In this document: in pieces, positions 1 to 37,543 of the stretch
Layout of the letters: each line of letters opens with the position of its first letter
How positions within the stretch are numbered: position 1 is the stretch's first letter
NCBI GenBank assembly: GCA_026394835.1
Contig: JAPLZW010000048.1
Coordinates: forward strand, 1-37,543
Direction: 5' to 3'
Source of the DNA: Candidatus Wolfebacteria bacterium
GTDB lineage: Bacteria > Patescibacteriota > Minisyncoccia > UBA6257 > UBA9933
DNA: 37,543 nucleotides
Notes under the pieces: generated by a model
Databases searched by the model: none
What the model was told of the DNA's origin: nothing
The model's input: the letters and a program-made list of their open reading frames with translations, nothing else
Program-made: the position numbers and the translations under genes

Positions 1-895
<895 letters not shown>

Positions 896-913
896 TGGAT
901 AAAAATCCTATGG

Positions 914-945
914 CCCCGCGCCAGGACAAAAGCAATGGCGCGGGG
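914..945 (-). other. Perfect 10-bp stem hairpin in the TR-to-RT spacer, a candidate structured element of the DGR RNA
   Basis: ccccgcgcca (914..923) and tggcgcgggg (936..945) are exact reverse complements around a 12-nt loop. The hairpin lies between the TR 3' end (1074) and the RT start (895). Confidence 0.6.
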
Positions 946-1073
946 GAACGGATTTGTATTTTCCCCGTCTGGAGAAAAGCCCAAACAAAGAAGGAATAAA
1001 ATCTGGGGTTTTGTTAAGCGCGCTCATTATTCCAAAAATGGAAATAAAGATTCTGGCGCGTAAAAGTCACTGA

Positions 1074-1189
1074 AACGGGCGCATCGAAACCCGACATTGT
1101 TGTTCGCATTGGTCGTATTTCAATTCAAGTTCAGCGCAAACGCGCCGGCATTCGAACCATTGTTCCAATTGCCGCCGCGAATGAAGACG
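1074..1189 (-). repeat. DGR template repeat (TR)
   Basis: Aligns without gaps to 1641..1756 at an offset of 567. All 20 mismatches are T on the plus strand of TR, which is A in the coding sense. 20 of the 27 such positions differ. Read in the VR frame, TR is rich in AAT/AAC codons and contains an in-frame TGA, so it is non-coding. Confidence 0.93.
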
Positions 1190-1248
1190 CCCTGTTTTAC
1201 TGATTTTATCCCTCCAACATTTTTTATTGATAGCCAATGCTGGTTAAT

Positions 1249-1596
1249 TTAAAATTTTTTCCGCCAGGCCCCCAACAATCTCCCTATCTCAATAAGCTTC
1301 TCCGAAGCGGCTTTATAATGCGGAAAACTGATTCCTCCTTCTTTATTGTATTCATGCCCGGCCCTTATCAAGATTTTTATCATCTCTAAAATTGTCAAGC
1401 ACTCGACGATTTCCTTTTCTCTGCCGTCTCTCGACATATTGGATCTTATAATTTGTTTTAAAAGATTTACGGTTTCGTTTTCAAGCTGTATCCCAAGGCT
1501 GTATTTATGAACTTTGGCAAGATGCCTGACAACTGTTTTCTGCCAGACGAAAAAATCATAAGTTTTCTGAAACGCAATCAAATCTTCAATGGCCAT
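1249..1596 (-). CDS. avd: DGR accessory variability determinant (Avd), a small four-helix-bundle protein
   Basis: 115-aa basic helical ORF lying between the target gene and TR, the canonical Avd position and size. The sequence style (YDFFVW..., LLKQIIRSN, LIEIGRLLGAWRKK) resembles Avd and 23S-rRNA-IVS-like four-helix-bundle proteins. Confidence 0.8.
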   Translation of the reverse strand: MAIEDLIAFQKTYDFFVWQKTVVRHLAKVHKYSLGIQLENETVNLLKQIIRSNMSRDGREKEIVECLTILEMIKILIRAGHEYNKEGGISFPHYKAASEKLIEIGRLLGAWRKKF

Positions 1597-1638
1597 TTTA
1601 ATTGACGTTAGATTTTAGATTAAATTAACAAAACCCCT

Positions 1639-3090
1639 TCAACGGGCGCAACGAAACCCGACACCGCTGCTCGCACTGGCCGCACCCCAAACCAAGTTCA
1701 GCGCAAACGCGCCGGCAACCGAACCATCGCTCCAAAGGCCGCCGCGAAAGAAGACGGTCGTCCCCTGATTGGCTCCGGTGCCGTAGGTGTAGACCCGCCC
1801 TACGCCCTGATTGGAGTTCCACGAAGTGTTGGAGGGACCGACATTGGCCTGCGCCACATCGGCGCTCCACGCGGAGATGTATGGCGTAAGGGAACTGCCA
1901 TACTGACCCCAGTTCCAGTTTGCTGCGCCATCGGAACGGGCAGGCAGAGCCATAGTGGTCGTAAGGTCGCCCGCGTTATTCACGCTCCTTTGGACGTGCT
2001 GCCAGACGTTGCCCGCGAAATCCCACACGACCGAGCCGTTTGAAAGCGTAAGCGTTCTTCGCTGGTTGCCGCCCTGATTCGTTTCACCCGCATAGCCGTT
2101 TGAGTCATTAAGGTCGGCTGTCAAGGCGTAAGCCGGAACGTTGTCGTTGTGGCCGGAATACATATATCCGGAACCAAGGGCTCCACCCGACCAATTCCCG
2201 GAAACCTGCTCGGCGTTTCTTGCGATTGTCATATATTCGTCATTCGTCAAAAGGTGCGCGCCCAAGGACTGGCAGTAAGTGAGAGCGGTATTGTGGCTGA
2301 TGTAGGTGATGGGATAGCCGTCCGGAGTGGAAGCGATATATTTGCCGTTTGCCGAGGTGCAGGGAGCGCTGGAATCGTAGTAAGTGTGGTAGCCGCTGTC
2401 GGGCGAGTTTAAGGGCGTATTATTTGAGCCCTGGACGCACTTCGCGTCATATTTCATCACCCAGAAATCAGACGTGCCGAAAGCGCCGTTGCCCGGAACT
2501 TTAACCCAGCCCGAAGGGAAAACCGGGCTTCCCAAAGACATATCCGTTCCCGCCTCAAAAGCCTGGGAAGCGGTGCCGCCGTCCAGCCTGGCTTTTGATT
2601 GATATTTGTCGGACTCAAGAACCGCGAGGACTTTCCAGCTTCCGCCCGGAATATATTCGTAGTAATTGTATGTGGATGTCGCGTTTATGGGGTCAACCGG
2701 CAGTTTTTCCAATGGCGCGCCATAGGAGACCAAGGTGAAATTCAGCGGTATCCAGCCGGTGCCGTTTATATTCCGGAGAGTGGAACTTGTGACGCAGACG
2801 TAAGTCCAGCCATAAGGCGGAGTTGGCAGACCCAAGTCCGAACAATTGGTTTGGTTAGATGGGATGGAAACGTAAATCGTATTCACTGTCCCAAGATTTG
2901 TCTGGCCCGAAGACTGATAAACTGCCAAAGCTTTGTTCAGAGTCGCCAAATCAGCCATGCGGTTGCTATCCCGAGACTGCTTTATGAGTTCCAGGGGATT
3001 CAAAGTCACAACCGCGACTGTGGCAAGGACGGCGAGAATGCCTATCACGATGAGAAGCTCGATTAAAGTAAAGGATAATTCCCTGTTCAT
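1639..3090 (-). CDS. DGR target protein: type IV pilin-like N-terminus fused to a C-terminal FGE-sulfatase/C-type-lectin-fold domain that carries the VR
   Basis: The N-terminus MNRELS/FTLIELLIVIGILAVLATVAVV matches the prepilin cleavage/methylation motif, with Glu at +5. It is followed by a pilin-style helix (LIKQSRDSNRMADLATLNKAL). The C-terminal half has the FGE/CLec signature (ALTYCQSLGAHLLTNDEYMTIA ... RGGLW ... GFRCAR). Confidence 0.88.
   Translation of the reverse strand: MNRELSFTLIELLIVIGILAVLATVAVVTLNPLELIKQSRDSNRMADLATLNKALAVYQSSGQTNLGTVNTIYVSIPSNQTNCSDLGLPTPPYGWTYVCVTSSTLRNINGTGWIPLNFTLVSYGAPLEKLPVDPINATSTYNYYEYIPGGSWKVLAVLESDKYQSKARLDGGTASQAFEAGTDMSLGSPVFPSGWVKVPGNGAFGTSDFWVMKYDAKCVQGSNNTPLNSPDSGYHTYYDSSAPCTSANGKYIASTPDGYPITYISHNTALTYCQSLGAHLLTNDEYMTIARNAEQVSGNWSGGALGSGYMYSGHNDNVPAYALTADLNDSNGYAGETNQGGNQRRTLTLSNGSVVWDFAGNVWQHVQRSVNNAGDLTTTMALPARSDGAANWNWGQYGSSLTPYISAWSADVAQANVGPSNTSWNSNQGVGRVYTYGTGANQGTTVFFRGGLWSDGSVAGAFALNLVWGAASASSGVGFRCAR
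1641..1756 (-). repeat. DGR variable repeat (VR) at the 3' end of the target gene
   Basis: Counterpart of TR. Encodes ..VFFRGGLWSDGSVAGAFALNLVWGAASASSGVGFRCAR*. TR Asn codons correspond to L, S, D, V, V, G, S, S, S and G in VR. Both copies share the 3' block GGGTTTCG(A/T)TGCGCCCGTT and diverge just past the stop codon. Confidence 0.93.
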
Positions 3091-3091
3091 T

Positions 3092-4414
3092 TTATTCCTT
3101 TAAGACTATCATCAAATCCGCCACGTTGAAACTTTTCGGCTCCGCGTATATTAAATCACCGGTTTTTTTGAAAAATTCAAAAGTGCTGTGGCTATCCAGA
3201 TATTCTTCAATGCTCAATCCGAGTTTTTGGGCTGTTTTTAAAGTTTCTTCGTCCCCAATCGCTCCGGCGGCTTCGGTATTATCGTGGCCGTCGGAAGCGA
3301 AGGAGACGATAACGATATCAGATTTAAGATTTAAGCCGTAAGATTTAAGACCACCAAGCACCACTTCCATATTGCGCCCGCCTTTACCGATTTTGCTTTG
3401 GCCAAAATTCACGGTTGTTTCGCCGGCAAATATGTATGCTTCTCCTGATTTGATTTCATCCAAAAACGGCAGAAGAAAATCTTTAGCTTCGCCCTGCATC
3501 GCAAGCCCTTTTATGCGCGGTTCAAGCCCCAGCTCCCGGGCTTTATTAAACATCGCCATTACCGCATCCTCATTATAAACCAAAAGAATATTTTTAGTTT
3601 TTTTGAAATATTTTTCGTCTTTGGGCGTTTCGATTAATGAAAAATCCTCGGGGCTTAGTCCATATTTTTTTAAAATATTTTCCGCGTCGGTCTTAGTAGT
3701 ATAATCCGAAACCGTGGGTCCCGAAGAAACCATGCTCAAATCATTGCCGCAAACATCGGATACTATAAGCGAAATCAGGGTCGCGGGACACGATAACTTC
3801 GCCAAGCCTCCGGCTTTGAATTCCGACAGGTGCTTTCTCACGGTATTAAGCTCAATTATATCCGCTCCAGACTTCGTAAGAGCCTTGGTAGCCAAAATTG
3901 AGGCATTAAGCTCGCTCTCCGAGGCGCAAGCCAAAGCCGAACCACCCCCGCAAATAACCGAAATCAGCAAATCTTTTTCGGTTAAATTTCCCGCAAGCTC
4001 CATTATTTTTTGAGTGGCAAAAATATTCTCTTTCGACGGTAGTGGGTGCGTTCCTGTAAAAATTTTGATTTTTGATATTTGATTTTTGATTTCCGGATTT
4101 TGAACATCCAACGCGATTCCCCGGGTTAATTTATCGCCTAAAATTTCAGCCAGAGAGACTGACGCCAATGCCGAACCCTTACCGATACCAACGATAAAAA
4201 TATTTTCAAAATCAGCTAAGTTCAATTTTGTTTCTTCGTAAATTGTCTTTTCTTCCCACGGGGAAATATGCTCAATAGTAAGAATATCGCCATTTCTTTT
4301 TACCTTGCGCGGCATGGATTTTTCTATATCAATCGCCTCATAGCCGGCATCCGCGATTAAAAGCGCTTTTTTACGCAATGAATTCCGTGATAATTCCCCA
4401 ATATTGGTTATCAT
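3092..4414 (-). CDS. Glycerate 2-kinase / hydroxypyruvate reductase-like protein (DUF4147 + MOFRL family)
   Basis: 440 aa with family motifs GIGKGSALAS, CGGGSAL, AGETTV, GKGGRNMEV and ASDGHDNT. Confidence 0.8.
   Translation of the reverse strand: MITNIGELSRNSLRKKALLIADAGYEAIDIEKSMPRKVKRNGDILTIEHISPWEEKTIYEETKLNLADFENIFIVGIGKGSALASVSLAEILGDKLTRGIALDVQNPEIKNQISKIKIFTGTHPLPSKENIFATQKIMELAGNLTEKDLLISVICGGGSALACASESELNASILATKALTKSGADIIELNTVRKHLSEFKAGGLAKLSCPATLISLIVSDVCGNDLSMVSSGPTVSDYTTKTDAENILKKYGLSPEDFSLIETPKDEKYFKKTKNILLVYNEDAVMAMFNKARELGLEPRIKGLAMQGEAKDFLLPFLDEIKSGEAYIFAGETTVNFGQSKIGKGGRNMEVVLGGLKSYGLNLKSDIVIVSFASDGHDNTEAAGAIGDEETLKTAQKLGLSIEEYLDSHSTFEFFKKTGDLIYAEPKSFNVADLMIVLKE
3321..3348. 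repeat. Heptamer tandem array (gatttaa x4, one degenerate) in frame in the glycerate kinase gene
   Basis: gatttaa|gatttaa|gccgtaa|gatttaa. Encodes LKSYGLNLKS on the minus strand. Confidence 0.85.
4063..4104. repeat. Heptamer tandem array, 6 units (42 nt), in frame in the glycerate kinase gene
   Basis: ttttgat|ttttgat|atttgat|ttttgat|ttccgga|ttttgaa. Encodes NPEIKNQISKIKIF. Confidence 0.85.
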
Positions 4415-5190
4415 TGATTTTTTGAAAATAAAAGGGCTGCGCCAAGAGCGCCGGCATTTTTTAATTTTGTAATTAAAATTACAGTCTTGGCTTTTTCATT
4501 AAATAGGTACTTGCGGATTTCCGACTTTGCCGCGGGCAAATACTTGCGGCTTTCGTTATGGCCGAATCCGCCTCCGATAATAATCGCGTCGGGAGCAAAA
4601 ATATTGATGAAAGACACCAAGCCTTTGCCAATCAGCTTTCCGGCTTGCCTAAAGTCTCCCTTATCTCTGGATGATTGGAATAATTTTTCCAAAAAAACAT
4701 CTCCCATGACAATATGCCCGAATTCCGCGCCAAAATTATTTTTGCCCCGGTAAATACGGCGGTTAATAACAATTCCTCCGCCGATGCCCGTGCCCAAAGT
4801 CAAAGCCAAAAAATTCTGGAATTTTTTTCCTTGTCCGAGCAGTAATTCCGCGCGGGTAAAGCAGTTGGCATCGTTATCTATCCTTACTGTTTTAAATCCG
4901 TTGAGATGAAAGAATTTAACCAAACTCAAATCACGCGCATATTTAATGTTGGGCGAATGCCTGACTACGCCGCTTTTTGTATCCACCGCTCCGGCCATGC
5001 CCACTCCGACCGCGTAAATCTTAGCTCCAGCCGACAAGAAATCCGCTATTTTAATTAAATTACGCTTAAACTCGGATAAATTTTTAGGAGTAGTAACAGT
5101 CAGCTCTTTTTTAATTTTTTTGCCGTCAAAAAGAATCCCGGTAATTTTAGTGCCTCCGATGTCGATTCCAATTACGGTCTTCATATCCAA
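4411..5190 (-). CDS. ROK-family sugar kinase (glucokinase-like)
   Basis: GIDIGGTKI N-terminal ATP motif, DNDANC, and LTLGTGIGGG. Its stop overlaps the start of the downstream gene by 4 nt. Confidence 0.8.
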   Translation of the reverse strand: MDMKTVIGIDIGGTKITGILFDGKKIKKELTVTTPKNLSEFKRNLIKIADFLSAGAKIYAVGVGMAGAVDTKSGVVRHSPNIKYARDLSLVKFFHLNGFKTVRIDNDANCFTRAELLLGQGKKFQNFLALTLGTGIGGGIVINRRIYRGKNNFGAEFGHIVMGDVFLEKLFQSSRDKGDFRQAGKLIGKGLVSFINIFAPDAIIIGGGFGHNESRKYLPAAKSEIRKYLFNEKAKTVILITKLKNAGALGAALLFSKNQ

Positions 5191-5205
5191 TCTATTTTCT
5201 CATTT

Positions 5206-6213
5206 CTATTTATTAATAAGTTCCTTTGCCGCCTGCCAAAATTCCGGGTGATTTTGTTTGGTTTTCAACCAATACCACCATTCACTGCCCCAAAGATACG
5301 CTTCGGGGAAGCCGACTGTTTTCGTATATAGAATATTATCACGAAAATCATTCAGATTCATTTTTGAGAACTGCAGATCAAGAGAAGTTTCATAGAGCAT
5401 CTTTGTGAGCCAGGGCTCGCCTTGCAGCTCCGAGATAACTATCGGCTTATTGGGATAAAAAATATGAAGCAGATTAGCCTTAAACCAGAAATATTGAGGA
5501 GGCAGAGGATAAGTGATATAGCCGAAAAACCGGTTATAAACCTTGCGATACATCGTAGTGCCAAAAACATCCGCTCGGCTGGCTGCCTTGAACCATAATC
5601 CCATTTCGCCTCCATCGGTAAGCATAATCTTATGGTTGGGGTCCAATGAACGGACTAGGGCAATCTCCTTATCCACAAAGCTCGGGTCAGCCAAATCACA
5701 CTCGCCGAATATTAAGAAAGGTTCATTTTCAACCTGCCAAAGACGGAGCGCCGGGGAATCCCTATACTTAAGAACGGTTTCTTTTATATAACCCAAGAGC
5801 AAGTTTTTTTCCTCTTCTTGATTTAAGCTTTTAGCCCATTCCGGAATATGGCATTCGGGCCAGCGCGGCAGACGCCGGCCGACCACAAGAACCAGGCCGG
5901 TGTTCTGTTTTTCTGATTGATCCACTATCCAGTCATAATCAGCGAATGAATACTTCCCTTTTTCCGCTTCCACATCCGACCAGTAAACCGGTAAGCGCAC
6001 CGACTTTGGGCGTAAATCCTTCTGGATGGCGGAGAAGGCCTCCTTCCAATCCAAACCCATCTGGCTCGCGAAAAGCCGGGAGAAAGAAATATTCCATTGG
6101 ATATTTTCGGAAAAACCGGCAGGTTTCACGAAAAATAAGGATATTGAAAACAAAACCAGCAGAATTGCGAGAGCGGATAAAATCCACAAAACTTTCTTTG
6201 AAATTTTTTTCAT
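5206..6213 (-). CDS. Membrane-anchored clan GH-A (TIM-barrel) glycoside hydrolase-like protein
   Basis: N-terminal TM helix, a YWSDVEAEKGKYSF pattern, and WQVENEP (NEP acid/base motif of clan GH-A). The exact family is not assignable by eye. Confidence 0.55.
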   Translation of the reverse strand: MKKISKKVLWILSALAILLVLFSISLFFVKPAGFSENIQWNISFSRLFASQMGLDWKEAFSAIQKDLRPKSVRLPVYWSDVEAEKGKYSFADYDWIVDQSEKQNTGLVLVVGRRLPRWPECHIPEWAKSLNQEEEKNLLLGYIKETVLKYRDSPALRLWQVENEPFLIFGECDLADPSFVDKEIALVRSLDPNHKIMLTDGGEMGLWFKAASRADVFGTTMYRKVYNRFFGYITYPLPPQYFWFKANLLHIFYPNKPIVISELQGEPWLTKMLYETSLDLQFSKMNLNDFRDNILYTKTVGFPEAYLWGSEWWYWLKTKQNHPEFWQAAKELINK

Positions 6214-7100
6214 AACGCTAAAACTCCGAGCCCGACGGCAATTATAATTATGGCAATGACTTTCTGGATAACAGATCGTTTTCGAGTTTCTTCCTTTAGA
6301 ATGTGGGGAAATTTATGGGACAAAATTAAAGCCAGGATAAAAAGAAAAGAATACTGCAGCCCCTGAAGGGCGTTGACCAGGCCGATACTCGTCAGCGTAA
6401 AGGAATAGTTCAAAAGAATAAGAGCCAATCCGCCCAAAGCTTTATTGCCAATAAGAATTGCTCCGGTTCTGGCGCCGGCGTTTTTCCCTGTTTCAAAAAC
6501 GAGCCGGCGGACTCTGCGGGGGATAATAAGCAAAAACGCCGCAAGAAAAATTCCTATACGGGTCCAAATATAGCCATTAATAAACGGCTGATTCAAATAA
6601 ACGAGTTTTGCCGCGGCGAAGGAAGATGCGAGAAATAAAACCGACAGCAGGACAAACCAAAACCCCTTTATCTTCCAGGAAAATCCTTCTTTTTCGGCCG
6701 AAATTAAAATGCCTCCGATTAAGAGAATCGCAAAAGCTATTAATTCTTTTTCGTTCAATTTTTCGCCGAAAATAAAATAGCCGAGAGTCAAAGAAAAAAT
6801 GGGTGTCATCACTCCGGCAATAGTCGCTATCCGCGAGGCTTCATTCTTATTAAGAGCGCTATAAAAACAAAAAAGCGAAGAAAGGAACAAAAACCCGCTC
6901 AAAAAAGCGGTGAGAATAATTCCTGTGGGCGGTAAAAAAAAGCCAAAAGGCGCAAGGACTAGCGCGGTTATGCTTAGAATGCCGACAAAAAAAGAAAAAA
7001 CCGCCGGAGACGGCATCCTCCTGCTAACCAAAAATTTGTCCGTTATTGAGGTTACCGCGGTTAAAAAATAAGAAGCGGCAGATATAAAAATCCAAAGCAT
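6210..7100 (-). CDS. EamA/DMT-superfamily transporter
   Basis: 296 aa with about 10 hydrophobic segments and a two-fold internal repeat typical of EamA. Confidence 0.65.
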   Translation of the reverse strand: MLWIFISAASYFLTAVTSITDKFLVSRRMPSPAVFSFFVGILSITALVLAPFGFFLPPTGIILTAFLSGFLFLSSLFCFYSALNKNEASRIATIAGVMTPIFSLTLGYFIFGEKLNEKELIAFAILLIGGILISAEKEGFSWKIKGFWFVLLSVLFLASSFAAAKLVYLNQPFINGYIWTRIGIFLAAFLLIIPRRVRRLVFETGKNAGARTGAILIGNKALGGLALILLNYSFTLTSIGLVNALQGLQYSFLFILALILSHKFPHILKEETRKRSVIQKVIAIIIIAVGLGVLAL

Positions 7101-7103
7101 GCT

Positions 7104-8297
7104 TTAAATCCGGTTATCTCTGCATATTTTAGCATAATCTCGGGCACTCGTCCGAATTTTCCGCTCCATAGTTTTATAATCCATTTCCACCAGGCCGAAG
7201 CGCGGACAAAAACCGTTATCCCATTCAAAATTGTCGAGTAGGGACCAATAAAAATACCCCCTCACATCAGCTCCTTCCCCCATCGCTTTTGCCATAGCCC
7301 CGATATGCTCGGCTATAAAATGCGAGCGCCTTTCATCTTCATCCCAAACGCCGTTTTCAATAACGTAAATCGGCTTTTCGTATCGCCCGGCAAAATCTTT
7401 CAAAATAAAATAAAATCCCTCCGGGTCAAAAGGCCAATTTTTGAATTTGACATGTTCGGCCGTATCCCGATCGGAATGATAATAGTTTAAACCGATAAAA
7501 TCCTGACAATCGCGAATAGATGAGAAAAAAAGGTGATTCCAAAAATAATTCTTCAGCTTATTCATAAATCGGGTGAAATAAATGATATGGTGGGTTATGC
7601 CGACGCAAGCCTCGGGATTGGCCGTTTTGATGATTTTGTACGCGGCGATATGCGCCCGAGACAGATGACGGTTAACAACAAGATACCGAAACAACGATTT
7701 GCTTTGAGGCGGCCGGATTCCCTCCCAATATCCTTTGCCGGCGTAAACATTGGTTTCATTAAGGGTTATCCAAAATTTAACTTCCGGGAAAACCGAGGCG
7801 ACTATCCTGACATATCTCGCGAAATAATCCGGAGCATTTTTATTAAACCAGCCGCCTTTGTCGCGGAACCATAAAGGAATCGTCCAGTGCCAAAGAGTAA
7901 TAAAAGGCTCAATGCCCCGCTCGCGCAAAGCCTTTACTACTTCTCGATAATGGCTTATTTCTTTTTCGCTGAATTTTCCTTCTTCGGGCTCGATGCGCGA
8001 CCACTCGATTGAAAAACGGTGGGCATTCTGATTTAAAGATTTGGCGATGTCAAAATCTTCCCGAAAACGATTATAATGGTCGCAAGTTTTTCCGGAAATA
8101 TAATTTTGGGAATTTTGCGCCCGATCTTTTATCTCGGGCCAAACAGGCAAACGTCCGGATTTTTTTTCCGATTGAAGAGCCAAACGCCCGGCATTGGCCT
8201 TTTCCCACGCCGACCAATCGTTAATATTCCCGCCCTCAACTTGATGAGCTGAGGTGGCGCTGCCCCAAAAAAACCCTTTCGGAAACTGAAAATTCAT
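7104..8297 (-). CDS. GH1-family beta-glucosidase
   Basis: FPKGFFWGSATSAHQVEGG N-terminal signature, ITLNETN acid/base region, YVIENG nucleophile motif, and WSLLDNFEW. Confidence 0.88.
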   Translation of the reverse strand: MNFQFPKGFFWGSATSAHQVEGGNINDWSAWEKANAGRLALQSEKKSGRLPVWPEIKDRAQNSQNYISGKTCDHYNRFREDFDIAKSLNQNAHRFSIEWSRIEPEEGKFSEKEISHYREVVKALRERGIEPFITLWHWTIPLWFRDKGGWFNKNAPDYFARYVRIVASVFPEVKFWITLNETNVYAGKGYWEGIRPPQSKSLFRYLVVNRHLSRAHIAAYKIIKTANPEACVGITHHIIYFTRFMNKLKNYFWNHLFFSSIRDCQDFIGLNYYHSDRDTAEHVKFKNWPFDPEGFYFILKDFAGRYEKPIYVIENGVWDEDERRSHFIAEHIGAMAKAMGEGADVRGYFYWSLLDNFEWDNGFCPRFGLVEMDYKTMERKIRTSARDYAKICRDNRI

Positions 8298-11200
8298 TTA
8301 TTTTACTTTTTTTATTCCGGCCCAGACTTTTTTGCCGTCAACATTGGTTTCGGTTTCGGCGTCGAATTTATCCGTTTTTGAAAATTCAACCCGCTCCGCG
8401 CCCACCCTATCTTTGAATATTTTCAAATTGTTGGAGATCGGCCATTCCAATTCTTTAAACATCTCAAACCATAAAGAAATTTTATCTTTTGGCGTGTAGC
8501 CGGCTTCCTGGCGCAAACCTTGGACCAGCCTGACAAAGTCCCTTAAAATTCCCTCTTCTTTCAATTCCGGCGTGATATTGGTGTCTAATTCCACTTCGCC
8601 GCTTATCTTGGAATCAAAAATGATTTCTTTAACGTTAATTTCGTCTCTTAAAATTTCCAACAATTCTTCTTTATTCTTTATTCTTAATTCTTTATTCTTA
8701 ATTCTTAGCGAAGCTAATGGCTGCCTAACTCTCATTCCGGCTTTTTCGCGGGCTTCAAGCCCCAATGAAGCCAATCTCCTTACATCCTTCATTTGCTCCA
8801 ACAATAATCTTACTTCTCTATTCTTACCTCTTATTTCTTTAAACTTGGGCCACCCGGAAAGGTGGACGCTCTCTTTATTCCCTAATTTAAAATTAAGCCA
8901 CTCGGCCATAAAAGGCATAAACGGCGCCATTACTTTGGAAAATTTTTCGAGAACGTATCTTGTGGCCACCACGGCTTCAGCCTTATCTTTGCCGGCTGAT
9001 TTAAATCTGTCCCGGGAACGGCGCACATACCAAGTTGAAATATCATCCACAAAATCAGACAATGGCCTAACCGCCTTATCAAGCTCGTAATTATCCATCG
9101 CCTTCCCCGCTTCGTTTGCCAGTTGTTCCAACCGCGCGATAATCCACGTATCTAAAACGTTATTGGTTTTTGGCCGTTGGTTATTAGTCGTTGGTCGTTG
9201 GTCGGATGCGTACATTTCGTAGAAACTCACAACATTCGCGAGCCGTAGAATCAGTTTCTTATAGATTTCATCAACGCCTTTTTCGGAAAAATTCAGGTCT
9301 TCGGCGCGGACCACGGGTGATGACAAAAGATAATAACGTAAGGCGTCGGCGCCATATTTATTGACGACTTCCATGGGATCAGGATAATTTTTCAAACGCT
9401 TGGACATCTTCTGGCCGTTCTCCGCGAGGATGATGCCATTCACAACCACGTTTTTGTAGGCCGGTTTCTTAAAAAGGGAAGTTGCCAGAACAAGCATTGT
9501 GTAAAACCAACCGCGCGTCTGGTCTATGCCCTCGGCAATAAATTCCGCCGGAAAATTCTTTTCAAACTTCTTTTTATTCTCAAAAGGATAATGCGCCTGG
9601 CCGTAAGGCATAGCGCCGGATTCAAACCAGCAGTCAAAAACATAATTTTCGCGTTTCATTTTCCCGTGGCACTTTTCGCACGCAAACTCAACTTCATCAA
9701 TATATGGCCGGTGTAAATCCAATTCGTAATTTTTGTTATGCGGCAAAGGAGAAAAATCCAAAGATTTCAGCTCGCCCCGTTTTATGAAATCGTCTTTCGT
9801 GCCGCGCATCTCAATGCTTTTTTCGACACCAGCCCCTTCCGCGCCGGCGATCATAAGCCACAATGGATATTCGTGGCTGACTATCAGGATATTTTTATCT
9901 TTGTATTTTTTATCGATATCATAAAGAAATTCCGTAACGCGGTTTTTGAGCTTAATAAGATTCTCTCCCTCCGGCGGATTCTTTGTGAATTTTTCCAAAA
10001 GCGAGGAAAAATAATTATCATAGTCCCGGTAATATTTGCCGTCGAAGATGCCCACATCCACCTCCATAAGCCGTTTATCAAAGATAACATCGCTTTCGCG
10101 TAAGCCGACCTCCTTTGCCACCAACTCCGCGGTTTCTTTGGCTCTCGCAAGCTCCGAAGAAAAAATTACATCCGGCTTTTTGCCTTTGAGCTCTTTCAGT
10201 AATTTTTGGGCCGAAGCCCGGGCTTCTTTCTTTCCTTTTTCCGTAAGATGATATTTCGCGGCGGCTTTAAGGGTTGCGGCGGAAATTTCAGCCACATTAT
10301 TTTCCGATTCGCCGTGGCGCATCACAAAGTATTTATTCCCCGAATTTATGGAATTCTCTTTGATATCTTTTATAGACCCGACTATTTTCCGCTTCCCGCA
10401 TTTTTCGCACTTCCAGACCGGCAACGGCGCGCCCCAGTACCTTGTCCTTGAAATCGCCCAATCCGGGGCATCTTCCAGGATTTTTCCGAACCTGCCTTTT
10501 TTCACGTGTTCCGGCACCCAATTTACTTTTTTATTATTTTCCAGCAATCCACCCTTTCCTTTTTTGATGGCGGCGATATCCAAAAACCAGGAATTAGCCG
10601 CGTAATTCAAAAGAGGAGTATCGCACCGCCAGCAATGAGGATAAGAATGTTTTATTTTCTCAACTCTCAAAAGTTTGCCTTGCCGCGTAAGCAGATCGAT
10701 TATTTTAAGGTCGGTTTCCTGCGGATTTCCCTTGGGCTTCACCTGAAGTCCCGAGAAATCCGAAACTTCCGGCTTGAATCTGCCATCCATGCCAACGTGC
10801 TGGATAAAAGGAAGATTATTTTTTTTGCCCAAAGCCATATCATCCGCGCCGAAAGCCGGCGCGATATGCACGATGCCCGTGCCTTCATCCGTCGAAACAA
10901 AATCTCCGGCGTAAATTTTCCAACCCTGCTCACGATTTTCTATTTTTTTATCTCTAGTGTAATAATCAAAGAGTGATTTATATTTTTTGCCGATAAGTTT
11001 TTCTCCTTTTATTATTTCTAAAATGTCGTAATCACCATCTATTACCACAAGCCGTTCTCTCGCAAGAATATATTTTTCGCCAGTCTTACTTCTTAATTCT
11101 TTATTCTTAATTCTTATAGTTACGTATTCAATCTTCGGATTCACCGCCAAAGCGACATTGCCCGGCAATGTCCACGGCGTCGTAGTCCATGCCAGGAAAT

Positions 11201-11861
11201 AAGTTCCGGGTTCGTCAACTGACTCAAATTTTACGTAAACCGATGAATCTTCAATGTATTTGTATCCCTGCGCCACTTCAAAATTGGAAAGTGTGGTTTC
11301 ACAACGCGGGCAGATCTGCATTGATTTATATCCTTCATAAATCAGCTTCTTGCCAAAAAGAGTTTTAAAAATCCACCACACGGATTCCGTGTAGCTCGTG
11401 TCCATAGTCTTGTAATCATGCTCCATATCCACCCAACGTCCCATCCGAGGGATAATTTCCTTCCAATCGTCAACGTATTTTAGAACCTCTTTTCTAGCTT
11501 CTTCGTTAAAATTCTCAACCCCGTATTTTTCGATATCCTTTTTGGTTTTGAGATTGAGTTTCTGCTCAACGATATTTTCAATCGGCAAACCATGGCAATC
11601 CCAGCCCCATCTCCGTTCTACGCGAAAACCATTCATTGTTCGGTAGCGCGGGATGACGTCTTTAATGGCGCTCGCGATAATGTGGCCGTAATGCGGCAAG
11701 CCGGTCGCAAAAGGCGGACCGTCGTAAAAAACATAATCCTTCTTGGGATTTTTACCGGCAGGCTTATTAACCGATTTTTCAAAAATTTTATTATCCTGCC
11801 AGTATTTGAGGATTTTTTGCTCTATTTCCGAAATTTTAGAAGTTTTAAAATCGCCGAACAT
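8298..11861 (-). CDS. ileS: Isoleucyl-tRNA synthetase (type 2) with an inserted histidine-phosphatase domain. The ORF is open to 11894, but Met-12 (11861) fits the conserved N-terminus.
   Basis: PPFATGLPHYGH (HIGH), KMSKRL (KMSKS), WTTTPWTLPGN editing-domain motif, and CxxC zinc knuckles. The 1198-aa ORF is longer than I would expect for an IleRS, from memory. See the insert at 9729..10343. Confidence 0.93.
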   Translation of the reverse strand: MFGDFKTSKISEIEQKILKYWQDNKIFEKSVNKPAGKNPKKDYVFYDGPPFATGLPHYGHIIASAIKDVIPRYRTMNGFRVERRWGWDCHGLPIENIVEQKLNLKTKKDIEKYGVENFNEEARKEVLKYVDDWKEIIPRMGRWVDMEHDYKTMDTSYTESVWWIFKTLFGKKLIYEGYKSMQICPRCETTLSNFEVAQGYKYIEDSSVYVKFESVDEPGTYFLAWTTTPWTLPGNVALAVNPKIEYVTIRIKNKELRSKTGEKYILARERLVVIDGDYDILEIIKGEKLIGKKYKSLFDYYTRDKKIENREQGWKIYAGDFVSTDEGTGIVHIAPAFGADDMALGKKNNLPFIQHVGMDGRFKPEVSDFSGLQVKPKGNPQETDLKIIDLLTRQGKLLRVEKIKHSYPHCWRCDTPLLNYAANSWFLDIAAIKKGKGGLLENNKKVNWVPEHVKKGRFGKILEDAPDWAISRTRYWGAPLPVWKCEKCGKRKIVGSIKDIKENSINSGNKYFVMRHGESENNVAEISAATLKAAAKYHLTEKGKKEARASAQKLLKELKGKKPDVIFSSELARAKETAELVAKEVGLRESDVIFDKRLMEVDVGIFDGKYYRDYDNYFSSLLEKFTKNPPEGENLIKLKNRVTEFLYDIDKKYKDKNILIVSHEYPLWLMIAGAEGAGVEKSIEMRGTKDDFIKRGELKSLDFSPLPHNKNYELDLHRPYIDEVEFACEKCHGKMKRENYVFDCWFESGAMPYGQAHYPFENKKKFEKNFPAEFIAEGIDQTRGWFYTMLVLATSLFKKPAYKNVVVNGIILAENGQKMSKRLKNYPDPMEVVNKYGADALRYYLLSSPVVRAEDLNFSEKGVDEIYKKLILRLANVVSFYEMYASDQRPTTNNQRPKTNNVLDTWIIARLEQLANEAGKAMDNYELDKAVRPLSDFVDDISTWYVRRSRDRFKSAGKDKAEAVVATRYVLEKFSKVMAPFMPFMAEWLNFKLGNKESVHLSGWPKFKEIRGKNREVRLLLEQMKDVRRLASLGLEAREKAGMRVRQPLASLRIKNKELRIKNKEELLEILRDEINVKEIIFDSKISGEVELDTNITPELKEEGILRDFVRLVQGLRQEAGYTPKDKISLWFEMFKELEWPISNNLKIFKDRVGAERVEFSKTDKFDAETETNVDGKKVWAGIKKVK
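8664..8707. repeat. Heptamer tandem array (ctttatt/cttaatt, about 6 units) in frame near the ileS 3' end
   Basis: ctttatt|ctttatt|cttaatt|ctttatt|cttaatt. Encodes LRIKNKELRIKNKEE. It shares a 27-nt identical core with 11090..11116. Confidence 0.9.
9164..9205. repeat. Heptamer tandem array, 6 units (42 nt), in frame in ileS
   Basis: ttggttt|ttggccg|ttggtta|ttagtcg|ttggtcg|ttggtcg. Encodes DQRPTTNNQRPKTN. Confidence 0.9.
9729..10343 (-). other. Histidine-phosphatase (phosphoglycerate-mutase superfamily) domain nested within IleRS, aa ~518-722
   Basis: YFVMRHGESENN (RHG catalytic motif; the His codon is at 10314..10316), SSELARAKETA, LMEVDVGIFDG and LIVSHEYPL. The domain is flanked by IleRS CEKCG (aa 496-500) and DLHRPYIDEVEFACEKCHG (aa 726-743). 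Confidence 0.8.
11085..11119. repeat. Heptamer tandem array, 5 units, in frame in ileS
   Basis: cttactt|cttaatt|ctttatt|cttaatt|cttatag. Encodes TIRIKNKELRSK. Confidence 0.9.
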
Positions 11862-11996
11862 AGTAGGAGTAATCGCGAATAACGCGAATATCAATTAAAT
11901 AATGCGAATGCTTAAAAAATAAATTAGCATTATTCGCTGGAATTCGCATTATTAGCGAACACTATTTAAAATAGCGGAAAAACGGCGTTTTGTCTA

Positions 11997-12887
11997 TTAT
12001 TTCCGCCTCCTCCCGTGAAACGCTTGATGGACTTCGTGAAGCTCTTTATTGGTGATGTGGGTATAAACCTGGGTTGTGGAAATATTAGCATGGCCCAAAA
12101 GTTCCTGCACCGAACGCAAGTCCGCGCCGCCGATCAATAAGTCCGTGGCGAATTGATGCCTAAGCTGATGCGGCGTGATATGGTCGGGAATACCTGCTTT
12201 TTTCGTGTAAAAATTTACTAAACGCTGGACAGCCCGCGGGATTATTCTGCCAATTACTTTTGGATTCTTAGCTTTAGTCAGACTCACGAATAACGCCTCG
12301 TCCGCGTCGCTTCTTTTATCCAGATACGCCTTAATGGCTTTCTTCGCCTGGTCGGAAATAAAAACCACCCGTAATTTATCTCCCTTGCCGCGCACCGTTA
12401 CTTCTCCGCGTTCCAAATCAATATAACGGCCCAAGGAACAAAGTTCCGAAATACGGAGCCCGGTTGAAAATAAAGTTTCCAAAATCGCCCGATCGCGCAA
12501 AGAACGCAAATCGCCTCCGCTCGGCGCGGTCAGCAATCTTTCCAAATCTTTATATTCCACAATCGCGATTTGCCGTTGTGAAACTTTGGGCAGCTCAATC
12601 TTATCCGGCGACATCACTTTGAAATCGCGCCGGATTAAATATTTCAAAAAATTGCGGAGCGCGATGATATAATAGCTTTGCGTATTTTTCTTGATATCCC
12701 GCCGCGCCAGATTGAGCCGAAACTCCCGAACCGCGTCCGGAGTAATATCCGCTTCGCTTTTTGATTTGGAGAACCTGATGAATTCCGCGAGATACCGGCC
12801 GTAATTTTCCCGCGTCTTGATGGAACGGTTTTTTTCTATCTCAAGATAATCCAGATATTCGATTAAAAGTTTTTCAATGTTTGCCAT
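11997..12887 (-). CDS. xerC: Tyrosine recombinase XerC/XerD family
   Basis: N-terminal SAM-like domain, then the catalytic region with RGKGDKLRVV, HQLRHQFAT and LGHANISTTQVYTH. Confidence 0.88.
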   Translation of the reverse strand: MANIEKLLIEYLDYLEIEKNRSIKTRENYGRYLAEFIRFSKSKSEADITPDAVREFRLNLARRDIKKNTQSYYIIALRNFLKYLIRRDFKVMSPDKIELPKVSQRQIAIVEYKDLERLLTAPSGGDLRSLRDRAILETLFSTGLRISELCSLGRYIDLERGEVTVRGKGDKLRVVFISDQAKKAIKAYLDKRSDADEALFVSLTKAKNPKVIGRIIPRAVQRLVNFYTKKAGIPDHITPHQLRHQFATDLLIGGADLRSVQELLGHANISTTQVYTHITNKELHEVHQAFHGRRRK

Positions 12888-12977
12888 AAATTGGTGTCGT
12901 AAAATAATTTTATCACAAATAAACGCCCACTTCCACGAAATTTTGAGATAAGCTCTTTTCGTGGTAACTTATAGTTA

Positions 12978-14225
12978 ATGAAGGATAAAACCCTGGAAAA
13001 GCTGATTAAAGCGGAAACCAAACGGCAGCAGGAAACGCTTGATTTAATCCCCTCGGAGAATATTGTTTCGCAGGATATTTTAGAAGCCTTAGGTTCTGCT
13101 TTTACCAATAAATATTCCGAAGGCTATCCGGGAAAACGGTATTATGCCGGAAACAGGATTGCCGACGAGGTTGAAATTTTGGCGCAGGAAAGGGCCAGAG
13201 AAGTTTTTGGGTTAAAAAATAATTGGCACATAAACGTTCAGCCTTATTCCGGCTCGCCCGCCAATATGGCGGTGTATTTCGCGCTTTTGGCGCCTGGCGA
13301 AAAGATTATGGGAATGTCGCTGCCCTTCGGCGGACACCTGACGCATGGCTGGAAAGTTAATTTTTCCGGGAAAATTTATCAGGCAGTCCAGTACGAAGTT
13401 AACCGCGAAGGCTTTATTGATTACAAAGCGGTTCAGAGGCTCGCCAAGAAAGAAAGGCCTAAAATTATCGTGGCTGGGGCGACCGCCTATCCCCGGATAA
13501 TCGATTTTAAAAAATTCAGGGAAATCGCTGATGAAGTTAAAGCTTACTTAATGGTGGATATGGCGCACATTGCCGGACTTGTGGCCGCAGGTAGCCATCC
13601 CTCGCCATTTACTTGCGCAGATATAGTGACGACCACGACCCACAAATCTTTACGCGGACCGCGCGGCGCGATTATTTTCGCGAATACCGATTCCAAAATC
13701 GCGAAAAAGAACGGCGTTGATATAGCTTCCGCAATCGACAAAGCCGTATTTCCGGGACTTCAAGGCGGACCGCACGACAATCAAACCGCTGCGATTGCGA
13801 TTTGCTTGGAAGAAGCTCTTAAGTCCGACTTTAAAAAATACGGCCATCAAATCGTGGCGAATGCCAAAGAACTGGCAAAACACCTAAAAAAGCTCGGATT
13901 TGAATTGGTTTCCGGCGGCACAGACAACCACTTGATGCTTATAGACCTGACGAATCTCGGCATTTCCGGCCGTGAAGCCCAGGACCGGCTTGAAGAAGCC
14001 GGCATTATCGTGAACCGCAACACGATTCCTTATGACACACGGCCGCCTTTCGACCCGTCAGGTATCCGCATCGGCACACCGTCCCTCACCACCCGCGGAA
14101 TGAAGGAAAAAGAAATGAGAACTGTCGCGGAACTTTTTTATCAGACTTTAAACATAAAAGAGGACTCTTCTTTTATTTTAAAAGAAGTTAAAAAACTATG
14201 CAGGAAATTTCCGGCCAAACGGTAG
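12978..14225 (+). CDS. glyA: Serine hydroxymethyltransferase
   Basis: LIPSENIVS, YSEGYPGKRYYAG, the TTTTHKSLRGPRG PLP-lysine motif, and a length of 415 aa. Confidence 0.95.
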   Translation: MKDKTLEKLIKAETKRQQETLDLIPSENIVSQDILEALGSAFTNKYSEGYPGKRYYAGNRIADEVEILAQERAREVFGLKNNWHINVQPYSGSPANMAVYFALLAPGEKIMGMSLPFGGHLTHGWKVNFSGKIYQAVQYEVNREGFIDYKAVQRLAKKERPKIIVAGATAYPRIIDFKKFREIADEVKAYLMVDMAHIAGLVAAGSHPSPFTCADIVTTTTHKSLRGPRGAIIFANTDSKIAKKNGVDIASAIDKAVFPGLQGGPHDNQTAAIAICLEEALKSDFKKYGHQIVANAKELAKHLKKLGFELVSGGTDNHLMLIDLTNLGISGREAQDRLEEAGIIVNRNTIPYDTRPPFDPSGIRIGTPSLTTRGMKEKEMRTVAELFYQTLNIKEDSSFILKEVKKLCRKFPAKR

Positions 14226-14292
14226 AAGTAAGATTTTCCGCCGAAGGCGGACCCGCCTCGGGCGGGAAGAAGTAAGAAATAAGAAAATTCTG

Positions 14293-15114
14293 ATGGAGAT
14301 TATTGACGGGAGGAAAATCGCTCAATCAATTATTGAGCGTCTAAAATCACAGCCGAAGCCGCAAAAAACTCTCGCGGCTATTTTAGTCGGGAACGATCCG
14401 GCTTCAATTTCATTTTTGAAACAGAAGCAAAGAATCGCCGATGAACTGGGCGTGAAATTTGAAATTCGCAGATTGAATGAAGCTATAACCGAAAGCGACT
14501 TAATAAAAGAAATCAAGAATATCGGTGAATCGAAAGACATAAGCGGGATGATAGTCCAACTGCCGCTTCCGGAAAATTTAAACCGCGAAAATATTCTAAA
14601 CGCGATTCCCAAAGAAAAAGACATTGATGTTTTGAGTGATAAGGCCAAAAAAGATTCCCGCGGAGGAAAAAGTTTAGTCCTTCCGCCCGCCGTCGCCGTC
14701 ATCGAAGAAATTTTTAAATCTTACTTCTTAAATCTTAAATCTTTAAAAGTCGCCGTCGTCGGCCTCGGTTTTCTTGTCGGCAAACCGATTTCCGAATGGT
14801 TAAAAAATAAATGCGCCGAGCTTTATCTTTTGGATATCGGCGATGATTTGAATACTATAAAAAACGCCGATTGGGTAATAAGCGGCGTGGGCCGTGCCGG
14901 ATTAATAAAGCCTGAGATGCTGAAAAATGACGCTATTATTATCGATTTTGGCTACGATACGAAAGATGGAAAAATCTCTGGAGATTTAGATGTAAGCAAT
15001 CTTAAATCTTACGACTTAAATCTTAAGCCTGGTTATTACACGCCTACGCCGGGCGGCACCGGCCCGATACTTGTCGCTGAATTATTTAAGAATTTTTACA
15101 AACTTAATTCTTAA
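14293..15114 (+). CDS. folD: Bifunctional methylenetetrahydrofolate dehydrogenase/cyclohydrolase
   Basis: IIDGRKIA start, LVGNDPASISF, GMIVQLPLP, VVGLGFLVGKP and TPTPGGTGP. Contains two heptamer-repeat inserts. Confidence 0.88.
   Translation: MEIIDGRKIAQSIIERLKSQPKPQKTLAAILVGNDPASISFLKQKQRIADELGVKFEIRRLNEAITESDLIKEIKNIGESKDISGMIVQLPLPENLNRENILNAIPKEKDIDVLSDKAKKDSRGGKSLVLPPAVAVIEEIFKSYFLNLKSLKVAVVGLGFLVGKPISEWLKNKCAELYLLDIGDDLNTIKNADWVISGVGRAGLIKPEMLKNDAIIIDFGYDTKDGKISGDLDVSNLKSYDLNLKPGYYTPTPGGTGPILVAELFKNFYKLNS
14716..14743. repeat. Heptamer tandem array, 4 units, in frame in folD
   Basis: aaatctt|acttctt|aaatctt|aaatctt. Encodes KSYFLNLKS. Confidence 0.85.
14998..15025. repeat. Heptamer tandem array, 4 units, in frame in folD
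   Basis: aatctta|aatctta|cgactta|aatctta. Encodes NLKSYDLNLK. Near-identical to the reverse complement of 3321..3348. Confidence 0.85.
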
Positions 15115-15146
15115 AAAACACTCCGATTTAAATCGGAGTGTTTTTA
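15114..15146. terminator. Bidirectional intrinsic terminator between convergent folD and recA
   Basis: aaaaaCACTCCGATttaaATCGGAGTGttttt: a perfect stem flanked by an A-run and a T-run. Confidence 0.8.
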
Positions 15147-15156
15147 TTTATTCTTC

Positions 15157-16188
15157 TTATTCCTCTTTTTTCGTTTCCGTATTAATCGCTTCCAATGTTT
15201 TCTTTTTGATTTCGTTTAAAAGTTTTTTGTCTTCTTTTAATTTTATTCGCGAGTTATCCAACCCGACTCCTAATTTTTCCTCGCCAAAGCTTAAAGTGTT
15301 GCCGTTCTTTTTCACTACGCCGAATTTCAAAGCCATATTCAGCACGTCGCCTTCATAAGAAATTCCCTCGCCGAACATGATATCGAATTCCGCGACTTTA
15401 AAAGGGGGCGCCACCTTATTTTTGGCGACTTTAGCCCGGGTACGGTTACCGACGACATCTTCGCCTTTTTTAATTTGCGCGATTCTCTTCAATTCAATCC
15501 TCACCGAAGCGAAAAATTTTAAAGCTCTGCCTCCGGGAGTCGTAGTCGGATCGCCATAACCCATCATTCCGATTTTATCGCGAATCTGATTTATGAAAAT
15601 AATAAGGGTTTGCGAGCGGTCGGTTAATGCCGTGATTTTCCGCAAAGCCTGGCTCATCATTCTCGCCTGAAGCCCGATAAATTGCGCGCCCATTTCACCT
15701 TCAATTTCCGCTCTCGGAGTTAAAGCCGCCACAGAGTCAATAACAACCGCCTGGATAATTTTTGACTTAACCAAACTTTCCAGAATATTCAAAGCATCCT
15801 CTCCGGAATCAGGCTGAGAGACCAGAAGGTCTGCCAATTTTACTCCTAATTTTTTGGCATAATCCGGATCCAGGGCATGCTCCGCGTCTATATAAGCCAC
15901 TTTCCCGCCTTTTTTCTGGACTTCGGCAATAGCGTGTAAAGCCATAGTGCTTTTACCGCTTGATTCCGGGCCGTAAATTTCCACTATCCGGCCGAATGGC
16001 AAACCGCCAACACCTAAGGCTAAATCAAGTGAAAATGAACCGGTTGACACTACGTCAGCATTAACTTTTTTGACCGAATCCAGTTTCATTATCGCGCCTT
16101 CGCCGAATCTGTCCTGTAGAGAACTCAAAAGATCTTCCAGCCCGCCATCCTCGCCCTTCTCATCCTTAAGTTCTTTTTTTGTAGCCAT
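15157..16188 (-). CDS. recA: Recombinase RecA
   Basis: [16 protein letters not shown] Walker [21 protein letters not shown], and a length of 343 aa. Confidence 0.96.
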
Positions 16189-16203
16189 AATAGTTGATTT
16201 AAA

Positions 16204-16222
16204 ATTACTAATTACTAATTTA
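16204..16222. repeat. Heptamer repeat in the recA 5' leader
   Basis: attacta|attacta|attta, 16-34 nt upstream of the recA start codon at 16188. Confidence 0.7.
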
Positions 16223-16870
16223 CGGCTGATAAAAAATCTGTTTTGTAATTTTTACTTCCTTGCCCAAAAACTTTTTCGCCTTAATTTCTATTGTATTGGG
16301 GCCAACTTGCAAAGAAATCACCTTCTCAAATCTGCCGTTACCGGAAACCAAAACCTCATCGCTGCTTCCGGGAGGACCGACCGTAATCTTGTCCATCGGT
16401 TCGGTAGTGCCGGTTATTTTTATAGTTGAAGTCGCAACCTGAATGGCGCTGTCTATCGGATTCGTCACTTCTATTTTCGGCGCGCCGAAAAAATCACTTC
16501 CGCGCCAGCCCAGATAAATTACGGCAAAAACGCCGATAAATCCCAAGATAATTAATTTCTTATTCATGCCTTTTATGGCAAAGCGGTTAATCGGCAATTT
16601 GTCATCCAGCCCGGAACTCTTAATGGGATTATGGCGGCGATAAATTTCCCAAAGAGATTTTCCATCCACATCGAGAACTTCTCCGATTTTCATCAAATAA
16701 CCCCTTACATAAGGAGCTGAGGGTAATTTTTTATAGTCATCTTCTTTTAATGCTATAAGATAGCGTTCGGGAATTTCCGTGGCTTGAGCGAGCCTTTCTA
16801 AATTTACGCCACGCAAATCCATGGCTTCATTCAATATTTCCTTCAGGGTTCTTTCGATTGATTCCGTCAT
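16220..16870 (-). CDS. RodZ-like helix-turn-helix membrane protein
   Basis: N-terminal HTH ([36 protein letters not shown]), a single TM segment, and a C-terminal beta-rich domain. Confidence 0.6.
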
Positions 16871-16915
16871 GATAGGATTTATTATCGTTAAATCAAATAA
16901 AATAGCAAATCGGGA

Positions 16916-19096
16916 CTAAGCCTCTATATCGTCACGGTCAGACCTGTTTAAGAATACCTCCCTGGGTTTTGCGCCGTCTCCCGGGCCGATTATTCCTTTG
17001 GCTTCCATAATATCAAGGAGCCTCGCGGCGCGGGCATAGCCGACTTTAAGCCGCCGCTGGAGCAGGGATGCCGAAGCTTTTTGGGCATCGGTCACGACCT
17101 GAACCGCGTCGCCCAAAAGGTCATCCCCATCCTCATCACCGTATTTATCAAGCGTTTCGCCGGAAATCTTCAAATAATCTCCATCGCCCACCTCGGCATT
17201 TCCCGAACCGTTAAAAGAAACATCATTGCCCTCAAAACCCTTAGTATTTTCTTTGATGAAAGTAATAACTTTGTTAATTTCTTCTTCCGAAATATAAGCT
17301 CCCTGGATTCTTTTCGGCTTGGAGATTTCGGAAGTGACGAAAAGCATATCGCCGCCGCCCAAAAGTTTTTCCGCGCCGGAAGAATCAAGAATAGTCCTTG
17401 AATCAACCTGGCTCGGCAACTGCAAAGCGATTCTTGAGGTGATGTTCGCCTTGATAAGCCCGGTAATGACTTCAACCGAAGGCCGCTGGGTTGACAGGAT
17501 TAAATGAATGCCGGTCGCGCGCGCCATCTGCGCCAGCCTCACTATTGAGCCTTCAATTTCTCTGCCGTAAGTCGCCATTAAATCCGCCAACTCGTCGATC
17601 GCAAGCACAATATACGGCATAACGTCATCCGCGTGTTTTTTATTATAACTTTGGATGTCTCTCGATCCGGCCTGTAAAAGGGTCTCGTACCGGCGGTCCA
17701 TCTCGTCTATCAGCCATCTGAATACGCCCATGGATTTTTTGGGATTCGTGATGACAGGCGAGACAAGATGGGGAATGCCGTCATAGACGGAAAGTTCCAC
17801 GCGTTTGGGGTCAATCAGAATCAGGCGCAATGTTTCCGGAGAGTTTTTATAAAGCAAAGATATTAAAAGTGATTGGATGGCAATCGATTTTCCGGAACCG
17901 CTGGAACCCGCGATCAAAAGATGAGGCATTTTTTCTATGTCGCCGAAAATCGGGTCGCCGGAAACATCTCTTCCCAAAATAAATCCCAGAAGCCCGGCCG
18001 CATTGAATTCCGGATAAACCATAAGGCTTCCCAGACGGACAATAGCGCTTGCCTTATTCGGCACCTCAACCCCCACAAGAGAACGGCCGGGGATTGGCGC
18101 CTCTATCCTTATAGGGTGAGCTGCCAAAACCAAGGCCAAGTCTTGATTCAGGGCCATAATCCTCGACAATTTCACGCCTTCGGCCGGCTTTAACGTATAA
18201 CGGGTGAATTTAGGCCCGACATTGATTTCGGACATCTCCACATTAATTCCAAAGCCTTCAAAGGTTCTTTTTATAATATTGGCATTCGCGCGTAAATCTC
18301 CGGAAGTCGGTTTTTCGATTGATGACTTAAGAAGGCTAAGGGGCGGCGCCACATAATTTTTAAAAGATAATTTTTTAATGGCTCCCGACTTCCCCAGCTT
18401 ATCCGAAGATTCAAGAACCATAAGGTCTTCTTCTTTTTCTCCCGCGTCATCATTCTTCCTGGCGGCTTTTCTCTTTTCATCCTTGATATCGGTTGAGGCG
18501 ATTGAGGCCTCTATGGTTTCTTCTTCTTCCTCGGAAAATTCTTCGTCCAAACCCGGCTTCTCTTTATTCCTGAAGTTGGCGATTGTTTTCAGGTTTATCG
18601 GCAGATTAAAAGTAACGAGCAGGGCGGCAATAATCAAAATCGAAAGAACGATGATGGCGGCGACATAACCGAATGGCAATTCGGCATAACCCACGAGTTT
18701 TCCGATAAGCCCGGATTCGTCCGGATAAATAACATCAATCAGGCCCAACCCCGACAAAACGAAAATCAAAGCGCCCCAAAAAGTCGCCTGATAAATCCGG
18801 CGGCGTTCCGAAGACATGAAGACTCCCGATAAAATCAGAAATATCAAAGGCAAAAGATAGTAGCCAACGCCGAAGAGATATCGAAAAGCGCCGTAAAAAA
18901 ATTCGCCTACCGGACCGGCATTATTGAATCTCGCGAGAATCAAGATGACGGCGATGCCAAAAAAAACTAAAGCCCAGATGGATTTCTTAAGCTCATGGGT
19001 CAAAATCGGCTCCCTTCCCGAGTTATCACGGCGATAATCCGCGGGCTTTCCTTTTCCGTTTTTATATTTATTTTTGTTTTTGCGGGACATTATCAA
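16916..19096 (-). CDS. ftsK: DNA translocase FtsK/SpoIIIE
   Basis: N-terminal TM segments, an acidic linker, the motor domain with LLIAGSSGSGKS Walker A and IVLAIDELADLM Walker B, and a C-terminal gamma wHTH (SASLLQRRLKVGYARAARLLD). Confidence 0.93.
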   Translation of the reverse strand: MIMSRKNKNKYKNGKGKPADYRRDNSGREPILTHELKKSIWALVFFGIAVILILARFNNAGPVGEFFYGAFRYLFGVGYYLLPLIFLILSGVFMSSERRRIYQATFWGALIFVLSGLGLIDVIYPDESGLIGKLVGYAELPFGYVAAIIVLSILIIAALLVTFNLPINLKTIANFRNKEKPGLDEEFSEEEEETIEASIASTDIKDEKRKAARKNDDAGEKEEDLMVLESSDKLGKSGAIKKLSFKNYVAPPLSLLKSSIEKPTSGDLRANANIIKRTFEGFGINVEMSEINVGPKFTRYTLKPAEGVKLSRIMALNQDLALVLAAHPIRIEAPIPGRSLVGVEVPNKASAIVRLGSLMVYPEFNAAGLLGFILGRDVSGDPIFGDIEKMPHLLIAGSSGSGKSIAIQSLLISLLYKNSPETLRLILIDPKRVELSVYDGIPHLVSPVITNPKKSMGVFRWLIDEMDRRYETLLQAGSRDIQSYNKKHADDVMPYIVLAIDELADLMATYGREIEGSIVRLAQMARATGIHLILSTQRPSVEVITGLIKANITSRIALQLPSQVDSRTILDSSGAEKLLGGGDMLFVTSEISKPKRIQGAYISEEEINKVITFIKENTKGFEGNDVSFNGSGNAEVGDGDYLKISGETLDKYGDEDGDDLLGDAVQVVTDAQKASASLLQRRLKVGYARAARLLDIMEAKGIIGPGDGAKPREVFLNRSDRDDIEA

Positions 19097-19178
19097 AAAT
19101 TACAACACAAAATTTAAACAGGCCGAAATTTTCTTAAGGCATTTTAAATTTACTACGAAATCAGGTAAAATTCAATTA

Positions 19179-19568
19179 ATGAATATAGCCATTTTTAAAG
19201 CTTACGACATAAGGGGGAAATATCCCGAAGAGATAAACGAAGCGACTGTTGCGAGGATAACAGAGACAATCGCCAAGTCTATTAAAAAGGGGAAAATAAT
19301 TATCGGCTGCGACGTAAGAGCAAGCTCTTTCTCTTTGTGTAAAGCCGCCCTTGACGCCCTTAAATCATTTAACGGCGAAGTGGTGCCGGTAGGCGTCGTA
19401 ACCACGCCCATGTTCTATTTCTTGGTAAATCAATTTAAGGCCAATCGGGGCATAATGGTTACCGCTTCGCATAATCCCAAAGAATATAATGGCTTAAAAA
19501 TGGTAAAAGAAGGGGCATTCCCCATAAGCGGTAAAGAAGTTTTGGAGTTAATAACCGGGAACCAATAA
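19179..19568 (+). CDS. Phosphomannomutase/phosphoglucomutase, domain I only (N-terminal fragment of a split gene)
   Basis: FKAYDIRGKYPEEIN and the active-site TASHNPKEYNGLK. The start is set at Met-36 of the listed ORF, because the upstream part overlaps ftsK. Confidence 0.75.
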   Translation: MNIAIFKAYDIRGKYPEEINEATVARITETIAKSIKKGKIIIGCDVRASSFSLCKAALDALKSFNGEVVPVGVVTTPMFYFLVNQFKANRGIMVTASHNPKEYNGLKMVKEGAFPISGKEVLELITGNQ

Positions 19569-19569
19569 C

Positions 19570-20472
19570 ATGGACTATCTGAAGTTGTACGCCGATTTCT
19601 TGAAGAAATCCCTGGAACCGCGCAAGCCGGTTAAAATCGTCATGGATGCGTCCAACGGAGCCACCGGCATGGTGCTGAAAAAAGTTTTTTCAAAAAACAA
19701 ATCAGTGTCTCCTTTTTACCTGAATGCAAAACCTGATGGCAATTTCCCCGGGCACGGGCCAAACCCGATGATTCTTGGCGCCACAAACCAGCTGCAAACG
19801 GAAGTAAAAAAACAGAAAGCTGATTTTGGATTTATTTTCGATGCTGATGGCGATAGGGTTTTTTTTACCGACAACAAGGGAAGGATGGTGAACCCGGACA
19901 GCATAGCCAGGCTGCTTGTCTCCTATTTGAAGCCGGTAAAAATCGTTATAAATGAACCGACGGGATTGCTCGTGCGGAACATTCCCAAAGAAATGCCCGG
20001 GAAGAAAATTATTGAATCAAGAGTCGGCCATTACTTTATGATGAAAACCATGAAAGAGACTGATTCCGATTTCGGAGCCGAGCACTCCGCCCATTATTAT
20101 TTTAAAAAATTCTTCTACAGGGATGCGGGGATTTTAGCGGCTATTAACGTCATAAACGCGGTATCCGAGCTGCCTTACCCTTTGTCTCAATTTGTTGACT
20201 TCCTCCCTGTTTTTTACCACATTCCGGAAACTAATTTCCGTGTAAAAAATAGCGAAAAATTAATGAAAGAAATTAAGAAAAGTTATTCTTCAAAAGCCCT
20301 CAAAACAAGCAATTTGGACGGATTAACTTTCAGGTTTAAAAATTATTGGTTTAATGTCAGAGCCTCAAACACAGAACCCCTTATCAGGCTAAATCTGGAA
20401 ACACTTTCCGGAAAATTACTGGAAGAAAAAACCAAAGAACTGAGCGATTTTATCTCTCGTCCCAGACTTTAA
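19570..20472 (+). CDS. Phosphomannomutase/phosphoglucomutase, domains II-IV (C-terminal fragment of a split gene)
   Basis: IVMDASNGATG, the FDADGDRVFF metal-binding loop, GAEHSAHYYF, and RASNTEPLIRLNLE. It starts 1 nt after the stop of the preceding ORF, in a different frame. Confidence 0.75.
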   Translation: MDYLKLYADFLKKSLEPRKPVKIVMDASNGATGMVLKKVFSKNKSVSPFYLNAKPDGNFPGHGPNPMILGATNQLQTEVKKQKADFGFIFDADGDRVFFTDNKGRMVNPDSIARLLVSYLKPVKIVINEPTGLLVRNIPKEMPGKKIIESRVGHYFMMKTMKETDSDFGAEHSAHYYFKKFFYRDAGILAAINVINAVSELPYPLSQFVDFLPVFYHIPETNFRVKNSEKLMKEIKKSYSSKALKTSNLDGLTFRFKNYWFNVRASNTEPLIRLNLETLSGKLLEEKTKELSDFISRPRL

Positions 20473-21304
20473 TTTCCGCGCTGGTTAAATCTATTTTAAT
20501 CAAACCGTTTTTATCCGTCCGGAATATCTGCGAACCCGCATCCGTAATTCTTTTCAGAGCTTCCGCCGTCGGATGGCCGTAAGTGTTTTTCGCCCCGACT
20601 TCAATGAAAGAAATTATAGGCGTTGCGGCTTTCAAAAATTCATTTGACGAAGAAAATTTAGAACCGTGATGCCCGACTTTTAAAACATCCACGTCCAAGT
20701 CGTATTTTTGGACCAATTTCTTTTCAATGCCGGAATCAATATCGGCGGTAAATAACGCCTTCTTGCCCGCGGAAAATAATTCCAAGACCAAAGCGCCGAG
20801 GTTAACATCCTTATTTTTCAAATCCGCGAGAGACGGCGATAAAATATCCAAACGATTTTCTCCGGAAATTATTTTGTCGCCCTCCCGGACCGCCACAGCC
20901 GGAATTTTATTTTCTTGGATAGCGTTTGCCAAATCTTTAAAGCTCGGAGCGACACCGGTTTGCCCGTTGTAAATAAACGCGCCAATCCTATATCTTTTTA
21001 AAACGTCAATCAATCCCATAAAGTGATCCATCTGCGGATGAGACATCACGACTAAATCAATATAGCGGTCTGCGGAACCAAAAACCGAAGATAAATTGCC
21101 TAAAATACTGTTATCCGGCCCCCCATCAATCAAAATCTTCACGTTGCCCGGTAAAACAACGAGCTCTGAATCCCCTTGCCCCACGTCCAAGCCGTAAATT
21201 TCCGCGTTTTTGGCGGGTCCGGCAAAGAAAATCTGTCCCCAGATAAAAGTATCAAGGATAATCAGACAAAAGAATATTGTTGCCGCAAAAGATAATCCTT
21301 TCAT
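20450..21304 (-). CDS. comEC: ComEC-type metallo-beta-lactamase domain protein with its own N-terminal TM anchor
   Basis: VGQGDSELVV, SHPQMDHFMG, and VGHHGSKFSS. ATGA overlap with the upstream ComEC membrane ORF. Confidence 0.8.
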   Translation of the reverse strand: MKGLSFAATIFFCLIILDTFIWGQIFFAGPAKNAEIYGLDVGQGDSELVVLPGNVKILIDGGPDNSILGNLSSVFGSADRYIDLVVMSHPQMDHFMGLIDVLKRYRIGAFIYNGQTGVAPSFKDLANAIQENKIPAVAVREGDKIISGENRLDILSPSLADLKNKDVNLGALVLELFSAGKKALFTADIDSGIEKKLVQKYDLDVDVLKVGHHGSKFSSSNEFLKAATPIISFIEVGAKNTYGHPTAEALKRITDAGSQIFRTDKNGLIKIDLTSAEIKVWDER

Positions 21305-22731
21305 TTAATTTTATTATATAAAATGAAAGCGATTATCAAAATATAATAGACGGCCACAAAGACGGGACTTAAGGACCCGACCTCCACGCTCCCGAAGCTG
21401 CCAAACAATCTGATTATAAAAATCTGGTAAACCAAAAAAATTCCGGCAAGCCAGCTGAAAATAAAAGAAAGACGGTAAGAAATAAATCCCAAGAAGCCGA
21501 CAATGAACCCGAAAAACGTTGTGATGGGGATAGTCTCCAAAATCAATATATTGGCCGCGAGAGAAACAAAAGAAATTTTGGAGAAGTTTATTATAAGGAG
21601 AGGCATAACGGCAAGCTGGGCGGAAGTAGTGGTAATAAAATTCTCGCGCCAGCCCAAGACTCCCGCATCTTCCTTGAAGTTAAATAATTTTCTTATGGCT
21701 GGAGACAAGTAAACCAATCCCAAGAGAGCCAAAAAAGACAGCTGGAACCCGGCATCAAATTTTAAAACCCTGGGATTCACGATTGCCATTAAAAAGGCCG
21801 CCAAAATCATGGCGTTCCGCATCCCGTAAACCCGGCCAATCTGGCTCGCGAGTAAAATTAAAAATCCCATAATAGCGGCTCTAACAACCGATGCTTCGGC
21901 TCCGGCCATGACAACAAACGCCAATATCACCAAAACGGTGAGATAAAAAGTCATCCGGCGGGACAAAAAATAAGCAAATAAAGAAGAAACCGCAAGAACG
22001 ATTATTGAAATATTGTATCCCGAAAGCGCGACCATGTGAGTCGTGCCGCTCTTGCTCATAGCATCTTTGAATTCTTGGGAAAATTCCGCGCGCTCGCCGA
22101 CCGTAAGCCCTTCCAAAAGAGCGGCTTCTTCAGTTGGCAAAACTTTCTGGAAATTAGCCACAATCCCGTTTCTTATCCGGAAGAGCGCTGTTTTTATATA
22201 AGAAGCATTGCCTGCTGAAACAAAATTAGCTTCGGGAGAGTTGGATATGCCGAAGATCCTGTTTTTGGCGAGATAATCCGCGTATTCTTGGGGTTCGGGG
22301 CTTTTTACCACCCCTTCAAAATTTATAAGGTCTCCATAGTTAAAAGCCGGATATAATGGAAGCTTAACTAAAATATTCCCCGAGTAGGGTTCGCTTAACT
22401 TTATCGTGAATTGCCGGCTTTCTCCTCTTTCAGGATTGTTTATTACTACGCCAGAAAAATTAATCTTCTTGCCGAAAACAACATTGAAATTTTCTTTTTG
22501 GATGAAATCGCAAAACCCGGCGTAAAGCGAGCCGATGATAATAGCTAAAGACAAGCAAGACATCCAGAAAAGTTTTCTTTTTGAGAAAACCGCCGCGACA
22601 AATAAAAATAAAACCGCGAGCAAAGCGGTTAACATAAATATTATTTCGTAGCTGAATCTTAAGCTATAAATGAAGATTCCCAAAAGAAAAAATCCGCAGA
22701 AGTAAAAAGCTACGTCGTGAATCTTCATCAA
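21301..22731 (-). CDS. comEC: ComEC/Rec2 DNA-uptake channel (OB-like DUF4131 plus competence TM domain), lacking the MBL domain
   Basis: Polytopic protein of 476 aa with a periplasmic OB-like segment followed by GTTHMVALSGYNISII and SVVRAAIMG competence-domain motifs. Confidence 0.8.
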   Translation of the reverse strand: MMKIHDVAFYFCGFFLLGIFIYSLRFSYEIIFMLTALLAVLFLFVAAVFSKRKLFWMSCLSLAIIIGSLYAGFCDFIQKENFNVVFGKKINFSGVVINNPERGESRQFTIKLSEPYSGNILVKLPLYPAFNYGDLINFEGVVKSPEPQEYADYLAKNRIFGISNSPEANFVSAGNASYIKTALFRIRNGIVANFQKVLPTEEAALLEGLTVGERAEFSQEFKDAMSKSGTTHMVALSGYNISIIVLAVSSLFAYFLSRRMTFYLTVLVILAFVVMAGAEASVVRAAIMGFLILLASQIGRVYGMRNAMILAAFLMAIVNPRVLKFDAGFQLSFLALLGLVYLSPAIRKLFNFKEDAGVLGWRENFITTTSAQLAVMPLLIINFSKISFVSLAANILILETIPITTFFGFIVGFLGFISYRLSFIFSWLAGIFLVYQIFIIRLFGSFGSVEVGSLSPVFVAVYYILIIAFILYNKIK

Positions 22732-23270
22732 TATTTTGGCGGCTTCTCTTTCGCGCCGGATTTAAAATTTACAAACCTGGCCATGGCATAGAGAAAAGAA
22801 GAAAGCCTGTTCATGTAGGCCAGAATTTCGCCGTCAATCTTGCCGCTGCCGGAAAGCTTTACTATCCGGCGTTCGGCTCTTCTCGCGACCGCTCTCGCGT
22901 AATCAAGGAGAGAACCGATCTCCGTTCCGCCGGAAAGGAAAAAAGTTTTTATTTTCGGCAGTTCTTTTTCAACTTCATTAATGATATTTTCGAGATTTTT
23001 TATTTTTTCCGGAGAAAGTCTTTTGTCCGCGCCCGCCAGGTTGGCTTGGATGATAAACAAGTCCTGCTGGGCCTGCTCCAACGCATCATAGATTCTTAAA
23101 TCATAAATCTTAAATCTTAAATCTTCGGATTTTGCCTTGCAAAAGCCGACCAGCGAGTTAATCTCATCAACCGCGCCTAAAGCTTCTGTCAAATCCGAAC
23201 TTTTCATAAACCGCTGGTCGCAGCCGAAAGCAGAAGTATCCCCTTTGTCGCCCTTTCCGGTAAAAAGCAT
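22728..23270 (-). CDS. PduO-type ATP:cob(I)alamin adenosyltransferase
   Basis: TGKGDKGDTS N-terminus, EINSLVG, DLFIIQANLA, ARAVARRAERR and NRLSSFLYAMAR. Confidence 0.85.
   Translation of the reverse strand: MLFTGKGDKGDTSAFGCDQRFMKSSDLTEALGAVDEINSLVGFCKAKSEDLRFKIYDLRIYDALEQAQQDLFIIQANLAGADKRLSPEKIKNLENIINEVEKELPKIKTFFLSGGTEIGSLLDYARAVARRAERRIVKLSGSGKIDGEILAYMNRLSSFLYAMARFVNFKSGAKEKPPKY
23094..23128. repeat. Heptamer tandem array, 4-5 units, in frame in the adenosyltransferase gene
   Basis: tcttaaa|tcataaa|tcttaaa|tcttaaa|tcttcgg. Encodes EDLRFKIYDLRI on the minus strand. Confidence 0.85.
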
Positions 23271-23288
23271 TTTGATTGGATTAGAACG

Positions 23289-23552
23289 CTAATCCGCCCC
23301 CATCGTTCCACCTTCCAGATTAGTTTTTCTACGACCTAAGTCCTTAAGCCTTCTCTCTAGGATTGATAAATTCTCTATGTCCGGCGCCAGCTCTTCTATG
23401 GAACCGGGGTTGGCGGAGCGAAGGGATAATCTTTTTTTATTAATCAAAATTTCCAATTCCCTGATCTGCCGCCCGATTTCATCAAGAGCTAACTGGTCTT
23501 CTTTAATCTTTTTATCATCCTCATACCCCGAGAAATTTCCTAACCTTTCCAT
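23289..23552 (-). CDS. Hypothetical small coiled-coil protein
   Basis: 87-aa charged helical ORF with no recognisable family. Confidence 0.45.
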   Translation of the reverse strand: MERLGNFSGYEDDKKIKEDQLALDEIGRQIRELEILINKKRLSLRSANPGSIEELAPDIENLSILERRLKDLGRRKTNLEGGTMGAD

Positions 23553-23572
23553 AAATAAATTGAATAATTATA

Positions 23573-23881
23573 TTAATTTAATTCCGTGAGATTTCTGCGG
23601 ATTTCCGACTCTTCCGCCATTAAAGCTTCTATCGTTTTGGACAGTTTCACGAGGTCATCTTCAAAATTCTTGGACGGTTCTATTTTCCCGCCGCCGGCGG
23701 CAATCAAGCTTTTCAATCTGTAAATTTCAACGCTCGTGTCTTTTTTCATCTTCGCAATTTCTTCCAGCCTTCTGCTTGAATCAACCAACTCTGTTTGGTC
23801 TTCATATTCCCCGGCTTCAATTTTATCGCGGTGATCGCCGTTAAAATCGGATTTGTGAATTTCCGGAGAAAATTTATCCAT
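23573..23881 (-). CDS. Hypothetical small coiled-coil protein
   Basis: 102-aa charged helical ORF with the same helix, Gly-rich turn, helix layout as its neighbour. Confidence 0.45.
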   Translation of the reverse strand: MDKFSPEIHKSDFNGDHRDKIEAGEYEDQTELVDSSRRLEEIAKMKKDTSVEIYRLKSLIAAGGGKIEPSKNFEDDLVKLSKTIEALMAEESEIRRNLTELN

Positions 23882-23910
23882 AGTTAAATTATACAGATTT
23901 TACAGGATTA

Positions 23911-25095
23911 TCAAATAATCACCCCTCCGCCCAGCATTTCACCGGATATTGAGTAGAAAACAGCGGATTGGCCGGGGGCGACGAATTTTATCGGATTATC
24001 GAATATAATCCGGTACGCTGATTTATGCGGATACTGCTGATTTATGCGGATACTATCCTTGGCCGATAGCAATAAAATTGCAGAAACAAGCGGCTGGCGA
24101 TAACGGACACGAACCAGAACATCTATTCGCTTATTCGCGCGAATTAGAGAATGGATACCGGGATTTATAAAATTCACATCTGTTAATTCAATCTCTTTCC
24201 TGTAAAGCGCCGGGTTGTTGTCTCCCTCGGCAACAATTATGGTATTTGTTTTGATATTTTTTCCGGCAATATAGTGCGGCTTCGTTTGGGTTTTTCCTTT
24301 GGTTCCTAATTCATAATTCTTACCTCCCAAATCTAAGCCATGGCGTTGTCCGATGGTATAAAAATGCGCGCCTTGATGCTCGCCGATTTTTTTGCCATTG
24401 ATATCCAAAATTTCTCCCGGCTTTCCCTTAATGTAATCCTTTAAAAAATCCTCCAAAGACACCTTACCCAGGAAACAAATCCCTTGCGAGTCTTTTTTCT
24501 CCGCAGTTGGCAAGCCGGCTTTCCTCGCGATTTCCCGCACTTCGGATTTCAAAAGATTGCCGAGAGGAAACAAACAACGCCTCAACTGTTCTTGTGTCAA
24601 AGTCCAGAGAAAATAAGACTGGTCTTTGTTTTTGTCGGCAGCGGAGAACAATGAATAATGAATTATGAATTGCGAGCCTTTTTTATCCTTAATTCTTAAT
24701 TTATATTTCTTAATTCCAACATAGTGGCCGGTCGCTACAAAGTCAGCGCCCATTTCTAAAGCTTTTTCCAAAAAAATTCCGAATTTAATTTCTTTGTTGC
24801 ACATCACGTCGGGATTCGGAGTGATTCCCCTGCGATAGCCGTCAATCATATATTCCACCACTTTCTTTTTGTATTCCTCTTCAAAATCAAACGCATAAAA
24901 AGGAATGCCGATATTCTCGGCAACCCGGCGGGCATCTTCGGCATCGCGCTCGGCGCAACCGTCAAGATTATACGAACGCATAAAAACTCCGACCACATCG
25001 TAGCCTTGTTTTTTTAATAGATATGCGGCAACCGAAGAATCTACGCCGCCCGACATACCGATAAAGACTTTTTTCTTTTTCCCTTGACGGTTCAT
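23911..25095 (-). CDS. mnmA: tRNA 2-thiouridine(34) synthase MnmA
   Basis: GMSGGVDSSVAAYLLKKQGYDV PP-loop, TPNPDVMCN, DKNKDQSYFLW, RYRQ and PGQSAVFY. Carries repeat-derived inserts. Confidence 0.92.
   Translation of the reverse strand: MNRQGKKKKVFIGMSGGVDSSVAAYLLKKQGYDVVGVFMRSYNLDGCAERDAEDARRVAENIGIPFYAFDFEEEYKKKVVEYMIDGYRRGITPNPDVMCNKEIKFGIFLEKALEMGADFVATGHYVGIKKYKLRIKDKKGSQFIIHYSLFSAADKNKDQSYFLWTLTQEQLRRCLFPLGNLLKSEVREIARKAGLPTAEKKDSQGICFLGKVSLEDFLKDYIKGKPGEILDINGKKIGEHQGAHFYTIGQRHGLDLGGKNYELGTKGKTQTKPHYIAGKNIKTNTIIVAEGDNNPALYRKEIELTDVNFINPGIHSLIRANKRIDVLVRVRYRQPLVSAILLLSAKDSIRINQQYPHKSAYRIIFDNPIKFVAPGQSAVFYSISGEMLGGGVII
24017..24054. repeat. Perfect 19-nt direct tandem duplication inside mnmA
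   Basis: gctgatttatgcggatact occurs twice back to back. Encodes SIRINQQYPHKSA within the C-terminal domain. Confidence 0.9.
24688..24715. repeat. Heptamer tandem array, 4 units, in frame in mnmA
   Basis: cttaatt|cttaatt|tatattt|cttaatt. Encodes IKKYKLRIK. Same unit as the ileS arrays. A further atgaata|atgaatt|atgaatt run lies at 24651..24671. Confidence 0.8.
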
Positions 25096-25153
25096 ATGAT
25101 GCCCAGCATAATGATTTTACCGCAAATTGACAACCCAAAAAGGAGACCTCCCA

Positions 25154-25629
25154 TGGATTATTCTAAAAGCAGAACTTCCGTAGATTCGGTCAGGCTAAAC
25201 CCTGAAGAAGCCGCGTGTTTCATTGGGGCGATAATGAGATGCGGGAAATTGGCCATTACGTTTTTCCCCGATGCCAGACGCGTGATGGCGGCAAATTTCA
25301 TCCCCAATACCAGAACGCTCCTGGGTAATCCCGACTTTCGTTTATCTCTGCTTCTTTTGATGATGGAATACGCGACCATCAAAACGCTGAAAGACATCCA
25401 AGGAAAGGAATATGACTGGAAGGCGGAATTCAAAAAATCTCTGGGATTGTTCTACCCCTGCATGGCAACGAAAATATATCGCTACGCCATGCTGAATTTC
25501 AGAGATTCCGTTGAGAACCCCGAGAACTATCCTCTTCCATCCCGCACGGAGATTGACGAGCTTCTCGGGAGACAAAAAGAGGCTCTCCTCAAAGCCCAGT
25601 GGATTGAACTGGCAACAAGGAGGAGTTAG
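25154..25629 (+). CDS. Hypothetical protein
   Basis: The ORF is preceded by aaaggag 7 nt upstream of the ATG at 25154. The listed start at 25084 would overlap the mnmA start. No family recognised. Confidence 0.5.
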
Positions 25630-25647
25630 GCGAACGCATACAGAAAC

Positions 25648-25680
25648 CCGCTCCGATCAAAATCGGAGCGGTTATTTTTT
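25648..25680 (+). terminator. Intrinsic terminator between convergent genes
   Basis: CCGCTCCGATcaaaATCGGAGCGG followed by ttatttttt. Confidence 0.8.
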
Positions 25681-25685
25681 ATAAA

Positions 25686-26258
25686 TTAAGATTTTTCCAC
25701 GCGCTCCGTATATTCGCCGAGCTGCGTGTTTATGCGGACGATATCGCCCTCATTCACGAAAAGAGGAGCCGAGATTTTCGCTCCGCCCTCTAAGGTAATG
25801 GTTTTCGTTCCGCCCTGCGCCGTATTGCCTTTGACCGCCGGCGGAGCTTCCACAACTTTATAATCAACTTTTATCGGCAATTCTATACCCATCAATTTGC
25901 CGTCAAACTGCAAAGCCACTATATCCAAATTCGGTTTTAAAAACTGCGCCTGCTCGCCGATTTCTTCCGCCGTCATAGAGAAACGGTTTTTCGGGTTTCC
26001 GGATTCATTGAACCAATACTGGCCTCTACTCTCGTAAAGGAACATGGCTTTCATTTTCTCCACTTCGGCTTCTTCAAACTCGTCAGCCGGTTTATAATTC
26101 CGCTCCAAAACCTGGCCGGTTCTTAAATTCTTGAGCCGCGCCTGAGTCGAGGAACTCCCCCTGCCTACATGGAGATGATTAATAGTTAAAATCATATACG
26201 GGTCGTTATTGATTTTAATAACGGTCCCGTTTTTTAATTCGTTCATTGATAAAGACAT
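25686..26258 (-). CDS. efp: Elongation factor P
   Basis: 190 aa. NELKNGTVIKINNDPYMIL, then VGRGSSSTQARLKNLRTG in the region where EF-P normally has its modified-Lys loop, and a three-domain length. Confidence 0.92.
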   Translation of the reverse strand: MSLSMNELKNGTVIKINNDPYMILTINHLHVGRGSSSTQARLKNLRTGQVLERNYKPADEFEEAEVEKMKAMFLYESRGQYWFNESGNPKNRFSMTAEEIGEQAQFLKPNLDIVALQFDGKLMGIELPIKVDYKVVEAPPAVKGNTAQGGTKTITLEGGAKISAPLFVNEGDIVRINTQLGEYTERVEKS

Positions 26259-26263
26259 GGCGA

Positions 26264-26305
26264 CAATTAGTAATTAGTAATTAGAATCTAGTATTTGTAA
26301 TTGCT
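26264..26305. repeat. Heptamer tandem array, 6 units (42 nt), in the efp 5' leader / divergent promoter region
   Basis: caattag|taattag|taattag|aatctag|tatttgt|aattgct, beginning 6 nt upstream of the efp start at 26258. Confidence 0.8.
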
Positions 26306-26385
26306 GAATTGTAGCCCGAAAAGAGGTTTTTTGGCAATAGATTTCGCTTATTTAAAAAGCCTCTTTAATTTAATAGAATTAAAGG

Positions 26386-27042
26386 ATGGCAGAGGTATTT
26401 GGCGAAAAACCGAAAGAAAATATACCGACGGAAAGCCAAAAAGAGGGCTTATGGCGGCTAGCCGAAATTTTATCAATTTCAAGAAAAGACATTGAACCGA
26501 AGATAACGGCTCTGGAATCCCAACTGGCGGGAGATTTTTCAAAATTAAATCTTTATGAACGCCAAATCCGCCAAGAAAAAGAAAATAAGTATTGGCAGAT
26601 AAAAAAAGAAATTGAGAAGATGATGGATACGGAAAAAAGGATTGAAAATGTCCTCCTGGAAGTAGATGATGGGCAAAACCCGCAAGAAGAGATAGAGTCT
26701 CTGTTGGATTTACTAGCCTTGCTAGAGAAAAATAACAAAAAGCCCGGAGGGGGAATTTCAAAAAGAAAACAAAAAATCGCCGAAGAAAGAGCGACGACAG
26801 GCCAAGACCCCAGAAACACAGCCAGAGAAATGAATGCTAAATTTGAATTCAGTCCGGAAGGGAACAGAAGAACAACGGGCCAACACGCTTCGGGCGTAAA
26901 AAATCTTGGTAATGTTGACCCGATGACGGCGGCGGCAATTTTCTATCAAAAAACCGCCGATACCCACGGAGGTAAAGTTCCTCAAGGGAAAAAAGGAGTA
27001 GTCCGTGTCAGCGAAAGCGGAAAAATTATCAGGAAAGCTTAG
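26386..27042 (+). CDS. Hypothetical charged protein
   Basis: 218-aa ORF with a Lys/Glu-rich helical N-half and a Gly/Thr-rich C-half. No family recognised. Preferred over the hydrophobic low-complexity antisense ORF 26348..26761. Confidence 0.45.
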   Translation: MAEVFGEKPKENIPTESQKEGLWRLAEILSISRKDIEPKITALESQLAGDFSKLNLYERQIRQEKENKYWQIKKEIEKMMDTEKRIENVLLEVDDGQNPQEEIESLLDLLALLEKNNKKPGGGISKRKQKIAEERATTGQDPRNTAREMNAKFEFSPEGNRRTTGQHASGVKNLGNVDPMTAAAIFYQKTADTHGGKVPQGKKGVVRVSESGKIIRKA

Positions 27043-28401
27043 CTAGAATAATCTTTGCTGCTTCACTAAGTCCTTGGCTTTGATTTCGGCTTCGTTTAAG
27101 AAAATCATATGGCCGTATTCGCCATCATAGCCCGCGGGGTCAAATCTGATTTCCCCTTTTCTTATCGCCTCAATCCCCTTTACCACTTTTTCATGAACCT
27201 TGCCTTCCAAATCATTAATACCTGCCTCCATCAAAATATTGAACTCGCCTCCGAATTCTCTGATTAATTTATCGTATTCAACTTTCACTTTCTTGGAGGC
27301 AACCACCGTGCCCAGTGCTTTCGCAATCACTTCGTCCAGCGGCACCAAACTGTAATACGGAACGCGGTTTTCGTATTTATGGATATAGCCCTCGTCTTCC
27401 AGTTTGGGTAATGGCCTATCGGCTAATTCCTCCACGCGGTTTAAAACTCCGATCACAAGCGGCTTGCCGCACACAGGGCAAATACCGTTAATCTTTTTGG
27501 TTTCCGCGGGCTCCATATGGACATTGCAAAGCCTGTGGCCGTCTATGTGATATTTGCCTTCTTCGGGAAAGAATTCAATTGTTGCCACAAATTTTGGTTT
27601 CTCGTCTTTTCCGGCTGCCTTGCGTCTGTTCGGCGAACCGCTTTTTATAGCTTCAATAATCCCGCCATAAGAAAGTTCCGTATCAAAAATATTGGCCTCC
27701 CTGCCGATTCGGGGCAATGAATGCGAATCCGAGTTGGAAATTAAAGCCACGTTGTCCAGTTTTGAAAACCGCCAGTTCATCGCGGGATCGCTGGATAATC
27801 CGGTTTCAATCGCAAAAATGTATTGCGCGTATTCGCCGAAACATTCTTCAATGGAGTCAAATCCCGACATTGAGCCGAAAACCGAAAACCACGGCGTCCA
27901 GGCATGGGCCGGAATAATCACGGACTTGGGGTTCGCGTCCATCGCGATTTTCAGGATCTCGCGGCTATCAAGTCCCAGAATCGGCCGGCCGTCGGAGATG
28001 ATATTACCCGCCCAGCCCAGCTGGATATTTATTTTTTCCACGGTTTCCATATCCGGAGCGAATATCAGATTATGAACGCGATAGCCTCTTTTGATTCCGG
28101 TTTTGGGAGATACGCGCGAATATATGCTTGAGACTTCGGTTGTAAGAATAAAACGCGTTTGCGATTCGTCCCCGCGGATAGTCGGGCGCTTGAATTCTTT
28201 TTTTAATTTAAAAAGCCCGGGCTCAGCGGGCTCAAGCTTATTCTTGATTTCCTTAATCCAGGCGGGATGAGTGAAGTCACCGGTCGTCATTACGTCCATG
28301 CCTTTATCGTGCGCCCAGCGGTCAAGTTCCTCCAAGGTCATCTGGGGGCTCGTGGCGCGGCTGTATTTGGAATGAATATGCAGGTCGGCGATGAATTTCA
28401 T
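27043..28401 (-). CDS. PHP-domain endonuclease Q (EndoQ)-like protein
   Basis: MKFIADLHIHSKYSRA PHP N-terminus, TGDFTHP, IPAHAWTPWFS, NSDSHS, and a CPVCGKPL zinc finger. Confidence 0.7.
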   Translation of the reverse strand: MKFIADLHIHSKYSRATSPQMTLEELDRWAHDKGMDVMTTGDFTHPAWIKEIKNKLEPAEPGLFKLKKEFKRPTIRGDESQTRFILTTEVSSIYSRVSPKTGIKRGYRVHNLIFAPDMETVEKINIQLGWAGNIISDGRPILGLDSREILKIAMDANPKSVIIPAHAWTPWFSVFGSMSGFDSIEECFGEYAQYIFAIETGLSSDPAMNWRFSKLDNVALISNSDSHSLPRIGREANIFDTELSYGGIIEAIKSGSPNRRKAAGKDEKPKFVATIEFFPEEGKYHIDGHRLCNVHMEPAETKKINGICPVCGKPLVIGVLNRVEELADRPLPKLEDEGYIHKYENRVPYYSLVPLDEVIAKALGTVVASKKVKVEYDKLIREFGGEFNILMEAGINDLEGKVHEKVVKGIEAIRKGEIRFDPAGYDGEYGHMIFLNEAEIKAKDLVKQQRLF

Positions 28402-28403
28402 AG

Positions 28404-28477
<74 letters not shown>

Positions 28478-28543
28478 GATAACAATTTTTATACCATAAT
28501 TCCGGGAAAAAGGCATCTTCCGTTTTTTATCCACATATATCCC

Positions 28544-28572
28544 TTGACATATACCCCCAGGGGGTATAGCTT
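28544..28572 (+). promoter_or_regulatory. csoR-copA promoter with an overlapping CsoR-type operator palindrome
   Basis: TTGACA at 28544..28549. A perfect 9-1-9 palindrome, TATACCCCC-A-GGGGGTATA, at 28550..28568 spans the spacer and the candidate -10 (TATAGC or TAGCTT). The ATG is at 28579. Confidence 0.7.
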
Positions 28573-28578
28573 ATCCTC

Positions 28579-28848
28579 ATGACCGATACCAATCACAAAT
28601 CAAAACTCCTCAGGCGGCTCAAAATCACCGAGGGGCAAATCAGAGGACTCGAAGATATGGTAGAAAAAGACCTCTATTGTATCAATATTATCACCCAGAT
28701 TTCCGCGGTGAAAAACGCGCTCTCAAGCATTGAAGACGCGATATTGGAGAACCACCTCGCAACCTGCGCTATAGACCAAATTCGCTCCGGCAAAATCGAA
28801 AAAGCCAAAAAAGAAATCCTTAAAGTTTACCGCCTTAAAAGAAAATAA
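28579..28848 (+). CDS. csoR: CsoR-family copper-sensing transcriptional repressor
   Basis: 89 aa. RLKITEGQIRGLEDMV, a Cys in LYCINII, and an ENHLATC His/Cys pair. Together these form the C-H-C Cu(I) ligand pattern. Confidence 0.85.
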   Translation: MTDTNHKSKLLRRLKITEGQIRGLEDMVEKDLYCINIITQISAVKNALSSIEDAILENHLATCAIDQIRSGKIEKAKKEILKVYRLKRK

Positions 28849-28849
28849 A

Positions 28850-31105
28850 ATGAAAACAGTATTCCAAATAAAAGGCATGAGCTGCGCCTCTTGCGCCAGC
28901 GCGATTGAACGGGCCGTAAAAAAGGTGGCGGGAGTAGTCGGCGCCAATGTCAATTTCGCGTCGGAAAAACTTTTTGTGGATTACGAAGGCGAATTAGACA
29001 GCAAATCATTGGTGGAAGCCGTGCGGAAAACCGGCTACGAAGCCATTTCAAACGATATGAATATGCCGATGGGCCACGACATGTCAACGGAACACGACCA
29101 CGCCAAAGCCGAAAGCGACGCCGAAATAAAAACCCTTAAAAATAAGCTTACATTCGGAATTTTTGCTTCCGTCATAGCGATAATCCTGAGCTTCGGCGGT
29201 TCTTACATTTCTTTTATCCCGAAAAATTTGGCGTTGCTTACGCTGTTGGTTTTCGCCACGCCGGTGGAATTTTGGGTTGGCAGGCAATTTTGGCGGGGAG
29301 CTTATTTCGAATTTAAAAATTTAAGGCCGGGCATGGACAGCCTGGTTGTTTTGGGCACGGGCGCCGCCTATTTTTTCAGCCTGATTATCGCTTTGGCGAA
29401 TTTGGTGCCGGAGCTAAGCCTTGTTTCGCTTCTTAAATTTGAACCATATTTTGACGTGGCGGTTGTTGTCACGGTTTTTATAATTCTCGGCAAATATCTT
29501 GAAGCTAGAGCCAAAGGCTCGGCCTCCGAAGCGATTAAAAAGTTATTAAAGCTCCAGGCAAAAACCGCCCATCTTGTCGGCGCGGATGGAGATACCAAGG
29601 ATATAGAAATAACCGCAGTAAAAATAGGGGACGTTCTATTCATAAAACAAGGCGAAAAAATACCCGTTGACGGAGTTATCGCGGAAGGCGCGGGCTCAAT
29701 CGACGAATCAATGGTCACCGGCGAATCGCTTCCAATAGACAAGAAAGCTGGAGATAAAGTCATCGGCGCCACTATCCTTAAAAGCGGTTCGTTGCGAATG
29801 ATGGCCGTTAAAATCGGCAATGATACTTTCCTCGCCCAAATCATAAGAATCGTGGAAGAAGCCCAGGCCTCAAAAGCGCCCATCCAAAAACTGGCCGACC
29901 GGATAACACAGGTCTTTGTGCCTATCGTGATGACAATCGCGATTATTACTTTTATAACTTGGATGCTTTTCGGTCCCGAACCATGGCTTACTTACGCCTT
30001 GGTTAATTTCGTCGCGGTTCTTGTGGTTGCCTGTCCTTGCGCCTTGGGGTTAGCCACTCCGATCGCAGTCATCACAGGCACGGGCAAAGGAGCGCAAAAC
30101 GGCATCATTATCAGAAACGCCCAATCACTGGAATTCGCCGGCAGGATAAACACCGTTGTCCTTGATAAGACCGGAACCATAACCAAAGGCGAACCATCAG
30201 TTACGCAAGTGATTCCGCTTTCCGATTTGAAAACCGAAGAAATTATTTCCATCGCCGCATCTCTCGGAAACAATTCCACCCATCCGTTATCCGCCGCAGT
30301 CCTGAAAGAAGCGCAATCAAAAAAAATCTCTTTAAATAAAATAATGGATTTTAAAGAAATAGCCGGAAAGGGAATTAAAGGAAAAATAAACGATAAAGAG
30401 TATTTCTTCGGTAATAAAAAACTTCTGGCGGACGAAAATATCCCGATAAACAATGAGGCGCTTTCCAAGAGCGAAGAATACGAAAGCCGGGGAGAAACTA
30501 CACTCTTCCTTTCTGATAATAAAAATGTTTTGGGAATGATAATGGTTGCCGACACGCTTAAGGATTCCGCCAGAGAAACCGTAGCCAAGCTGGAGGGCAT
30601 GGGAATTGAGGTTTGGATGCTGACCGGCGACAACGAAAAAACCGCGAGGGCGATAGCGGAAAAAGTCGGCATCAAAAATGTGCTGGCTTCGGTTTTGCCC
30701 GAAGAAAAATCAAAAAAGGTGAAAGATCTGCAGGAAAAAGGGAAAATCGTGGCTATGGTCGGAGATGGCGTGAATGACGCGCCGGCCCTCACACAGGCGA
30801 ACATCGGAATCGCCATCGGCACGGGAACGGATATCGCCATTGAATCGGCCGGCATCACATTATCGTCCGGCGACCCGATGGGAATCTATAAATCCATACT
30901 GCTTTCAAGAAACACACTGAAGAATATCAAGCAAAATCTTTTTTGGGCTTACGCCTATAACACCGCCTTGATACCGGTTGCGGCCGGAGTTTTATATCCC
31001 CTCTCCCACACGCTTTTGAACCCGATGCTTGCCGGAGCGGCGATGGCTTTTAGTTCTTTGTCTGTGGTCTTAAACTCGTTAAGATTGAAAAATATTAAAT
31101 TCTAA
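28850..31105 (+). CDS. copA: Copper-translocating P1B-type ATPase
   Basis: HMA domain GMSCASCASAIE, the TM CPC motif (VVACPCALGLATP), DKTGTIT, and GDGVNDAPAL. Confidence 0.95.
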   Translation: MKTVFQIKGMSCASCASAIERAVKKVAGVVGANVNFASEKLFVDYEGELDSKSLVEAVRKTGYEAISNDMNMPMGHDMSTEHDHAKAESDAEIKTLKNKLTFGIFASVIAIILSFGGSYISFIPKNLALLTLLVFATPVEFWVGRQFWRGAYFEFKNLRPGMDSLVVLGTGAAYFFSLIIALANLVPELSLVSLLKFEPYFDVAVVVTVFIILGKYLEARAKGSASEAIKKLLKLQAKTAHLVGADGDTKDIEITAVKIGDVLFIKQGEKIPVDGVIAEGAGSIDESMVTGESLPIDKKAGDKVIGATILKSGSLRMMAVKIGNDTFLAQIIRIVEEAQASKAPIQKLADRITQVFVPIVMTIAIITFITWMLFGPEPWLTYALVNFVAVLVVACPCALGLATPIAVITGTGKGAQNGIIIRNAQSLEFAGRINTVVLDKTGTITKGEPSVTQVIPLSDLKTEEIISIAASLGNNSTHPLSAAVLKEAQSKKISLNKIMDFKEIAGKGIKGKINDKEYFFGNKKLLADENIPINNEALSKSEEYESRGETTLFLSDNKNVLGMIMVADTLKDSARETVAKLEGMGIEVWMLTGDNEKTARAIAEKVGIKNVLASVLPEEKSKKVKDLQEKGKIVAMVGDGVNDAPALTQANIGIAIGTGTDIAIESAGITLSSGDPMGIYKSILLSRNTLKNIKQNLFWAYAYNTALIPVAAGVLYPLSHTLLNPMLAGAAMAFSSLSVVLNSLRLKNIKF

Positions 31106-31107
31106 TT

Positions 31108-32136
31108 ATGGATAACGCATCGCAAAAATATCTTTTTCACGCAAACGGCATGCATTGCCATTCCTGCGCGCTTTTAATAGAAGAGACTCTCTCGAAAGTT
31201 AGCGGAGTTTCAAATATTAAAGCGGTCCTTGGCAACAACACGGTAAAAATTGAAGGTGATTTTAAGGGCGCAAATGCCGAAGCGATTGCCGAAGAATTAA
31301 GCCGGCATATAAAGCCCCACGGCTACACATTATCAATGGAAAAGCAAAAAAAATCCATGGAACTTTCTGATTTTTACTACGCCATTCCAGCCGCGATGGT
31401 TTTTCTCGCGATTTTTTATTCTCTTCAAAAGATCGGTTTTGTTAATTTTGTAAACGCGCCAACAGGAAGTCTTTTAGTTCCGTTTCTTATCGGACTTGTA
31501 GCCTCGGTCTCAACCTGCCTCGCGATTGTGGGCGGCCTCACCCTTTCTATCTCGGCGAATTACGCCAAAACCGGAGAGAGGTGGAAACCCCAGACCCTTT
31601 TTCATGCCGGAAGAATGGGAGGATTTTTTATTTTGGGAGGCATCGTGGGAGCGCTTGGTTCGGGATTGCGGGCAAATTCAGAATTCAGCTTCATCCTAAA
31701 TCTTATTGTCAGCATTGTAATGGTAATTCTGGGCATTAATCTTTTAGACATATTTCATTCAGTAAAAAAATTCAGCGTCACGATGCCCAAAAGCATTTCC
31801 CGGCTCGTAATGAAACACAGAACAATCTCAACCGCCATCGCTCCCGCCCTTATCGGCGCGGGAACGTTTTTTCTTCCTTGCGGGTTCACTCAATCTATGC
31901 AGCTCTATGCGCTTTCTTCGGGCAGCTTCGTGAGGGGCGGGCTTATAATGCTCCTCTTCAGTCTCGGCACCTTGCCTGTCCTGGCTCTCATATCATTCGG
32001 GTTCGCCGGCATCAAAAAGGAGTATTCCTCCGTATTAATGAAAGCCGCCGGCATCGTGGTCATAGTCTTGGCGCTCTACAGCTTCCAGGCTATTCTAGCC
32101 GCGAACGGGATAATTAATCCGATTTTTACTTTTTAA
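31108..32136 (+). CDS. HMA-domain protein fused to a TauE/SafE-like polytopic membrane domain
   Basis: N-terminal NGMHCHSCALLIEETL (CxxC) followed by about 6-7 TM segments. Confidence 0.65.
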   Translation: MDNASQKYLFHANGMHCHSCALLIEETLSKVSGVSNIKAVLGNNTVKIEGDFKGANAEAIAEELSRHIKPHGYTLSMEKQKKSMELSDFYYAIPAAMVFLAIFYSLQKIGFVNFVNAPTGSLLVPFLIGLVASVSTCLAIVGGLTLSISANYAKTGERWKPQTLFHAGRMGGFFILGGIVGALGSGLRANSEFSFILNLIVSIVMVILGINLLDIFHSVKKFSVTMPKSISRLVMKHRTISTAIAPALIGAGTFFLPCGFTQSMQLYALSSGSFVRGGLIMLLFSLGTLPVLALISFGFAGIKKEYSSVLMKAAGIVVIVLALYSFQAILAANGIINPIFTF

Positions 32137-32138
32137 AT

Positions 32139-32552
32139 ATGGATAAAAAAATCATTTGGGCAATTATAATGGCAGGAGGAATAATCGGCGGAGCGATAAT
32201 ATTCACCTCCGGCAACCCGGCAACCAACAACGCCGCGAACGCGGTAACAGGAGAATCTATTTCCAATATTAATATTGACGCGACCGGCAATCAGATCATT
32301 GAAATTTCGGCGAAAGGCGGATATTCACCGAGAGAAACTTTGGCCAAGGCCGGCGTGCCAACTGTCATAAAAATCAGAACCAACAATACCTTCGACTGTT
32401 CTTCCATCATCAGAATTCCAAGTATGAATTACCAAACAGCCCTGCCTACGACAGGAGAAACATCCATCAATATTCCCCCGCAGCAAAAAGGAACCGTCCT
32501 AAACGCGTTCTGCGGAATGGGAATGTACAGGTTTGAGATAAGGTTTGATTAG
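32139..32552 (+). CDS. Membrane-anchored cupredoxin-like domain protein
   Basis: N-terminal TM segment, then a ~90-aa beta domain ending in NAFCGMGMYRFEIRF (Cys/Met-rich). Last gene of the copper operon. Confidence 0.55.
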   Translation: MDKKIIWAIIMAGGIIGGAIIFTSGNPATNNAANAVTGESISNINIDATGNQIIEISAKGGYSPRETLAKAGVPTVIKIRTNNTFDCSSIIRIPSMNYQTALPTTGETSINIPPQQKGTVLNAFCGMGMYRFEIRFD

Positions 32553-32556
32553 CGGG

Positions 32557-32628
32557 TGGGCGTGGATGGGATCGGACCATCGACTTCCGCTTTATAAGAG
32601 CGGCGTTCTACCACTGAACTACACGCCC
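32557..32628 (-). tRNA. tRNA-Ile with anticodon TAT (UAU)
   Basis: Minus-strand read GGGCGTG TA GTTC AGTGGTA GAAC G CCGCT CTTATAA AGCGG AAGTC GATGG TCCGATC CCATC CACGCCC A. The four-arm cloverleaf is clean. The anticodon-loop centre is TAT. The T-loop reads TCC where TTC is usual. Confidence 0.8.
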
Positions 32629-32697
32629 CACATACCGTAAATCTAAAACAAAAATCCCCGCGAATCAAATCGCCAAATCCCAATCCGTGACCATTAA

Positions 32698-32732
32698 ATT
32701 CTAGATTCTATTTTCTATTTACTAGATTCTAA
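32698..32732. repeat. Heptamer tandem array, 5 units, at the 3' end of ftsH
   Basis: attctag|attctat|tttctat|ttactag|attctaa. The last unit contains the ftsH stop codon (32729..32731). Confidence 0.8.
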
Positions 32733-34564
32733 ACTACGAGCGGCCTCAGCTTAAAAGCATCCACTATCTTTTTAAATTCTTCCTGCTCAAGAGTTTCTTT
32801 TTCCATCAATTTATCGGCAATGGCTTTCAATACATTTCCGCGCGAAGTGATAATTTTCCGCGTTGCCCTCAAAGCCCTCTGGATAAAAGCCGTGACCTCC
32901 GCGTCAATCTCCGAAGCGATCCTTTCAGAATAATTTTTCTGCGTTGTCAGCTCCCTTCCCAGAAAAACCATTTCTTCTGTTTTGCCGTAAGTTACGGGCC
33001 CCATTTTTTCGCTCATCCCGTACCTCGTGACCAGGCTCCGAGCCAAGTCCGACGCAACCTGCAAATCATTGGAAGCGCCGGTTGAGATATCTTTGAAATT
33101 AATTCCTTCGGAAACATAACCCCCGAGAAGAATCGCGAGATCGTTCAAGAATTGCGATTTGGTCCGCAGATGGGTTTCTTCAAGCGGCAGTTTTAATGTA
33201 TAGCCTCCGGCCCTGCCGCGAGCCACAATCGAAACTTTGTGGACGGGGTCAGAGCCTTTGAGGCTCGCCGTGACCAAAGCATGCCCGGCTTCATGATAAG
33301 CGGTAATTTCTTTTTCTTTATTTGATAATGCCCTGCTTCTCCGTTCCGGCCCCAGTAAAACTTTTTCAACGGACTCCAAGATATCCTGCTGATTAATTTC
33401 TTTTTGGTTTTTCCGGGCTGCCAGAATCGCCGCTTCGTTCATCAGGTTAGCGAGATCGGCCCCGGAAAATCCCGGCGTGCGCTCTGCGACTTTCCTTAAA
33501 TTCATATCCTTTGCCAATAATTTTCCTTTGCTGTGGATTTTTAAAACTTCTTCGCGGTCATTGATGTCGGGCAGTTCCAATATCACCCGGCGGTCAAAAC
33601 GTCCGGGCCGGAGCAAAGCCGCGTCCAAAACATCAGGCCTGTTGGTTGCCGCGACCACAATTACTTTCGTATCTCTCTCAAAGCCGTCCATTTCAACCAA
33701 AATCTGGTTTAGTGTCTGTTCTCTCTCGTCATGCCCGCCGCCGATGCCGGCGCCGCGCTCGCGGCCGATAGCGTCAATTTCATCAATAAAAATGATACAA
33801 GGAGCGGCGCGTTTCGCCGTATCAAACAAGTCCCGCACCCGGCTTGAGCCCACACCCACGAACATTTCCACGAATTCCGAGCCCGACATATGGAAAAACG
33901 GCACATTGCCTTCGCCGGCAATCGCCCGCGCAAGCAAGGTTTTACCCGTGCCCGGACTGCCTAAAAGCAAAACACCTCTCGGAATCCGCGCGCCGATATC
34001 CAGATATTTCTTTGGATTTTTCAAAAAATCCACAACTTCAATCAGCTCTTGCTTCGCTTCTTTTAATCCCGCCACATCCGAAAACATCACCCGGTCTTTG
34101 AAATGGGTGAAAAGTTTTATATTGGCCTTGCCGAAAGTGAATGCCTGGCTCATGCCGGTTTTCGCCTGCCGGAACATTATCCAGAAAAAGAATCCGATGA
34201 TTATAAGAGGCAGGATGGAAGGAATCAGAATACTCATCCAGTAGCTCCAGCCCGAATCGCTCTGGACGTCGAAATTCACTTTTTGGAGCGCATCATTAGA
34301 AACACCATAACTCTTCAGGGTTTCAATAAGCCCGGTTTCGGCTTCCTTGGTTGAAACCGCTTCCGAGTTATCTTTCAAATGAATATCAACGTTCGTGCCG
34401 CTGACCGTAATTTTAGAAACCTGGTTGGCGTTTATTTTTTGCGCCACTTGGTCGATCGTAAGGACCTGCGGTTTTTTCTGCTCGGAATAGAATATGGAAA
34501 ACGCGGTTGTTATCACGAGAAAAGTGATAACCGCCCAGAGAATATTTTTGGTTAAAGTTTTCAT
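32729..34564 (-). CDS. ftsH: ATP-dependent zinc metalloprotease FtsH
   Basis: Two N-terminal TM segments, [11 protein letters not shown] Walker [10 protein letters not shown] Walker B, the HEAGHAL zinc motif, and a length of 611 aa. Confidence 0.96.
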
Positions 34565-34730
34565 TTGTCTCTAAATAATACGATTTTAATATTTAAAAGA
34601 GATACGATGGCTGAATGACCAATACGATAAATTTTACCACAACCGCGAGCACCCGCCAAAATTTTTGCGGAGCAAAAAACTTAGGCGGGTAAGGTTTTCT
34701 TACTCCGACGCAAGGTCGGAGAGAAAGCCC

Positions 34731-35822
34731 TTACTTCTTAAGTTTAAGGATAATCCTTTTTTCTTCGGGCCTCAAAGATTCAATCGTGAATTGGTATTTT
34801 TTGTCGGGCTCAAGCTGCTTTTTCATTTCTTCAATGGAACCGAATTCGGAAACGTGGAGCAAGCCGTGGAAGTCGTTATCCAGGGAAATATACGCGCCGA
34901 ACGGATTGAATTTGTAAAGCTTACCCGAAACTTCCTCGCCTTCTTTGAATTTCTCTCCCGCTTTGTCCCACGGATTTTCTTTGAGAGCCTTCAGGGAAAG
35001 CGAAACCTGGCCGTCTTTAATGTCTATAATTTTAGCCTTGATGGCTTCGTCAACTTTCACGATTTCTTTCGGATTTTCTATAAGCTTATGGTCAAGCTCG
35101 GAGATATGAATCAAGCCTTCAATCGCCGGGTTGTCGGTGAACCTCACAAAAGCGCCGAAGTCAGCCACGCCCGAAACAATCACATCAACCAGGTCGCCGA
35201 CTTTGTAAGCGGCCACGAGTTCTTTCATGTTCTGGCCGATGGCCTCTTTTTCGGAAATGATTAATTTATTGAGACGCGGATTGAAATCAAGAATTTTCAC
35301 CTTCAATTCTTCACCCACGAGTTTTTTTAATTCTTCCAAAATTTTGGACTTGTCCGCATCTTGGACTCTCGGATAGTGGTTTGAAGCCAATTGCGAAACC
35401 GGCAAAAACGCTTTCATGCCGCTCATATCCGCGATTAAGCCGCCGCTGTTCGCGCCGGTGATTTTCAGGGTTATCGCCTCATTCGTATCCCTCGCGTCTT
35501 TAATTTCCTGCCAATTTTTCTGCCTGTGAGCTCCCGCCAAAGACAATTCCACGAGTCCTTCCTCGCCGTCCAAGTCCACTACTTTCGCGCTCACCGCCTG
35601 GCCCATTTCAAAATTCCTGATAAGGCTTTTGGCGTTCTGAAGCTCTATGCCGTAAACAATGCCGGTGCCGAATTTGCCCAAATCAAAATATACTTTGCGT
35701 CCGGTCCTTTTTAAAAGCTTGGCTTCCGCCAAATCTCCGGGCTTCAAAAACGAAATCAAGTCGGTTTCCGACTTAATCAGATTCGCCATAGGCGAGATGG
35801 TTTTTTTGGTTGTGATAATCAT
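34731..35822 (-). CDS. rpsA: 30S ribosomal protein S1 (four S1 domains)
   Basis: Repeated S1 OB-fold modules (GDLAEAKLL.., GQAVSAKVV.., GDLVDVIVSGVADFGAFVRF, GEEVSGKLYKFNPFGAYISL). Confidence 0.85.
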   Translation of the reverse strand: MIITTKKTISPMANLIKSETDLISFLKPGDLAEAKLLKRTGRKVYFDLGKFGTGIVYGIELQNAKSLIRNFEMGQAVSAKVVDLDGEEGLVELSLAGAHRQKNWQEIKDARDTNEAITLKITGANSGGLIADMSGMKAFLPVSQLASNHYPRVQDADKSKILEELKKLVGEELKVKILDFNPRLNKLIISEKEAIGQNMKELVAAYKVGDLVDVIVSGVADFGAFVRFTDNPAIEGLIHISELDHKLIENPKEIVKVDEAIKAKIIDIKDGQVSLSLKALKENPWDKAGEKFKEGEEVSGKLYKFNPFGAYISLDNDFHGLLHVSEFGSIEEMKKQLEPDKKYQFTIESLRPEEKRIILKLKK

Positions 35823-35832
35823 AGGTTTAAAA

Positions 35833-35860
35833 GTAGTTAGTAGATAGTAGTTAGTAGCTA
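35833..35860. repeat. Heptamer tandem array, 4 units, in the rpsA 5' leader
   Basis: gtagtta|gtagata|gtagtta|gtagcta, 11 nt upstream of the rpsA start at 35822. A second array of ctaatta x3 lies at 35885..35911. Confidence 0.85.
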
Positions 35861-36246
35861 GGTATTTTCGGAAATCCTATTTACCTAATTACTAATTACT
35901 CCGCTAATTACATCCGCGAATTATAGGGAATAAGGGTTTGATTGTCAATAAAAGGCATTAAATAAGCCCTCAGGAAAGGCTTAGTTTTCCACAGTTGCTT
36001 TTTGTAAGCCGCTATTATATATTACAAAGGTAGGCGCAAGCCTACTAATCACGCGGTCCCGCCAAAAGCGGGATTTTCGCTTTCTGAATACCTCCTTTTC
36101 GTAATAAAATTTTTCGGGAATATTGATATTTATATCTAAACACTTAGTATCGCGAAAAACCGCTTAGATACAACATTTTGAAGGAATAATCGTATAATAT
36201 AGGTGGTATTCACTATTGTATTATATACTATCGTGATATCATAATA

Positions 36247-36756
36247 ATGGATATGGACTCAAAAATGCGTTCCAAAATAGACGTGCGTTTATATAAAAAC
36301 GCTGTCTTATATTTTATAAAATACTGCAATAATCAGTATTTACACGCCACTAAATTAAACAAGTTATTGTATTATCTTGATTTTGTTTATTTCCGCGACC
36401 ATAAAAATTCTGTCACCGGCGATGTTTACATCCACCAAGGATACGGTCCGGTGCCTTCACGCATTGACGAGATCCTTGCGGTACTTAAAGACGAGGGGGC
36501 AATTGATACTGAAGCAGTTGATTTTAAAGATGGAGAGTTAATTCAGTTTGAGCTCAAAAACCCAAAAAAGTTAGATGAATCAGTATTCGCGCCGGAACAA
36601 AAAAAACTTCTTAAACAAATCTGCGATGAGTTTGGTAATTGGCCGACGGAAAAAATTGTCGCGCAAACACATCTTGAAGCTCCATGGTTTTATTCGAAGC
36701 CATACGAAATTGTGGACTACTCCTATTCGCGCGACATTGAATTATTTAAGAAATAA
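36247..36756 (+). CDS. Panacea (DUF4065, SocA/PanA-like) antitoxin-domain protein
   Basis: TKLNKLLYYLDFVYFRDHKNSVTGDVYIHQGYGPVP matches the core of the DUF4065 domain. It lies immediately upstream of a small RelE/ParE-like ORF. Confidence 0.7.
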   Translation: MDMDSKMRSKIDVRLYKNAVLYFIKYCNNQYLHATKLNKLLYYLDFVYFRDHKNSVTGDVYIHQGYGPVPSRIDEILAVLKDEGAIDTEAVDFKDGELIQFELKNPKKLDESVFAPEQKKLLKQICDEFGNWPTEKIVAQTHLEAPWFYSKPYEIVDYSYSRDIELFKK

Positions 36757-36768
36757 CATGTCGCGCCT

Positions 36769-37152
36769 ATGTCGTGGATTTACGTTGAACGAGAACAATT
36801 TGTGCGGATGTGCGAAAAACTCTGTATTTCTGTTACGGTTCGTGAAGCCATTAAATCATGGGCGCCAACCGTAAGCCGTTTTGAACTTTCCCGCCAAAAA
36901 CTGGTTTACCGCTCACCCAAAAATCGCTACGAGGCATGGGCGGCTGGTATCCCTAATCCGGACAGCAATAAAGGTAAAAGCGGCGGCTACAGGGTTATTT
37001 ATTTTCTGGATATAAAAGAATGCACCATCAATCTCGATTTCATAGAGGACCGTAAAGAGTTAGGATTCAAGGGCGAAGGTCAACGGAAGAAAGGCAAATA
37101 CCAAAACTACGTAGATGAATTAAAAGAGTATCTAAAAAAACTGGATGCGTAG
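36769..37152 (+). CDS. RelE/ParE-superfamily-like toxin
   Basis: 127 aa with a KGKSGGYRVIYFLD beta-strand motif, as in RelE/ParE (HigB/Gp49-like) toxins. It starts 12 nt after the upstream stop. Confidence 0.6.
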   Translation: MSWIYVEREQFVRMCEKLCISVTVREAIKSWAPTVSRFELSRQKLVYRSPKNRYEAWAAGIPNPDSNKGKSGGYRVIYFLDIKECTINLDFIEDRKELGFKGEGQRKKGKYQNYVDELKEYLKKLDA

Positions 37153-37164
37153 TCCAGCTTTTTT
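37141..37164 (+). terminator. Intrinsic terminator of the toxin-antitoxin pair
   Basis: CTGGAtgcgtagTCCAG followed by cttttttt. The stop codon lies in the loop. Confidence 0.6.
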
Positions 37165-37185
37165 AAATCACCTACGCATTTGAGT

Positions 37186-37543
37186 TTAAAATTTCTCAAT
37201 TATCTTAATTTCCTCCTCCGTCAACCCGTAAAGTTTATATACTTCTTCGTCGATTTTTTTGTCGGTTTTTTCGATTTCTGATTTTAGACGTTCCCATTCG
37301 CCAGAGTTTTTCTCTTCGTTATAAAATTTCTTTCTTAGATCAAACATCTTATCGGTTAACCTCATAACTTCTTCAGGGTTATTTTTTATTGCGATAGGAA
37401 TTTCTGCTAAATGATTAATTTTGATTTCAGCAAATAATTTCCCTTTCCTTGGCTGAATGGCGGTAAAATACCATGTTCCCAGATTAGAATTCAAAATCGC
37501 GAGAATATATTTTAGCTTTACTTCACCAGTTGATTTTTGGGGA
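37186..37543 (-). CDS. C-terminal part of a TaqI/Eco57I-like (type IIG-style) DNA methyltransferase/restriction protein. The ORF stays open to the window edge.
   Basis: My translation upstream of the listed start has no stop: ..PQKSTGEVKLKYILAILNSNLGTWYFTAIQ.. . The C-terminus EEVYKLYGLTEEEIKIIE is typical of TaqI-like C-terminal specificity domains. Confidence 0.6.
   Translation of the reverse strand, partial: PQKSTGEVKLKYILAILNSNLGTWYFTAIQPRKGKLFAEIKINHLAEIPIAIKNNPEEVMRLTDKMFDLRKKFYNEEKNSGEWERLKSEIEKTDKKIDEEVYKLYGLTEEEIKIIEKF

Follow-up and report, generated by a model that had tools for sequence, protein, structure and literature searches.

A putative modular type IV pilin with a lectin-fold head and a DGR-linked variable region in Candidatus Wolfebacteria

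The DNA analysed here (the window) is a whole contig of 37,543 bp from Candidatus Wolfebacteria, a member of the CPR. One end of it holds a DGR cassette on the minus strand, with a target gene, an accessory gene, a template and a reverse transcriptase (RT) in close succession. The features are as follows.

1..895, minus strand: reverse transcriptase of the DGR, truncated at the contig end and lying in two frames, split by a (GA)22.5 tract at 468-512
1074..1189, minus strand: template region (TR), rich in Asn (AAY) codons, in which a TGA codon stands opposite scaffold Trp468
1249..1596, minus strand: avd accessory gene, 115 aa (Pfam bAvd PF22296, 1.6e-15)
1639..3090, minus strand: target gene of the DGR, encoding a modular type IV pilin-like protein of 483 aa with a pilin module and a C-type-lectin/FGE module ending in the variable region
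1642..1755, minus strand: variable region (VR), aa 446-483, 38 residues, sequence VFFRGGLWSDGSVAGAFALNLVWGAASASSGVGFRCAR, within the 116-nt repeat shared with the TR
1642..2523, minus strand: C-type-lectin / FGE-sulfatase-fold module, aa ~190-483 (PF03781, Foldseek, profile match to TaqVP)
2524..3072, minus strand: pilin module, aa 7-~189, with an alpha-1 helix (aa 9-60) and a beta-rich head with conserved Cys83/Cys99
3010..3090, minus strand: class III (prepilin) signal, aa 1-27, consisting of the leader MNRELS, with cleavage predicted before Phe7, and a hydrophobic alpha-1N with Glu at +5

The VR and the adenine-rich TR form a repeat of 116 nt (1641-1756 and 1074-1189). Fifteen codons differ between the two, and all of the differences within the VR are at TR adenines, mostly in AAY codons. 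This agrees with the first-pass annotation, which had assigned the last 38 residues of the target to the VR. No further VR, in trans or otherwise, was found in the window.

The N-terminal part of the RT is encoded by the ORF at 443..895, while the C-terminal part (YCLKCDISKYF...YMDDF) is in another frame that is free of stops. The frameshift is caused by the (GA)22.5 tract, reported by TRF as (CT)22.5 at 468-512 and 100% perfect; related loci have such a tract at the same site. A YMDD box is present in the RT, whose identity to the RTs of related cassettes is 65–82%. A cognate RT and avd thus adjoin the target, though this RT changes frame at (GA)22.5 and runs off the contig. Because the RT is out of frame at this tract in the sequenced genotype, diversification by the DGR is probably switched off at present. 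The frameshifted RT and the TR stop codon (TGA) opposite a scaffold Trp were counted against the explanation of the target as a pilin diversified by a DGR.

The N-terminus of the target is MNRELSFTLIELLIVIGILAVLATVAVVTLNP, in which MNRELS is followed directly by FTLIELL. A class III signal with Glu at +5 and Ser at -1 had been read here, and the searches bear it out: Pfam N_methyl (PF07963) matches aa 1-26 with 24.6 bits (gathering cut-off 21.2), and NCBIfam TIGR02532 (IV_pilin_GFxxxE) matches with 18.4 bits (cut-off 16.3). The hydrophobic alpha-1N, with Phe at +1 and Glu at +5, reads FTLIELLIVIGILAVLATVAVV, and six of its residues (F7, T8, L9, E11, L12 and L13) are invariant in 26 homologues. 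A pilin-type alpha-1 helix, also proposed earlier, is supported by the family profile, which matches Geobacter PilA-N (7.5e-9), Thermus PilA (3e-7) and GspG (1e-5); in the comparison with PDB pilin structures the matched span was positions 8-106. Identity with GspG, the major pseudopilin of the T2SS, is not supported – the TIGR01710 equivalog scores 21.4 bits against a cut-off of 88.85, and the match is limited to the N-terminal helix that the two have in common.

In the full-length AF2 model, helices at aa 9-29 and 32-60 are followed by beta strands, with a pLDDT of ~90. AF2 applied to the N-terminal 235 aa by themselves gave a poor model (pLDDT 56.6), with which Foldseek found nothing at E<3. 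This outcome was counted against the pilin reading, under which a "lollipop" fold would be expected, with an alpha-1 helix of ~50 residues on an antiparallel beta-sheet head. The ~250 aa rich in Gly, Thr, Ser and Tyr had been described as leading into the C-terminal fold. This stretch is no linker: it is conserved and is modelled as folded in the full-length prediction (pLDDT 85–95). It comprises the predicted globular head of the pilin (aa ~61-189) together with the N-terminal ~50 residues of the FGE-type domain.

Pfam FGE-sulfatase (PF03781) matches aa 242-371 with 27.2 bits (cut-off 23.3), so that both of the families named in the first-pass annotation, N_methyl and FGE-sulfatase, are above their cut-offs in the 483-aa protein. 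The best Foldseek matches are TaqVP (5vf4, 7.8e-7) and Mtd (1yu4, 8e-6), with FGEs after them, and the head can be assigned to the FGE-sulfatase/C-type-lectin fold as suggested. The profile alignment to TaqVP takes in the VR of TaqVP, which is aligned with that of the target. Both this alignment and the Foldseek matches to TaqVP and Mtd place the VR at the C-terminal face of the fold, and from homology to TaqVP the VR is predicted to be exposed to solvent.

The target has 977 homologues, full-length in the best 120, and the family is large in Patescibacteria. An exact look-up found no identical copy of the 483-aa protein on record. The same cassette of target, avd, TR and RT was found at 11 of 25 well-flanked pilin-type loci (~44%), and the TR/VR mismatches in these related cassettes are almost all at adenines. 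For the other 14 of the 25 well-flanked family members no DGR was found nearby, which was counted against the reading. Two clusters of close relatives, P0080 and P0014, were compared. In one cluster 9 of 11 VRs are distinct, in the other 11 of 11, and the bodies of the proteins are nearly invariant. The differences are almost solely in the last 38 positions, 16–17 of which are variable, with 4–7 alleles. Close relatives thus show natural hypervariability that is restricted to the 38 C-terminal residues.

Residues 1-~189 make up a self-contained pilin module, which is also found alone or fused to Laminin_G_3, fibrinogen-like or ALK-GRD heads. Genome contigs were scanned with a profile from the full-length alignment; the scan gave N-terminal matches only, because the common N-terminal pattern of pilins dominated it, but two of the relevant loci came from it. 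One of these (L002) encodes this pilin module, 44% identical over aa 1-186, with a Laminin_G_3 domain (5.6e-20), and the other (L003) encodes stand-alone pilins of ~190 aa with 42% identity. A paralogue (L051) has a Fibrinogen_C/COLFI-like head. In dozens of 50%-identity cluster representatives the match is confined to profile positions ~8-200 (E~1e-72); seven of 10 sampled had Laminin_G_3, and one had ALK_LTK_GRD. The C-terminal boundary of the module falls at profile position ~196-205, both in dozens of proteins of ~400 aa and in the stand-alone pilins of ~190 aa. Since the pilin part is found both alone and with other lectin-type heads, it is a separable module.

We consider it reasonably likely that the product of the target gene is a type IV pilin of two modules (a "modular" pilin) and is diversified by a chromosomal DGR. 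Like the "modular pilins" of Raynaud et al. 2021, it combines N_methyl with a further domain, here FGE-sulfatase, and its carrier also occurs alone or with other heads. The arrangement suggests that this CPR bacterium has a type IV pilin carrier with a lectin-fold head, in which the DGR rewrites the 38 C-terminal residues, and that it thereby displays a programmable binding site on a pilus.

We infer that the target is assembled into a pilus. Sec would insert the prepilin into the membrane, where its alpha-1N would hold it, and a CPR prepilin peptidase would then remove the short leader. A type IV filament would take up the pilin module, most likely in a tip complex, because the filament body has little room for a head of ~30 kDa and because Glu5 is retained, as in PilC of S. 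sanguinis. The lectin-fold face would thereby be turned outward. With the RT in frame, mutagenic retrohoming from the TR would rewrite ~14 VR codons, and the population could then have many binding specificities for ligands on host cells or particles. Type IV pili are described as ubiquitous in CPR (PMC10221324, PMC9938205), and type IV filaments have already been implicated in the attachment of episymbionts to their hosts.

Alternatively, the protein may be a membrane-anchored surface receptor and not a filament subunit. Its pilin-like N-terminus would then serve as a signal-anchor only, cleaved or not, and the diversified lectin head would be carried on the cell surface, or by a very short pseudopilus, with no polymerisation into a long pilus. 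The genomic context is consistent with this. There are no pilB, pilC, pilD or pilM genes on the 37,543-bp contig and no second pilin motif in the window, and prepilin peptidase, extension ATPase and platform genes were found neither on the contig nor beside the relatives, whose neighbours are housekeeping genes. The target gene itself lies scattered among housekeeping genes, outside any pilin operon. The non-canonical Ser at -1 may also impair cleavage, and the head is bulky (~295 aa). However, Phe+1 and Glu+5 do not vary within the family, and their roles are in processing and subunit docking rather than in mere anchoring. The pilin module is shared with Laminin_G_3 modular pilins, which have the architecture of S. 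sanguinis PilC, and the stand-alone homologues of ~190 aa resemble ordinary pilins. We regard the surface receptor as rather unlikely.

ComEC is also encoded in the window, 18 kb from the target and separated from it by unrelated housekeeping genes; there was no evidence of a functional link between the two.

The target is more GC-rich than its neighbours, as had been noted from the sequence: its GC content is 0.55 (GC3 0.64), compared to 0.385 in avd, 0.444 in the N-terminal part of the RT, 0.42 in the flanking kinase-like genes and 0.441 in the window as a whole. A recent horizontal acquisition of the target, with an ancestry apart from avd, the RT and the host genome, could account for this. 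All other window genes examined have lower values (GC 0.385–0.48, GC3 0.42–0.556), and the housekeeping contexts of the cassettes differ between genomes. The GC excess is a property of the whole family, however. The target exceeds its flanks at 66 of 67 loci, by a mean of 6.7 points, in genomes ranging from 27% to 59% GC, and exceeds its own avd and RT at 27 of 27 loci. The excess is similar in members linked to a DGR (+6.8) and in unlinked ones (+5.4). GC2 is 0.51, against 0.33–0.39, which mirrors a composition rich in Gly, Ala, Ser, Thr, Pro and Trp; the low third-position A (0.118) and high third-position C (0.386) are not specific to this genome. The separate ancestry raised in the first-pass annotation is therefore unsupported, and recent transfer is very improbable.

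An exported enzyme of the FGE/SUMF1/EgtB type, as some database names imply, would fit the Pfam FGE-sulfatase match, the FGEs and EgtB among the Foldseek matches and the name "SUMF1/EgtB/PvdO family nonheme iron enzyme" given by NCBI to some homologues, but in both structure and sequence the target is matched best by TaqVP and Mtd, DGR variable proteins that are not enzymes. The catalytic Cys pair of human FGE (Cys336/Cys341) is in the segment before the conserved GFRCA motif. In the target this segment is the hypervariable VR, where no FGE/EgtB catalytic Cys pair was found before GFRCAR and the sole Cys is Cys481 of that motif (the others in the protein are C83, C99, C218, C244 and C273). This segment is, moreover, rewritten by the DGR. 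An enzymatic function was rejected and is given next to no credence.

The closest analogues of the modular pilin proposed here are PilB and PilC of S. sanguinis, modular pilins with a vWA module and a ConA-like lectin module, respectively (Raynaud et al. 2021 PNAS; Shahin et al. 2023 PNAS). They provide an experimental precedent: models put their adhesive modules at the tip of the pilus, and Glu5 is retained in PilC (PMC8179133, PMC9934059). Like these proteins, the target combines a class III signal and Glu5 with a small pilin carrier onto which a bulky ligand-binding module is grafted C-terminally. It is similar in size to PilC (~50 kDa, compared to 52.8 kDa for processed PilC), and both S. 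sanguinis and the Wolfebacteria host are monoderm-type. Unlike the static heads of PilB and PilC, the C-type-lectin/FGE head of the target has a putative binding face rewritten by a DGR. The target also differs in having Ser at -1 and in being encoded outside a pil operon.

TaqVP (Thermus aquaticus, PDB 5VF4) and Mtd (Bordetella phage, PDB 1YU0-1YU4) are DGR variable proteins with a C-type-lectin fold. They share with the target a C-terminal VR on AAY codons, mismatches at adenines only and an adjoining avd, TR and RT. Mtd, unlike the target, is the tip of a phage tail fibre, and TaqVP matches only the lectin-fold part of the target and none of the pilin part; in the target this fold is fused to a type IV pilin carrier.

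The tip pilins of Bacteroides Type V pili follow the same logic, with a DGR rewriting the C-Lec head of a tip adhesin (PMC11601372, Macadangdang et al. 2024 preprint). That system is unrelated – its pilins have lipoprotein precursors and are assembled by strand exchange in the diderm Bacteroidota, while the target has type IV features (a class III signal and alpha-1 helix) and a host of a different phylum and ecology. In Neisseria, as here, a dedicated genetic mechanism diversifies a type IV pilin. There, pilE is changed by gene conversion from silent pilS cassettes, in a major pilin and mainly for immune evasion; in the target, RT-mediated adenine mutagenesis acts on a grafted lectin module of a probable minor pilin.

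DGRs are strikingly enriched in CPR bacteria. The CPR targets (clade 2) typically have no recognisable transmembrane or conserved domain (Roux et al. 2021, PMC8144416), and a "GspG-type pilin" domain is listed among the rare DGR target domains (PMC11661182). The N_methyl-FGE architecture is already catalogued among "modular pilins", as IPR012902-IPR005532 (N_methyl with a sulfatase-modifying-factor domain), for 8 proteins in Dataset S1 of Raynaud et al. (PMC8179133). We found no paper tying type IV pilins to DGRs, in a search that did not reach Paul et al. 2017, the main survey of CPR DGRs. The family described here offers a concrete, testable answer to where and how one large group of CPR DGR targets acts: the class III signal and separable pilin carrier would put a hypervariable lectin face on a type IV filament. 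It would widen the concept of the modular pilin from static heads to a genetically programmable one, and the parallel to the DGR-diversified Type V tips of Bacteroides suggests that pili have come to serve convergently in the display of binders evolved by DGRs.

More tentatively, type IV pili may display a DGR-programmable lectin across a large clade of CPR/Patescibacteria. One carrier would be combined with static heads (LamG, fibrinogen-like) or hypermutable CLec heads, and diversification would be gated by a phase-variable (GA)n tract in the RT, giving a two-level bet-hedging for finding host cells. If true, this would explain the route to the cell surface for at least part of the enigmatic repertoire of CPR DGR targets.

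According to PMC10191384, the last residue of the prepilin leader is "invariably" Gly or Ala. The Ser at -1 of the target is outside this rule and was counted against the pilin reading. Among 43 distinct N-termini of the family, the residue at -1 is Gly in 24, Ser in 10 and Ala in 9, so Ser is a recurrent small-residue variant; its recurrence puts in question the Gly/Ala rule for substrates of prepilin peptidase.

The target ORF (1639..3090, -) encodes 483 aa and has the N-terminus MNRELSFTLIELLIVIGILAVLATVAVVTLNP. Residues 1–26 match the Pfam family N_methyl (PF07963) at 24.6 bits, above the gathering cut-off of 21.2, and the NCBIfam model TIGR02532 (IV_pilin_GFxxxE) is also above its cut-off (18.4 vs 16.3). 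The prepilin signal proposed in the first-pass annotation is thus supported by two models; equivalog models, among them those for GspG and PilA, score the target far under their cut-offs. According to a current review (PMC10191384), the last leader residue of prepilins is invariably Gly or Ala, whereas position -1 of the target is Ser. The 43 distinct N-termini of the family divide at this position into 24 with Gly, 10 with Ser and 9 with Ala, while Phe+1, Thr+2, Leu+3 and Glu+5 are invariant. Ser at -1 is a recurrent small-residue variant in this family, and its recurrence, including in lineages with demonstrably active diversity-generating retroelements (DGRs), argues that it is functional, with cleavage predicted. 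Across 80 fetched metagenome loci, 46 of the 56 complete ORFs have a pilin N-terminus of the form [G/S/A] followed by FTL[IV]E. Pilin N-termini or whole pilin genes are sometimes duplicated in tandem: one homologue (P0070) is a single ORF with two consecutive FTLVELL helices, and three loci (L003, L009 and L017) have near-identical pilin genes back to back.

A full-length AF2 model of the target, built on 26 homologues, had a pLDDT of 81.1 and a pTM of 0.82. It consists of a long N-terminal helix (aa 9–29 and 32–60) interrupted at an invariant Asn-Pro, a beta-rich region to about aa 235 (pLDDT ~90), and an FGE-type domain. Only the loops at 401–411 and 454–457 are of low confidence, the latter inside the variable region (VR). 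The FGE-sulfatase fold, also suggested earlier, holds: residues 242–371 match PF03781 at 27.2 bits (cut-off 23.3), and in a Foldseek search of the PDB the DGR variable proteins TaqVP (5VF4, 7.8e-7) and Mtd (1YU4, 8e-6), the closest folds to the lectin module, outrank all formylglycine-generating enzymes and EgtB. Against PDB sequences, the family profile matches Geobacter PilA-N (7.5e-9), Thermus PilA (3.3e-7) and GspG (1.1e-5) over the alpha-1 region and slightly more, and TaqVP across the lectin fold, with the VRs of the two proteins aligned. The first-pass annotation described about 250 aa of Gly/Thr/Ser/Tyr-rich sequence leading into this fold. That stretch is not a linker, since it is conserved and is folded in the model: it comprises a putative pilin head and the start of the FGE-type domain. 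Its invariant positions include Y73, C83, C99, GW112-113, P131-D133-P134, ES159-160 and VPG...FGT...VMKYEAKC, a motif with which FGE-type domains begin.

When 1.84 billion cluster representatives were searched exhaustively with the profile, 2,755 clusters matched at E<=1e-30, and the best 150 of these split cleanly into three groups. About 20 are full-length matches of 464–510 aa. Many others match only profile positions ~190–492, the lectin module; among them are very large multi-domain proteins, the longest of 3,761 aa, with as many as nine matched stretches. The third group consists of dozens of proteins of ~345–445 aa that match only positions ~8–200 (E~1e-72 to 1e-77). Ten of these were sampled (P0332-P0413 set): seven are N_methyl + Laminin_G_3 (a ConA-like lectin), one is N_methyl + an ALK/LTK glycine-rich domain, and two have heads with no domain assignment. 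The same carrier is found at individual loci. In L002, a MAG locus, a pilin module 44% identical over aa 1–186 is fused to Laminin_G_3 (5.6e-20); a paralogue adjoining a family member in L051 has a Fibrinogen_C/COLFI-like head; and in L003, a Saccharibacteria MAG, tandem stand-alone pilins of ~190 aa, 42% identical, end exactly where the lectin module starts. As judged from these alignments, the pilin part of the target is a separable module, and its recurrence with Laminin_G_3, Fibrinogen_C/COLFI-like and ALK_LTK heads, as well as alone, points to the exchange of heads on a single CPR pilin scaffold. Raynaud et al. named proteins of this "carrier plus effector" design modular pilins; their Dataset S1 lists eight proteins with the architecture IPR012902-IPR005532, N_methyl plus a sulfatase-modifying-factor domain (PMC8179133). 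The CLec/FGE module also occurs in giant multi-domain proteins of 900–3,761 aa (P0274, P0282, P0285, P0307 and others), and some non-pilin relatives longer than 1,000 aa are linked to DGRs (L072, L073, L076 and L102).

The target has a DGR-type CLec/FGE head and is part of a canonical VR/TR/avd/RT cassette, whose avd, TR and RT lie directly downstream on the same strand.

Elements of the DGR cassette
1641-1756, - strand: VR, 116-nt repeat partner, in frame as aa 446–483 (38 residues)
1249..1596, - strand: avd (bAvd, 1.6e-15)
1074-1189, - strand: template region (TR), 116-nt repeat of the target 3' end
895 to contig end, - strand: reverse transcriptase (RT), third element downstream of the target

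The VR thus coincides with the 38 C-terminal residues originally assigned to it, and there are no further copies in the window. Fifteen codons differ between VR and TR, with all differences in the VR at template adenines, mainly in AAY codons. The VR is only 6% A, as expected following A-mutagenesis. At ~1121-1123 the TR has TGA opposite the near-invariant scaffold Trp468 of the VR, so that a faithful copy would shorten the target by 16 residues. Related TRs mostly have TGG at this codon; the locus with the closest avd, L050, has TGA in both TR and VR, giving a premature stop in its target. In the cassette of a close relative, P0003 (loci L120 and L121), target, avd and RT are interspersed with GIY-YIG endonuclease genes and a ParE toxin gene, one GIY-YIG copy lying between target and avd in L120 only, and a gene for a 788-aa VirD4/TraG-like ATPase is directly upstream of the target.

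Among the 8,000 candidates scored in a word-indexed search, at least 977 homologous proteins (90% clusters) reach E<=1e-5. The top 120 are mostly full-length, with a few shortened, are 47–66% identical and are mostly annotated with PF07963 and PF03781; those with named sources are from Paceibacterota or Patescibacteria. The 80 metagenome loci were fetched with a lectin-module alignment, and 25 pilin-type loci among them had at least 3 kb of downstream flank. In 11 of these 25, avd and/or RT adjoin the target, in the order target-avd-TR-RT; in 14 there is neither. In-register TR/VR pairs of the linked loci mismatch overwhelmingly at adenines. Natural hypervariability was observed in two 90%-identity clusters, both with Ser at -1 and each with 11 full-length members from different samples. 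The clusters have 9/11 and 11/11 distinct VRs, with 16–17 of the last 38 positions variable and 4–7 alleles at the most variable ones. The protein outside the VR varies at 29/428 and 8/439 positions, with at most three alleles. On this sequence comparison, the two clusters are direct evidence of DGR activity in relatives.

The RT gene (1-895, -) contains a perfect (GA)22.5 tract at 468-512, the sole dinucleotide microsatellite on the contig. The tract is the only lesion in an otherwise intact RT and shifts the reading frame of the two-thirds of the gene that follow it; a change of +1 or -2 units would restore the frame. Related cassettes have (GA)n of widely differing length at the identical site, between RT motifs 1 and 2: out of frame in L039, L040, L045, L055, L064, L093 and L110, in frame in L041 and L050, and as short remnants in L042 and L114. 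Including the window, there are 10 long tracts, 8 of which disrupt the frame and 2 of which keep it. More distant RTs have a non-repetitive linker of 18–45 nt at this site. The tract may be a slipped-strand, phase-variable ON/OFF switch of the RT, and with it the DGR; alternatively, the repeat may be misassembled, or slippage may occur in transcription. A literature search found no (GA)n-type RT switch of DGRs.

The target has a GC content of 0.55 (GC3 0.64), compared with 0.385 for avd, 0.444 for the N-terminal part of RT, 0.42 for two kinase-like genes and 0.441 for the whole window, in line with the GC contrast first reported. Separate ancestry, offered as one reason, is not supported, since the excess is family-wide and not peculiar to this genome: family members exceed their flanks in 66 of 67 loci, by 6.7 points on average, in hosts whose GC ranges from ~27% to ~59%. 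DGR-linked (+6.8) and unlinked (+5.4) members show an equal excess, and in 27 of 27 cassettes the target exceeds the avd and RT beside it. The other proposed reason, fold composition, fits GC2 (0.51 vs 0.33–0.39), which reflects a composition rich in Gly/Ala/Ser/Thr/Pro/Trp. Third-position A is 0.118 (0.20–0.30 in other genes) over the whole gene, well outside the VR, and third-position C is enriched at 0.386. Expression level, adenine avoidance and amino-acid context are candidate causes of this synonymous-site bias.

The class III signal and pilin-type helix of the target suggest a route to display. The prepilin would be inserted by Sec, its leader would be removed by a CPR prepilin peptidase, and the product would join a type IV filament, probably as a member of a tip complex, with the VR face turned outward; the diversified head could then bind host or particle ligands. 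The literature describes type IV pili as ubiquitous in CPR and implicates them in attachment to hosts (PMC10221324, PMC9938205). In the modelled tip complex of S. sanguinis, the 52.8-kDa modular pilin PilC, which bears a lectin module, keeps Glu5 as the target does, unlike its capping partner PilA (PMC9934059), so retention of Glu5 is no argument against a tip location. The main alternative is that the protein stays anchored in the membrane as a receptor and never polymerises. The window is one entire contig from a CPR (Parcubacteria/Paceibacterota) genome bin. It contains no pilB, pilC, pilD or pilM, and none of its reading frames holds a second pilin motif; apart from the cassette it is housekeeping (IleRS, Xer recombinase, SHMT, FolD, RecA, FtsK, ComEC with an MBL-fold partner, MnmA, EF-P, a Cu-ATPase, FtsH and an S1 protein). 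No pil operon surrounds the family in the metagenome loci examined, where neighbours vary by locus and are housekeeping genes. An enzymatic role for the target is very unlikely.

CLec-fold DGR targets, modular pilins and the N_methyl-FGE architecture are already on record. Diversification of a pilus tip by a DGR is known from the Type V pili of Bacteroides (PMC11601372), whereas the features of the protein here are type IV. A "GspG-type pilin" domain is listed in passing among rare DGR target domains (PMC11661182), and in the broad survey of Roux et al. CPR targets typically have no recognisable transmembrane or conserved domain (PMC8144416). In the literature searched, no recognition of a large CPR family of type IV modular pilins as DGR targets was found.

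A few other features of the contig are isolated from the cassette. The 452-aa ORF at 27043-28401 (-) has no Pfam match and scores 177.9 bits against the hypothetical-equivalog family TIGR00375, below the cut-off of 326.6. The isoleucyl-tRNA synthetase (8298-11894, -; 1,198 aa) has a complete His_Phos_1 domain (1.4e-30) inserted at aa 523–693, within the catalytic core. The tRNA-Ile at 32555-32628 (-) has the anticodon TAT, which is unusual in bacteria, where AUA is normally read with a lysidine-modified CAT tRNA.

What the first reader, a model, noticed from the sequence alone, without database searches (positions are those of the whole stretch)
9729..10343. Histidine-phosphatase domain nested inside isoleucyl-tRNA synthetase
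IleRS here is a 1198-aa ORF. Between the first zinc knuckle (WKCEKCGKRK, aa 495-503) and the conserved DLHRPYID..CEKCHG segment (aa 726-743) lies a ~200-aa insert carrying the phosphoglycerate-mutase-superfamily signatures in order: RHGESENN, SSELARAKETA, EVDVGIFDG and VSHE. From memory of typical IleRS sequences, this segment is normally only a few tens of residues. The catalytic Arg/His/Glu/His set looks intact, so the domain may be active. It lacks intein junction residues. A phosphatase within the catalytic core of an aaRS is unusual. Speculative roles include acting on a nucleotide by-product, a tRNA end, or an inhibitor.
Basis: partly seen in the sequence, partly recalled or inferred. 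Interest (0 to 1): 0.65.

Follow-up and report, generated by a model that had tools for sequence, protein, structure and literature searches.

The report
Phosphatase domain nested inside isoleucyl-tRNA synthetase
An otherwise normal isoleucyl-tRNA synthetase of a tiny symbiotic (Patescibacteria) bacterium carries a complete, apparently active histidine-phosphatase enzyme spliced into one of its surface loops; this undescribed arrangement recurs in hundreds of related lineages and in valyl-tRNA synthetase, which suggests an unknown phosphate-removing step linked to tRNA charging.

Summary
The ORF at 8298..11894 (-), with a likely start at 11861 (1187 aa), is a type-2 IleRS (TIGR00392, 867 bits). 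A clean 200-aa insertion (aa 516-715, window 9750..10349) matches His_Phos_1 (PF00300, E=1.4e-30). It sits at the tip of the zinc-knuckle hairpin, between Cys461/464 and Cys502/504 in T. thermophilus numbering.

It is not an assembly artefact. All 120 best full-length homologs share the architecture, as do at least 136 clusters at 50% identity and 57 GTDB species representatives. These include Wolfe-, Nomura-, Taylor- and Yanofskybacteria.

The catalytic residues are 96-100% conserved: Arg526, His527, Asn533, Arg584, Glu611 and His674. AlphaFold gives pLDDT 91 for the insert and 90 (pTM 0.83) for the whole protein.

New findings:
- In sister lineages without the insert, including the cultured Minisyncoccus archaeiphilus, the closest free-standing homolog lies immediately upstream of ileS (7 of 7 cases). 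Six of these sit in an argS-X-ileS order.
- ValRS of Gracilibacteria and Peregrinibacteria carries 1-4 copies of the same domain at the homologous loop.

The substrate is unknown. No curated enzyme family threshold (dPGM, PspA, CobC) is met, and I found no publication. I read it as a bifunctional synthetase-phosphatase whose phosphatase is tied to class Ia tRNA charging.

The parts
8298..11861 (-). ileS gene: type-2 isoleucyl-tRNA synthetase, 1187 aa from ATG 11861. The mechanical ORF extends to a TTG at 11894.
   Evidence: TIGR00392 scores 867 bits. The best PDB matches are IleRS2 8c8u (E=3e-214) and 1ILE (E=2e-205).
11682..11693 (-). HIGH motif (HYGH, aa 68-71) of the class I catalytic site
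   Evidence: translation. Invariant in 78 homologs.
11169..11189 (-). WTTTPWT threonine-rich motif of the CP1 editing domain (aa 236-242)
   Evidence: Invariant. Its role is assigned from my knowledge of IleRS editing sites.
10398..10409 (-). First zinc knuckle, CEKC (Cys496, Cys499). Equivalent to T. thermophilus IleRS Cys461/Cys464.
9750..10349 (-). The 200-aa insertion (aa 516-715): a complete branch-1 histidine phosphatase domain
   Evidence: Borders come from the colinear alignment of the insert-deleted sequence to 1ILE and 8c8u. AF2 gives pLDDT 90.9 and pTM 0.88. Foldseek to PspA, CobC and PhoE gives E of about 1e-12 to 1e-13.
9816..10328 (-). Pfam His_Phos_1 (PF00300) match, aa 523-693
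   Evidence: E=1.4e-30
10311..10319 (-). RHG motif: Arg526, the nucleophile His527, and Gly528
   Evidence: R is 99%, H 100% and G 94% conserved in 118 homologs.
10143..10145 (-). Arg584, the second phosphate-binding arginine (SxxxRAxxTA motif)
   Evidence: 100% conserved.
10062..10064 (-). Glu611, the putative proton donor
   Evidence: 96% conserved.
9873..9875 (-). His674, the second catalytic histidine (VSHE)
   Evidence: 99% conserved.
9669..9680 (-). Second zinc knuckle, CEKC (Cys739, Cys742). Equivalent to T. thermophilus Cys502/Cys504.
9396..9410 (-). KMSKS-type motif (KMSKR, aa 829-833)
8718..9152 (-). Anticodon-binding domain (PF08264, aa 915-1059), followed by the DUF5915 C-terminal domain

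Best explanation
The gene encodes a bifunctional enzyme.

Shown: it is a complete type-2 IleRS, with the HIGH and KMSKR motifs, the CP1 editing motifs and an anticodon-binding domain. A complete branch-1 histidine phosphatase of 200 aa has been inserted cleanly at the tip of the zinc-knuckle hairpin in the second half of the Rossmann fold. The insert keeps all residues of the phospho-histidine mechanism: the His527 nucleophile, the phosphate clamp Arg526/Arg584/His674/Asn533, and the proton donor Glu611. It is under purifying selection across a large radiation of Paceibacteria/Parcubacteria.

Shown: in sister lineases lacking the insert, the closest free-standing homolog ('X', about 190 aa) lies immediately upstream of ileS with near-zero spacing, usually as argS-X-ileS. 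In fused lineages argS is upstream of ileS (often abutting it) and there is no free X. The inserted domain and the operon partner therefore look like alternative forms of one function. The same domain also sits, in 1-4 copies, at the homologous loop of ValRS in Gracilibacteria and Peregrinibacteria.

Inferred:
- The phosphatase is catalytically active. My probability is about 0.85.
- Its job is tied to class Ia tRNA charging rather than to central metabolism. My probability is about 0.55.
- My single favoured substrate class is a phosphate-blocked tRNA 3' end or an adenine-nucleotide phosphomonoester that interferes with charging, removed on the enzyme that must next use that tRNA. My probability is only about 0.2. 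No substrate has been shown.
For: Domain identity, fold and borders:
-.

Functional IleRS motifs:
-.

Conservation:
- Catalytic residues are 96-100% conserved in 118 homologs. R, H, R and H are invariant, and E near-invariant, in 21 relatives at 33-48% identity.
- Pairwise identity in the insert is 0.52, equal to the anticodon-binding region.
- The full-length model has pLDDT 90 and pTM 0.83, with no disordered linkers.

Spread:
- 120 of the 120 best homologs.
- At least 136 clusters at 50% identity.
- 57 GTDB species representatives.

Operon partner:
- 7 of 7 free-standing homologs lie directly upstream of an insert-less ileS, with spacing of -7 to +5 nt. This includes the complete genome of the cultured Minisyncoccus archaeiphilus.
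- argS is upstream of the fused ileS in 35 of the 57 insert-bearing loci, and no free X is nearby.

Hosts and copies:
- Among the 120 listed hits of the insert-only search (394 found), the only fusion partners are class I synthetase (PF00133) fragments; the full-length hosts are IleRS or ValRS.
- 71 of the 120 closest relatives of the ValRS P0366 carry the domain at the homologous loop. The three complete copies in the four-copy protein keep RHG, Arg, Glu and His; the fourth copy is cut off by the contig end after the RHG and Arg motifs.

Against a metabolic role:
- M. archaeiphilus lacks complete glycolysis and amino-acid, nucleotide and cofactor pathways, yet keeps X-ileS (PMC12281837).

Precedent for the favoured substrate:
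- Toxic alarmone synthetases pyrophosphorylate tRNA CCA ends to block aminoacylation, so phosphate-blocked tRNA 3' ends are a real problem (PMC11559606; 10.1101/2021.04.30.441581).
Against: - No biochemical data exist.
- The nearest structural and sequence neighbours are all small-molecule phosphatases: PspA, CobC, the riboflavin-pathway phosphatase, GpgP and PhoE. I know of no branch-1 histidine phosphatase acting on RNA ends, and a literature search for one found nothing.
- Operon adjacency in streamlined genomes can be historical rather than functional. The insertion could simply have been seeded by that adjacency, and the ValRS copies by recombination between paralogs.
- One excised copy of the module (P0004) sits in a nonulosonic-acid sugar cluster, which hints at generic sugar-phosphate activity.
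- The tools return no coordinates, so I do not know where the phosphatase active site faces.
- The charge argument is inconsistent. Free forms have a median pI of 9.8 and inserted forms 6.5, but two of the four verified operon examples I computed are acidic.
Confidence: 0.55

Rival explanations
1. The insert is an independent housekeeping small-molecule phosphatase or mutase, for example a sugar-phosphate, phosphoserine or phosphoglycerate enzyme. It became fused to IleRS only because its gene lay next to ileS. The fusion secures co-expression but involves no mechanistic coupling to aminoacylation.
For: - The closest structures are PspA phosphoserine phosphatase (28% identity), CobC, the riboflavin-pathway phosphatase 9mmh, GpgP and PhoE.
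- Weak NCBIfam similarities point to the same enzymes.
- The excised module P0004 lies in a NeuB/NeuC/NeuA cluster.
- Gene adjacency provides a trivial route to fusion.
- The window itself encodes glycerate kinase, a ROK kinase and SHMT nearby.
Against: - Every curated enzyme-family cutoff is missed by a wide margin: dPGM_arch 74 against 225, PspA 68 against 350, CobC 75 against 163.
- Among the listed hits, fusions occur only with IleRS and ValRS. They occur at two or more sites and in up to four copies.
- The free gene is retained and translationally coupled to ileS in M. archaeiphilus, which lacks complete glycolysis and amino-acid and cofactor biosynthesis.
Confidence: 0.25
2. The insert is a protein phosphatase acting in cis or trans on the synthetase itself. 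For example, it could remove a phosphate placed on the KMSKS-loop serine by HipA/HipT-type kinase toxins, which are known to inactivate class I synthetases in this way (GltX, TrpS; from my own knowledge).
For: - The association is exclusive to class I synthetases (IleRS and ValRS, in an operon with ArgRS).
- The family includes protein phosphatases (SixA, PGAM5, Sts-1; from my own knowledge).
- The catalytic residues are conserved.
Against: - It is entirely inferential.
- I did not look for kinase toxins and none was encountered.
- The nearest structural neighbours are small-molecule enzymes.
- The distance from the phosphatase site to Ser831 is unknown.
Confidence: 0.1
3. The insert is a catalytically dead structural or tRNA-binding module (a pseudo-enzyme), or a neutral, selfish or intein-like insertion tolerated in a permissive loop.
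For: - The loop is evidently permissive. Other lineages carry tandem copies there, and a P-loop domain sits at a second site.
- Linkers are short and predicted to be ordered.
Against: - The full catalytic set, including the proton donor, is 96-100% conserved over deep divergence. A purely structural role would not require this.
- There is no Hint/intein Pfam match and no nucleophilic junction residue.
- Purifying selection is comparable to the anticodon-binding domain.
Confidence: 0.05
4. The insert is an assembly chimera or frameshift artefact that joins a phosphatase gene to ileS.
For: None, beyond the oddity of the architecture.
Against: - It is a single ORF with even GC content.
- The identical architecture appears in more than 100 independent assemblies, on contigs up to 893 kb, and in 57 GTDB genomes.
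- The flanks are colinear with solved IleRS structures.
Confidence: 0.01

Closest known systems
Type-2 (eukaryote-like) bacterial IleRS, e.g. Priestia megaterium IleRS2 (PDB 8c8u) and Thermus thermophilus IleRS (1ILE)
   Same: The host protein is colinear with these over the catalytic, CP1 editing and anticodon-binding domains (E=3e-214 and 2e-205). It has the same Cys4 zinc hairpin.
   Different: These proteins have about 37 residues between the two zinc knuckles. The window protein has 239, which contain a whole second enzyme.
Short branch-1 histidine phosphatases: PspA phosphoserine phosphatase (4ij5), CobC alpha-ribazole phosphatase (6e4b), riboflavin-pathway phosphatase (9mmh), PhoE (1h2e), GpgP Rv2419c
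   Same: The fold and the catalytic RHG/Arg/Glu/His constellation match (Foldseek E=2e-13 to 1e-11, TM about 0.7, 21-28% identity).
   Different: All of those are free-standing small-molecule enzymes. The insert fails every curated family threshold, is nested in a synthetase, and its free-standing relatives are operon partners of ileS.
Synthetases carrying extra catalytic modules: NCBIfam NF040702 'isoleucine--tRNA ligase, N-acetyltransferase domain-containing'. Also, from my own knowledge, bacterial CCA-adding enzymes whose HD domain has 2',3'-cyclic phosphodiesterase/phosphatase activity for tRNA 3'-end repair.
   Same: In each case an enzyme that handles tRNA has acquired an additional catalytic domain. 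The CCA-enzyme HD domain is the nearest functional analogy to my favoured reading.
   Different: The domain family and position differ. NF040702 scores only 329 against a cutoff of 1999. No histidine phosphatase is known in any synthetase or tRNA-repair enzyme.
Rv2228c-type bifunctional RNase H / acid phosphatase (NCBIfam NF005567)
   Same: It is another fusion of a His_Phos domain to a nucleic-acid enzyme. It is the best-scoring NCBIfam phosphatase model for the insert (76.7 bits).
   Different: That fusion is terminal, not nested. The score is far below its cutoff of 326, and the partner enzyme is unrelated.

Membership tests
Isoleucyl-tRNA synthetase (TIGR00392 ileS equivalog) | Whole-protein score above the curated cutoff | tested here: met
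   867.1 bits against a cutoff of 621.4, matched in two stretches split by the insert
Isoleucyl-tRNA synthetase (TIGR00392 ileS equivalog) | Class I signature motifs HIGH and KMSKS | tested here: met
   HYGH at aa 68-71 and KMSKR at aa 829-833. Both are conserved in 78 homologs.
Isoleucyl-tRNA synthetase (TIGR00392 ileS equivalog) | CP1 editing domain and anticodon-binding domain present | tested here: met
   The CP1 region aligns to the editing-domain structures 1wk8 and 1udz. WTTTPWT and GTGIVH are present. PF08264 E=5e-29.
Isoleucyl-tRNA synthetase (TIGR00392 ileS equivalog) | Ile-specific aminoacylation activity | not testable with these tools
   Requires biochemistry
Type-2 IleRS subgroup | Closer to the eukaryote-like/IleRS2 group than to type 1 | tested here: met
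   8c8u E=3e-214 and 1ILE E=2e-205, against S. aureus type 1 1FFY E=1e-88
Histidine phosphatase superfamily branch 1 (PF00300) | Profile match above the gathering score | tested here: met
   106.8 bits against 21.7, E=1.4e-30, aa 523-693
Histidine phosphatase superfamily branch 1 (PF00300) | Catalytic RHG histidine, two arginines, second histidine and acidic proton donor | tested here: met
   R526, H527, R584, H674 and E611 are present and 96-100% conserved
Histidine phosphatase superfamily branch 1 (PF00300) | alpha/beta phosphoglycerate-mutase-like fold | tested here: met
   AF2 pLDDT 90.9. Foldseek probability 1.00 to PspA, CobC, PhoE and dPGMs.
Histidine phosphatase superfamily branch 1 (PF00300) | Phosphatase or mutase activity | not testable with these tools
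   Requires an enzyme assay
Cofactor-dependent phosphoglycerate mutase (dPGM) | Score above curated NCBIfam cutoffs | tested here: not met
   dPGM_arch 74.4 against 225; PRK01295 47.6 against 316; GpmB 47.2 against 261
PspA phosphoserine phosphatase / CobC alpha-ribazole phosphatase | Score above curated NCBIfam cutoffs | tested here: not met
   PspA 68.2 against 350; TIGR03162 74.8 against 162.9; PRK15004 56.6 against 250
Intein | Hint-domain profile and nucleophilic junction residues (Cys/Ser/Thr at +1; terminal HN followed by Cys/Ser/Thr) | tested here: not met
   There is no intein/Hint Pfam hit. The junctions read ...KENS|INSGN... and ...LDFS|PLPHNK, and the PLP motif belongs to IleRS itself.
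IleRS with GNAT domain (NF040702) | Score above the curated cutoff | tested here: not met
   328.6 against 1999

The most novel reading that the evidence does not exclude
The embedded histidine phosphatase, and its free-standing operon partner, is a tRNA 3'-end repair activity built into class Ia synthetases. It would strip a 3'-phosphate, 3'-pyrophosphate or opened cyclic phosphate from A76 of tRNA-Ile (and tRNA-Val in Gracilibacteria), so that a blocked tRNA can be recharged on the spot. Such blocks are installed by toxSAS-type toxins or left by ribonuclease toxins. This would be the first synthetase with an intrinsic tRNA-healing function, and the first RNA-end substrate for the histidine phosphatase superfamily.
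Probability: 0.15. Interest if true: 0.9.

Novelty: new variant of a known kind. Interest (0 to 1): 0.7.

Why it matters
Aminoacyl-tRNA synthetases are among the best studied enzymes, and their accessory domains almost always serve tRNA binding, editing or regulation. Here a catalytically intact phosphatase is nested in the catalytic body of IleRS, and at the same loop of ValRS. It is conserved over hundreds of Patescibacteria lineages and replaced elsewhere by a translationally coupled operon partner. That pattern implies a phosphate-removing step linked to tRNA charging that is not part of textbook translation.

Patescibacteria have minimal genomes, so a retained 200-aa module is unlikely to be dispensable. 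The cultured Minisyncoccus archaeiphilus carries the unfused X-ileS pair, so the question can be tested directly.

There is also a practical consequence. NCBI names many of these proteins only 'class I tRNA ligase family protein', or 'histidine phosphatase family protein, partial'. As a result ileS can look absent in these genomes.

Tried and rejected
1. Split IleRS. Eight cluster representatives of about 750 aa all start at the same Met just after the SWF motif. I rejected the idea because in both cases checked (L001, L002) the ORF is open upstream to the contig end. The break in L058 is a run of N.

2. Equivalence of the insertion site to the leucine-specific domain of LeuRS, which I recalled from memory. 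I rejected it because the region aligns to T. thermophilus LeuRS residues 418-506, the zinc-module region, not 577-634.

3. Single-origin test by a neighbour-joining tree of 188 inserted and 129 free domains. The best split places 177 inserted against 115 free, with 25 exceptions. Many of the 'free' exceptions are short and may be gene fragments. This suggests two clans, but it is not a rigorous phylogeny. I cannot fix the number of insertion events, or whether the direction was capture or excision.

4. Charge as a proxy for RNA binding. Free forms have a median pI of 9.8 and net charge +14. Inserted forms have a median pI of 6.5. However, the local background is also basic, and the L055 and L086 free forms are acidic. 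The result is inconclusive.

5. Docking geometry. The structure tool returns no coordinates or PAE. Only pLDDT and pTM could be used, so I could not determine where the active site faces.

6. Literature. Eight full-text searches found no description of a histidine phosphatase in any synthetase: IleRS or tRNA synthetase combined with histidine phosphatase, phosphoglycerate mutase, Patescibacteria, CPR, domain insertion or PF00300/PF00133; and RNA repair combined with phosphoglycerate mutase.

7. A toxSAS link through the window's Panacea antitoxin. The neighbouring toxin looks RelE-like by eye, not toxSAS. No link.
Full report
**Observation**

The minus-strand ORF at 8298..11894 (1198 aa from a TTG) is uninterrupted. 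The database gene call starts at ATG 11861 and gives 1187 aa (P0121).

- Pfam finds tRNA-synt_1, Anticodon_1 and DUF5915. It also finds His_Phos_1 (PF00300) at aa 523-693, with E=1.4e-30 and 106.8 bits against a cutoff of 21.7.
- NCBIfam's ileS equivalog scores 867 bits against a cutoff of 621, in two stretches separated by the phosphatase.
- The best solved relatives are type-2 IleRS enzymes: P. megaterium IleRS2 8c8u (E=3e-214) and T. thermophilus 1ILE (E=2e-205). Type-1 S. aureus IleRS scores only 1e-88.
- When aa 516-715 are deleted, the remaining sequence aligns colinearly to 1ILE residues 436-562 and 8c8u residues 433-563, with a gap of only 2-3 residues.
- Cys496/Cys499 correspond to T. 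thermophilus Cys461/Cys464. CEKC at 739-742 corresponds to the second half of that Cys4 site.

The insert is therefore a clean 200-aa addition at the tip of the zinc hairpin (window 9750..10349, verified by translation). GC content is even across the borders.

**Not an artefact, and not rare**

- All 120 best full-length homologs (55-64% identity, 1150-1260 aa, on contigs up to 893 kb) carry PF00133 plus PF00300. Source names include Candidatus Wolfebacteria (among them the GW2011 genomes present in UniRef), Niyogibacteria, Lloydbacteria and Parcubacteria.
- An exhaustive scan of 1.84 billion cluster representatives, using the insert plus both junctions, found 136 clusters at E<1e-30. Most of these span both junctions.
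It still returned 57 loci with the insert at the same position: Wolfe-, Nomura-, Taylor-, Colwell-, Zambryski-, Yanofsky- and Falkowbacteria, Spechtbacterales and Paceibacteria. Doudnabacteria, Microgenomates, one Minisyncoccia genome and all non-Patescibacteria lacked it.
- Lineages that have lost the zinc cysteines still carry the insert at the same place.

**Is the phosphatase intact?**

- In 118 close homologs the conservation is Arg526 99%, His527 100%, Asn533 96%, Arg584 100%, Glu611 96% and His674 99%.
- In 21 diverse relatives (33-48% identity) the RH pair, the second Arg and the second His are invariant, and the Glu is near-invariant.
- Mean pairwise identity in the insert is 0.52. 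That equals the anticodon-binding/C-terminal part (0.52) and is below the catalytic core (0.66-0.72).
- AlphaFold2 predicts the insert alone with pLDDT 90.9 and pTM 0.88. The whole protein gets pLDDT 90.0 and pTM 0.83, with no low-confidence linkers.
- Foldseek places the domain next to PspA phosphoserine phosphatase, CobC, a riboflavin-pathway histidine phosphatase, GpgP and PhoE (E of about 1e-13 to 1e-11, 21-28% identity). The dPGMs rank slightly lower.
- No curated enzyme-family threshold is reached: dPGM_arch 74 against 225, PspA 68 against 350, CobC 75 against 163.

It is a generic short branch-1 histidine phosphatase of unknown specificity. There are no intein features.

**Where it came from**

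Searching with the insert alone gives IleRS fragments first. After those come about 190-aa free-standing proteins from Patescibacteria at 36-46% identity.

I examined the genomic setting of seven of these. All seven lie immediately upstream of an insert-less ileS, with spacing of -7 to +5 nt.

- Six are in the order argS-X-ileS(-recO): L083, L085, L086, L090, L091 and L092.
- The seventh is in the complete genome of the cultured Minisyncoccus archaeiphilus PMX.108. There X overlaps ileS by 4 nt (L055).

In the fused lineages argS is upstream of ileS on the same strand in 35 of the 57 insert-bearing loci. It often abuts ileS directly, and no free X lies within about 4 kb. The window itself has a XerC-like recombinase upstream and no argS.

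A crude neighbour-joining tree separates most inserted domains (177) from most free domains (115), with 25 exceptions. Free and inserted forms therefore look like alternative states of one function. I cannot root the tree or count the events.

**Beyond IleRS**

- The representative search turned up P0366, a ValRS fragment carrying four His_Phos copies. The three complete copies keep RHG, Arg, Glu and His; the fourth is cut off by the contig end after the RHG and Arg motifs.
- Using it as a query, 71 of the 120 best ValRS relatives carry PF00300-type domains: 57 single, 12 double, 1 triple and 1 quadruple. Named sources are Gracilibacteria and Peregrinibacteria.
- The main ValRS site is WGHRIPVWYDE..IHLP | domain | ..QDEDTLDTWFSSALWP. 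This is the loop homologous to the IleRS site.
- Some IleRS proteins carry a second copy at another site. These are P0376, P0382 and L060, and L060 comes from a UGA-recoded lineage.
- One IleRS (P0381) also has a P-loop kinase-like domain at a second loop.
- Among the listed hits, the only hosts of this phosphatase subfamily are IleRS and ValRS.

**Interpretation**

Three things are shown. The protein is a functional-looking IleRS with a nested, selectively maintained histidine phosphatase. An operon-partner form of the same domain exists in sister lineages. The domain has been recruited recurrently into two paralogous editing synthetases.

Two things are inferred: that the phosphatase is active, and that its role is tied to class Ia tRNA charging.

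The main rival is a metabolic enzyme fused by accident of adjacency. The small-molecule character of the nearest structures supports that rival. So does an excised copy of the module (P0004) that sits in a nonulosonic-acid cluster. The rival is weakened by three observations:
- the fusions are exclusively with IleRS and ValRS;
- some proteins carry several copies of the domain, and every complete copy checked keeps the catalytic residues;
- X-ileS is retained in M. archaeiphilus, whose genome lacks complete glycolysis and amino-acid, nucleotide and cofactor biosynthesis (PMC12281837).

No tool could show which phospho-substrate is involved. My favoured candidate, at low probability, is a phosphate-blocked tRNA 3' end or an adenine-nucleotide phosphomonoester. 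Blocked ends of this kind are a documented toxin outcome, since toxSAS enzymes pyrophosphorylate CCA ends and prevent aminoacylation (PMC11559606; 10.1101/2021.04.30.441581). However, I know of no histidine phosphatase that acts on RNA ends, and a literature search for one found nothing. A protein-phosphatase role on the KMSKS loop is a further speculative option.

**Novelty**

Eight full-text literature searches found no description of a histidine phosphatase in any synthetase. The sequences are public but carry only automated names, often just 'class I tRNA ligase family protein'.

I rate this a new variant of a known kind: a synthetase with an accessory catalytic domain. It has high specialist interest. 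The arrangement is widespread, recurrent and under selection, and it can now be tested in a cultured organism.

Noticed in passing
P0366 and P0388-P0506 (proteins); not in the window: ValRS of Gracilibacteria, Peregrinibacteria and related Patescibacteria carries 1-4 His_Phos domains. These are found in 71 of the 120 best relatives of P0366. Most sit at the loop homologous to the IleRS insertion site, and some at a second site after the SPQWF motif.
   Followed up: partly
L055 3983..4570 and 4567..7527 (Minisyncoccus archaeiphilus PMX.108 chromosome): A cultured Patescibacteria species has the unfused state. A 195-aa His_Phos gene overlaps an insert-less 986-aa ileS by 4 nt. Its proton-donor position is Asp rather than Glu. 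This is a ready experimental system.
   Followed up: partly
L060 2555..6580: An IleRS is interrupted by two in-frame TGA codons, which indicates a UGA-recoded lineage. It carries two His_Phos domains, one at the canonical site and one further downstream. P0382 (1419 aa) and P0376 are similar.
   Followed up: partly
P0381 (1395 aa), residues 746-869: An IleRS that has the His_Phos insert also has a P-loop kinase-like domain (weak AAA_18/AAA_33 hits, GACGAGKTT Walker A). This domain is inserted at a second loop, between WFESGSMPYA and FPADFIAEG.
   Followed up: no
P0290 (1066 aa): An IleRS-like protein has an IS200/REP-type tyrosine transposase domain inside CP1 (aa 326-472), a His_Phos insert and a C-terminal GNAT domain. 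It may be a read-through or chimera. NCBIfam also holds an 'ileS with GNAT' exception model.
   Followed up: no
L088 5001..5870 (protein P0004, 289 aa, on 8 contigs): A stand-alone module looks excised from an IleRS. It has a degenerate zinc knuckle, the His_Phos domain and the PLPHN..CSQCGG flank. It sits inside a NeuC/NeuB/NeuA nonulosonic-acid biosynthesis cluster.
   Followed up: partly
window 32555..32628 (-): A tRNA-Ile gene has the anticodon UAU, which is uncommon in bacteria. From my own knowledge, most bacteria decode AUA with a lysidine-modified CAU tRNA. The organism's IleRS may therefore have to recognise a UAU anticodon. A tRNA-Val(UAC) gene lies at 28403..28477 (-).
   Followed up: no
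window 19074..19568 (+) and 19570..20472 (+): A phosphoglucomutase/phosphomannomutase is split into two adjacent ORFs in different frames. Domain I is in the first ORF and domains II-IV in the second. This could be a frameshift, a pseudogene or a genuinely split gene.
   Followed up: partly
window 36247..36756 (+) and 36769..37152 (+): A SocA/Panacea-domain antitoxin (E=1.6e-18) is followed by a 127-aa ORF with a GGYRVIY motif. By eye this resembles RelE/ParE-type toxins, so the pair is probably a toxin-antitoxin system near the window end.
   Followed up: partly
window 3092..5190 (-) and 7104..8297 (-): A MOFRL/DUF4147 glycerate-kinase-type protein and a ROK-family kinase lie downstream. A GH1 glycosidase starts directly after the ileS stop codon with no spacer. 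SHMT and FolD lie just upstream of the xerC-like gene.
   Followed up: no
Domain sets: Free-standing X proteins are often very basic (median pI 9.8, net charge +14). Inserted domains are near neutral (median pI 6.5). However, two of the four verified operon examples I computed are acidic, so the pattern is unexplained.
   Followed up: partly
Name columns: NCBI's pipeline names many of these proteins 'class I tRNA ligase family protein', or 'histidine phosphatase family protein, partial' for fragments, rather than isoleucine--tRNA ligase. The insert seems to defeat automated naming.
   Followed up: no
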